33,659 bases of DNA, from contig JBBQMV010000001.1 in assembly GCA_038329315.1 (NCBI GenBank), forward strand, positions 1-33,659. The letters run 5' to 3'. The stretch is from Bdellovibrionia bacterium. GTDB lineage: Bacteria > Bdellovibrionota > UBA1018. Below are positions 1-33,659 of the stretch, in pieces. Numbering within the stretch: position 1 is the first letter of the stretch; every line of letters starts with the position of its first letter. The notes beneath the pieces were generated by a model. That model worked only from the letters and a program-made list of their open reading frames with translations. It did no database searches and was not told where the DNA came from. Made by a program: the position numbers and the translations under genes.

Positions 1-367
1 CCAAAGCGAGGCGACCAGTCGGAGATATCTCCGTCGTGCTCGCCCCCAGCGGATTCGTCATCTGTTCCATCGTACGCAAAATTTCCGGGCAGTTCGCAGG
101 ATTAACCCTCTCGGGTTTCAAAGCGCCAAGTAGAATGTTGAGTTCGTAGAGCATCTGAACTTTAGGAAGTTCTTCTTCCGCGACGTCGTTTGGAATCTCA
201 CCGACTCGTTTCTTTACCTCGGCCATAAGGCCCCCAAGAAGTTCCAGCCGCTTCGAGCGCACTTTCTCAATCCGAATCCCATCGGCGAGCGCGGCCAGCT
301 CCGCCGGCACCGAGACCAGAGCGGACTGGGCAGAGGCGGTGAGGAGAAGAAGCGAAACGAGAATCAT
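1..367 (-). CDS. hypothetical secreted protein, partial (C-terminus lies beyond the window edge)
   Basis: My own translation of the minus strand from the ATG at 367-365 is open to position 1: MILVSLLLLTASAQSALVSVPAELAALADGIRIEKVRSKRLE... The N-terminus is hydrophobic and signal-like. The ATG overlaps the TGA of the upstream ORF (ATGA at 364-367), suggesting translational coupling. It is absent from the ORF track because it is open-ended. Confidence 0.45.
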   Translation of the reverse strand, partial: MILVSLLLLTASAQSALVSVPAELAALADGIRIEKVRSKRLELLGGLMAEVKKRVGEIPNDVAEEELPKVQMLYELNILLGALKPERVNPANCPEILRTMEQMTNPLGASTTEISPTGRLAL

Positions 368-792
368 AGAGTGAGCAGCTTCCGATAGATTTCGATAAAC
401 GCCTTCGCCGTCGAAATCTTTGCATGCGAAGCAGCTTCGAAAGTCGCGAGGGCGCGTACGGTTCCTACCGTTGGAATCGAAGTGAGCACTTCCGCAAACG
501 CGACGTCGTACTCGTTTCCAAGCTTCACCTTTAGCCGGCTCGCACCGCCGGTATCTTCGAACTGGATCATCTGAAGGGGCTGGGCGATCCCTTTCGTGAG
601 CGTGATCGAGGTGTGGAAGGGGTTATCTGGATGGGAGAAGTCTCCGAGGTCGAGCGGCTTACAAACGCCGACATCGGCGCTCGTACCCAGATGAGGGATA
701 AACTCTCCAAGCGCTGGATAAAAGCCCGCCAGATCCTCTGCGAAAGCGGGGAACGTCAAAAAAATGACGATTGTAAACAAGATCGGCTTCAT
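364..792 (-). CDS. hypothetical secreted protein (142 aa)
   Basis: Signal-peptide-like N-terminus MKPILFTIVIFLTFPAFA|EDL. It starts 32 bp downstream of ggt on the same strand and has a 4-nt ATGA overlap with the next ORF. I recognise no family. Confidence 0.6.
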   Translation of the reverse strand: MKPILFTIVIFLTFPAFAEDLAGFYPALGEFIPHLGTSADVGVCKPLDLGDFSHPDNPFHTSITLTKGIAQPLQMIQFEDTGGASRLKVKLGNEYDVAFAEVLTSIPTVGTVRALATFEAASHAKISTAKAFIEIYRKLLTL

Positions 793-824
793 GATTTTAC
801 GGATCGGCGAAATTTCACAGATTC

Positions 825-2582
825 TTAACGCGCGAGCGCTTTCCCGTGGTCACGAGGTTCGGAAACGCCGTGGAGGTCATCTCCTTCGCGCGTGACCGCC
901 ATGACCGCGCATCCGGCGGCCTTCTTCTCGAGTTTCCAGCCCTTCGCCGTCAGTTCGGCTTCTACCACCGGATCGAGACCGGGTGCTTCCACATTTAAAA
1001 CATCCGGTTTCCACTGCTCATGAATACGGATCGCGTTCACCGCATCGTAAAGCGGAAGGTGATAAACGAGCACATTCAAGATCGTCTGGGCAACGCAGGT
1101 AATAATTCGCGTTCCGCCTGGCGCCCCGAGGGCGAGCCGTGGCTCCCCGTTTTCGAGCACGATCGTCGGCGACATTGAACTGAGAGGAGTCTTACCCGGC
1201 TGAACCGAATTCGCTTTAGATCCGATCGCGCCAAAGAGATTACTCGCGCCGGGCTTCGCAGAAAAATCGTCCATCTCGTTATTCAAAAGTATCCCGGTAC
1301 CCGTCGCGACGAGTTTCGACCCGAACCATCCGTTAATCGTTTGGGTCGATACGACGACGTTCCCTTCTTTATCCATGATTGAAAAATGGGTAGTTTCGGT
1401 GTGCTCCGGGAGAAGTGGCATTTGATCACTGAGCTGAGCTGCGGGGGTAGCCTTCGCCGGATCGATCGTCGCGTGCAGTTTCTCTGCGTAAGCTTTCGAA
1501 GTGAGTGTCTTCACTGGCACGTGAACCCAACCCGGATCGCCCATATAGCGTGCCCGATCGACGTATGCTCGCTGCATCGCGGACGCGATCAGGTGGAGCG
1601 AAGCCGCGGACTGAAACCCGAGCGTCGCGAGCGGCTCCTTTTCGAGAATGTTCAAGATTTGGATCAAGTGCGTCCCGCCGCTACTCGGAGGAGGCATCGA
1701 AACGATTTCGTAATTCAAGAACTTTGAGCGGACCGGCTTTAACCACCGAACCCGGTAATTCCGGAGATCGTTCTCCGAAATCCAACCATCCGTCGAAGCC
1801 TGAATCGCTTTCGCAATCCGTCCCCGATAGAAAGCCTTCTCTCCACTTACGGCAATTTCGCGAAGTGAATGGCCGAGCGCCGTCTGAAGAATTTTTTCGC
1901 CTTCGAGGTAAGGCGTTCCGTCTGCTTTCAAATAAATGAGACGCGTATCGAGAAATTTATGAAGATTTTCTTTTTCGTCCTCGAGCGCGTTTGCAAGATA
2001 CGGATAGACGGTGACACCACCCTCGGCGAGTTCGATCGCGGGTTGGACGAGATCTTTCCATTTCGCATGCCCGAATCGGCGATGAATCGCCGCGAGGCCT
2101 TTCACGAGCCCGGGAACTCCCGCTGCATGAATCCCGGTGAGCGATTTATTCAGTATGACTTCGCCTTTTTCGTCGAGGAAAAGACTTTCTTTTGCTTTCG
2201 AGGGGGCGCGTTCGCGAAAATCGATCGCATAAATTCGTCCCGTTTTCGCTTGGCGATAGAGCATAAATCCGCCACCACCAATCCCGGTCGACTGGGGGCG
2301 TTCTACCCCAATCGCGAACGAAGCGGCGATCGCCGCGTCGATGATATTTCCGCCGGCGCTAAACACGCGGTCAACCGCGTCGGTCGCCGTGCGTCCCTGA
2401 GTCGAGACCACCCAGTTTTTTCCGGTCGCTTCCGTGATCCCACGCGTACCCGCATCCGCTTGGACCGCATAACGCGGAGCTAAGCCCGAACTTTCCGTTT
2501 TCGGTGCGCCACCCGCGCATCCGACAACGCTCGCGACGAGTACAGCAAAGGCGAACACGATACCTGACTTTTCATTCGACAT
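825..2582 (-). CDS. ggt: gamma-glutamyltransferase, probable lipoprotein
   Basis: Whole-length GGT-like sequence, with the autoprocessing/nucleophile region EHTETTHFSIMDKEGN and GAPGG..I motifs. I moved the start to the ATG at 2582 (MSNEKSGIVFAFAVLVASVVGC, a lipobox-like VVGC). The longer track ORF (to 2726) only adds a non-signal leader that overlaps the divergent gene. Confidence 0.9.
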   Translation of the reverse strand: MSNEKSGIVFAFAVLVASVVGCAGGAPKTESSGLAPRYAVQADAGTRGITEATGKNWVVSTQGRTATDAVDRVFSAGGNIIDAAIAASFAIGVERPQSTGIGGGGFMLYRQAKTGRIYAIDFRERAPSKAKESLFLDEKGEVILNKSLTGIHAAGVPGLVKGLAAIHRRFGHAKWKDLVQPAIELAEGGVTVYPYLANALEDEKENLHKFLDTRLIYLKADGTPYLEGEKILQTALGHSLREIAVSGEKAFYRGRIAKAIQASTDGWISENDLRNYRVRWLKPVRSKFLNYEIVSMPPPSSGGTHLIQILNILEKEPLATLGFQSAASLHLIASAMQRAYVDRARYMGDPGWVHVPVKTLTSKAYAEKLHATIDPAKATPAAQLSDQMPLLPEHTETTHFSIMDKEGNVVVSTQTINGWFGSKLVATGTGILLNNEMDDFSAKPGASNLFGAIGSKANSVQPGKTPLSSMSPTIVLENGEPRLALGAPGGTRIITCVAQTILNVLVYHLPLYDAVNAIRIHEQWKPDVLNVEAPGLDPVVEAELTAKGWKLEKKAAGCAVMAVTREGDDLHGVSEPRDHGKALAR

Positions 2583-2658
2583 CCGCTCATCGTGCCAAAT
2601 CGTGGGTTGGATTTCATCCGAAGATTCGATACTTCTGAACGTACGATCGGGGGGTCGT

Positions 2659-4359
2659 ATGGGCTGCATCACGCTACAGATCGCAGGAGTCGTCGCCATT
2701 ACTATCGCGTTCTCAATCGGAGCCACCGCTTACGCGGTCGAATCTCCGGATTGGAGCGAAGGTGCATCCATCACCGCACCGCGCTCGAATCCTTATGGAC
2801 TCGATGCGACGGACTTCCCCGTTTCACGCCGCGAAGGTTACCTTCACGCACTCGAATATCCCCTCGATATCTCGGGGGTCATGATTCCGTGGCGGCCTAC
2901 TGAAGAATTTTTAAATAACCATTCCTCGAATCCGATCCGTAAAATTATTCACGGCGCGTTCATGGGCCTCTCTAACATTAGAAGTACCGATGACCTCTTC
3001 GAGCGGGCTGGTCTCCATCCTTACCCGACGACCGATGCCGAGGGCGCCGACACGATTCCGCATCGAGGTCCGAGGGCGCCGACCGCACGCATGGGCGTAA
3101 CGGTGTTCGAGCGCCAGGGAGTCGAAGCGTTCACGCTCTCCTGCGCTGCCTGCCATAGCGCGAATCTCTTCGGAAAAAAGATTCTCGGGATGACGAACCG
3201 CTTTTCGCGAGCGAACGATTTCTTCGTACTTGGAAAAAAAGCGATCGGTCTCGTTGGCACTCCTCTTTTCGCCAACGTCCTCGGTGCGACCACGGGCGAA
3301 GCTGACCTCTATTCTCGTCTTCGCGCTCGATTAAAATCCGTGGGAACGAAAGAACCGGCTATCCTTGGTCTGGATACGTCTCTCGCCCAAATCGCGATAT
3401 CGCTCTCGCTTCGTTCGGACGACGAGTACGCCTCTTTTGATCCCCACCGTGAGAAATTCCCTAAAAAGGAACCCCTTAATGATTTCGTCGCCGATGGAAA
3501 ACCCGCGGTTTGGTGGAATACGAAGTATAAGAATCGGTGGCTCTCCGACGGTTCCATCGTTTCCGGAAATCCGATCTATACGAACATCCTCTGGAATGAA
3601 ATCGGCCGCGGTACCGATCTCCACGAACTCGAAGCCTGGTTCGCGGCGAATCCGAAGATCATCGAGGAACTGACGACCGCCGTCTTCTCGACGGAAGCGC
3701 CGCGAATCACTGACTTCTTCCCGGCCGAACGGATTTCGATCGAGCGCGCGAAACGCGGTGAAGTCGCGTTCAATAAAACATGCGCGGGATGCCACGGGAC
3801 CTACACGAAGGCCTGGTCCCGCACAGACGGCGATCTCCTTCCACTCGTCGAACGGTTAAAGACCGACACTGTTCACTACCCCGAGAAGACGAAGGTCGTG
3901 AATGTCGGCACCGATCCCCAGCGCGCCGCCGGAATGGCGTCCCTTGAAAAAGGTCTAAACCCGCTCGCGATCTCGAAACGCAATGGCATCGTGATCAAAC
4001 TCCAGAAGGGCTACGTCCCCCCTCCCCTCGTCGGAATCTGGGCGCGCTGGCCCTACTTCCACAATAACTCCGCGCCGAATCTCCAAGCGGTCCTCACTGC
4101 CGGTAAGGATCGGCCCGCGACTTATTATGCCGGCGAAGCGCTCGACCGCGAGAAGGACTACGACTCTGACCTCGGCGGCTATCCTGAAGGCGACCGCGTG
4201 CCGACCGCTTGGAAGACCGGCAGCGACTATCGCTACGACACTTCGAAGCCGGGCATGACAAACCGCGGACACGATGAAGGCGTTTTCCTGAAGAAAGGCA
4301 TCGAGATCTACACCGCCGATCAGAAGCGCGACATCATCGAGTTCTTAAAGACTCTCTGA
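2659..4359 (+). CDS. di-heme cytochrome c, peroxidase (CCP/MauG)-like, secreted
   Basis: Two CxxCH heme-binding motifs (LSCAACHS, KTCAGCHG). A CCP-like distal motif WPYFHNNSAPNLQAVL. Start chosen at the ATG at 2659 (MGCITLQIAGVVAITIAFSIGATAYA|VESP signal peptide, G-rich RBS-like run just upstream). The ATG at 2602 is an alternative. Confidence 0.75.
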   Translation: MGCITLQIAGVVAITIAFSIGATAYAVESPDWSEGASITAPRSNPYGLDATDFPVSRREGYLHALEYPLDISGVMIPWRPTEEFLNNHSSNPIRKIIHGAFMGLSNIRSTDDLFERAGLHPYPTTDAEGADTIPHRGPRAPTARMGVTVFERQGVEAFTLSCAACHSANLFGKKILGMTNRFSRANDFFVLGKKAIGLVGTPLFANVLGATTGEADLYSRLRARLKSVGTKEPAILGLDTSLAQIAISLSLRSDDEYASFDPHREKFPKKEPLNDFVADGKPAVWWNTKYKNRWLSDGSIVSGNPIYTNILWNEIGRGTDLHELEAWFAANPKIIEELTTAVFSTEAPRITDFFPAERISIERAKRGEVAFNKTCAGCHGTYTKAWSRTDGDLLPLVERLKTDTVHYPEKTKVVNVGTDPQRAAGMASLEKGLNPLAISKRNGIVIKLQKGYVPPPLVGIWARWPYFHNNSAPNLQAVLTAGKDRPATYYAGEALDREKDYDSDLGGYPEGDRVPTAWKTGSDYRYDTSKPGMTNRGHDEGVFLKKGIEIYTADQKRDIIEFLKTL

Positions 4360-4959
4360 GCGCGTATCCGAGAACCGCTTCCGGGTGACGCCGATCATTA
4401 CGACGACCGCAATCACCGCCAGCACGATCCACTGACCGCGCGCGAGCTTCCCACGGATGAGTTCGAGATTTCCGGCGACCGCTTTTACGGAATAGAGCAT
4501 GCCGGGAATGACAATGAGTGCGCCGGCGAAGTTATAGGCGAGGAATTTCCAATACCGGAGACCGAGCGTCCCCGAAGTAAACATGAAAACAGTACGGATC
4601 CCCGGCATGAAACGAGCGAGAAAAACGACGCGGTAGCCCTGGTTCCGGAAACTGATTTCCGTTCGCGCGATCCGTTCGGGCGTGAACGCTTTCCGAAAGG
4701 GCCAAACGCCGATCACGCGCTTTCCAAACTTCCGCCCGATCAGGAACATAATCGTATCGCCGAGGAGGATCGCGAAGATCGCGAGCGGAATGAGAATCGC
4801 GTACGCCGCGCTCCCTTGGTAGGCGAGATATCCAGCGGTGAGGAGAACGAAATCCGCCGAAATCGGCATGCATAACCCGGCGAACATCAGCGCTAATCCG
4901 TAAATCGGGTAGAACATCGGATTCGCGGCGCTGAGATACGCCTCAATCCAAGTAGGCAT
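4345..4959 (-). CDS. DedA family (VTT/SNARE-associated domain) inner membrane protein
   Basis: Multi-pass hydrophobic protein with the DedA-type core ...RFMPGIRTVFMFTSGTLGLRYWKFLAYNFAGA... ATG at 4959; the track starts one codon earlier at a GTG. Its 3' end overlaps the convergent cytochrome gene by 15 nt. Confidence 0.85.
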   Translation of the reverse strand: MPTWIEAYLSAANPMFYPIYGLALMFAGLCMPISADFVLLTAGYLAYQGSAAYAILIPLAIFAILLGDTIMFLIGRKFGKRVIGVWPFRKAFTPERIARTEISFRNQGYRVVFLARFMPGIRTVFMFTSGTLGLRYWKFLAYNFAGALIVIPGMLYSVKAVAGNLELIRGKLARGQWIVLAVIAVVVMIGVTRKRFSDTRSESL

Positions 4960-5743
4960 CACGGTCTATTTCCGTCACGGACTGGCGCTTGAAGCAAATC
5001 GCCTGCACGCGGATCTTCACACTCGTGTCCCATCCATCCATCTGCGGATCGATCAGTGAGGGATTCAACGGACAATAGGAGTACTTCGGGATAATTCGGT
5101 TGTCCTTTTTTTCTCCGAGAATTGCGAGAGCCACCGGTGCCGCTTGGATGACTTCGAGCCGCCCCATCTGGAACTCGATGCGGGCGATATCGAAGGCCGT
5201 CAGGAACGGGTAAGCGGAAGGCGGAAGATTTCGGTTCGTCACCTTACGAATATAGATCGCCAATACGCGCTCAGGAGCGGACCGGAAAAGCTCGTCATAA
5301 ACTTCGAAGTCACTCGCCGTATCGTCACCAACGAAAATGAAGACGTCGTTCGGATTCTCATCCATCAACTTATGAATGACTCGAGTCTTATACTTACGAA
5401 GGCCTCCGAAACCAAGAAACGGCCGGGTGTGAAGTTTTCCATCAGGAAATCCGGCATCGGAAAGAAATTTCGCGGCTAAGAATCGCACGACATCCGGAGC
5501 GCCAGTGACGTAATCGAAGGTGTACTTTCGATCGATCGCGAAGGACTGGTATAACTCGCGCATTCCTGCGAAAGCCCGTTTTCCGAACAGGCCATTTGCA
5601 ATGGCAGCGAGGGGATCTCCGACATCCGTAATCTTCGTCGTATCGTCAATGTCACTCACGACTCGAATTCCGGCGCTGGCCGAAGTAGTCATGACTGAAA
5701 GACCTAATGCGAGACTGAAGACCGATGAACGAAGTTTGCGCAT
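4943..5743 (-). CDS. App1-like (DUF2183) HAD-type phosphatase, possible phosphatidate phosphatase, secreted/periplasmic
   Basis: DxDxT motif in VSDIDDTTKITD and a later GDDTASDFEVY motif, typical of the App1/DUF2183 family. Start moved to the ATG at 5743 (MRKLRSSVFSLALGLSVMTTSASA signal peptide). The longer track ORF would overlap the protease gene. Confidence 0.7.
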   Translation of the reverse strand: MRKLRSSVFSLALGLSVMTTSASAGIRVVSDIDDTTKITDVGDPLAAIANGLFGKRAFAGMRELYQSFAIDRKYTFDYVTGAPDVVRFLAAKFLSDAGFPDGKLHTRPFLGFGGLRKYKTRVIHKLMDENPNDVFIFVGDDTASDFEVYDELFRSAPERVLAIYIRKVTNRNLPPSAYPFLTAFDIARIEFQMGRLEVIQAAPVALAILGEKKDNRIIPKYSYCPLNPSLIDPQMDGWDTSVKIRVQAICFKRQSVTEIDRDAYLD

Positions 5744-5796
5744 GCGCCCTAGAGCGTACGGAAACCCCCTCAAAACTGCACGTCGCGGCACGTTAC

Positions 5797-6636
5797 TTAA
5801 AACAGCCGCCCCAAGAGAGCAGAAGACTTCGAACGAAGCGTCTTCGAAGCCGAGTTCACGAACGGCGCTTGGGCCGAAATCCGCGTGTACACCGAGTAGT
5901 GAGCGCAATCATCGGGCGCACTATCCGGATTTCCGCGGTTAGTTACGCCCCAAAGAAGAAGCTGGCCGTTCGAAGCCCGGGCGAACGCGGGGCCGCCGGA
6001 GTCTCCGTGGCAGGCGCCCTTCTGATTACGTTGGTCGAGAAGAATTTCAGTTTTCGCGAACTTCCCATCCGCGACCTGAACGGTGACTTCACGGAGGATC
6101 CCTTCTCCGCTGCCGCCGCCCGCCATCGTATTCACGCCGTAACCGATCAGCACCGCAGAAGATCCGGTGGCGATACTCGACTTAGAAGAGAGCATCGTCG
6201 CCGGACGGTAACCCGATGGGAGACCACCGCGGAAATTGATGATCGCGATATCGTTTTGGTCGTTTCCACTCGCGCGAGGATTGTACTTCGTATTCTTCAA
6301 CACCCCAGTGGCCTTCACTACGATGCGATTCGAAGCCCGAATATCCTTACCGAAGATGATCGAGATGTTACTGGCAGTAACGGTACCGCCCGTATCCGAG
6401 GTCACGCAGTGAGCGGCGGTTACGATGATGTCGGTCGCGAGCAGCGAGCCGGTGCAAATGGCTTGGCCGCCGGTGACGTTAATCACCAGTGCGACTGTGC
6501 CGGCGCCGTCCAGGCTCGTCGACGATACGGTCGTCCCGCCAACAATATTGGTGGATTCGGTACCGGCGAACGCGAGCTGGGCGGAAAGACTGAGACCAAG
6601 TGCGGACAAAATGAGTACAGGCTTAGAAATGAACAT
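5797..6636 (-). CDS. secreted trypsin-like serine protease (peptidase S1)
   Basis: Signal peptide, then IVGGT..., the His motif TAAHCV, and the Ser motif GDSGGP. ATG at 6636 is preceded by GGAGG with a 6-nt spacer. The track starts two codons earlier at a TTG. Confidence 0.9.
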   Translation of the reverse strand: MFISKPVLILSALGLSLSAQLAFAGTESTNIVGGTTVSSTSLDGAGTVALVINVTGGQAICTGSLLATDIIVTAAHCVTSDTGGTVTASNISIIFGKDIRASNRIVVKATGVLKNTKYNPRASGNDQNDIAIINFRGGLPSGYRPATMLSSKSSIATGSSAVLIGYGVNTMAGGGSGEGILREVTVQVADGKFAKTEILLDQRNQKGACHGDSGGPAFARASNGQLLLWGVTNRGNPDSAPDDCAHYSVYTRISAQAPFVNSASKTLRSKSSALLGRLF

Positions 6637-7010
6637 AAACAACCTCCGTGTATAAGTTCCGGGGTGGCAGGACGATGATTCCGCGTGGGTATGCGAAACC
6701 GGGTATGGTTTTGTGGGAGTTTGTCGGGTGGGGAGGCGAGTGTTCGAAGAGCGGTTTCTAAGAACGCCTCCACCGACGGCAAGACAATGAGCAATCTCCG
6801 GGCCAGCGAAAAACGCATTTCTGGACGAATAAAATCGGGTACCCAGAAAACACCATCATTTCGGGCCTATTTCTCTAGATTCGTCGTAGATTAATTCATC
6901 ATCCGCGCGAAATCAGGGTACGCCGCTTTTCGGTTTGCGGACGATTTGGCTCCGATAAATCGCGAAAGGACCGCCGAAATACGGCGTTTTTCCTGACAAA
7001 ATCACTTCCT

Positions 7011-7685
7011 TTAGAAGTAAAAGCGACCACCGATTTGGTATCCGTCGGAGCGAGTCGGGTCGACGTGCGTGCGAAGGAGTCCGCCGTAAATCCGGAAAAA
7101 CTTGTAATCGATGAAGAGGTTCGCCTCGAACTCGCTCCCGCCCTTCCCGGCGCCAGCGGCATCCGAGGTTCCGTCCGAGTAGACGCGGTACTGGGTTTCG
7201 ATGCCGCCGAGGCGCATCAGATACAAGGTGAGACTTGCGCCATACACGGCGCTCCGGAAGATCTCCGGCTCGGACTGGGCCCGCATGCCGGCGAAAAGCG
7301 TGAGGTTCGTACCCTGCTGATAAAGCCCGAAAAGACGCAAATTAAAGAGCGCATTCCAGCGGCCAGGATCACTTTCGTTTTCGAACGTCAGCCCGAAGAT
7401 CTTCGCGAACGCACCGAATTGGAACCGGTGATCACGAGCGTCTTTCGGGGAGTCGAGAAACCGGTAATCTCCGCCGAGATAAAACTCGTAAGGCGTAGGA
7501 GTATGCATCGCAAGCCAGAGATCTCGTGTTCGCATCGTGTCGCGGCTCGCGATCCAATCGGACAGATTCCATCCCTTTTTCGTGGCGATTTTATCGTCCG
7601 CCTTTTTTACGACGAATGTGTACGACTCGTCCGCGCGGGCCGTCGAGATCGCGAAAAGCGCGATAAAAAGTAGTAGATATCGCAT
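7011..7685 (-). CDS. outer-membrane beta-barrel protein (small porin-like)
   Basis: Signal peptide MRYLLLFIALFAISTARA|DES. Alternating amphipathic strands rich in Y/G/F. C-terminal beta-signal ending in ...GGRFYF. It starts 3 nt after the stop of the GGDEF gene. Confidence 0.65.
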   Translation of the reverse strand: MRYLLLFIALFAISTARADESYTFVVKKADDKIATKKGWNLSDWIASRDTMRTRDLWLAMHTPTPYEFYLGGDYRFLDSPKDARDHRFQFGAFAKIFGLTFENESDPGRWNALFNLRLFGLYQQGTNLTLFAGMRAQSEPEIFRSAVYGASLTLYLMRLGGIETQYRVYSDGTSDAAGAGKGGSEFEANLFIDYKFFRIYGGLLRTHVDPTRSDGYQIGGRFYF

Positions 7686-7688
7686 GGA

Positions 7689-8648
7689 TTACCCCGTTTT
7701 TTTAAGGAGATAGGAGAACGCGACTTTTCCGCTCATGAACGTGGTTACGCGGTTTCGCCCCCCCTGCTTAGATTCATAGAGCGCTTTATCTGCCCGTTTT
7801 AAAGTTTCTTCCGGAGAAACTCCCGTCTCGTAAACGGAAACGCCCACACTCGTGGTGACTCTCCCTAATGGCTGATGTTCGCCGTGAGGAAAAACTTCAG
7901 TCTCGATTTCTTTGCGTGCCCGTTCTGCGAATTCACGACCCGCTTCGATCCCGGCTCCCGCGACAAGAACCACGAATTCTTCACCTCCGTACCGAGCCAC
8001 GAATTCCGCCCGTCCGGTCACGCGTTTCAGCGCCTTCGCTATTCTGCGAAGCGTCTCGTCGCCGGCTGGATGTCCGTTCCGATCATTGAAGTGTTTGAAG
8101 TGATCGATATCGAAAAACGCGATACAATAGGGCTGATTCTTTTTCTCCGCTCGCTCATGCTCGAGCGCGAGTCGTGCCCGGAATGCGCGAAAATTCGAAA
8201 GTCCCGTCATCTCGTCCGTCAGCGACTGTTGTTCGAGCTGGTTTCGCTTTGTTCGTTCTTTCGTCACGTCACGCGCGAGGACTTGGTAAACTTCGCAATA
8301 GTCCGCGAGCCAAACACGGGCAAAAGTAAATTCGAGGATCTTACCATCTGCGATTGTCCGCTCGAGCGGAGTGCCCGGAATTTCGAACCAGGTTTGGACC
8401 ATCTCTCTCTCCGCTTCCGGGAAAACTTCGAAAAAATTCATCCCTTCGGGCGAAGCGTTGGCTTCGAGCAGGCCGCGAAAAGTGGCGTTCGTCTCGAGCA
8501 TTTCATAATTCCGAACGTCGACGAAAACGATGCCGTCATGCGAACGTTCGAAAAGATCCGAGTAGTTCGCGAGTTGGGAAAATTTCCCGCCCACGACCCG
8601 TCCTTCTAGTTTTTCGCGCGCGAGCGCCAAGAGTTTCTTCTGAGCCAT
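7689..8648 (-). CDS. PAS-like sensor domain / GGDEF diguanylate cyclase
   Basis: C-terminal GGDEF domain (DEMTGLSNFRAF..., FFDIDHFKHFND, active site RYGGEEFVVLV, ADKALYESKQGGRN). The N-terminal ~130 aa are PAS-like. Confidence 0.9.
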   Translation of the reverse strand: MAQKKLLALAREKLEGRVVGGKFSQLANYSDLFERSHDGIVFVDVRNYEMLETNATFRGLLEANASPEGMNFFEVFPEAEREMVQTWFEIPGTPLERTIADGKILEFTFARVWLADYCEVYQVLARDVTKERTKRNQLEQQSLTDEMTGLSNFRAFRARLALEHERAEKKNQPYCIAFFDIDHFKHFNDRNGHPAGDETLRRIAKALKRVTGRAEFVARYGGEEFVVLVAGAGIEAGREFAERARKEIETEVFPHGEHQPLGRVTTSVGVSVYETGVSPEETLKRADKALYESKQGGRNRVTTFMSGKVAFSYLLKKTG

Positions 8649-8702
8649 ACCTTCTCTTCGAAAGAACCGGCTCTAGAATGAAGAGAAATGAGCGTCAAAA
8701 AT

Positions 8703-9299
8703 CTATCGAACCGCCATTCGGACGTGGGTCATCAGGGCATTCATGACAAAGAGAAGGACAACGAGGCCCGCGCCAGTCGCTAGTGCCTCGTACCCGCGGT
8801 TCTTCAGAAAGAGCGCACGGGAGAATTGCTGGGCCCGCGTTTCGGCGGAATGCTTCAGTTCCGTATACGAAACAAATTTCGTCAAACGGGGAAAAAACCG
8901 AGGCACTTCACGATGGTAGCTCGGAAACGTATTTGGGAACTTTTTGGCGAGGACTTTCTCCTCGGCGATGGAAACGAGGTAAAGAAGCGAAAGCCCAATC
9001 ACGAAGGCGAGTGAGAGCGCGACCCAAGCGTCCTGGGATTCCGCGACCCCGCAGACCATCAGGAGTGTCCCTAGGTAGAGCGGATTTCGAACGAACGCGA
9101 ACGGTCCGGCGATCGTAAGCCGCCCTTCTTTATCCAGGAAGCCGCTGGCGTAGGCGCGAAGCGCCGCTCCGAAGACGATGATCGAGATCCCGAGAGGGTC
9201 GGGCGACTGGCGGACAACCCATGGAAGCAGCAAGAGGGCCGCCCAGCAGAGGTAGTTCCGAAGTTTGCCGCGAATGAAGCGTTGGAATTCGAAGGCCAT
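8703..9299 (-). CDS. isoprenylcysteine carboxyl methyltransferase / phospholipid methyltransferase family membrane protein
   Basis: Polytopic membrane protein with the family motif FVRNPLYLGTLLMVCG (RxPxYxG type). Confidence 0.75.
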   Translation of the reverse strand: MAFEFQRFIRGKLRNYLCWAALLLLPWVVRQSPDPLGISIIVFGAALRAYASGFLDKEGRLTIAGPFAFVRNPLYLGTLLMVCGVAESQDAWVALSLAFVIGLSLLYLVSIAEEKVLAKKFPNTFPSYHREVPRFFPRLTKFVSYTELKHSAETRAQQFSRALFLKNRGYEALATGAGLVVLLFVMNALMTHVRMAVR

Positions 9300-9439
9300 A
9301 GGAATGGGTCTTCTATATGTCTAAATATTTCCCAAAACTAGAGCCGCTGCGAATAAGTGGCTTTATGCGTCATTAGATGGGTTGAAGTTTGTGGGTGCTT
9401 GATCGACCTAAGAAGCATTAAAATAGAATTCGTAAACAT

Positions 9440-9742
9440 TTGGGCGGTAGCGGGAGAGGTATCTTGAGAGGCCAAGAGTTAGCCGACTTTTTGAAAAATG
9501 CCCGAACGTCCGCTGGTCTGTCCCAGAAGGAAGTCGCCGTCGTTCTTGGCTATAAATCGTCTCAGTTTGTTTCGAACTGGGAGCGCGGCCTTTCGTCGCC
9601 CCCGATCGGGACTTTGCGGCGCCTCTGCCGTCTTTATAAAACCGACGAGTCGCAGGTTTTTCATATCATCCGCGACATCGCGATACGCAAACTCGAAGCC
9701 GATCTTGAGCGTGAGTTTTACGCGGAAAAGTCCTCAAGCTAA
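9440..9742 (+). CDS. XRE-family helix-turn-helix transcriptional regulator (small, stand-alone)
   Basis: HTH_3-like core ARTSAGLSQKEVAVVLGYKSSQFVSNWERG. There is no ATG. The track start is the TTG at 9440; an in-frame TTG at 9464 sits right after GGGAGAGG (9452-9459) and may be the real start. Confidence 0.75.
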   Translation: MGGSGRGILRGQELADFLKNARTSAGLSQKEVAVVLGYKSSQFVSNWERGLSSPPIGTLRRLCRLYKTDESQVFHIIRDIAIRKLEADLEREFYAEKSSS

Positions 9743-9764
9743 TTTTTCACAAGGCCTGCACGCT

Positions 9765-10682
9765 TTAGACCGCGAAACGCGCGGCGACTGCGACTTTCGA
9801 AGCGGTGGCGTTTTCCAAACCTTCGTTCGAAGCGGTTTCGATAATTTCGTAATTCGCAGGATCTTTGAAAACTTCGGCCAGGATTGAGCGATGAAGATCG
9901 TGTCCGGCGCGATGAAGTTTGAACGATCCTTGAACTTGAATTCCCGCGAGTTTGAAATCTCCGAGGGCATCGAGCGCCTTATGGCGAACGAATTCGTCGG
10001 GATAGCGGAGGCCTTCAGGATTCAGAACGAGTGCGCTGTCGAGAACGACGGCGTTCTCAAGCGATCCACCGAGAACGAGTCCCATCTTCTTGAGCGCTTC
10101 GACATCGCGAAGGAAACCGAAGGTGCGCGCAGACGCGATTTCTTCGAAAGCGGTTTTGCCGTCGATGTAGTGGAATTCTTGGAAACCGATCGAAGGGTGA
10201 TCCCAATCGATGGAGGCGTGAATTTCGAGACGACTCGAAGGTTCGACGACGGCCCATTTTTCAGCGAGTTTCACTTCCACGCGGCGTTTGATCGCGAGTG
10301 CGGTACGCGGAGCAGCTTGGATTTGAGTACCTGCCGTCTTCAAGGCCATGCAGAACGGTGCGGAGCTACCGTCGAGGATCGGAACTTCCGGTCCTTGCAC
10401 TTCGATGAGGAGGTTATCGATACCGAAGCCGTGCAGAGCGGCCATCAAGTGTTCGATCGTGGAGACTGTGGTGGAACCTTTTCCGAGCGTGGTCGCCATT
10501 TGCGTGTTCACGACATTGCGAAAGTTGGCTTCGATCGGGAGCGCGTCCACGAGATCCGAGCGCTGAAAGAGAATCCCTTGATTCACTCCCGCGGGCTTAA
10601 GCCGGACCGACGCTTCCTTACCGAAATGCAGTCCAATCCCGGTGAGGGTTACTGCTTTTTTAATGGTTCGTTGGAAGTTCAT
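9765..10682 (-). CDS. lpxC: UDP-3-O-acyl-N-acetylglucosamine deacetylase
   Basis: Whole-length LpxC-like sequence (MNFQRTIKKAVTLTGIGLHFGKEASVRLKPA..., TIEHLMAAL, HKALDALGD motifs). 305 aa. Confidence 0.95.
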   Translation of the reverse strand: MNFQRTIKKAVTLTGIGLHFGKEASVRLKPAGVNQGILFQRSDLVDALPIEANFRNVVNTQMATTLGKGSTTVSTIEHLMAALHGFGIDNLLIEVQGPEVPILDGSSAPFCMALKTAGTQIQAAPRTALAIKRRVEVKLAEKWAVVEPSSRLEIHASIDWDHPSIGFQEFHYIDGKTAFEEIASARTFGFLRDVEALKKMGLVLGGSLENAVVLDSALVLNPEGLRYPDEFVRHKALDALGDFKLAGIQVQGSFKLHRAGHDLHRSILAEVFKDPANYEIIETASNEGLENATASKVAVAARFAV

Positions 10683-10882
10683 AAATTTGCGAGTTCCTAA
10701 CTCCCCCTGATCAACCGCAAGTTCAATGCCGATTTGGTCCGAATTTAAGAATTAATTGAATATTGAAGTCAGGAATCCAAATTCTTCTTTAAATTCGAGG
10801 ATATAAACCCGTAAAGATTTCTGAGCTGCCTCGTGTCAATTGTCTAAAGAATTCAAAGAAAACCCGTACTTGTGGGATTTGA

Positions 10883-10917
10883 AACACACTCAAATTCGAC
10901 CCGAGTGTGTTCTTTTT
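10883..10917 (+). terminator. intrinsic-terminator-like hairpin, oriented for the plus strand
   Basis: AACACACTC (10883-10891) pairs with GAGTGTGTT (10903-10911) around an 11-nt loop, followed by CTTTTTG on the plus strand. On the minus strand the hairpin is followed by TCAAATCCC (not U-rich). Confidence 0.4.
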
Positions 10918-10931
10918 GCAACAGCTAACAC

Positions 10932-10969
10932 CCGCCAGGGCCAGAAGCCCGCACCGCCAGGGCCAGAAG
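10932..10969. repeat. perfect 16-bp direct repeat, two copies separated by 6 bp
   Basis: CCGCCAGGGCCAGAAG at 10932-10947 and again at 10954-10969. The second copy abuts the ruvB stop codon (10970-10972). Confidence 0.85.
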
Positions 10970-12058
10970 TCAGAGACTCTTCGGAATTTCGATCAGCGGG
11001 AGTTGTCGAATCGTATCGATGAGCGGCTTACCGAGGTGCTCGAACGCGGCTCGATTAGCGACCCGCCCCCGAGGCGTCCGTTGGAGAAACCCTTCCTGAA
11101 TAAGGAACGGTTCGTACACATCTTCGATCGTCTCGCGCTCTTCGCCGAGCGCAGCGGCCATCGTTTCGATGCCGACCGGTCCGCCTTCGAACTTCTCGAT
11201 GATCGTCAGGAGGAGTTTACGGTCCATGAAGTCGAGTCCACGCTCGTCCACTTCGAAAAGTTTCAAAGCGTCCTGGGCGACGCGGCGATCGATCTTATTC
11301 GTGTTCGCACGCACTTCTGCGAAATCCCGAACGCGTTTCAAGAGCCGATTCGCGATCCGCGGCGTACCGCGGGAGCGGCGGGCGATTTCGTCCGCACCGG
11401 TTTCGAGCATCGAGATGCCCAGAATTGCCGCCGAGCGGATTACGATTTTTTCGAGCTCTTCCGATGGATAGAAATCGAGGCGGAGTTGGACGCCGAACCG
11501 ATCCCGAAGCGGACTCGAAAGAAGACCCGTACGCGTCGTCGCACCGACGAGCGTGAACTTCGGAAGGTCGATCGAGATCGTTTTCGCGGCCGGTCCTTGG
11601 CCGATGATCAGATCGAGTTTGTAGTCTTCCATCGCGGAATAAAGGACTTCTTCGATGGATTTTTGGAGGCGGTGAATTTCGTCGATAAAGAGAACGTCGC
11701 CCGGTTGGAGATTCGTAAGGATCGCCGCGAGATCGCCCTTCTTCTCGATGTTCGGGCCGGTAATCGAGTGAAGCTGGGTTCCCATTTCCTGGGCAATAAT
11801 GTGCGCGAGTGTGGTCTTTCCGAGTCCTGGAGGACCCGCGAGCAAACAGTGATCAAGCGCATCCCCACGACCCTTTGCAGCCTGCATAAAGAGCGAGAGG
11901 TTTTCCTTCACTTTCACCTGGCCGATATATTCGGACAGGAGAGTCGGGCGAAGGGAAACGCCGGCATCTTCTTCCGAGAACTTGCGAGGAGTGAATTCTT
12001 CACCCTCGCCGTCCTGGGCGTTTGAGCCGATGATTCGATCTTGATCTGACGAAACCAT
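10970..12058 (-). CDS. ruvB: Holliday junction branch migration DNA helicase RuvB
   Basis: Whole-length RuvB ([12 protein letters not shown]..., Walker [18 protein letters not shown], ...RTPRGR). Start placed at the ATG at 12058, preceded by GGAGAA with a 6-nt spacer. The track ORF extends 14 codons further. Confidence 0.95.
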
Positions 12059-12148
12059 GAAAAGTTCTCCAAGCGCGCATGAACGACTACGGGATGCCAA
12101 CGACTGCGGTACTGCTCTGGACTACTACTTAAATTAAAACCAATGAGC

Positions 12149-12167
12149 GGCCGACCTGGGGTCGGCC
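12149..12167 (-). promoter_or_regulatory. GC-rich hairpin in the ruvA-ruvB spacer
   Basis: GGCCGACC (12149-12156) pairs with GGTCGGCC (12160-12167) around a 3-nt loop. It lies 10 nt downstream of the ruvA stop on the minus strand, and the sequence after it is only weakly T-rich. Confidence 0.35.
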
Positions 12168-12177
12168 AAAAAATAGA

Positions 12178-12840
12178 CTATCGAAGTTCTTTTAAGGCCT
12201 GCTTCACGACTTCTTCGGTACGGGTGACACTCGGGGACTTCGCGTCCTGTACCTTCCGAAGGATTTGAACGACTTCTTGTTCACGGTAACCGAGGCCCAC
12301 GAGGGCATCCTTGGCTTCTTTGAAGGCTTGGGTTGCGAAAGCGACCGCGGAATTTCCCGGACTTGCACCCCGTGCACCGACCGATGCTGCTGCGCGCAAC
12401 CAGTCCGCTGGGAGTTGGCCCTTTTCGGCCTTCTTCCGGAGAGAATCCCTAAGTTCGACGACCACGCGCTCGGCGGTCTTCTTTCCAATGCCCGGAATTT
12501 CGGTCAGCGAATCCTGATCGCCTTCGAGGATTGCTTTCACGAGGGTCGGAATCTCGACTTTCGAGAGGATGCCGAGCGCACCCTTCGGTCCGATCCCGTT
12601 CACGGTGAGAAGCGTAAGGAAAATTTCTTTTTCTTCACGAGAGAGAAATCCGTAGAGGTCGAAAGCATCTTCCCGAACATGGGAGTGAATCCAAAGTTCG
12701 GCGGCCGCACCGGCGTGAAGTGACTCGTAACGGGAACTGAAAGGAAGCGCGACGGAATATCCGATTCCACTGCCACTCGGGATCACGACAGCTTTACCGT
12801 CGGAGACCTCGAGAAATTTTCCGTTCAAATATCCAATCAT
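12178..12840 (-). CDS. ruvA: Holliday junction DNA helicase subunit RuvA
   Basis: MIGYLNGKF... N-terminus, HhH motifs (LTVNGIGPKGALGIL, IPGIGKKTAERVVVEL) and a C-terminal domain III. It starts 3 nt after the ruvC stop. Confidence 0.95.
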   Translation of the reverse strand: MIGYLNGKFLEVSDGKAVVIPSGSGIGYSVALPFSSRYESLHAGAAAELWIHSHVREDAFDLYGFLSREEKEIFLTLLTVNGIGPKGALGILSKVEIPTLVKAILEGDQDSLTEIPGIGKKTAERVVVELRDSLRKKAEKGQLPADWLRAAASVGARGASPGNSAVAFATQAFKEAKDALVGLGYREQEVVQILRKVQDAKSPSVTRTEEVVKQALKELR

Positions 12841-12843
12841 GGA

Positions 12844-13509
12844 TCAATTCTTCCCGCGCATGATTCGTTTCCGATCACCGACGATTTCTGGCGTGAGGCC
12901 AAGGCTTTCAGCGAGGCCCATCCTCGTCTTCGACCTAGATTGAGTCAAAGTATTTTGATGCCCTTTTCCCAAAGTCGAATGAGATCCATGAACTCGTGCA
13001 TGACACACAGCCAATGCAAGTCCGTCGGACGCGTCAAATGACGTAAATTCCTGTTTGCCGAGCATGATCTCGAGCATCCGAGCGACTTGTTCTTTTTCCG
13101 CACGCCCGTGACCGACGATCGCTGACTTCACTTCGGTTGGTGCGTATTCGACGACGAGGAGTCCGTGAATTTTCGCAGTAAGGATCGCCGCGCCTCGGGC
13201 TTGCCCGAGCTTAAGCGCCGAGACCGCATTCTTCGCGAAGAAGACTTTTTCAATCGAGAGAATGTGCGGACGGTGCGTCTCGATCACGTCCGTGAGGCCG
13301 TGATAAATTTCGAGCAGCCGATCTTCAAGCGGCATCGTCGCCGTACCTGTCGTGGAGGCGATCTTCAGCGCTCCATGAGCGACGTGGCGGATCTCGTTTC
13401 CGCATAGATCGACGACGCCGTACCCGGTAATCCGGGAGCCGGGGTCGACCCCTAAAATGCGGTACTTCTCAATGACTCGAGGCCGATTCGCCTTCGACTC
13501 TGCCGACAT
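12844..13509 (-). CDS. ruvC: crossover junction endodeoxyribonuclease RuvC (with N- and C-terminal extensions)
   Basis: RuvC core ILGVDPGSRITGYGV..., ...SIEKVFF..., ...DASDGLALAVCHA. 221 aa, longer than the typical ~160-190 aa. Confidence 0.9.
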   Translation of the reverse strand: MSAESKANRPRVIEKYRILGVDPGSRITGYGVVDLCGNEIRHVAHGALKIASTTGTATMPLEDRLLEIYHGLTDVIETHRPHILSIEKVFFAKNAVSALKLGQARGAAILTAKIHGLLVVEYAPTEVKSAIVGHGRAEKEQVARMLEIMLGKQEFTSFDASDGLALAVCHARVHGSHSTLGKGHQNTLTQSRSKTRMGLAESLGLTPEIVGDRKRIMRGKN

Positions 13510-13528
13510 TATGTAAGGAAATTAGAAC

Positions 13529-13558
13529 ACAGGGCGGCACCGTTAGGAAGCGCCCTGT
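13529..13558 (-). terminator. candidate terminator hairpin after the GNAT-like gene
   Basis: ACAGGGCG (13529-13536) pairs with CGCCCTGT (13551-13558) around a 14-nt loop. On the minus strand it is followed by GTTCTAATTTCC. Confidence 0.4.
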
Positions 13559-13567
13559 CGACATTTT

Positions 13568-14704
13568 CTACAGGGTTTTATCGTAGATGCGGTGAACCTT
13601 CGTGCGCTTACCGCACATGTGCTCGAGCGCACGGTTCATCGGAATATTGTCTTCGAGAATCCAGCTTGCTTCGCCGGCCGGATATCCCGCGGCCGGACCG
13701 CGCTTGAGGTACTCGAGATAGAGCACCGGGCCGATGCCCATCGGTTGGTACTTTTTCTTGATTCCAAGGGTGATAACCCGGCAGCGATTCATCGTTTTCT
13801 TTTTTCCCGGACCCTTGAGATTCCAGAGCAGTTTGAAAATGTTGAACGGAAGAAGTTTACCACTCGGAATCTTCTTAATCGCTTGGTTCACGTCAGGTAG
13901 CGCGAGCGCGAAGGCCACTGGCTCGCCACGCACTTCGGCGATCAGCAGAAGGTTCGGATCGAGGATCATCTTCATATCCTTCGCCATGTGCCGAAATTCT
14001 TCGGGGGTCATCGGAACGAAGCCCCAGTTTTTTTCCCAGGCGTCATTGTAGATGTCGAGGATCATGTCGACTTCTTTTTCGAACTCGTTCATGCGTACGG
14101 TGCGGAACGTAACGTTCCCGCTTTCCTTCAATTTCTCGGCTTGGGCAAGCAGACGATCGGAAAATTTCGCGACCCGCGAATCGATGATGTAACTGAGAAG
14201 ATCTTTTGACTTCGCGAGGCCCCATTTTTCGAGGTGCTTCGCGTAGTACGGCGGGTTGTAAGTCGTCATGACCGCGGCCGTGTCGTCGAAACCTTCGACG
14301 AGAAGTCCACACTCGTGGTTTGTCGACGGATTTGCGGGTCCGCGCATGACGGTCATTCCGCGACCCTTACCCCACTTCGCGATTTCACTGAGAAGAGCGT
14401 CGGTGATTTGTTGGTCATCGAAAGTTTCGTAAAAACCAAAGAAGACGGTTTGTTCTTCGTGAAATTTATTATGAGTGTCATCGATCACACCGACCGCACG
14501 ACCGACGAGTTTATCTCCGTCGTACGCAAGTACCGGATGCATGTACGCATGCTTGAAGAATGGATTCTTATCGACGTTCAGTAAATCGTGCATCGCGATT
14601 TTCAGGGGCGGAACCCAGTTCGGATCCTTGCCGTAGATCGCCCATGGAAGATTGACAAAAAGGTTCCAATCGGACTTGGTCTCGACGCGCTTAATTTTAA
14701 TCAT
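13568..14704 (-). CDS. large GNAT-fold acyltransferase-like protein (378 aa), substrate unknown
   Basis: It resembles the ~370-380 aa 'GNAT family N-acetyltransferase' proteins of unknown role (N-terminus MIKIKRVETKSDW...PNWVPPL...NPFFKHA...DGDKLVGR). A motif-A-like QPMGIG lies near the C-terminus. Confidence 0.6.
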   Translation of the reverse strand: MIKIKRVETKSDWNLFVNLPWAIYGKDPNWVPPLKIAMHDLLNVDKNPFFKHAYMHPVLAYDGDKLVGRAVGVIDDTHNKFHEEQTVFFGFYETFDDQQITDALLSEIAKWGKGRGMTVMRGPANPSTNHECGLLVEGFDDTAAVMTTYNPPYYAKHLEKWGLAKSKDLLSYIIDSRVAKFSDRLLAQAEKLKESGNVTFRTVRMNEFEKEVDMILDIYNDAWEKNWGFVPMTPEEFRHMAKDMKMILDPNLLLIAEVRGEPVAFALALPDVNQAIKKIPSGKLLPFNIFKLLWNLKGPGKKKTMNRCRVITLGIKKKYQPMGIGPVLYLEYLKRGPAAGYPAGEASWILEDNIPMNRALEHMCGKRTKVHRIYDKTL

Positions 14705-14754
14705 GCCTCGTTTTCAGCCAAAAATTGGGATTAAGCAAGCGTAAGCTATAAACG

Positions 14755-14797
14755 CAAAAATGCCGTTTTCCACAAATTACTCGTGAAAAACGGCATT
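14755..14797 (-). terminator. strong intrinsic terminator between the SPT-like and GNAT-like genes
   Basis: Perfect 13-bp stem AAAATGCCGTTTT (14755-14767) / AAAACGGCATTTT (14785-14797) with a 17-nt loop. On the minus strand the stem runs into TTTTTGCGTTTAT. The stem is also T-ended on the plus strand. Confidence 0.6.
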
Positions 14798-14819
14798 TTA
14801 TAAATCGATCGAAACGGAA

Positions 14820-16124
14820 CTAAGCGAAGAGCGCCGATACGTTCTGGGACGGCTTCATCAAGCCGCGTTTGCCGAAATGCTTTTCCGCGACGGTGTCCAT
14901 CGCCGCCATGCGATCCGGATTCCCGAGGATCCCGAAGGCCTTCCCGAGTTTTTCCAAAACGGTGAGCGAATAGTCGAGGTCGGCTTCGGTGTGTGAAGCC
15001 ATATAGCTCGTGCGAATGAGCGCGCATCCTTCCGGGACTGCCGGACGAACGACTGGAGTTGCGAAAACGCCGTTCTCGTAGAGCTTCTGGCTAAAAGCGA
15101 GAGCCATCATATCGTCGCCGATGAGCAGCGGAATGATTGGAGTTTGGGAACCGAGGGTGTGGTAACCCATGCGGCTCAGTCCGGTCGCCATCTTCGCGGA
15201 ATTTTTCCGGAGATTTTCGAGGTGCTGAGGCTCGTCCTGAACGATACGCATACATTCGAGCACGGTCGCGGCGGCGGAAGGCGCCAATGCGGCCGTGAAC
15301 ATGAAGTGCCGGGCATTGTGCTTGATATAGTGGATGACGTCCTTCGAACCGGCGACGTAGCCGCCAACCGAAGCGAACGACTTCGAGAAGGTTCCCATCA
15401 CGATGTCGGCCGTATTCGGCATGTTGAAGTGGAATTCGGTGCCTTGGCCCTTAGGTCCGAGTACGCCGATGGCGTGGGCGTCATCGATATAGGTGCGGCA
15501 GTTATACTTCTTCGCGAGCGCATAAACGCCTGGCCAGTTCAGGATATCGCCCGACATTGAGAAGACGCCGTCGGCAACGATGAGCGCGCCTTGATAGAGG
15601 TCGCGGTGCTCTTTCAGTTTCCGCTCGAGATCTTCCATATCGTTGTGGCGGAAGACGATCGTCTTGCCGGCGGAGCCGCGTGCGCCTTCGATAATCGAAG
15701 CGTGATTTTCTTGGTCCGAAAAGATGACGTCGTTCTTACCGACGAGCGTGGAAAGAGCGCCTTGGTTTGATTGGAAGCCGGTGGCGAAAACGAGAGCGGC
15801 TTCTTTACCCGTAAAACGGGCGAGCTTCTCTTCGAGTTCCTCGTGGAGAACCGAGTTTCCGTTCAGAAAGCGGGAGCCGGTAAAGCCGGTACCGAAACGA
15901 TCGATCGCGCCCTTCGCGGCGGCTATGACGCGTGGGTCATGAGTCAGTCCGAGGTAGTTATTCGAACCGATCATCACGCGCTTTTTTCCGTGCGTAACGA
16001 CGTTCCCGCCGGTCGTTTCTTCGATCGGCCGGAAGAAGCAATAGAGGCCCGCAGCTTGGACCTTTTTCGCAAGATCGTAGCTAAAGCATTTCGCGAAAAG
16101 ATCGTTCTGATTTTCGTTCGACAT
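14820..16124 (-). CDS. PLP-dependent alpha-oxoamine synthase, serine palmitoyltransferase-like
   Basis: GSNNYLGLTHDP, GSRFLNGN..HEELEEKLARF, DQENHASII, DDAHAIG and the PLP-lysine motif GTFSKSF. The SR-x-LNG signature is more SPT-like than BioF/KBL-like. Start moved to the ATG at 16124 (MSNENQ...; GAGG 8 nt upstream). Confidence 0.85.
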   Translation of the reverse strand: MSNENQNDLFAKCFSYDLAKKVQAAGLYCFFRPIEETTGGNVVTHGKKRVMIGSNNYLGLTHDPRVIAAAKGAIDRFGTGFTGSRFLNGNSVLHEELEEKLARFTGKEAALVFATGFQSNQGALSTLVGKNDVIFSDQENHASIIEGARGSAGKTIVFRHNDMEDLERKLKEHRDLYQGALIVADGVFSMSGDILNWPGVYALAKKYNCRTYIDDAHAIGVLGPKGQGTEFHFNMPNTADIVMGTFSKSFASVGGYVAGSKDVIHYIKHNARHFMFTAALAPSAAATVLECMRIVQDEPQHLENLRKNSAKMATGLSRMGYHTLGSQTPIIPLLIGDDMMALAFSQKLYENGVFATPVVRPAVPEGCALIRTSYMASHTEADLDYSLTVLEKLGKAFGILGNPDRMAAMDTVAEKHFGKRGLMKPSQNVSALFA

Positions 16125-16367
16125 GGTGGGGACCTCGTAGAGCAGGGTTGTCGGTTCTAAAGCGGTGAATTCCCGAATTAACATTCCAGATCGCGGTGGG
16201 TCAAAGGAAAAGGCCTATTTCCCGAGTAAACCACTTGGAAATGGGTAGTTCATTTCACACCTTTTTTTTCTAAAGATCCTGTAATTTTTTCCGATAAGGG
16301 AGTGGGTGAGTATTTTTATTCGCGCCGCTATCTGGCCTTAACTATTTGAATTAAATAGAGAATTACC

Positions 16368-16778
16368 ATGTTACCCAAAATTGCCTCGGCACTTGCTCGA
16401 GTCCTCGATCCGATTAAGCCGGTCGAACGTCCGGGCCAGTCCCTCACTACCGCAAAATCTGCCGAAGGTGGAGACGGGGGTTATGGCACATTGGGTTATG
16501 ACTCTCAGGAGAAACCGGCGGAGAAGGAAGCCGGAAACGGATCAAACGCCGTTCCGGATCACCCTCTGGAAAACGGCGTTTCGCCCGAACATCCTGAAAA
16601 GAGAACGGTGAGTATTCCGTTCCGGCCCGGCCTGACCCAAGTCATTCTTGATCTGAACAGATCTCGTCCCGAGCGAAGTGCGGAGGCTGCCGCCGCCACC
16701 TATGAAACCGGCGCTAAAGAACAGAAGAAGAACTCCCGCCTTCCTAAGGGTTCTATGCTCGATAAAAAAGTCGGCTAA
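16368..16778 (+). CDS. hypothetical low-complexity (probably disordered) protein, 136 aa
   Basis: The longest frame in this gap, with an ATG start and codon usage similar to its neighbours. Pro/Glu/Gly/Ala-rich. No recognisable domain. Confidence 0.45.
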   Translation: MLPKIASALARVLDPIKPVERPGQSLTTAKSAEGGDGGYGTLGYDSQEKPAEKEAGNGSNAVPDHPLENGVSPEHPEKRTVSIPFRPGLTQVILDLNRSRPERSAEAAAATYETGAKEQKKNSRLPKGSMLDKKVG

Positions 16779-16912
16779 TTCGTCCGATCTCAAGGACAAC
16801 GCGCACGACCGATCAGCGTTGTCTAATCCTTCGACAGTTCCCTCCTCTCACCTTCTCTATAAGCCAAGTACCCGGCCGAAGATCTGGCCGATAAATTGCT
16901 TAGTGCTTGGCG

Positions 16913-17467
16913 ATGAAAAACATTAACCTTGCTCGCACTTCGTTAGTCGCATTCCTCGCGCTCAGCGCGTGTATCCAACCCTCATCGACGAACGCGAAAG
17001 CTTCGCGCGCCCAAACAGCGGGGCCGCAGACGATCGCAGATACCTCCACGAAAGATCCAAAAAATTCACCCGCTACGAAGGATAAAACGACCGTCGCCAC
17101 CGCATGCACGACGACGGACGGTAACACAGCCCTCGCCCAAATCGGTGAGGGTGGCGATGCTCTCTTCCAAATCCTAATGACCGATCCGAACGACCTCACT
17201 ACGGTACGTAATCGCGCCGAAAGTCTCCTCACCCTCGAAACGGAGTATTCCGCGAACTTCATCGAGAGTTGTGCGGCAACCGGATTGACTGATGAAAACA
17301 CGTCCGCTCGGATCCAGAAACTGACCGCCCTTTCGACGGAAACGGACGCGGTCGTGATCCATACACTCGCATCCCAGATTTGGGATCTCTTTAATCCAAA
17401 TATTTCAATTCAAAGCGACGGCGGCACAAGCTCACCAAATCCATTCGCTGAACCGGCGACCCCTTAG
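16913..17467 (+). CDS. hypothetical lipoprotein
   Basis: MKNINLARTSLVAFLALSAC with the lipobox LSAC. ATG at 16913; the track starts two codons earlier at a TTG. A Thr/Ser-rich linker is followed by a helical region. Confidence 0.6.
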   Translation: MKNINLARTSLVAFLALSACIQPSSTNAKASRAQTAGPQTIADTSTKDPKNSPATKDKTTVATACTTTDGNTALAQIGEGGDALFQILMTDPNDLTTVRNRAESLLTLETEYSANFIESCAATGLTDENTSARIQKLTALSTETDAVVIHTLASQIWDLFNPNISIQSDGGTSSPNPFAEPATP

Positions 17468-17479
17468 TCCCGGAGCAAA

Positions 17480-17830
17480 TTAAGCGAAAGTCGCCTTCAT
17501 CTTCTCGCCACCAAGAATGTGGAGGTGAAGGTGAAATACGGTTTGGCCCCCGTCGACGCCGGTATTGATGACCGAGCGGAACCCGCCGGAAAGTAGCCCT
17601 TCCTTCTTTGCGAGCGCGTTCGCAGCCGCGAAGAGATTTCCGACGACGTTTCGGCCTTCAAGATCGTTTTCGAAAAGCGGTATGAGCGAATCGACATGCT
17701 TCTTGGGAATGACCAGAAAATGCTGCTTCGTCTGCGGGTTGAGGTCCCGAATGACGATCGAGTTCTCGTCTTCGTAGACGCGTGGCGAAGGAATCTTTCC
17801 ATCGACGATCTTACAGAAAATGCAGTCCAT
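17480..17830 (-). CDS. HIT (histidine triad) family nucleotide hydrolase
   Basis: CIFCKI N-terminus and the histidine triad HLHLHILGG. 116 aa. Confidence 0.9.
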   Translation of the reverse strand: MDCIFCKIVDGKIPSPRVYEDENSIVIRDLNPQTKQHFLVIPKKHVDSLIPLFENDLEGRNVVGNLFAAANALAKKEGLLSGGFRSVINTGVDGGQTVFHLHLHILGGEKMKATFA

Positions 17831-17834
17831 CGCC

Positions 17835-19094
17835 TTACTCCGATTCCTTTACACGCTCGATTTGGGCACCGAGGCTGCGGAGTTTCTCTTCCATACGCTC
17901 GTAACCGCGATCGAGGTGATAAATGCGGCTTACAACCGTTTCGCCTTCGGCGCAGAGTCCGCCGATCACGAGACTTGCGCTCGCGCGAAGGTCCGTCGCC
18001 ATGAGCGGTGCGGCCTTTAGCTTGTCGGTTCCCTTCACGAGAACGGAGTTTCCCCGAATCGTGAGATCACATCCGAGGCGTGTTAGTTCAGGGACGTGCA
18101 TGAAGCGGTTTTCAAAAATCGTTTCCGTGATGAGCGATGTACCGTGGGCGACGCACATCGCAGCCATGAACTGGGCTTGCATATCGGTCGGAAAACCTGG
18201 AAATGGCTGGGTCTTTACGTCCGTACCCTTACCACGACCGCGGGCCTCGAGGGTAATCGACTCGGTTCCGCGCGTGATGAGCGCGCCGGCCCCTTCGAAC
18301 TTCGCGAGCACCGATTCGAGATGATGCGGGGCAAGTCCTTCGACGATCACTTTTCCACGCGTAGCAAGGGCCGCCGCGAGAAAGGTTCCGGCTTCGATCC
18401 GATCGCCGACGACGCGGTGATTCGCGCCCGACAGCGAGTTCACGCCTTGGATATGGATACTCTCCGTACCTTCACCGGAAATTTTTGCACCCATCGTTCG
18501 GAGCGCAATCGCAAGATCGACAATCTCCGGCTCTTTTGCGCAATTTTCGAGGATCGTTTCTCCGTCCGCTAGGCAAGCGGCCATCATCGCGTTCTCGGTA
18601 GCGCCGACGGATGGAAATTCGAACGCGACTCGGTTTCCCTTGAGGCGCTTCGCTTCGGCGATCACGTATCCGCCGTCGAGGGTGATCTTCGCACCGAGTT
18701 TTTCGAGCGCGAAGAGATGCAGATCGATCGGGCGGGCTCCAATGGCGCAACCCCCAGGAAGACTAACCTTCGCCTTCCCTTCGCGCGCAAGCAGTGGTCC
18801 GAGAACAAGGATCGAAGCGCGCATCTTTCGCACGAGATCATAAGGCGCGTCGACGGTATCGATCTTCGCCGCGTCGAGCGTCATCACCCCCTTTTCGAAG
18901 GAACTCTTTAGCCCGAGGTGATTCAGAACGAGTTCAGTCGTTTTGATGTCCTGGAGATCGGGCACCCGCTCGAACCGACTTTTTCCGGATCCGAGAATCG
19001 CCGAAATTAGAATCGGGAGCGAGGCGTTCTTCGCACCGCTGACTTGGACGGTTCCGTTTAATGCTTTTCCGCCGTTAATTTTAAGTTTGTCCAT
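17835..19094 (-). CDS. murA: UDP-N-acetylglucosamine 1-carboxyvinyltransferase
   Basis: Whole-length MurA (MDKLKINGG..L.G.V.VSGAKNA, active-site PGGCAIGARPIDLH). 419 aa. Confidence 0.95.
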   Translation of the reverse strand: MDKLKINGGKALNGTVQVSGAKNASLPILISAILGSGKSRFERVPDLQDIKTTELVLNHLGLKSSFEKGVMTLDAAKIDTVDAPYDLVRKMRASILVLGPLLAREGKAKVSLPGGCAIGARPIDLHLFALEKLGAKITLDGGYVIAEAKRLKGNRVAFEFPSVGATENAMMAACLADGETILENCAKEPEIVDLAIALRTMGAKISGEGTESIHIQGVNSLSGANHRVVGDRIEAGTFLAAALATRGKVIVEGLAPHHLESVLAKFEGAGALITRGTESITLEARGRGKGTDVKTQPFPGFPTDMQAQFMAAMCVAHGTSLITETIFENRFMHVPELTRLGCDLTIRGNSVLVKGTDKLKAAPLMATDLRASASLVIGGLCAEGETVVSRIYHLDRGYERMEEKLRSLGAQIERVKESE

Positions 19095-19116
19095 AATCTG
19101 TCTTTCCGTTTGGCCT

Positions 19117-20073
19117 TCAGTTTAAAACTGAAATCCCTTTCCATTCCGCGCGCAGCACCCGCGGGCGCTCGTTCAGATCGCGATAACCTTCGACTTTCCA
19201 GTCCGGTCCGAAAAGCGCGCCAATCCGGTCGATGCGCTCGTGCGGACATTCAAAAAAAACGTATCCCGAAGGTTTTAAGAACGCTTCGGCGCCCTCGAGA
19301 ATCTTCCGGTAAAAATAAAGCGGGTCGCCCTCCGGCGCAAATAGAGCCGTTCTCGGTTCGTGGGCAAGAACGTCCGCGTCGACTTCCGAGGTTCCCACGA
19401 GGTACGGGGGGTTACTCACTATAAAATCGGCCCGACCGGCTTTAAGCCAAGATGCGTTTTCGAAGGCGTCGTAGACGTCTTGATCCGCTTGGGCCAAACG
19501 AAGGTCTAAACGGTCCCCGAAACCGTCTCCAATAATCTTCGTCGCGTTTCGGCGGGTTACCTCGAGCGCACCCGCCGAGATGTCGGAAGCAATCATCTTT
19601 AATGTCGGAAAAAGCTTTAGGAGCTCAAGCGAAATACACCCCGAACCGACGCCGATTTCGATTCCCACCTTAGGCTGCTCGAATTGGCGCTTTAACGTTT
19701 GGGTCACTTCGTAGACGAGAATTTCAGTTTCCGGACGCGGGATGAGCACGGATGAATTCACTTCGTATTCGTGATTCAGAAAATATTGATACCCGACGAG
19801 GTACTGAAGCGGTTCGCCCCTCGCCCGACGTCCGGCCATTTCGATAAGAAACTCACCCGCTTCAGACGGAAATGGATCCATCACGCGTACATAAAGGTCA
19901 TTTCGCCCGAAGGTCCGCCCACGACCACTGGCTTTCCGGTACGCCCCGATCACGAGCTGCTCGGATTCGGTTTCTACCAATCCTCGTTCCGCCAGCACGG
20001 ACGAGGTCCGGAGAATGATCGCCGTCATTTTGATTGCGTCTTCGAACGTGGAGGGAAGCATTTGGCCGCTCAT
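19117..20073 (-). CDS. prmC: peptide chain release factor N5-glutamine methyltransferase
   Basis: SAM-binding GVGSGCI motif and the catalytic IVSNPPY motif. ATGA overlap with the prfA stop (20070-20073). Confidence 0.9.
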   Translation of the reverse strand: MSGQMLPSTFEDAIKMTAIILRTSSVLAERGLVETESEQLVIGAYRKASGRGRTFGRNDLYVRVMDPFPSEAGEFLIEMAGRRARGEPLQYLVGYQYFLNHEYEVNSSVLIPRPETEILVYEVTQTLKRQFEQPKVGIEIGVGSGCISLELLKLFPTLKMIASDISAGALEVTRRNATKIIGDGFGDRLDLRLAQADQDVYDAFENASWLKAGRADFIVSNPPYLVGTSEVDADVLAHEPRTALFAPEGDPLYFYRKILEGAEAFLKPSGYVFFECPHERIDRIGALFGPDWKVEGYRDLNERPRVLRAEWKGISVLN

Positions 20074-21149
20074 GCGCCGCCGCCGAATCCTTCGGCCTTC
20101 AGAAGTTCCATTTGGTAGTGGCGTTGGAGGGCGTCGAGAACTTCTTCGATCTTGCCCTCCATGAAATCAGGGAGCTGGTGAATTGTAAGCCCGATTCGGT
20201 GATCGGAGAGACGTCCCTGCGGAAAATTATACGTTCGAATCCGCTCGGAACGGTCGCCCGTACCGACCATGTCTTTCCGAAGGTCCGAGTGTTCTTTTGC
20301 GGCCTTCGACTGGACTTGTTCAAGAAGGCGCGATTTCAGAATCTTCATCGCCTTTCCCTTGTTTTTCAGCTGCGATCGTTCGTCCTGACAAACGACGACG
20401 AGCCCCGATGGTAAGTGGGTGATCCGTACGGCCGAGTCAGTCGTGTTCACGCCCTGGCCGCCGGCGCCACCCGACCGGAAAACGTCAATACGGAGTTCGG
20501 TGGGATTAATCGTGACGTCGACATCTTCGGCTTCGGGAAGGATCGCGACCGTGACCGTAGAGGTATGAACCCGGCCCTGGGTTTCGGTCGCGGGCACGCG
20601 CTGCACCCGGTGAACGCCCGCTTCGTATTTCAGCCGGGAATATACGCGGTTCCCGGTCACCATCGCGATAATTTCTTTCACGCCGCCTGCTTCGTTCGGA
20701 CTCATCGACATCAGCTCGACATTCCAACGCTGTTTCTGGGCGAAACGCTCGTACATCCGAAAGACTTCCGCCGCAAAAAGGCCCGCCTCATCTCCTCCCG
20801 CGCCCGCGCGTACTTCGAGGAGAATGTTCTTTTCGTCATTCGGATCTTTCGGAAGGAGCAGGAACTGGAGTTCCTCGGTGACGGTAGCGAGCTCCGGTTC
20901 GATCCGCTTAATTTCTTCCTTCGCCATATCCGACATTTCTTTATCGGAGTCGAAGATCAGTTCTTTGTTAGAAGCGAGTTCGTCTTTCAGCACTCGGTAC
21001 TTCCGGTACTCGCGTACGATTTCGCCGAGGTGGGAATGCTCCTGTGAAAGCTTACGTAATTCATCCGGCTTCCCGGCGAGGGAAGGATCTGAAAGACGGG
21101 ATTCGACTTCGAGAAAGCGGGCTTCGACCGCTTCGAGTTTATCAAACAC
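20070..21149 (-). CDS. prfA: peptide chain release factor 1
   Basis: Whole-length RF1, with the GGQ motif SGGAGGQGVNTTDSAVRITH and a PxT-type anticodon region (RVPATETQGR). Confidence 0.97.
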   Translation of the reverse strand: MFDKLEAVEARFLEVESRLSDPSLAGKPDELRKLSQEHSHLGEIVREYRKYRVLKDELASNKELIFDSDKEMSDMAKEEIKRIEPELATVTEELQFLLLPKDPNDEKNILLEVRAGAGGDEAGLFAAEVFRMYERFAQKQRWNVELMSMSPNEAGGVKEIIAMVTGNRVYSRLKYEAGVHRVQRVPATETQGRVHTSTVTVAILPEAEDVDVTINPTELRIDVFRSGGAGGQGVNTTDSAVRITHLPSGLVVVCQDERSQLKNKGKAMKILKSRLLEQVQSKAAKEHSDLRKDMVGTGDRSERIRTYNFPQGRLSDHRIGLTIHQLPDFMEGKIEEVLDALQRHYQMELLKAEGFGGGA

Positions 21150-21158
21150 GAACGTTCC

Positions 21159-22256
21159 CTACGCTTCCGGGAACTCGGCCATCGGCACGGGTTGATAGAA
21201 AAGTTCGGCGAGTTTATCGACTTCGAACCCGCTTTTCGGTGATTCGATACTTTTTTCGAGGCGCAAACACTGGCGAAGCGAAGCGAGCGCGACTTCGAGC
21301 TGGGAGTCGTCGGGTTCGATCGTCGTGAGCTTTTGGAGAAGCATTCCTGGCGCGATTACCGCCCGAAAAAATGCGTTATCCATCCGGCAAGCGCAGATCT
21401 TAATCACCTCGTAGGCGAGTCCCGCGACCGGGAACATCAGCACCATCTTCGCGACGATCATGCCGAGGTGATTCTTCCAAGCCGTATCGCTGAAGTTCGT
21501 AAGTCCGAGCAGCGGAAGAAGGATACTGAACATGACGATCGAAATCAGAACGAGAAAAAGGAGAAAACTCGTTCCGCAGCGCGGATGGAGCGTCGAATGT
21601 TTTCGGGCATTTTCGACGGTAAGTTCTTCTCCGGCTTCGAATGCATAAATCGATTTGTGTTCGGCGCCGTGGTACTGAAACACGCGGCGAATTTCCGGCA
21701 TCCGCGAGATCAACCAAACGTAACCGAGCAGGATCACCATCTTAAAACATCCGTCGATCAGATGAAAAATAGGACTCTTCGCTGAAATCCCGAGGAACCG
21801 ATCCGAGGTGAGAACGGCGGTGATCGCATGCGGAAGCGCGACGAAAAGAAGAAGCCCCATACCAAAGGCAAAAACCATCGAGGTGATGACTTCAGTTTTG
21901 GAAATTTTTTCGGGCTTTCCGCTCTCGGCACCCGGAGTCTCTCCACCGATTTCGGCGGAAAACGAAAGCGCGCTCATTCCCTGGACCATCGATTCGACGA
22001 GAATCACTACGCCGCGAATAAGAGGCTTCGCCAGCAGTGGATGCCGACGAAGGATGGTCGAGTACGGGTCGTGCTTGATGACGATCTTTTTCGATTCCAT
22101 ACGGCGTACGGCGACAGAAACGAAGTTCGGCGAACGCATCATCACACCCTCGAGCACGGCTTGGCCGCCGATGCTCGTAAACTGCTTTCCGGATGGAGAT
22201 GAAGCTGCGATTACGCCCATACTCAGTGCGGAGGCGAAGCCGGACGGCTTGGCCAA
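21159..22256 (-). CDS. DUF1385 (YqhQ-like) membrane protein
   Basis: Hallmark N-terminal GGQAVLEGVMMRSP, followed by several TM helices and the HGAEHK motif (YHGAEHKSI). It occupies the conserved position upstream of prfA/prmC. Confidence 0.85.
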   Translation of the reverse strand: MAKPSGFASALSMGVIAASSPSGKQFTSIGGQAVLEGVMMRSPNFVSVAVRRMESKKIVIKHDPYSTILRRHPLLAKPLIRGVVILVESMVQGMSALSFSAEIGGETPGAESGKPEKISKTEVITSMVFAFGMGLLLFVALPHAITAVLTSDRFLGISAKSPIFHLIDGCFKMVILLGYVWLISRMPEIRRVFQYHGAEHKSIYAFEAGEELTVENARKHSTLHPRCGTSFLLFLVLISIVMFSILLPLLGLTNFSDTAWKNHLGMIVAKMVLMFPVAGLAYEVIKICACRMDNAFFRAVIAPGMLLQKLTTIEPDDSQLEVALASLRQCLRLEKSIESPKSGFEVDKLAELFYQPVPMAEFPEA

Positions 22257-22273
22257 CCCTTTCTATATGCGGC

Positions 22274-23521
22274 TTAGCCGCTCATTCCCTTAATAAACTC
22301 GTCGTTCGTCTTCGAGTTCGTAATCTTATCGAGCAGAAACTCCATGGCGTCGAGCGTATTCATCGGGTGGAGCACTTTCCGGAGGATCCAAAGCCGATTC
22401 AAGGTCTCCTTCGGAATCAGGAGTTCTTCCTTACGCGTAGCGGACTTGTTGATGTCCAAACACGGGAAAATCCGCTTCTCCATGAGCTTCCGGTCGAGGT
22501 GAATTTCGGAGTTCCCCGTTCCCTTGAACTCTTCGAAAATGACTTCGTCCATCCGCGATCCGGTATCGACGAGAGAAGTCGCGATGATCGTAAGTGATCC
22601 GCCCTCTTCTACGTTCCGGGCGGCTCCGAAAAACCGTTTTGGTTTATGGAGCGCGTTCGAGTCGACCCCACCGGAGAGAATTTTTCCGGAAGGGGGGACG
22701 ACGGCGTTGTAAGCGCGAGCGAGACGCGTAATCGAGTCGAGAAGGATCACGACGTCATATTTGTTCTCGACGAGGCGCTTCGCCTTTTCGATGACCATTT
22801 CGGCGACTTGAACGTGTCGCGACGCTTGTTCGTCGAAAGTCGACGACACGACTTCTCCCTTCACCGAGCGCTGCATATCCGTGACTTCTTCCGGGCGTTC
22901 GTCGATGAGGAGGACAATCAGCTTAATTTCCGGGTGATTTGTCGTAATCGCGTTCGCGATATCCTGCATGAGGACCGTCTTACCCGCGCGCGGTGGCGCG
23001 ACGATCAAGCAGCGCTGACCTTTTCCGAGTGGGACCAACATGTCGATGATCCGGGTCGCGTAGTTATTCTGTTGGTACTCGAGTTTAATTTTCGTCGTCG
23101 GATAAAGCGGAGTGAGGTTATCGAAGAGAACCTTCTCGGCGTTAATTTCCGGAGCCTGGAAGTTTACTTGTTCGACCTTTAAAAGAGCGAAGTACCGCTC
23201 GCCTTCCTTCGGTGCGCGAACCGAGCCGTTGACCGTATCGCCGGTACGAAGTCCGAAGCGGCGGATCTGGGACGGCGAAACATAAACGTCGTCGGGCCCC
23301 GGAAGGTAGTTATAGTCGGGGGCACGAAGGAACCCGAATCCGTCGGGGAGACATTCGAGTACGCCGTCGGCGAAAATGTGCTCGTCCTTCTCCGACTTCT
23401 TCTGAAGAATCGCGAAAATCAGGTCTTGTTTGCGAAGGCCGGCGCCGTTTTCGATGCCAAGTTCCTTACCGATCTCGACGAGGTCCGCGATCTTTTTCTC
23501 TTTTAGTTCACGAAGATGCAT
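22274..23521 (-). CDS. rho: transcription termination factor Rho
   Basis: Whole-length Rho ([14 protein letters not shown]..., an OB-fold RNA-binding region, Walker A APPRAGKT). 415 aa. Confidence 0.97.
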
Positions 23522-23548
23522 GACTTCCCTTTATAGAATTATAATTTT

Positions 23549-23572
23549 GGGGGGAGGAGGAGGTGGGGTTGG
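23549..23572 (-). promoter_or_regulatory. G-free C-rich tract in the presumed rho leader (rut-like); G-rich on the plus strand
   Basis: The minus strand reads CCAACCCCACCTCCTCCTCCCCCC (18 C, 0 G in 24 nt), 28-51 nt upstream of the rho ATG. Confidence 0.3.
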
Positions 23573-23719
23573 ACGGGATGCTTTAAGCCTACTCGGTTCG
23601 CCCAAAGATTCAACGGCTTCTTGGCTACCCACGGGGCACATATTAACTCGCCCCGTCAGCGAACCGTCACCGGGAACAAAGGCTTTTCGCTCCGGGCCTG
23701 AGCGTTTACCATAGTTTTT

Positions 23720-24826
23720 ATGCGCTCAGATTCAGGCTCGGTGAAGGTCACCCTCGCGATCACGACACTCGTACTCGTCGCCGTCCTCTTCGCGGGTCTT
23801 GGTTTCTTTTTTCGAACGGCACTTCAAGCTTACCAACCGCAGAACACCACGCGAGTCGTGATCGAAGTCGATCGCGGAAAAGGTCCACCGTCGATTTCGC
23901 GCCAACTCGAGGCGATGCAAATCGTTCGTGACCAACGCATTTTTCTCTACTACGGAAAAATTCGCGGAAGTTGGGCCAAGATCAAGGCCGGTGAATACGA
24001 ACTTTCCCCTTCGATGACGCCGGCCCAAATTTTCGACATCTTCGCCTCTGGCATCAGCATTTCGCGGCCCTTCCTCGTTCGTGAAGGTGAAAATATTTAC
24101 GAAGTCGCGGACTCGATTCAAGCGAAGGGCTTCGGCACGAAAGAACATTTCTTAATGCTCGCGCGCGACCCGACCTTCATCGCGAGCCTCGCGCTCGATC
24201 CACCGCCGAAGACCCTTGAAGGTTATCTCTTTCCAGACACCTACCTGCTCCAACGGAAGATGACCCAGGAAGAAATCCTCCGCGCGATGGTGAAACGATT
24301 CGCCTCGGCCTGGGGCCCGAACGAGGAGCTGAAGGCCAAAGAAATCGGGCTCACGCGTGACCAGGTGATTACGCTCGCCTCAATGGTCGAAAAGGAAACC
24401 GGCGCGCCAGAAGAACGGCCAATGATTTCCGGAGTCTTTCACAACCGCCTGGTGAAGAAGATGAAGCTCCAGAGTGATCCGACCACGATCTACGGGATCT
24501 GGAGCCGCTATCACGGAAATCTCCATCGGTCGGATCTCAGCGATCCGAGCCCGTATAACACCTATTACATCGCCGCCCTTCCGGTCGGACCGATCTCGAA
24601 TCCGGGCGTCGAAGCGATCAACGCGGCACTTAATCCGGCCGTTCACCACTACCTCTATTTCGTTTCGAAAAACGACGGTACACATATCTTCACCGCGACC
24701 TACGAAGACCACGTGAAAGCAGTCGGAAAATTCCAGCTCGACGCGAAGGCGCGCGAGGGGAAGAGCTGGCGGGATCTTAAGAAGAACGCGCCGACGACCG
24801 CGAATAAAGCCGCGAAAAACCCATAA
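23720..24826 (+). CDS. mltG: endolytic murein transglycosylase MltG (YceG-like)
   Basis: N-terminal TM helix, YceG-domain motifs (EGYLFPDTY, ASMVEKETG, SDPT..YG) and an NTY... segment. Confidence 0.9.
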   Translation: MRSDSGSVKVTLAITTLVLVAVLFAGLGFFFRTALQAYQPQNTTRVVIEVDRGKGPPSISRQLEAMQIVRDQRIFLYYGKIRGSWAKIKAGEYELSPSMTPAQIFDIFASGISISRPFLVREGENIYEVADSIQAKGFGTKEHFLMLARDPTFIASLALDPPPKTLEGYLFPDTYLLQRKMTQEEILRAMVKRFASAWGPNEELKAKEIGLTRDQVITLASMVEKETGAPEERPMISGVFHNRLVKKMKLQSDPTTIYGIWSRYHGNLHRSDLSDPSPYNTYYIAALPVGPISNPGVEAINAALNPAVHHYLYFVSKNDGTHIFTATYEDHVKAVGKFQLDAKAREGKSWRDLKKNAPTTANKAAKNP

Positions 24827-26003
24827 TTACCACGACGAGATGGACCCAGAAGAATGGGGAAACAGCCTCGATCCAAGCGGCCGGTCGTGCGCCGACGAAG
24901 TCGAGACTCGTAAAGGCCAATATTATTCCGAGCGAAAGCGAGGGGTAAAAGATTTGAGCCTGAAAGCGTCTATCTTCGGCCGCTTCACCGAACAGAACCG
25001 CCAAAAGCGGAATCCCGAGAACGAAATAGGATTTCCAAATGAGATGCGCGGGAAGAAAACAAAGCGCTAACCCAAGCGCGCCGACGAGTCGACGACGTGC
25101 CGGATCTTCTTCCTTTCGCACCGCCAGAACTCCGAGTGATCCTAGAACAATCGTCGAAAAGAAAATCCAAATTACCCGCGTCGCCGCGATCGAAAGCGCG
25201 ATGCCCGAAAACCGAATCGCCTCACCACCCATTCCGAGGGAATAAAATGGCTCGCCCCCAAATACGCGAACTAGTGTCGCGAGTAGGGATTGATTATGCG
25301 TATCCGTCGGGAGTCCTTTGCGTGCGAGCGCATCAAGCCACGCGGGATAAACTCCGGTCAGTAAGAGGGGTGGGAGAAGGAGCAGAGCCGCACCGACGCT
25401 CGCACCAGAAAGCGCAGCGAATGACGAACGACGTCCAACACGATTTTTTTGAAAAAAACCGACAACCGGAAAAAGGAAGAGTGCGAGTGGATAAATTTTC
25501 GCAAACGCAGCAACCCCGAAGATGAACCACGACGCCCCAAGCGCACGGCGAGAAGCCCAGGTGTCTGTCCGCTCAAACCAAGTGAGAAGCGCCCAAACCG
25601 CCGCGGCGAGAATTAGAAGATTCACCTGACCGTAGCGAAGATCGATCGCAATCGGTCGCACGGAAAAGAGAACCGCGAGCATCACAGGAACCGCACCCAC
25701 CCGTTTCGAAAGCGCCCGCATCGCCGCAACGAAAGCTACGATCGTCGCAAAGAGCCAAATCGCGAGCGCCGGCGTTTCGGGAACTGCGGAGAGTGGGCTC
25801 ATAAAAAACGCGAATCCCGGGGCGTAAAGGAAACGATCGGGGCCTTCAGTATAGAGGGCAGCCGTTCGCCCCTCGAGTACGAGGTGTCCCGCAAAGTGGA
25901 AAACTCGGAAATCTTGTCCTCCGCGCGAGAATCCGTTCCAGAGCGCCCAAATGAATACGAATCCGAGCAGCGCGAAGAGAATCGGCTTTAGGCGTGCGCG
26001 CAT
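24777..26003 (-). CDS. polytopic membrane glycosyltransferase-like protein (GT87/DUF2029-like)
   Basis: ~11 predicted TM segments. N-terminal region ...GGQDFRVFHFAGHLVLEGRTAALY... is typical of DUF2029/GT-C-type enzymes. The functional call is tentative. Confidence 0.55.
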   Translation of the reverse strand: MRARLKPILFALLGFVFIWALWNGFSRGGQDFRVFHFAGHLVLEGRTAALYTEGPDRFLYAPGFAFFMSPLSAVPETPALAIWLFATIVAFVAAMRALSKRVGAVPVMLAVLFSVRPIAIDLRYGQVNLLILAAAVWALLTWFERTDTWASRRALGASWFIFGVAAFAKIYPLALFLFPVVGFFQKNRVGRRSSFAALSGASVGAALLLLPPLLLTGVYPAWLDALARKGLPTDTHNQSLLATLVRVFGGEPFYSLGMGGEAIRFSGIALSIAATRVIWIFFSTIVLGSLGVLAVRKEEDPARRRLVGALGLALCFLPAHLIWKSYFVLGIPLLAVLFGEAAEDRRFQAQIFYPSLSLGIILAFTSLDFVGARPAAWIEAVSPFFWVHLVVVIMGFSRLYSRSSARSS

Positions 26004-26563
26004 GCCTGGATTCGAGGATACGGATCAAGAAACGAGAAGCACGGACTCCGGTAGCTCTTCTCGAGATCGAGGAGCCAGAGTTTAAAGCGCAGTTCGAGAT
26101 CGGTCGGATCGGTCGTACCCATGAATCCGCCGATCGTTTTGTCGGAAACGACTCGGTGACACGGAACGAGAATCGGAAACGGATTTTTACTGAGCGCCTG
26201 TCCGACCGCGCGCGCGGCGAGCGGACTTCCCATCTTCTTCGCCACCCAGGCATAGGTGCGCGTTTCGCCATGCGGAATCGCCAGCGTCGCTTCGTAAACT
26301 TTTCTTGCGAATTCAGTGAGTGCGGACGCGTCGAAGAGATCCCAGTGAAGCGGAAGTAGCGGTGCGCCATCTCGGAAGAAACCTTGGAGATCGCGCAGTA
26401 TGGCGGCGACACCGTACGGAGGTTGAAGATTTTCGCCCAGGAGTGGCGCGATCGATTCTTCGTTCCAAGCGACGCGCGTTAAGCGACCGCTTTCATTCCA
26501 ATAAAGATCGAAGTGAAAGGTGGTGTCGTCGATCGTATTTTCGATCCGAAATCGATTCGCCAT
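25988..26563 (-). CDS. ogt: methylated-DNA--protein-cysteine methyltransferase
   Basis: Active-site motif ILVPCHRVV. Start taken as the ATG at 26563 (MANRFRIE..., G-rich RBS-like run upstream); the ATG at 26605 is the alternative. It overlaps the start of the downstream GT87-like gene by 16 nt. Confidence 0.85.
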   Translation of the reverse strand: MANRFRIENTIDDTTFHFDLYWNESGRLTRVAWNEESIAPLLGENLQPPYGVAAILRDLQGFFRDGAPLLPLHWDLFDASALTEFARKVYEATLAIPHGETRTYAWVAKKMGSPLAARAVGQALSKNPFPILVPCHRVVSDKTIGGFMGTTDPTDLELRFKLWLLDLEKSYRSPCFSFLDPYPRIQACAHA

Positions 26564-26737
26564 ACGCCCCCGTTTAGGTTCGTCGAAAATCTGAGGCATT
26601 CGCACTCAGTTTTCAACCCAGATCGTAACCCAAGATGACCGTGTGTGACAACGGATAGCGCTAACTCAGTGCGTGAAACCCCAATGTTTCCGCTTGCTTA
26701 TGCTCTCTGCGGTGGGTAGGTTCCGCGCACTTAAAAG

Positions 26738-28501
26738 ATGAGTTCATACGTCGTCCTCGCACGCAAATGGCGCCCTTCGCAGTTCTCCGATATCGGTGGT
26801 CAGGGCCCCGTGGTTCGCACTCTGATGAACGCGATTCAGTCGGATCGTATTCATCACGCTTACCTCCTCACCGGCTCCCGCGGGATCGGAAAAACCTCGA
26901 TTGCTCGGATTTTCGCGAAGTCCATTCGCTGCCCGAACGCTAAGTGGGATGGTCAGTGGCTCCGGAGTTGTAACGAATGCTCCAGCTGCCGCGAGATCGC
27001 CGCCGGGAACTCCGTCGACGTCATCGAAATCGACGGCGCTTCGAATAACGGCGTCGATGCCGTCCGGGAAATCCGGGAGAGCGTAAAATTCATGCCATCT
27101 TCCGGTTCACGGAAGCTCTACATCATCGACGAAGTTCACATGCTGACGACGGCCGCTTTCAACGCGCTCCTGAAGACACTCGAGGAACCGCCGGCTCACG
27201 TCATCTTCGTCCTCGCGACGACCGAGCCACACAAAATTCCGGGAACGATCCTCTCCCGCGTTCAGCGCTTCGACTTGAAGCGGTTCACGCCAGCTCAGAT
27301 CCAAATCCGGCTTGAGGAAGTTTCCAAAGGGGAAGAAATCACCGTCGAACCCGCTGCCCTCGCTCTCCTTTCGCGCGCCGCCGACGGATCGATGCGGGAC
27401 GCCCTCTCTCTTTTCGATCAAGTCATCGCGTACGCCGGTAAGAAAATCACTGCGGTCCAGGTCCGCGACTCGATCGGACTTATCGAGAGCCAAACCCAAC
27501 TTGGAATCCTGCGCGGAATCTTCACGCGGGACGCGAAGGGCGCGATCGAACTCGTCGGCGAAGCCTACCGTGCCGGACACGAACTAAAACTTCTCGCGAA
27601 GAACCTCCTCGAGTACCTCCATGCCGCGATTCTGATTAAAATCGGCATCGAATCGACAGGGCTTGAACTTTCGGCGGACGAAATCGCCGAACTGAAGAAA
27701 ATCGCTGCAAATCGCGAACTCGAAGAAATCGAACTCTTTTTTCAAGCTTTCCAAAACGGAATCGAGTGGATCGCCCGCTCGCCGCAGCCAAAACTAGTTC
27801 TCGAAGTTCTCATCGTGAAGTGTGCTTCTGCGGAATCGCTCATTTTAATGTCGGGCCCGATTTCTGGAAAAGGCGGCACCGGAACCGCCGGAGGTCGTAC
27901 ACCGACCGCTTCGGGCAACCCAGCTTCTGCAACCCCAGTGGCTCCCGTCGAAAAGAAAATGGGCGATCTTCCGAAAGCCGGTCTCCTCTTCACGGGCTCT
28001 TCGCCTATCGCGCTAAAAAACGCAGCCGAAACCATCGCAAACTCCATTTCGAATTTAGGCGCTAGCCGGGTACCCCAGGGCCCGAAGACGTTCGAAGGGT
28101 TTATCGGCCACGTCCGGGCTTCCCGCCCGGCGATTGCGAATGCGCTCGAAAACGCCGTTTGCGCGAGCTTCCCGACGACGAATGAAATCGAATTTATCGT
28201 CGCCTTCTCGCCTGAGAACGATGCGCTTTATCACGGTCTTCTCACGAGCAATGCCGCACTCGCGGAATTCCAGAAGTTCACGCTCGAGTATTTCGGCGTC
28301 GTGAAGCGGATTCTGGTCGAAGTGCGTGAAATGGCCGAACTTTCCCTCGCGGTCCGCCGCGAAAACGACTACGCATCCCGCGAGAAAACCGCGAAGGACG
28401 CCGCCGCCAATCATCCGCTGATCGCCGAAGCCCGTGCACTTTTCGGCGGTGAGCTCGGGCCGATCGAACTTTCGAGTAACGACGAAGGAGAGAAGAAATG
28501 A
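26738..28501 (+). CDS. dnaX: DNA polymerase III subunit tau (gamma/tau)
   Basis: LARKWRP..F.D..GQ, Walker A GSRGIGKTS, a Zn module CNECSSC, DEVHML, and SR-x-Q. A Gly/Pro/Thr-rich linker is followed by a C-terminal domain. 587 aa. Confidence 0.95.
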   Translation: MSSYVVLARKWRPSQFSDIGGQGPVVRTLMNAIQSDRIHHAYLLTGSRGIGKTSIARIFAKSIRCPNAKWDGQWLRSCNECSSCREIAAGNSVDVIEIDGASNNGVDAVREIRESVKFMPSSGSRKLYIIDEVHMLTTAAFNALLKTLEEPPAHVIFVLATTEPHKIPGTILSRVQRFDLKRFTPAQIQIRLEEVSKGEEITVEPAALALLSRAADGSMRDALSLFDQVIAYAGKKITAVQVRDSIGLIESQTQLGILRGIFTRDAKGAIELVGEAYRAGHELKLLAKNLLEYLHAAILIKIGIESTGLELSADEIAELKKIAANRELEEIELFFQAFQNGIEWIARSPQPKLVLEVLIVKCASAESLILMSGPISGKGGTGTAGGRTPTASGNPASATPVAPVEKKMGDLPKAGLLFTGSSPIALKNAAETIANSISNLGASRVPQGPKTFEGFIGHVRASRPAIANALENAVCASFPTTNEIEFIVAFSPENDALYHGLLTSNAALAEFQKFTLEYFGVVKRILVEVREMAELSLAVRRENDYASREKTAKDAAANHPLIAEARALFGGELGPIELSSNDEGEKK

Positions 28502-29127
28502 ATAACTCAGGATTCTCCGGAGCCCAGAAGAGTGACCCAGTTTCGAAACTGATCTTCGAACTCTCAAAACTTCCGGGCATCGGCGAAAAAACCGCCACCC
28601 GCCTCACCTACTTTATTCTGAAGCAAGACGCGTCCTACGCGGCGTCGCTGGCAGAAGCACTCGTATCGGCGAAATCAAAAGTCGGCCTTTGCACACTTTG
28701 CTTTACCTTCACGGATTCGGATCCATGCCGGACGTGTTCCGACATCACTCGCGACCGCGCGATGATTTGTGTCGTCGAGCGTCCTTCGGACATGAACTCG
28801 ATCGAAATGTCAGGAACTTTTCGCGGCGTCTACCACGTTCTCCACGGAGCTCTTTCTCCACTCGACGGGATAGGTCCGGACGAACTAAAAATTCGCGAAC
28901 TCCTCGACCGCATCCGCGCACCGGTCGCACCGATCCGCGAAGTTCTACTCGCGATGAATCCGAGCGTCGAAGGCGACGCTACTTCGCTTTACCTGACCCG
29001 ACTCATTCGCCCTCTTGGCGTACGTATCACCCAGCTTGCTCACGGAATTCCGATGGGCGGGCAACTCGAATACACCGACCGACAAACCATCGGTAAGGCG
29101 ATCGAGAATAGAATGGAGATGCGTTAA
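28498..29127 (+). CDS. recR: recombination protein RecR
   Basis: HhH motif LPGIGEKTATRL, a Cys4 zinc finger CTLC...CRTC, and a Toprim region. ATGA overlap with the dnaX stop. Confidence 0.95.
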   Translation: MNNSGFSGAQKSDPVSKLIFELSKLPGIGEKTATRLTYFILKQDASYAASLAEALVSAKSKVGLCTLCFTFTDSDPCRTCSDITRDRAMICVVERPSDMNSIEMSGTFRGVYHVLHGALSPLDGIGPDELKIRELLDRIRAPVAPIREVLLAMNPSVEGDATSLYLTRLIRPLGVRITQLAHGIPMGGQLEYTDRQTIGKAIENRMEMR

Positions 29128-29130
29128 AAC

Positions 29131-29724
29131 GTGAGCTTCATCAACTACTCCACCAAAGAGGTGAACTGTAAGATCGTTTACGTCGGTACCGGGCTTTCCG
29201 GTAAGACGACGAACGTCCAGTACATCTACGAACAGACGGCGCAAGACCTGCGCGGGAAGTTCTTCGCCGGAAACACCGAAAACGAGCGGACGCTCTTTTT
29301 CGACTTCCTGCCTTTAGGAGTCGGCGACGTGCGCGGATACAAAACGCGCTTCCACCTCTACACGATTCCCGGCCAAACCTTTTACGAGGTTTCGCAGCAG
29401 TTCATCCTGAAGGGTGTCGACGGTGTGATCTTCGTCGTCGATAGCCAGGCCGAACGGATGGAATCGAACTTAGAAAGTTTTGAAATTTTGACTCGGAACC
29501 TGGAACGCCAAGGTTACGACCCGAATAAACTCCCGCTCGTATTTCAGTATAATAAGCGGGATTTACCAAGCGCGCTTCCAGTCAAAGAGTTAGAACAAAC
29601 CTTCAACCCCGGTCGCAAACCGTCTTTCGAGGCGGTTGCAAGTCGGGGGGACGGGGTGATGGAGACGCTTCAATCGATCACGCAGTGGGTGATCCGTGAA
29701 CTTAAAGGGGGAGAAAAACCATGA
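29131..29724 (+). CDS. mglA: Ras-like polarity GTPase MglA
   Basis: Collinear with MglA over its full length: MSFINYSTKEVNCKIVYVGTGLSGKTTN..., ERTLFFDFLP, RFHLYTIPGQTFY, QYNKRDLP. GTG start 3 nt after the recR stop. G21, R53 and Q82 fall in the Myxococcus/Thermus numbering register. Confidence 0.9.
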   Translation: MSFINYSTKEVNCKIVYVGTGLSGKTTNVQYIYEQTAQDLRGKFFAGNTENERTLFFDFLPLGVGDVRGYKTRFHLYTIPGQTFYEVSQQFILKGVDGVIFVVDSQAERMESNLESFEILTRNLERQGYDPNKLPLVFQYNKRDLPSALPVKELEQTFNPGRKPSFEAVASRGDGVMETLQSITQWVIRELKGGEKP

Positions 29725-30131
29725 GAAAAGAAACTCTGAATCGGTTTAAGAAGATGTTCGTGGCGGAGAAGCGGAAGCTACTTTTCGCGGATAAGATTCT
29801 TCGGGATGAATTTAGCGTAAACGCAGACGATCGTTTCGACGAGATCGACCAAGCGACGACCGATGCCGAACAGGCGATGCGGATGCGCCTTTGTAACCGT
29901 GAAACCCTCTACTTGAAAAAAGTCGACGACGCCCTCGCTCGTATCGAAGAGGGAACGTTCGGCCTTTGCGAAGTTTGTGAAGAAGATATCGGACTGAAGC
30001 GCCTCGAAGCGCGGCCGACGGCTACTCACTGCGTATCGTGTAAGGAAGATCAAGAGCGACGCGAATTTCACACGGCAGCTGGTCTCACTCACAAATCACT
30101 CGGTGAAACATTCTCGAAAAAATACGCATGA
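29721..30131 (+). CDS. DksA/TraR-family C4 zinc-finger protein (paralog A)
   Basis: CEVC-x17-CVSC zinc finger, with LEARPTATHC as in DksA. A coiled-coil region contains a DxxDxA tip motif (DEIDQA, residues 40-45). A strong RBS (GGGGGAG) lies upstream, and the ATG overlaps the mglA stop (ATGA). Confidence 0.85.
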   Translation: MRKETLNRFKKMFVAEKRKLLFADKILRDEFSVNADDRFDEIDQATTDAEQAMRMRLCNRETLYLKKVDDALARIEEGTFGLCEVCEEDIGLKRLEARPTATHCVSCKEDQERREFHTAAGLTHKSLGETFSKKYA

Positions 30132-30493
30132 ACGGAATCCGTCTTGCGATAGGGGTCCTCGGCTTGATCGCCACTCTGGCGATCGCCGCGGATCCCGCGC
30201 CTTCTCCGCGCCCAGTCACGAGCACAGTGGTACCGTTCGTTCCCGAGCGGTGTGCCGCTCCGTGCATGATGCGCGAAAGCTCCGGGAAGTGCGACGCGAC
30301 GGGAAGCGAGACGTGCGGTATCGGATATGCCTGCGTTCCACGCTGCATTCTGAGGAAGGCCGATGGGAGCTGCCAAACCTACACCGCGGATTATTGCGGA
30401 TCTGGTGCGACTTGCGAATCTCGATGCCTGAACCGAAGCCCCGAAGGAACTTGCACGACGTTCGATAGTGACGCGTGCTCGACTCACCTTTAA
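30128..30493 (+). CDS. secreted cysteine-rich repeat miniprotein (121 aa)
   Basis: The ATG overlaps the stop of the dksA-like gene (ATGA). Signal peptide MNGIRLAIGVLGLIATLAIA|ADP, then a Pro-rich linker, then 12 Cys with exactly periodic spacing (C-x3-C-x8-C-x7-C-x5, repeated). Competing ORFs in other frames lack these features. Confidence 0.6.
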   Translation: MNGIRLAIGVLGLIATLAIAADPAPSPRPVTSTVVPFVPERCAAPCMMRESSGKCDATGSETCGIGYACVPRCILRKADGSCQTYTADYCGSGATCESRCLNRSPEGTCTTFDSDACSTHL

Positions 30494-30507
30494 TTCGGAC
30501 AATTTCC

Positions 30508-30528
30508 TGACGGCAAAATTTGCCGTCA
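30508..30528. promoter_or_regulatory. perfect 21-bp palindrome between the Cys-rich ORF and the ATPase gene
   Basis: TGACGGCAAAATTTGCCGTCA is perfectly self-complementary about the central A. It lies 15 nt after the stop at 30491-30493 and 75 nt before the GTG at 30603. Confidence 0.35.
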
Positions 30529-30602
30529 TTAAAAATTCTATCTCCTAAATTTCCCCTTGGATGCGAGAATAGAGACTCCTCTTTCTTCAACCGGGAGTCA
30601 TC

Positions 30603-31826
30603 GTGAGCGCCAATAGAAACGTCTACGACCTCATAGTGCGTCCTGGACGGCCGAACACGGTTCAGGAAATCGTAGATTTTTTAATCATCAACGCCTTAAA
30701 AACGAAAGCCAGTGACATTCACCTCGGACTTTCGAGTCAGGGCGGCCCGGGCGGCCTCGCCTATATGCTTCGTTTCCGCGTTCACGGAAAACTCCAAGTC
30801 GTTCGGACGGAGTTCATCGGCACGAACCACAAAGAAATCATGACTCGCTTGAAAGTGCTCGCCGGAATTTCCACGACGGAAATCGGCACGCCCCAAGACG
30901 GCATGATCAATATGAACACTCCCGAGGGGACGCTCGTTTTACGATTGAGCTTCATTCCAAGTCCGGAAGGCGACGAAGTCGTGATCCGGGTCCAACGTGC
31001 CCAAAAAATTCCGCCTCCCGAACAGCTCGGAATGACCGGCGATATGCTGAAGCACATCCAAACCCTCCTCCAACAAAAGTCCGGATTAATCGTCGTAAAT
31101 GGCCCAGCCGGGAGCGGAAAAACCACCACGATTTATTCACTGATCGCAGCAATCGCATCGGCCGAAAAGAAAATTTTAACGGCTGAAGATCCGATCGAAC
31201 TGCGGCTTCCATACGTGAGCCACACCGCCGTCGGTCGTAACACGAGTTTCGCCCAGCTTTCGAAGGCCTTCATGCGCCAAGACGCCGATGTCATCTTTAT
31301 CGGCGAGGTACGTGACCCGGAATCGGCCGAAGCCGCGGTCCAGCTCGCCCAAACGGGACACCTCGTCTTTACTACGCTTCACACTCGAGACGCGCTCGGA
31401 GTCATTCCGCGCCTCGAAGCGTTCGGCATTCACCCGAACTTTATCGCCAGTACGCTCATCGGTTCACTCGCCCAGCGTCTCGTTCCGAAACTCTGTTCAA
31501 AATGCCGAGTTGAAGACGAGGTAGATGAACCTACCCAGTTCTATATGAAATCGATATTCCCGATGTTTCAAGGAACGAAGCTCCGGAGGGCCGGGTCCGG
31601 CTGTCCGGACTGCACGGGCGGTTACCTCGGCCGAATTCCGATCTACGAACTTCTCACCCTCTCCCCAAAGATTTCCGATTTGATCAATCGGCGAGCTTCA
31701 CAAAAAGACCTTCTCGAAGCGGCCCGTGAGGGCGGGATGCTGACGCTCGGCCAAGAGGCGCTGATCCGAGTTTACTCAGGTCACGTCGACTTCAATTCCG
31801 TAAAGGGCTATATTTCCGGTTCGTAA
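30603..31826 (+). CDS. PilB/GspE-type (type II secretion / type IV pilus) hexameric ATPase, short form
   Basis: Walker A GPAGSGKTTT, Asp box EDPIE, Walker B DADVIFIGEVRD, His box TGHLVFTTLHT, and a tetracysteine CSKC...CPDC as in PilB/GspE (absent from PilT). GTG start preceded by GGGAG with a 5-nt spacer. At 407 aa it lacks the long N-terminal GSPII-type domains. Confidence 0.9.
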   Translation: MSANRNVYDLIVRPGRPNTVQEIVDFLIINALKTKASDIHLGLSSQGGPGGLAYMLRFRVHGKLQVVRTEFIGTNHKEIMTRLKVLAGISTTEIGTPQDGMINMNTPEGTLVLRLSFIPSPEGDEVVIRVQRAQKIPPPEQLGMTGDMLKHIQTLLQQKSGLIVVNGPAGSGKTTTIYSLIAAIASAEKKILTAEDPIELRLPYVSHTAVGRNTSFAQLSKAFMRQDADVIFIGEVRDPESAEAAVQLAQTGHLVFTTLHTRDALGVIPRLEAFGIHPNFIASTLIGSLAQRLVPKLCSKCRVEDEVDEPTQFYMKSIFPMFQGTKLRRAGSGCPDCTGGYLGRIPIYELLTLSPKISDLINRRASQKDLLEAAREGGMLTLGQEALIRVYSGHVDFNSVKGYISGS

Positions 31827-31835
31827 AAAAGCGAA

Positions 31836-31865
31836 CCGCCGAACGTCGTCCCTTACGTTCGGCGG
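31836..31865 (-). terminator. strong hairpin terminator, with a T-tract only on the minus strand
   Basis: Perfect 11-bp stem CCGCCGAACGT (31836-31846) / ACGTTCGGCGG (31855-31865) with an 8-nt loop. On the minus strand it is followed by TTCGCTTTTTTAC. On the plus strand it lies 10 nt after the ATPase stop but is followed by CCCTGGC. Confidence 0.55.
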
Positions 31866-32062
31866 CCCTGGCTGTAGCGGAGCGCCAGCAGTTGCCTGCG
31901 GCTGCGTCCGTCGTAATCACCTCAAATATTCTGCCCCAACGTCCCCTTTGTGACAGAGCCTGCGGTGATCAACGCCTTTCATACTTCCATGATGATTCAG
32001 AGTTTTTCACTTCCGTGTGGGTCTACCCGTCATCCGTAACGGCCAGACCGTAAGGAAGAGAA

Positions 32063-32473
32063 TTACGCGAACTTGATCTGACGACCGACGCTCTTATGCG
32101 AATGACCGTCGATGTGAAGCTTCTCGGTCCGTTCAGCCGTTTCCTTACAAGCTACGCAGAGCGTAGTCGTCGGGCGCGCTTCGAGACGGCGGAGCTCGAT
32201 GTCCTCTTCGCATTCGTCGCACTGACCGAACGAACCGGTTTGAATGCGATCGAGAGCCTCTTCGATCTTTTTGAGGTAGAGCGCTTCACGCGTTGCGAGA
32301 CGCATCCTCATTTGGTTTTCGATTTCGAACGAAGTGAAGTCCACTTCATCCATCAGATCGTCGGTCTGCATCGCGAACTTGTCGTTCGCCGCGCGACCAG
32401 AAAAGAGCAACCGGCTCTTTTCGTTTTCGAAGAGGGACTTAAACTTGGCTTGAAATTCGGATGAACGGATCAT
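32063..32473 (-). CDS. DksA/TraR-family C4 zinc-finger protein (paralog B)
   Basis: CDEC-x17-CVAC, LEARPTTTLC. Same length (136 aa) as paralog A and roughly half identical to it by eye. Its tip motif reads DEVDFT (DxxDxT). Confidence 0.85.
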   Translation of the reverse strand: MIRSSEFQAKFKSLFENEKSRLLFSGRAANDKFAMQTDDLMDEVDFTSFEIENQMRMRLATREALYLKKIEEALDRIQTGSFGQCDECEEDIELRRLEARPTTTLCVACKETAERTEKLHIDGHSHKSVGRQIKFA

Positions 32474-32620
32474 GACTTACTCCTGCTACTGGTTTTCCCG
32501 ATCGATCACTCGATTGCCGAGTGCGGCTCATCATTTCCTGATCGATTTGTGGGAATAGGCATCTAGCCTGTTAGGGGTGTCCAAAACGAACGACGGACGG
32601 ATTCTTCAATCTTTGAGTGC

Positions 32621-32827
32621 CTACGGTTTCAGAGAAACAGCGTAGGCATATTCAGGATCTTGGAAATCGTACCGGGCTGCGGGACCAAACACAGACCAGA
32701 ACAGAGCAAGCACACGAGCGGCGCTTTGGTAGGGAGCTACGTAGAAAGGTTCTTCAAGTTGACCTACGTTCGCGTTTGCGACGTTAGCCTTCTTCACTTT
32801 TGTGGATTCGTTGATAAGCGTATTCAT
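32621..32827 (-). CDS. hypothetical small protein (68 aa)
   Basis: The internal ATG at 32827 is preceded by AAGGAAGGG with a ~7-nt spacer. The longer track ORF (to 32959) has no such signal. No recognisable family. Confidence 0.45.
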   Translation of the reverse strand: MNTLINESTKVKKANVANANVGQLEEPFYVAPYQSAARVLALFWSVFGPAARYDFQDPEYAYAVSLKP

Positions 32828-33092
32828 AACGATTCCCTTCCTTTCCAGAGAGGGGTTGTTTTCCCTCTCACAGCCTCCACTGACTACTATTGCGAGCGGT
32901 GTGCCAGTGGTTTGGACATGCAAAAAACCGAATGTTTTCGCGAATTCCGAGCGCACCATTTCGGTCGAATTCCGCCGAAACCACGTAAAAAGGACTCTTC
33001 TGGGTCTTCTCGGCCCTGGTTTTTCAGACAGGGAATGTCACTTGGGACATAGTGATACCGCCAATTTTTCAACGCTTTCGCCGCGTACAGAA

Positions 33093-33659
33093 ATGACCGA
33101 CGCTAAAACGATGAACATCCCCCAAAGACTGACCGATAAAATAGCGATCATTACGGGTTCCGGCCGTGGACTCGGAGCCGCGACCGCACTGCGGATGGCC
33201 CAGGAAGGCGCCCACGTCGTCGTAAATGATATCTCCCCCGAAGCCGCGAAAGAAACGGCTGCAGCGATCGAAAAACTCGGTCGGCGCGTAATGATTTCGA
33301 CCCATGACGTGTCGGATACTTCGGCAGCCAATGCCCTCGTCGACGAAGCAAAGAAAACATTTGGCCGCGTGGATATCCTCGTCAACAACGCCGGCATCAC
33401 CCGCGATTCCATGCTCCACAAACTCACCGAGGAAAAGTGGGACGAAGTCATTCGCGTGAACCTAAAAGGCCCGTTCAATATGGGCCAAGCCTGCGCTAAA
33501 GTGATGATGGAGAACAAATACGGAAAAATCGTAAACTTAGCTTCTATCGCCTGGCTTGGAAATATCGGCCAATCGAACTATTCGGCTTCGAAGGCGGGGG
33601 TCGTCGGGCTCACTCGCACCTGGGCACTCGAACTGGCGCGCTACCAAATTAACGTAAAT
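33093..33659 (+). CDS. short-chain dehydrogenase/reductase, FabG-like (3-oxoacyl-ACP / acetoacetyl-CoA reductase type), partial (3' end beyond window)
   Basis: My own translation: ...DKIAIITGSGRGLGAATA..., NNAGI, and catalytic YSASKAG. It is open to the window edge. The in-frame ATG at 33111 is an alternative start. The antisense track ORFs here are rejected. Confidence 0.85.
   Translation, partial: MTDAKTMNIPQRLTDKIAIITGSGRGLGAATALRMAQEGAHVVVNDISPEAAKETAAAIEKLGRRVMISTHDVSDTSAANALVDEAKKTFGRVDILVNNAGITRDSMLHKLTEEKWDEVIRVNLKGPFNMGQACAKVMMENKYGKIVNLASIAWLGNIGQSNYSASKAGVVGLTRTWALELARYQINVN

What the first reader, a model, noticed from the sequence alone, without database searches (positions are those of the whole stretch)
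29131..31826. MglA with no adjacent MglB, translationally coupled to a DksA-like factor and a Cys-rich secreted protein, followed by a minimal PilB/GspE ATPase
Seen:
- A full-length MglA has G21, R53 and Q82 in the canonical register.
- No Roadblock/LC7 (MglB-like) ORF lies on either side of it.
- Its stop overlaps (ATGA) a DksA/TraR zinc-finger gene.
- That gene's stop overlaps (ATGA) a signal-peptide Cys-rich ORF.
- After 109 bp containing a 21-bp palindrome comes a 407-aa PilB/GspE-type ATPase with a complete catalytic core and Zn tetracysteine but no N-terminal GSPII domains.
- No pilC, pilM-Q, gspF or pilin gene lies nearby.

Established: MglA is normally encoded as mglBA and controls polarity of type IV pilus and gliding machinery. 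Published work on Bdellovibrio describes an MglB-less MglA affecting pilus-dependent prey invasion.

Inference: these four genes may form a compact module linking a Ras-like switch, an RNA-polymerase secondary-channel-type factor, an extracytoplasmic disulfide-rich protein and a secretion/pilus motor. I do not recognise this combination as described. Retention of the GAP-responsive residues without a nearby GAP is itself notable.
Basis: partly seen in the sequence, partly recalled or inferred. Interest (0 to 1): 0.7.

Follow-up and report, generated by a model that had tools for sequence, protein, structure and literature searches.

The report
MglA-DksA operon with accessory ATPase insert
The four genes are real, but only the GTPase switch MglA and the DksA-like gene travel together across predatory Bdellovibrio-type bacteria; the cysteine-rich protein and the short ATPase are an optional two-gene insert that close relatives lack, so this is mostly an ordinary, already known kind of locus with one small new detail.

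Summary
Every sequence-level observation holds. There is a genuine MglA (G21/R53/Q82/T78; E=2e-78 to solved M. xanthus MglA) and no Roadblock/MglB gene anywhere in the 33.6-kb window. ATGA overlaps link mglA, the dksA-like gene and the Cys-rich ORF. A 109-nt spacer holds a 21-nt palindrome. The 407-aa GspE/PilB-type ATPase lacks N-terminal domains, and there are no pil/gsp genes.

The "four-gene module" is not an evolutionary unit. I examined 80 species-level Bdellovibrionota genomes chosen only by MglA similarity:
- recR lies upstream in 78/80.
- A DksA-family gene lies directly downstream in 71/78 (32 with a 4-nt overlap).
- The ATPase occurs once and the Cys-rich ORF never.

Relatives about 85% identical in DNA lack exactly window 30128-31816. 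Others hold unrelated genes at that spot. Homologous short ATPases sit in unrelated contexts.

So this is the known dnaX-recR-mglA locus without mglB (Bdellovibrio, Milner 2014), plus an accessory insert between two convergent dksA paralogs.

Two modestly new points:
- mglA-dksA coupling is phylum-wide and absent from 80 Myxococcus-type loci.
- G21/R53/Q82 is universal (230/230).

Whether mglB lies elsewhere could not be tested.

The parts
26738..28501 (+). dnaX (DNA polymerase III tau/gamma), first gene of the tightly packed string
   Evidence: Pfam DNA_pol3_delta2, DNAX_ATPase_lid and DNA_pol3_gamma3. Its coordinates overlap recR by 4 nt. Conserved upstream of recR-mglA in most related loci.
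28498..29127 (+). recR
   Evidence: Pfam RecR_HhH, RecR_ZnF, Toprim_4 and RecR_C. Ends 3 nt before mglA. Upstream of mglA in 78/80 species loci.
29131..29724 (+). mglA, Ras-like polarity GTPase with G21, R53, T78 and Q82; no adjacent mglB
   Evidence: E=2e-78 to M. xanthus MglA structures. 61% identical to Myxococcus-type MglA.
29721..30131 (+). dksA-like paralog 1 (DksA/TraR C4 zinc finger, tip DEIDQA = DxxDxA), ATGA overlap with mglA
   Evidence: PF01258 50.8 bits. TIGR02420 92.3 bits, below the cutoff of 115.5. PDB hits P. aeruginosa DksA2 4ijj and E. coli DksA 1tjl. Adjacent to mglA in 71/78 loci. DxxDxA in 65/72.
30128..30493 (+). Secreted Cys-rich protein: three exact 27-residue repeats C-x3-C-x8-C-x7-C. 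First gene of the accessory insert.
   Evidence: Frame and 12 Cys conserved in L086-L088. No Pfam or NCBIfam family. 142 cluster representatives at E<=1e-3 among 1.84 billion proteins, many multi-repeat. Absent from 80/80 species loci.
30508..30528 (+). 21-nt palindrome / RNA hairpin (9-bp stem) after the Cys-rich ORF; poor U-tail
   Evidence: spacer fold -30.8 kcal/mol, z=-3.8. Partly conserved in L086 with one mismatch. Not called a terminator by the scan.
30574..30599 (+). Predicted hairpin pairing the ATPase Shine-Dalgarno (GGGAG 30593-30597) with 30574-30580
   Evidence: MFE fold. Pairing kept in L086 through two single-base changes. Function is inferred only.
30603..31826 (+). Orphan short GspE/PilB-type ATPase (N2 + C-terminal ATPase domain, Zn tetracysteine, no N1E/GSPII domain). 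Second gene of the accessory insert.
   Evidence: Present in 1/80 species loci. Homologs sit in unrelated contexts.
31833..31868 (-). Strong hairpin (14 pairs, 9 GC) with T-run on the minus strand: intrinsic terminator of dksA paralog 2. Right-hand border of the variable spot.
   Evidence: The same hairpin follows dksA1 about 26 nt after its stop in L082, which lacks the insert.
32063..32473 (-). dksA-like paralog 2 (C4 zinc finger, tip DEVDFT), convergent with the mglA string
   Evidence: A second paralog lies downstream of mglA in 44/80 species loci.

Best explanation
The region is the Bdellovibrionota version of the conserved dnaX-recR-(mglB)-mglA cluster. Here mglB is missing, and mglA is followed by a DksA-family gene (dksA1) that overlaps its stop codon. 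A second paralog (dksA2) lies close by, convergent in this lineage.

In this lineage, the short stretch between dksA1 and the dksA2 terminator holds different genes in different close relatives. Here it holds a 1.7-kb two-gene insert: a secreted disulfide-repeat protein and an orphan, N-terminally short GspE/PilB-type ATPase. Equally close relatives have nothing, a hydrolase, transporters or other genes at that spot.

How it most likely works:
- Inferred from spacing only: dnaX, recR, mglA, dksA1 and the Cys-rich gene are transcribed as one unit, and the overlapping stop/start junctions favour translational coupling.
- Shown by sequence: MglA is a complete GTPase switch.
- Inferred: it acts, as in B. 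bacteriovorus, with RomR/SgmX-type partners encoded elsewhere.
- Inferred from family features: dksA1 carries the DxxDxA tip and C4 zinc finger of RNA-polymerase secondary-channel factors.
- Inferred: the ATPase is catalytically intact but has no co-encoded platform or pilin genes, and it is not tied to mglA in evolution. Its presence next to mglA is positional, not functional.
For: Synteny in 80 genome loci chosen by MglA similarity only:
- recR upstream in 78/80.
- recR-mglA gap of 60 nt or less in 59 loci.
- A Roadblock-type ORF in a gap of 400 nt or more (470-575 nt by ORF coordinates) in 14 Bacteriovoracaceae loci.
- A dksA-like gene directly downstream in 71/78 loci, 32 of them overlapping by 4 nt.
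- ATPase in 1/80 and Cys-rich ORF in 0/80.

Presence/absence of the insert:
- L082-L085 align to the window up to 30127 and again from 31817.
- In those loci the same terminator hairpin follows dksA1.
- L086 and L088 keep both insert genes.
- L002 has the ATPase with an unrelated 82-aa lipoprotein. L003 and L004 have an alpha/beta hydrolase. L005, L006 and L089 have other genes. L007 has nothing.

ATPase:
- Its homologs (43-83% identity, 398-464 aa) form a Bdellovibrionota clade without PF05157.
- They lie next to OmpA/MlrC, sigma-54 activator/GSDH, or PTPS/PhoD genes, never next to pil/gsp genes.

The dnaX-recR-mglA synteny and the loss of mglB in Bdellovibrio are published (PMC3983030).
Against: - Operon structure is inferred from spacing only; no expression data were available.
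- The insert sits upstream of the only strong terminator and the Cys-rich ORF overlaps dksA1, so in this organism the insert genes probably are co-expressed with mglA. That leaves room for a lineage-specific functional link.
- In the loci examined, the Cys-rich ORF is never found without the ATPase, so the two could still work as a pair.
- Phylogenetic non-independence of the 80 loci was not corrected for.
Confidence: 0.8

Rival explanations
1. Functional MglA-DksA partnership. The phylum-wide, often translationally coupled mglA-dksA1 pair reflects a real link between the polarity GTPase and an RNA-polymerase secondary-channel factor. For example, it could fix their stoichiometry or tie attack-phase/growth-phase transcription to the pole switch, possibly through direct binding.
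For: - Adjacency in 71/78 loci at MglA identities of 61-96%, 32 with a 4-nt overlap.
- 61/62 loci without room for mglB have it, against 8/14 loci with an mglB-like gene.
- Absent from 80 Myxococcus-type mglA loci, of which 63 have at least 600 nt downstream.
- The paralog next to mglA keeps DxxDxA (65/72) while the second paralog does not.
- No paper links MglA, DksA and Bdellovibrio.
Against: - The same string also contains dnaX and recR, which have no known link to MglA, so conserved order can be hitch-hiking in a housekeeping operon.
- Tight junctions are common between unrelated genes in this window.
- Six Bacteriovoracaceae loci and L043 lack the gene.
- The counts are not phylogenetically independent.
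- No interaction or expression evidence exists.
Confidence: 0.15
2. All four genes form one compact functional module in which MglA controls the minimal PilB/GspE motor, with the DksA-like and Cys-rich proteins as further parts.
For: - In this window the four genes are co-oriented, three are joined by ATGA overlaps, and the only strong terminator lies after the ATPase.
- The arrangement is kept in L086 and L088.
- MglA is known to stimulate type IV pilus formation (PMC7519303 and PMC3983030).
Against: - 0/80 species loci have the four-gene order, and the ATPase is present in 1/80.
- A clean absence of 30128-31816 in L082-L085.
- L002 pairs the ATPase with an unrelated small ORF.
- ATPase homologs occur in four other contexts without mglA.
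- No platform, pilin or secretin genes lie in 33.6 kb.
Confidence: 0.04
3. The Cys-rich+ATPase segment is a horizontally acquired mobile island.
For: Presence/absence polymorphism with sharp borders, at a spot that holds different cargo in different relatives.
Against: - No integrase, transposase, flanking direct repeats or tRNA were found.
- GC is 0.55, like the rest of the window.
- The named closest ATPase homologs are Bdellovibrionota.
- L082 keeps about 10 nt resembling the 3' end of the ATPase gene before the terminator. This fits loss by deletion rather than gain (weak inference).
Confidence: 0.08

Closest known systems
Bdellovibrio bacteriovorus HD100 mglA locus (Bd3734; Milner et al. 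2014, PMC3983030)
   Same: - dnaX-recR-mglA synteny.
- No mglB next to mglA.
- Same phylum.
- MglA full length with conserved GTP-binding motifs.
   Different: - HD100 MglA has S21, read as GTP-locked. This window and all 230 related cluster representatives have G21.
- The DksA-family gene overlapping mglA is not mentioned in that paper.
- The window additionally carries the Cys-rich+ATPase insert.
- I could not retrieve the HD100 locus itself.
Myxococcus xanthus mglBA operon (MglA/MglB GTPase/GAP polarity module)
   Same: - MglA is 61% identical to Myxococcus-type MglA.
- G21, R53, T78 and Q82 are in the same register.
- recR lies upstream in many Myxococcus-type loci.
   Different: - No Roadblock gene lies between recR and mglA here.
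- A DksA-family gene follows mglA here, but in none of 80 Myxococcus-type loci.
Bacteriovorax marinus-type recR-mglB-mglA (BMS_0053/0054; PMC3983030)
   Same: Same phylum and same recR-mglA frame. MglA has G21.
   Different: Those loci keep a divergent Roadblock ORF of about 160 aa in a recR-mglA gap of 400 nt or more (470-575 nt by ORF coordinates) (14 loci). The window has a 3-nt gap.
DksA (E. coli, PDB 1tjl) and DksA2 (P. aeruginosa, PDB 4ijj)
   Same: - C4 zinc finger (CxxC-x17-CxxC).
- Coiled-coil region.
- Acidic tip DxxDxA aligned to DEADLA of 4ijj.
   Different: - No N-terminal extension.
- A 20-residue C-terminal tail.
- Scores below the NCBIfam DksA equivalog cut-offs (92.3 vs 115.5).
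- One of two linked paralogs.
- RNA polymerase binding was not tested.
GspE / PilB / PilF assembly ATPases (PDB 1p9r, 5tsg, 5oiu)
   Same: - N2 plus C-terminal ATPase domain.
- Walker A and B, Asp and His boxes.
- Zn tetracysteine.
   Different: - Lacks the N1E/GSPII/MshEN N-terminal domains: median 17 residues before the core against 178 in canonical relatives.
- Clade-specific GPAGSGKT and PQDG(Q/M) in place of GPTGSGKT and PQDG(R/K).
- No platform, pilin or secretin genes nearby in any of five contexts.

Membership tests
MglA (Ras-like polarity GTPase) | P-loop GxxxxGKT with Gly at position 21 | tested here: met
   Y17-V-G-T-G21-L-S-G-K-T-T27. G21 in 230/230 related cluster representatives.
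MglA (Ras-like polarity GTPase) | Intrinsic arginine finger R53 and catalytic Q82. Thr78 in place of the Ras Asp in the TxxGQ motif. | tested here: met
   ENER53TLFF and LYT78IPGQ82 read directly. R/Q kept in 227/231 representatives, the rest unscored. The T78 feature is as described in PMC3000849.
MglA (Ras-like polarity GTPase) | Full-length similarity to experimentally solved MglA | tested here: met
   Residues 1-194 against 6h17, 5ymx and 6hjh at E about 2e-78, and against T. thermophilus 3t12 at 6e-62.
MglA/MglB coupled module | Roadblock/LC7 GAP gene (mglB) within a few genes of mglA | tested here: not met
   3-nt recR-mglA gap. No PF03259 hit in the window ORFs. No hit with the Bacteriovorax-type MglB HMM. 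The rest of the genome could not be searched.
DksA (RNA polymerase secondary-channel factor) | C4 zinc finger of the DksA/TraR type | tested here: met
   PF01258 50.8 bits (cutoff 24.9), residues 78-113. C-x2-C-x17-C-x2-C.
DksA (RNA polymerase secondary-channel factor) | Coiled-coil with acidic tip DxxDxA | tested here: met
PF21157 scores 25.4 bits, just under its cutoff of 27.
DksA (RNA polymerase secondary-channel factor) | Reaches the curated equivalog score | tested here: not met
   TIGR02420 92.3 vs 115.5. NF033459 75.2 vs 105. NF008045 64.3 vs 289.
DksA (RNA polymerase secondary-channel factor) | Binds the RNA polymerase secondary channel and responds to ppGpp | not testable with these tools
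   Needs biochemistry or a complex prediction.
GspE/PilB type II secretion / type IV pilus assembly ATPase | T2SSE core with Walker A/B, Asp box, His box and Zn tetracysteine | tested here: met
   PF00437 283.8 bits. Motifs conserved in 81 clade members.
GspE/PilB type II secretion / type IV pilus assembly ATPase | N-terminal N1E / GSPII (PF05157) / MshEN domain that docks to GspL/PilM-type partners | tested here: not met
   No PF05157. The match starts at model position 109 (GspE) or 181 (PilB). Only 19 residues precede the core, and the ORF cannot extend upstream.
GspE/PilB type II secretion / type IV pilus assembly ATPase | Reaches the curated equivalog score. Encoded with platform (GspF/PilC) and pilin genes. 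| tested here: not met
   TIGR02533 301 vs 630. TIGR02538 283 vs 676. No such genes in the window or in four other contexts.
Proposed four-gene module (mglA, dksA-like, Cys-rich, ATPase) | Gene order conserved beyond the immediate lineage | tested here: not met
   0/80 species loci have all four genes. ATPase in 1/80 and Cys-rich ORF in 0/80. Exact absence in L082-L085.
Conserved recR-mglA-dksA string of Bdellovibrionota | recR upstream and a DksA-family gene immediately downstream of mglA, same strand | tested here: met
   Window gaps are +3 nt and -4 nt. 78/80 and 71/78 loci respectively.

The most novel reading that the evidence does not exclude
In Bdellovibrionota the polarity GTPase MglA and a DksA-type RNA-polymerase secondary-channel factor form a conserved, translationally coupled pair. 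The pair was established within the phylum and is nearly universal where the adjacent GAP gene mglB was lost. It would link the cell-pole switch to transcription control (attack phase versus growth), possibly by direct MglA-DksA binding. The universally retained G21/R53/Q82 would then point to a still unknown GAP.
Probability: 0.12. Interest if true: 0.65.

Novelty: new member of a known kind. Interest (0 to 1): 0.33.

Why it matters
The result removes a tempting but unsupported story: a Ras-like switch wired to a minimal pilus or secretion motor.

It leaves two small, testable leads for people who study predatory bacteria.
- The gene after mglA is almost always a DksA-family gene in this phylum. 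Mutant and expression studies of mglA should take polar effects and possible co-function into account.
- The published idea that loss of mglB goes with a GTP-locked S21 MglA does not generalise. Most lineages without an adjacent mglB keep G21, R53 and Q82. Either mglB moved elsewhere or another GAP, or intrinsic hydrolysis, matters.

The short orphan GspE/PilB-like ATPase clade, and the 27-residue four-cysteine repeat family, are uncharacterised families that could be catalogued.

Tried and rejected
- B. bacteriovorus HD100 locus. I tried to reach it by searching with a Bdellovibrio-genus MglA. HD100 was not among the 120 listed hits, so whether Bd3735 is DksA-like remains unchecked. Literature searches for Bd3735 and for MglA+DksA+Bdellovibrio returned nothing. 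Lambert 2010 names Bd3519 as a dksA of HD100.
- mglB elsewhere in the genome. An HMM from 13 Bacteriovoracaceae MglB-like ORFs gave no hit in the window or in the +/-10 kb flanks of mglB-less loci.
- A consistent small-ORF partner of the ATPase. The upstream small ORFs in the window, L002 and L090 are unrelated to each other.
- Mobile-element borders. Only short chance-like repeats were found, and there is no GC anomaly.
- The 21-nt palindrome as an intrinsic terminator. It was not called by the scan and has a poor U-tail. It may still be an attenuator or a protein site; this was not resolved.
- Structure prediction and fold search were not used, because sequence matches were unambiguous for three proteins. 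A single-sequence model of the Cys-rich protein would be unreliable.


Full report
What is there. The 3' quarter of the window carries a string of co-oriented genes.
- dnaX 26738-28501.
- recR 28498-29127 (coordinates overlap dnaX by 4 nt).
- mglA 29131-29724 (3 nt after recR).
- A DksA/TraR-family gene, 29721-30131 (ATGA overlap).
- A 121-codon Cys-rich ORF, 30128-30493 (ATGA overlap).
- A 109-nt spacer.
- A 407-codon T2SSE-family ATPase, 30603-31826.
- A strong hairpin, 31833-31868.
- A second DksA/TraR paralog on the opposite strand, 32063-32473.

Both matter for the interpretation.

Checking the observation: MglA.
- It has G21, R53, T78 and Q82 in the M. xanthus register.
- It matches solved M. 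xanthus MglA over residues 1-194 at E=2e-78.

Checking the observation: DksA-like protein.
- It has the C4 zinc finger (PF01258, 50.8 bits).
- Its acidic tip DEIDQA aligns to the tip of P. aeruginosa DksA2.
- It stays below the NCBIfam DksA equivalog cut-offs.

Checking the observation: Cys-rich ORF.
- It is a real gene. Three metagenomic relatives with about 85% DNA identity keep the 121-codon frame and all 12 cysteines, while the other frames pick up stops.
- It consists of three exact 27-residue repeats, C-x3-C-x8-C-x7-C, behind a Sec-type signal.
- It has no Pfam or NCBIfam model.
- It belongs to a small uncharacterised repeat family: 142 cluster representatives at E<=1e-3, some with up to 12 repeat stretches.

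Checking the observation: ATPase.
- It aligns to the N2 plus ATPase domains of PilF, GspE and PilB.
- It has all catalytic boxes and the tetracysteine.
- It starts at GspE model position 109 and PilB position 181, and cannot be extended upstream.

Checking the observation: surroundings.
- Pfam scans of the remaining window ORFs found ordinary housekeeping genes. These include GGT, LpxC, RuvABC, AroA, PrmC, PrfA, Rho, MltG, a GT87 glycosyltransferase and Ogt.
- There is no Roadblock, pilus or secretion component, and no prepilin motif in any frame.
- The ATGA junctions are not special. Junctions of 4 nt or less are frequent in this window, also between unrelated genes.

Where it comes from. The closest named relatives of MglA and of the ATPase are uncultured Bdellovibrionota: 'Bdellovibrionales bacterium SZAS-2', Oligoflexia and Bacteriovoracaceae MAGs, and the isolate 'Bdellovibrionota bacterium FG-1'.

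Is the arrangement conserved? I fetched 80 loci from one-genome-per-species collections using MglA similarity only. The sample is therefore unbiased with respect to the neighbours. MglA identity to the window ranges from 61 to 96%.
- recR lies upstream in 78/80. The other two loci lack upstream sequence.
- The recR-mglA gap is 60 nt or less in 59 loci and 65-295 nt in 5.
- In 14 Bacteriovoracaceae loci the gap is 400 nt or more (470-575 nt by ORF coordinates). Each of these holds an ORF of about 160 aa, and the two tested hit Pfam Roadblock/LC7 weakly (26.5 and 17.2 bits). This is the divergent MglB described for Bacteriovorax marinus (PMC3983030).
- A DksA-family gene lies directly downstream of mglA on the same strand in 71 of 78 informative loci. 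By ORF coordinates, 32 overlap mglA by 4 nt and 7 more lie within 10 nt.
- A second paralog follows within 10 kb in 44 loci.
- By contrast, the ATPase is found in one locus (L002, 77% identity) and the Cys-rich ORF in none.

The insert is optional.
- Metagenome contigs that encode a 99%-identical MglA (L082-L085; about 86% DNA identity) align with the window up to 30127 and again from 31817. In between they have about 20 nt. dksA1 is followed about 26 nt after its stop by the same hairpin that follows the ATPase in the window, then by convergent dksA2.
- Contigs with a 98%-identical MglA (L086, L088; about 85% DNA identity) keep both insert genes.
- L002 has the ATPase preceded by an unrelated 82-aa lipoprotein.
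- L003 and L004 have an alpha/beta hydrolase, and L005, L006 and L089 have other genes.
- L007 has nothing between the paralogs.
- So in this lineage the stretch between dksA1 and the dksA2 terminator is a variable spot.
- About 10 nt before the terminator in L082 resemble the 3' end of the ATPase gene. This hints at loss by deletion, but it is a weak inference.
- There are no mobile-element genes, no flanking repeats and no GC anomaly.

What is the ATPase?
- Its relatives form a distinct group of 398-464-aa proteins (43-83% identity).
- Scores then drop sharply to canonical PilB/GspE proteins, most of which carry PF05157.
- In 81 members all catalytic motifs and the four cysteines are conserved.
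- The N-terminal overhang before the core is a median of 17 residues, against 178 in canonical relatives.
- The clade has its own signatures: GPAGSGKT, and PQDGQ or PQDGM where canonical proteins have PQDGR/K.
- Four homologs checked, falling into three other genomic contexts, lie next to OmpA/MlrC, a sigma-54 activator and GSDH, or PTPS/PhoD genes. None lies next to pilus, secretion or mglA genes.
- It works like a GspE/PilB motor core, but it fails two defining features of that family: the docking domain and co-encoded partners. It is best called an orphan short T2SSE ATPase. Its partner is unknown.

The MglB question.
- All loci, and all 230 MglA cluster representatives from two searches, have G21. 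R53 and Q82 are also present wherever scorable.
- Milner et al. (PMC3983030) linked the S21 of B. bacteriovorus MglA to the loss of mglB. Here 59 species leave no room for mglB between recR and mglA and still keep G21.
- This does not prove a GAP-less G21 MglA. Orphan MglB genes are common (328 of 749 in PMC4316618), and B. bacteriovorus retains a RomY homolog (PMC11025332).
- I could not scan the rest of these genomes.
- Orphan MglA as such is known (59 of 449).

The one new point.
- The mglA-dksA linkage appears specific to Bdellovibrionota.
- In 80 metagenome loci with Myxococcus-type MglA, 63 have at least 600 nt and 41 have at least 3 kb downstream. None has a DksA/TraR hit even at E<0.01, while recR with an mglB-sized gap is common.
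- Within Bdellovibrionota, 61 of 62 loci without room for mglB have the adjacent dksA gene, against 8 of 14 with an mglB-like gene. These counts are not phylogenetically independent.
- The paralog next to mglA keeps DxxDxA (65/72). The second paralog almost always has Thr or Ser in place of the Ala.
- I found no paper that mentions this linkage.
- Its meaning is open. The same string includes dnaX and recR, so simple hitch-hiking in a housekeeping operon is the more likely reading. A functional MglA-DksA link is possible, at roughly 0.12-0.15.

Verdict. The interpretation as a four-gene module is not supported. The locus is a further member of the known MglB-less dnaX-recR-mglA arrangement of Bdellovibrio-type bacteria, with an accessory two-gene insert at a variable spot. 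The phylum-wide mglA-dksA coupling and the universal retention of G21/R53/Q82 are modest, testable additions.

Noticed in passing
window 32063-32473 (-): Second DksA/TraR paralog, convergent with the mglA string. Its tip is DEVDFT: the Ala of DxxDxA is replaced by Thr or Ser in nearly all 51 paralog-2 copies. A second paralog lies within 10 kb downstream of mglA in 44/80 species loci.
   Followed up: partly
window 31833-31868: A 14-bp-stem hairpin with a T-run on the minus strand, i.e. the dksA2 terminator. It marks the right border of the variable spot and follows dksA1 about 26 nt after its stop in relatives that lack the insert.
   Followed up: yes
window 30574-30599: In the predicted fold of the 109-nt spacer, the Shine-Dalgarno of the ATPase (GGGAG) is paired with 30574-30580. 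The pairing is kept in L086 through two single-base changes. This may be translational control.
   Followed up: partly
window 30603-31826 and P0121-P0204: The short T2SSE ATPase clade has its own signatures. Walker A is GPAGSGKT in 78/81, against GPTGSGKT in 34/34 canonical proteins. PQDGQ occurs in 68/81 (M in the window), where canonical PilB/GspE has R or K.
   Followed up: partly
window 30128-30493; P0352-P0493: The Cys-rich protein is three exact 27-residue repeats (C-x3-C-x8-C-x7-C). A family of 142 cluster representatives exists with up to 12 repeat stretches. There is no Pfam or NCBIfam model, and one member also has collagen-like GxY repeats.
   Followed up: partly
window 28498-28501: The dnaX stop region overlaps the recR start, so there is no ybaB/DUF149 gene between them. 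Milner 2014 lists a DUF149 gene among the neighbours of mglA in HD100.
   Followed up: no
L065-L081 (e.g. L070 9508-9999): The Bacteriovoracaceae MglB-like ORFs share a conserved C-terminal motif, FLFxDI[ST]DxE[MI]DxLF, beyond the Roadblock core.
   Followed up: no
window 32621-32959 (-): A 112-codon ORF of unknown function next to dksA2, with tblastn matches in L002-L006. Gene callers annotate shorter versions (57-69 aa) in L082 and L086.
   Followed up: no
L114 909-2069: A Myxococcus-type metagenome contig carries two tandem mglA copies (60% and 57% identical to the window MglA).
   Followed up: no
window 7689-8648 (-), 2602-4359 (+): A GGDEF diguanylate cyclase and a RoxA-like multi-haem cytochrome c lie elsewhere in the window. 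They are unrelated to the finding.
   Followed up: no

Follow-up and report, generated by a model that had tools for sequence, protein, structure and literature searches.

A putative exported miniprotein from a Bdellovibrionia bacterium represents a rare family of predicted disulfide-stapled hairpin repeats

Introduction

Tachyplesin, protegrin and gomesin are β-hairpin antimicrobial peptides with two cross-strand disulfides, and tachyplesin carries a C-x3-C in one strand. Granulin (PF00396) likewise consists of stacked β-hairpins, with inter-hairpin disulfides among 12 cysteines that include four CC doublets. The Myxococcus cysteine-rich repeat (TIGR02232) and DUF4215 are found in myxobacteria, which are also predatory. 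The locus described here recalls each of these systems in layout and matches none of them in sequence. It lies in a 33,659-nt stretch of DNA from a Bdellovibrionia bacterium (contig JBBQMV010000001.1 of assembly GCA_038329315.1), referred to throughout as the window.

Results

A 12-cysteine array in a small open reading frame

The protein encoded by the open reading frame under study carries 12 cysteines, at residues 42, 46, 55, 63, 69, 73, 82, 90, 96, 100, 109 and 117, separated by gaps of 3, 8, 7, 5, 3, 8, 7, 5, 3, 8 and 7 residues (Table 1). Given unit 1, 8 further cysteines would fall in phase over the following 54 residues with a chance probability of 1/C(54,8), or ~1e-9. The N-terminus (MNGIR followed by LAIGVLGLIATLAIA, with A18-x-A20 ahead of A21) has the look of a type I signal peptide by eye and in alignment; the linker behind it varies in length and sequence among homologs, and only 4 residues separate the array from the stop. 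Unit 2 is canonical (R76, G80, Y85 and D88, then G91), unit 3 carries R103, G107, F112 and D115, and unit 1 is degenerate, with T and E in place of the aromatic residue and the Asp—as in the closest relatives—and R and G kept. The Gly that follows the fourth cysteine recurs as G64 in unit 1 and is replaced by S118 in unit 3. The mature protein is slightly acidic, with a net charge of -2. An earlier note on this DNA had described the 12-cysteine spacing, the signal peptide and the Pro-rich linker of ORF 30128-30493, all of which are present; its count of 2.75 repeats has to be amended, in that the periodicity of 27 residues stands and the array really comprises three complete four-cysteine units (C-x3-C-x8-C-x7-C) with 5-residue linkers.

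Table 1 Features of the cysteine-repeat gene and its surroundings in the window
Feature	Position	Strand	Details
mglA-like small GTPase gene, 197 aa	29131..29724	+	Pfam Arf family, 5.9e-08; 4-nt overlap with dksA
dksA-like gene, 136 aa, upstream of the Cys-repeat gene	29721..30131	+	Pfam zf-dskA_traR, 1.6e-13, plus DksA_N
Overlap of Cys-repeat start and dksA-like stop (ATGA)	30128..30131	+	Sequence GCATGAAC; translational coupling
CDS of the Cys-repeat protein, 121 aa	30128..30493	+	ATG start, TAA stop at 30491-30493; from the ORF list
Predicted Sec signal peptide, residues 1-20	30128..30187	+	Cleavage A18-I-A20 / A21-D-P; read from sequence
Pro/Ser/Thr/Val-rich linker, residues 21-41	30188..30250	+	Low-confidence or disordered in the AlphaFold2 model
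Repeat unit 1, C42-x3-C46-x8-C55-x7-C63	30251..30316	+	AlphaFold2 strands E40-43, 46-49, 55-58, 62-65
Repeat unit 2, C69-x3-C73-x8-C82-x7-C90	30332..30397	+	AlphaFold2 strands E67-76, E82-92; pLDDT 97-98
Repeat unit 3, C96-x3-C100-x8-C109-x7-C117	30413..30478	+	AlphaFold2 strands E95-103, E109-118
Probable intrinsic terminator	30508..30528	+	9-bp stem, 3-nt loop, then A/U-rich tract; RNA fold

Frame +0 was the only frame without stops in all six homologous loci with DNA, and the alternative frames held 1-10 stops in most of them. Codon-position identity among homologs (0.58/0.62/0.35 for positions 1/2/3) revealed positions 1 and 2 to be conserved and position 3 not. Relatives also have a start/stop overlap of the same type, as seen in the loci L083 (TAATG), L082 (ATGA) and L085 (TTGA). 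Within the window gene, the three internal units share a nucleotide identity of only 42-44%, with matches of 0.44-0.59 at positions 1 and 2 and of 0.22-0.33 at position 3; the pattern marks the repeat as ancient and maintained through its protein sequence, without recent DNA duplication. When codon usage was scored by log-odds, with 17 other window genes as the training set, the Cys-repeat frame received -0.11 and frame +1 +0.03, as compared to 0.28-0.49 for real genes. We ascribe the disfavouring score to the Cys/Ser/Thr/Gly/Ala/Pro-rich composition, which is mirrored in a GC2 of 0.63; GC3 is genome-typical at 0.66. Exact look-up of the protein and its neighbours, DksA included, in a collection of 15 billion proteins found them absent. 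Judged by comparative sequence evidence, ORF 30128-30493 is a genuine small gene.

A rare repeat family with a fixed cysteine register

An exhaustive HMMER search of 1.84 billion proteins, with homologs counted as cluster representatives, returned 142 relatives at E ≤ 1e-3 and 59 at E ≤ 1e-10; one of them is P0001 (phmmer E = 2.2e-29, 50% identity). More limited searches found little, with only 3 loci in a metagenome scan with an 8-sequence alignment and no match for a single-sequence query in a word-indexed homolog search. Strict C-x3-C-x8-C-x7-C units occur in 138/143 family proteins, and the cysteine register is thus kept in homologs, the test that the earlier note had set for its reading. 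Members carry 2 to 8 or more units, and the modal period is 27 residues (205/275 adjacent pairs). The family motif, C-x3-C-x2-R-x3-G-x-C-x2-[YWF]-x2-D-x-C-G, has scaffold positions at Arg (C2+3), Gly (C3-2), an aromatic residue (C3+3), Asp (C4-2) and Gly (C4+1); over 363 units the non-cysteine consensus is R in 95%, G in 93%, Y/W/F in 93% and D in 96%.

By a crude hydrophobicity test, the N-terminus is signal-like in 135/147 members, and in 137/147 the array is followed by no more than 15 aa. The window protein shares with the family its strict spacing, scaffold residues, significant homology, a signal-like N-terminus and a C-terminal array. Most members consist of signal peptide, linker and three repeats, and nothing more. 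In the fusion proteins P0009, P0072, P0017 and P0010, which bring in collagen plus DUF7151, five IPT/TIG domains or a coiled coil, the array is distal and C-terminal. Wherever a family member carries taxonomic information, it traces to Bdellovibrio-like bacteria; the others sit on unassigned metagenome contigs. Non-scaffold positions diverge quickly among relatives. Compared with L083, the window locus shows identities of 97.5% for MglA, 82% for DksA and 84% for DksA2, but only 41-46% for the Cys-repeat protein, which suggests that the latter evolves fast relative to its neighbours.

Comparison with described families

Searches of Pfam, NCBIfam and PDB sequence profiles (with the whole domain and with a single unit) and Foldseek against PDB and BFVD gave no significant match. 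The earlier statement that the protein fits no known cysteine-rich family is thus borne out by both profile and fold searches. Foldseek against PDB reached a best E of 2.9 with TM ≤ 0.30; since Foldseek performs poorly with small folds rich in disulfides, this absent fold match is soft evidence. The top Pfam match of the window protein, Scorpion_toxin_alpha-beta (E = 0.31), scored 11.9 bits where the cutoff is 27, and with this sub-cutoff match and the low TM values we set aside knottin, EGF-like and scorpion-toxin CS-alpha-beta folds.

Notch LNR (PF00066) and Defensin-like (PF24552) were rejected as well: they matched P0004 and P0008 only, at 22.5 and 21.1 bits for the whole protein and with 0 qualifying stretches, and the Pfam search found neither in the window protein itself. 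A precomputed 'PF26673 EGF_C_tripleX' tag on P0074 proved to be a faint match only. TIGR02232 and DUF4215 matched neither the window protein (Pfam E ≤ 1, NCBIfam E ≤ 0.1) nor nine relatives. Membership in the granulins was dismissed for want of a CC doublet and of a Pfam or Foldseek match, and membership in the CCCH zinc fingers given that a terminal His and a Pfam zf-CCCH match are missing and the spacing arises only across unit boundaries. Literature on Bdellovibrio MglA/DksA, on cysteine-rich repeats in Bdellovibrio, on the cysteine spacing and on Bd3734 did not mention the protein. Given no match in Pfam, NCBIfam, PDB sequences or Foldseek, the repeat family is, as far as these searches reach, rare and undescribed, with no database model and no solved structure.

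Predicted hairpins and paired cysteine loss

An AlphaFold2 run on a 64-sequence alignment yielded a mean pLDDT of 88.3 (97-98 across the repeats, 58-83 for residues 1-40) and predicted one β-hairpin, strand-turn-strand, per repeat unit. To this we added a census of cysteine loss among 386 units picked by the non-cysteine motif: 364 read CCCC, 11 CxxC (in 7 proteins) and 6 xCCx (in 3 proteins), with three consecutive xCCx units in P0122. No in-register single loss occurred among the 386. Since cysteines were lost only as C1+C4 or C2+C3 pairs, we infer, together with the high-confidence model, two nested disulfides per hairpin, C1-C4 and C2-C3. The signal-like N-terminus, the paired loss and the hairpin model all agree with the secreted, disulfide-laddered miniprotein previously proposed for this ORF, here in predicted form. 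A metal-binding element, offered alongside it, is disfavoured by natural variants that lose their cysteines strictly as C1+C4 or C2+C3.

Genomic neighbourhood

The Cys-repeat gene comes as the final cistron in the densely packed dnaX-recR-mglA-dksA chain. The hairpin behind its stop codon (-14.8 kcal/mol, z = -3.3, 0/200 shuffles equally stable), which a simple consensus scan missed owing to its weak T-run, probably ends the dnaX-recR-mglA-dksA-Cys gene chain, and a GspE/PilB-like ATPase gene begins 110 nt downstream of the Cys-repeat gene. The dksA-like product scores 92 bits with NCBIfam dksA, under the cutoff of 115.5. The small GTPase, which we take to be MglA by reference to the M. xanthus sequence and to PMC3983030, is 56-96% identical to its counterparts in 80 loci, mostly from Bdellovibrionota-labelled MAGs. 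A horizontal-transfer island was considered and rejected, the neighbours being core housekeeping genes (rho, prfA, murA-like, mltG-like, dnaX, recR) and GC3 being typical of the genome.

The order mglA-dksA-Cys recurs in one close relative, L083, which lacks the ATPase gene. In L001-L003, where MglA is 94-96% identical, unrelated genes occupy the slot after dksA. No family member was found within 4 kb of mglA in the 80 MglA-anchored loci by tblastn and repeat HMM, and a census of 44 loci did not find a recurring small secreted protein after dksA. With no Cys-repeat copy beside mglA-dksA in any of the 80 loci, a general mglA-dksA-Cys operon is rejected. The L002 genome has a paralog, P0005, behind an RmlD-like gene, and elsewhere in the family the preceding genes are unrelated, with no conserved neighbour pointing to a pathway. 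Of the coupling to mglA and dksA that the earlier note had called an odd partnership, the physical part stands, through the ATGA overlap and its recurrence in L083, but the functional part does not, in view of the L001-L003 slots and the contexts of other members: the link is probably positional, reflecting co-transcription.

Discussion

The best explanation overall, to which we assign a probability of about 0.6, is an exported, disulfide-stapled hairpin-repeat module for binding or scaffolding, with a positional link to mglA and dksA. Sec would export the product, with cleavage behind A20, and oxidation would follow in the periplasm. The mature protein of ~100 aa would consist of a flexible Pro-rich linker and three 22-residue β-hairpin units at a 27-residue period, each stapled by a nested C1-C4 and C2-C3 pair of disulfides. 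Arg, Gly, the aromatic residue and Asp are probably conserved for structural reasons, serving the turn and inter-hairpin packing, and the specificity of such a protease-resistant extracellular or periplasmic module may reside in variable surface residues. Free-standing in the window protein, the module would cap stalks of the collagen, TIG or coiled-coil type in some relatives; its association with mglA and dksA would be co-transcription by position. Such a role, as a binder or scaffold outside the cell or in the periplasm, is proposed solely from architecture and evolutionary rate.

Rival readings concern both the nature of the product and its function. That there is no such gene—the ORF being due to chance, or an overlapping ORF (30089-30529 on the minus strand, 30216-30590 on the minus strand or 30103-30468 on the plus strand) being truly coding—might be argued from the uninformative or negative codon-usage score of frame +0 and from several long overlapping ORFs in a GC-rich stretch. 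Yet alternative frames are broken by stops in most homologous loci, 142 homologs keep the cysteine register and the third-position pattern matches the Cys-repeat frame, which leaves this reading barely credible and effectively refuted. The question of the earlier note, whether 30128-30493 or the overlapping ORFs at 30089-30590 form the coding frame, is settled for the former, the alternatives not being conserved across six homologous loci. Very improbable, too, is the idea that the cysteines bind metal and form no disulfides, as in a Zn-knuckle, a metallothionein or, in the shifted register C-x7-C-x5-C-x3-C, a CCCH finger. Each unit does offer four cysteines, the shifted spacing resembles C-x7-8-C-x5-C-x3-H, and a weak match links the family profile to the CPSF4 zinc fingers of CCCH type, though its E of 0.04, obtained with a profile biased towards Cys, falls short of significance. 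His is absent, and signal peptides imply an oxidising compartment. Each paired loss would cripple two shifted-register sites, P0122 would keep no four-ligand site, and, the family always opening with C-x3-C and closing with C-x7-C, four cysteines would be orphaned. We rejected an intracellular, metal-dependent CCCH fold on the same grounds: signal peptides occur family-wide, and paired cysteine loss is incompatible with shifted sites.

As to function, the array might act as an inert, rigid spacer or as part of a stalk: a rod braced by disulfides, whose free-standing three-repeat form is a structural envelope or periplasmic component. The conserved residues do look structural (Cys, turn Gly, an Arg/Asp/aromatic ladder), repeat number, at 2 to 8 or more, varies as it would in a length ruler, and stalk-type modules (collagen, TIG, coiled coil) co-occur. 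We nonetheless consider a spacer unlikely: the array nearly always lies at the extreme C-terminus, distal to stalks and not between domains, most members hold only signal peptide, linker and three repeats and so have nothing to space, and non-scaffold positions diverge quickly. A periplasmic or secreted proteinase or hydrolase inhibitor, perhaps for self-protection in a predator that exports hydrolases, would agree with a small, secreted, disulfide-rich and fast-evolving protein—the profile of canonical inhibitors—in a Bdellovibrio-like lineage; one relative adjoins a secreted transglutaminase-elicitor-like protein and another lies near an M4-peptidase-like gene (a faint Pfam match). This reading is improbable, with no similarity to inhibitor families in Pfam, PDB or Foldseek, no recurrent hydrolase neighbour, and inhibitors rarely found at the tips of collagen, TIG or coiled-coil stalks. 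Still less do we favour a functional tie to the neighbours, as a secreted factor set by MglA/DksA or as a substrate or partner of the GspE/PilB-like ATPase. The ATGA coupling to dksA, the shared order in L083 and probably on the P0001 contig (a 79-aa fragment upstream with a 4-nt overlap), the ATPase 110 nt downstream and the control of prey invasion by MglA in Bdellovibrio (PMC3983030) would fit it. Against it, other genes fill the slot in L001-L003 and 0/80 MglA loci have a member within 4 kb; P0005 follows an RmlD-like gene and other members lie in unrelated contexts, the ATPase is absent from L083, and in the window a terminator-like hairpin lies between the Cys-repeat gene and the ATPase gene. 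A bolder version of the binding role is doubtful, a little more so than the spacer: the module would be a new, fast-evolving one for surface recognition, and its free-standing three-hairpin form, co-expressed with MglA, would act at the predator-prey interface as a small secreted factor of a class unrecognised so far, serving recognition or adhesion through a fold new to PDB.

The analysis defines a compact repeat domain in which hairpins of 22 residues, each with two predicted staples, follow one another every 27 residues. Its predicted fold is confident, it has no Pfam or NCBIfam model, and most of its occurrences are in small secreted proteins or at the C-terminal end of surface proteins with stalks. 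Should binding prove to be its role, the short list of disulfide-rich binding domains from bacteria would gain a new scaffold, one whose very stable miniprotein framework could be engineered, and the domain would offer a handle on target recognition by uncultured predators. Composition-based coding statistics can miss genes of this Cys-repeat kind. The mglA/dksA link, the source of the apparent oddity of the locus, is most likely positional.

Among known systems, the CCCH zinc finger (CPSF4/CPSF30) provides the sole PDB sequence similarity found, non-significant at E = 0.04: the shifted C-x7-C-x5-C-x3-C mimics C-x8-C-x5-C-x3-H, its first cysteine being followed by an aromatic residue and its second by Gly, but the protein here has no His ligand, is predicted to be secreted and forms all-β hairpins in the AlphaFold2 model. 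With the tip domains of stalked fibres and adhesins, P0009, P0072, P0017 and P0010 share a distal, C-terminal array, a likeness that is architectural only; the window protein has no stalk. TIGR02232 and DUF4215 are likewise tandem, extracellular, cysteine-rich repeats, but differ in unit length and motif and by the lack of an HMM match. Granulin/epithelin is also a 12-cysteine miniprotein with a β-hairpin stack held by disulfides, whereas the present protein has no CC, a strictly periodic four-cysteine unit and presumed intra-hairpin pairs. Unlike tachyplesin, protegrin and gomesin, to which it has no sequence similarity, it is bacterial and presumably Sec-exported, carries a net charge of -2 instead of being cationic, and belongs to a family that strings 2-8 or more units in tandem, each a 22-residue hairpin whose arms are unequal (x3 versus x7) and whose loop has 8 residues. 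Like those peptides, each unit is apparently a single hairpin, with predicted nested C1-C4 and C2-C3 bonds and a C-x3-C strand as in tachyplesin.

A twelve-cysteine array built from a unit conserved across a protein family

The Cys gene starts with an ATG and encodes a protein of 121 aa, whose N-terminus (MNGIR, a 15-residue hydrophobic core and A-I-A|A-D-P) reads as a predicted type I signal peptide. Its 12 cysteines (residues 42, 46, 55, 63, 69, 73, 82, 90, 96, 100, 109 and 117) are separated by gaps of 3, 8, 7, 5, 3, 8, 7, 5, 3, 8 and 7 residues, exactly as described in the earlier note; the ‘2.75 repeats’ counted there, however, are three complete C-x3-C-x8-C-x7-C units with 5-residue linkers and a period of 27. 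Taking unit 1 as given, eight further cysteines would fall on its phases by chance about once in 1.04e9. Nucleotide identity among the three units is only 42–44% and is concentrated at codon positions 1 and 2 (0.44–0.59, as compared to 0.22–0.33 at position 3); the repeat is thus an old one that has been preserved as protein sequence.

A word-indexed single-sequence homolog search with the Cys protein returned zero matches, an exact look-up found its sequence not to be on record, and a metagenome scan with a smaller alignment yielded three loci only. Exhaustive HMMER searching of 1.84 billion cluster representatives revealed 142 relatives at E ≤ 1e-3, of which 59 also reach E ≤ 1e-10; P0001, a 124-aa protein of 50% identity (E = 2.2e-29), scores best. 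The cysteine register is conserved, with strict units in 138 of 143 proteins and a 27-residue step between neighboring units in 205 of 275 cases.

Might 30128–30493 be no gene at all or, as the earlier note feared, be read in one of the overlapping ORFs? Codon-usage log-odds trained on the window's other genes leave the frame unsupported (−0.11 vs 0.28–0.49 for real genes), a low score attributable to the extreme Cys/Ser/Thr/Gly/Ala/Pro composition; GC3 is genome-typical (0.66). Among the six loci with DNA, only the frame of the Cys gene is stop-free throughout, and the overlapping ORFs are broken by stops in most homologs. Seven homologous coding sequences show identities of 0.58/0.62/0.35 by codon position. 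Very probably, the Cys protein is genuine: a secreted repeat protein rich in disulfides, from a family not described before.

Paired cysteine loss points to nested disulfides

Aligning 363 units gave the consensus C-[VA]-[PA]-x-C-x-x-R(95%)-x-S-[DN]-G(93%)-x-C-x-x-[YWF](93%)-G-x-D(96%)-[FY]-C-G. AlphaFold2, supplied with an alignment of 64 three-repeat members, modeled the Cys protein as all-beta (mean pLDDT 88.3; residues 41–120 at 97–98), each unit forming a strand-turn-strand (E67–76/E82–92, E95–103/E109–118). With cysteine-lacking units located via conserved non-cysteine residues, 364 of 386 units retained all four cysteines (C1–C4), 11 (in 7 proteins) only C1 and C4, and 6 (in 3 proteins) only C2 and C3, while in-register loss of a single cysteine occurred in none. 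Cysteines can thus be spared only two at a time, C2 with C3 or C1 with C4, which is the hallmark of two nested disulfides within one hairpin; C1-C4 plus C2-C3 is the likely pattern in each unit.

The same observation argues against metal binding, an option raised in the earlier note. The only register resembling a known zinc motif, C-x7-C-x5-C-x3-C, runs across unit boundaries; there, each paired loss would hurt two sites, and P0122, a homolog with three consecutive units retaining only C2 and C3, would keep zero complete sites. Metal-binding cysteines are hence unlikely, whereas the remainder of that structural proposal (secretion, a disulfide ladder, an unknown family) is supported.

Family architecture and hosts

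The majority of the family combines a signal peptide, a variable linker and three repeats within 100–190 aa. A signal-like N-terminus is present in 135 of 147 members and a lipobox-like motif in 17; in 137 of 147, the array ends ≤15 residues from the C-terminus. Longer members carry it behind collagen repeats and DUF7151 (P0009), five IPT/TIG domains (P0072) or a coiled coil (P0017, P0010), and others have a small two-cysteine N-terminal module. This conserved 35-aa module (DAxSMxxRxDGxWDVxCxDGxxEVVTxxxILAxxVC), without a Pfam match, precedes the repeats in eleven members (P0002, P0004, P0008, P0013, P0016, P0018, P0020, P0025, P0037, P0080 and P0124), several of them lipoprotein-like, and is present twice in P0002 and P0004. 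One 55-aa ORF, comprising only ~1.5 repeats and no signal peptide, is probably a truncated remnant.

The GC content of family-encoding loci ranges from 46% to 68%, implying several lineages. Wherever taxonomy is on hand, it indicates Bdellovibrio-like hosts: the window's MglA shares 96% identity with its counterpart in a Bdellovibrionales MAG, the gene for P0005 is in the same Bacteriovoracaceae MAG as locus L002, and locus L092 encodes a Bd3614-type deaminase.

Genomic context of the Cys gene

Junctions along the chain from dnaX to the Cys gene are 4-nt overlaps or a 3-nt gap, and rho, prfA, murA-like and mltG-like lie upstream, identifying the region as core chromosome. The similarity of the downstream ATPase to GspE/PilB models is confined to their C-terminal part (positions 109–478 of 486) and well below cutoffs, with no secretion or pilus partner genes beside it; it is shared with L001 and absent from L002, L003 and L083.

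Features of the window and of related loci
Locus	Feature	Position	Strand	Remark
Window	dnaX	26738–28501	+	first in chain
Window	recR	28498–29127	+	in chain
Window	mglA	29131–29724	+	in chain
Window	dksA-like	29721–30131	+	in chain
Window	Cys gene	30128–30493	+	last in chain; start overlaps upstream stop
Window	whole chain	26738–30493	+	no ybaB between dnaX and recR; no mglB next to mglA
Window	9-bp hairpin	30508–30528		3′ of Cys-gene stop; −14.8 kcal/mol, z = −3.3
Window	GspE/PilB-like (T2SSE-family) ATPase, 407 aa	30603–31826	+	110 nt downstream
Window	14-bp GC-rich hairpin with T-run	31833–31868	−	between convergent ATPase and dksA2; may be a bidirectional terminator
Window	dksA2 (second dksA paralog)	from 32473		converging
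Window	dksA–dksA2 slot	29721–32473		Cys gene, ATPase
L001	dksA–dksA2 slot	4591–7319		small lipoprotein, ATPase
L002	dksA–dksA2 slot	4582–6633
L003	dksA–dksA2 slot	4591–8589
L083	dksA–dksA2 slot	658–2021		Cys gene only; hairpin comparable to the window's 14-bp one straight after it
L001	82-aa ORF	5018–5266	+	in slot
L082	family start codon	822		overlaps upstream stop
L083	family start codon	1068		overlaps upstream stop (TAATG)
L085	family start codon	204		overlaps upstream stop
L088	family gene with the two-Cys module	1491–2273
L089	55-aa ORF	5016–5183	+	repeats only

The coupling to mglA and dksA-like, considered odd in the earlier note, is not confined to the window: the mglA-dksA-Cys order recurs in L083 (identity with the window: MglA 97.5%, DksA 82%) and probably on the P0001 contig, as would favor a functional tie to MglA, DksA or the ATPase. 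However, L001, L002 and L003 (MglA 94–96%, DksA 83–87%) hold other genes in the Cys-gene slot: in L001 an 82-aa ORF, unrelated and lipoprotein-like, in L002 an alpha/beta hydrolase and in L003 ~3 kb of other genes. In none of 80 loci found via MglA similarity does a family member lie within 4 kb, and the gene after dksA is generally variable. Elsewhere in the family, the preceding gene encodes an RmlD-like reductase (L082, which shares its MAG with L002, and L084) or is unrelated. Given this limited recurrence and variable slot, the coupling is real in cis but lineage-restricted, and the partnership is most likely a positional accident. Four of the six loci with DNA show the family start codon overlapping the upstream stop, the preceding genes being dksA (twice), an RmlD-like reductase and one of no assigned kind; the family gene seems to ride at operon tails.

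The slot is bracketed by two facing dksA paralogs (~55% identical), and its content differs in each of five close genomes, its flanks MglA, DksA and DksA2 being 73–97% identical. The 82-aa ORF of L001, the closest relative whose contig is long, has a lipobox-like N-terminus (LMLGIGSGC), 5 cysteines and no NCBIfam match.

A putative envelope module

The Cys protein diverges fast relative to its neighbors (41–46% against 82–97.5% identity). As we envisage it, Sec export and cleavage after A20 would be followed by oxidation in the periplasm, where six disulfides would form (each unit having C1-C4 and C2-C3) and turn the three hairpins into a rigid body tethered by a flexible, Pro-rich stretch. 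The conserved residues (Arg, Asp, Gly and an aromatic) would serve the turn and inter-hairpin packing, and the variable positions would form the functional surface. As to function, our best guess is a stable module for binding or scaffolding, located in the envelope or at the exterior; binding specifically is a tentative assignment, with an inert spacer and a hydrolase inhibitor as competing roles. Taken as a whole (real secreted repeat protein, disulfide pattern and module role), we give this explanation a probability of roughly 0.6.

Comparison with known families

Searches of Pfam-A, NCBIfam, PDB sequence profiles and, by Foldseek, PDB and BFVD structures gave zero significant matches, in line with the earlier note's impression of an unfamiliar family. 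The top PDB sequence signals were CPSF4 CCCH fingers (E = 0.04) and a snake C-type lectin fragment (E = 0.25), neither significant; the best Foldseek hits reached E = 2.9 (TM ≤ 0.30) in PDB and E = 1.9 in BFVD. Neither the repeat motif nor proteins of this kind in Bdellovibrio came up in full-text searches of the literature. By connectivity, each unit comes nearest to tachyplesin/protegrin-type double-stapled beta-hairpin peptides, and by overall build the Cys protein comes nearest to the granulin hairpin stack, but the defining features of either are lacking. We regard the family as a clean case of a Cys-repeat domain that is undescribed yet folds confidently in prediction, albeit one belonging to a broad class that is familiar, namely disulfide-rich tandem repeats of extracellular proteins.
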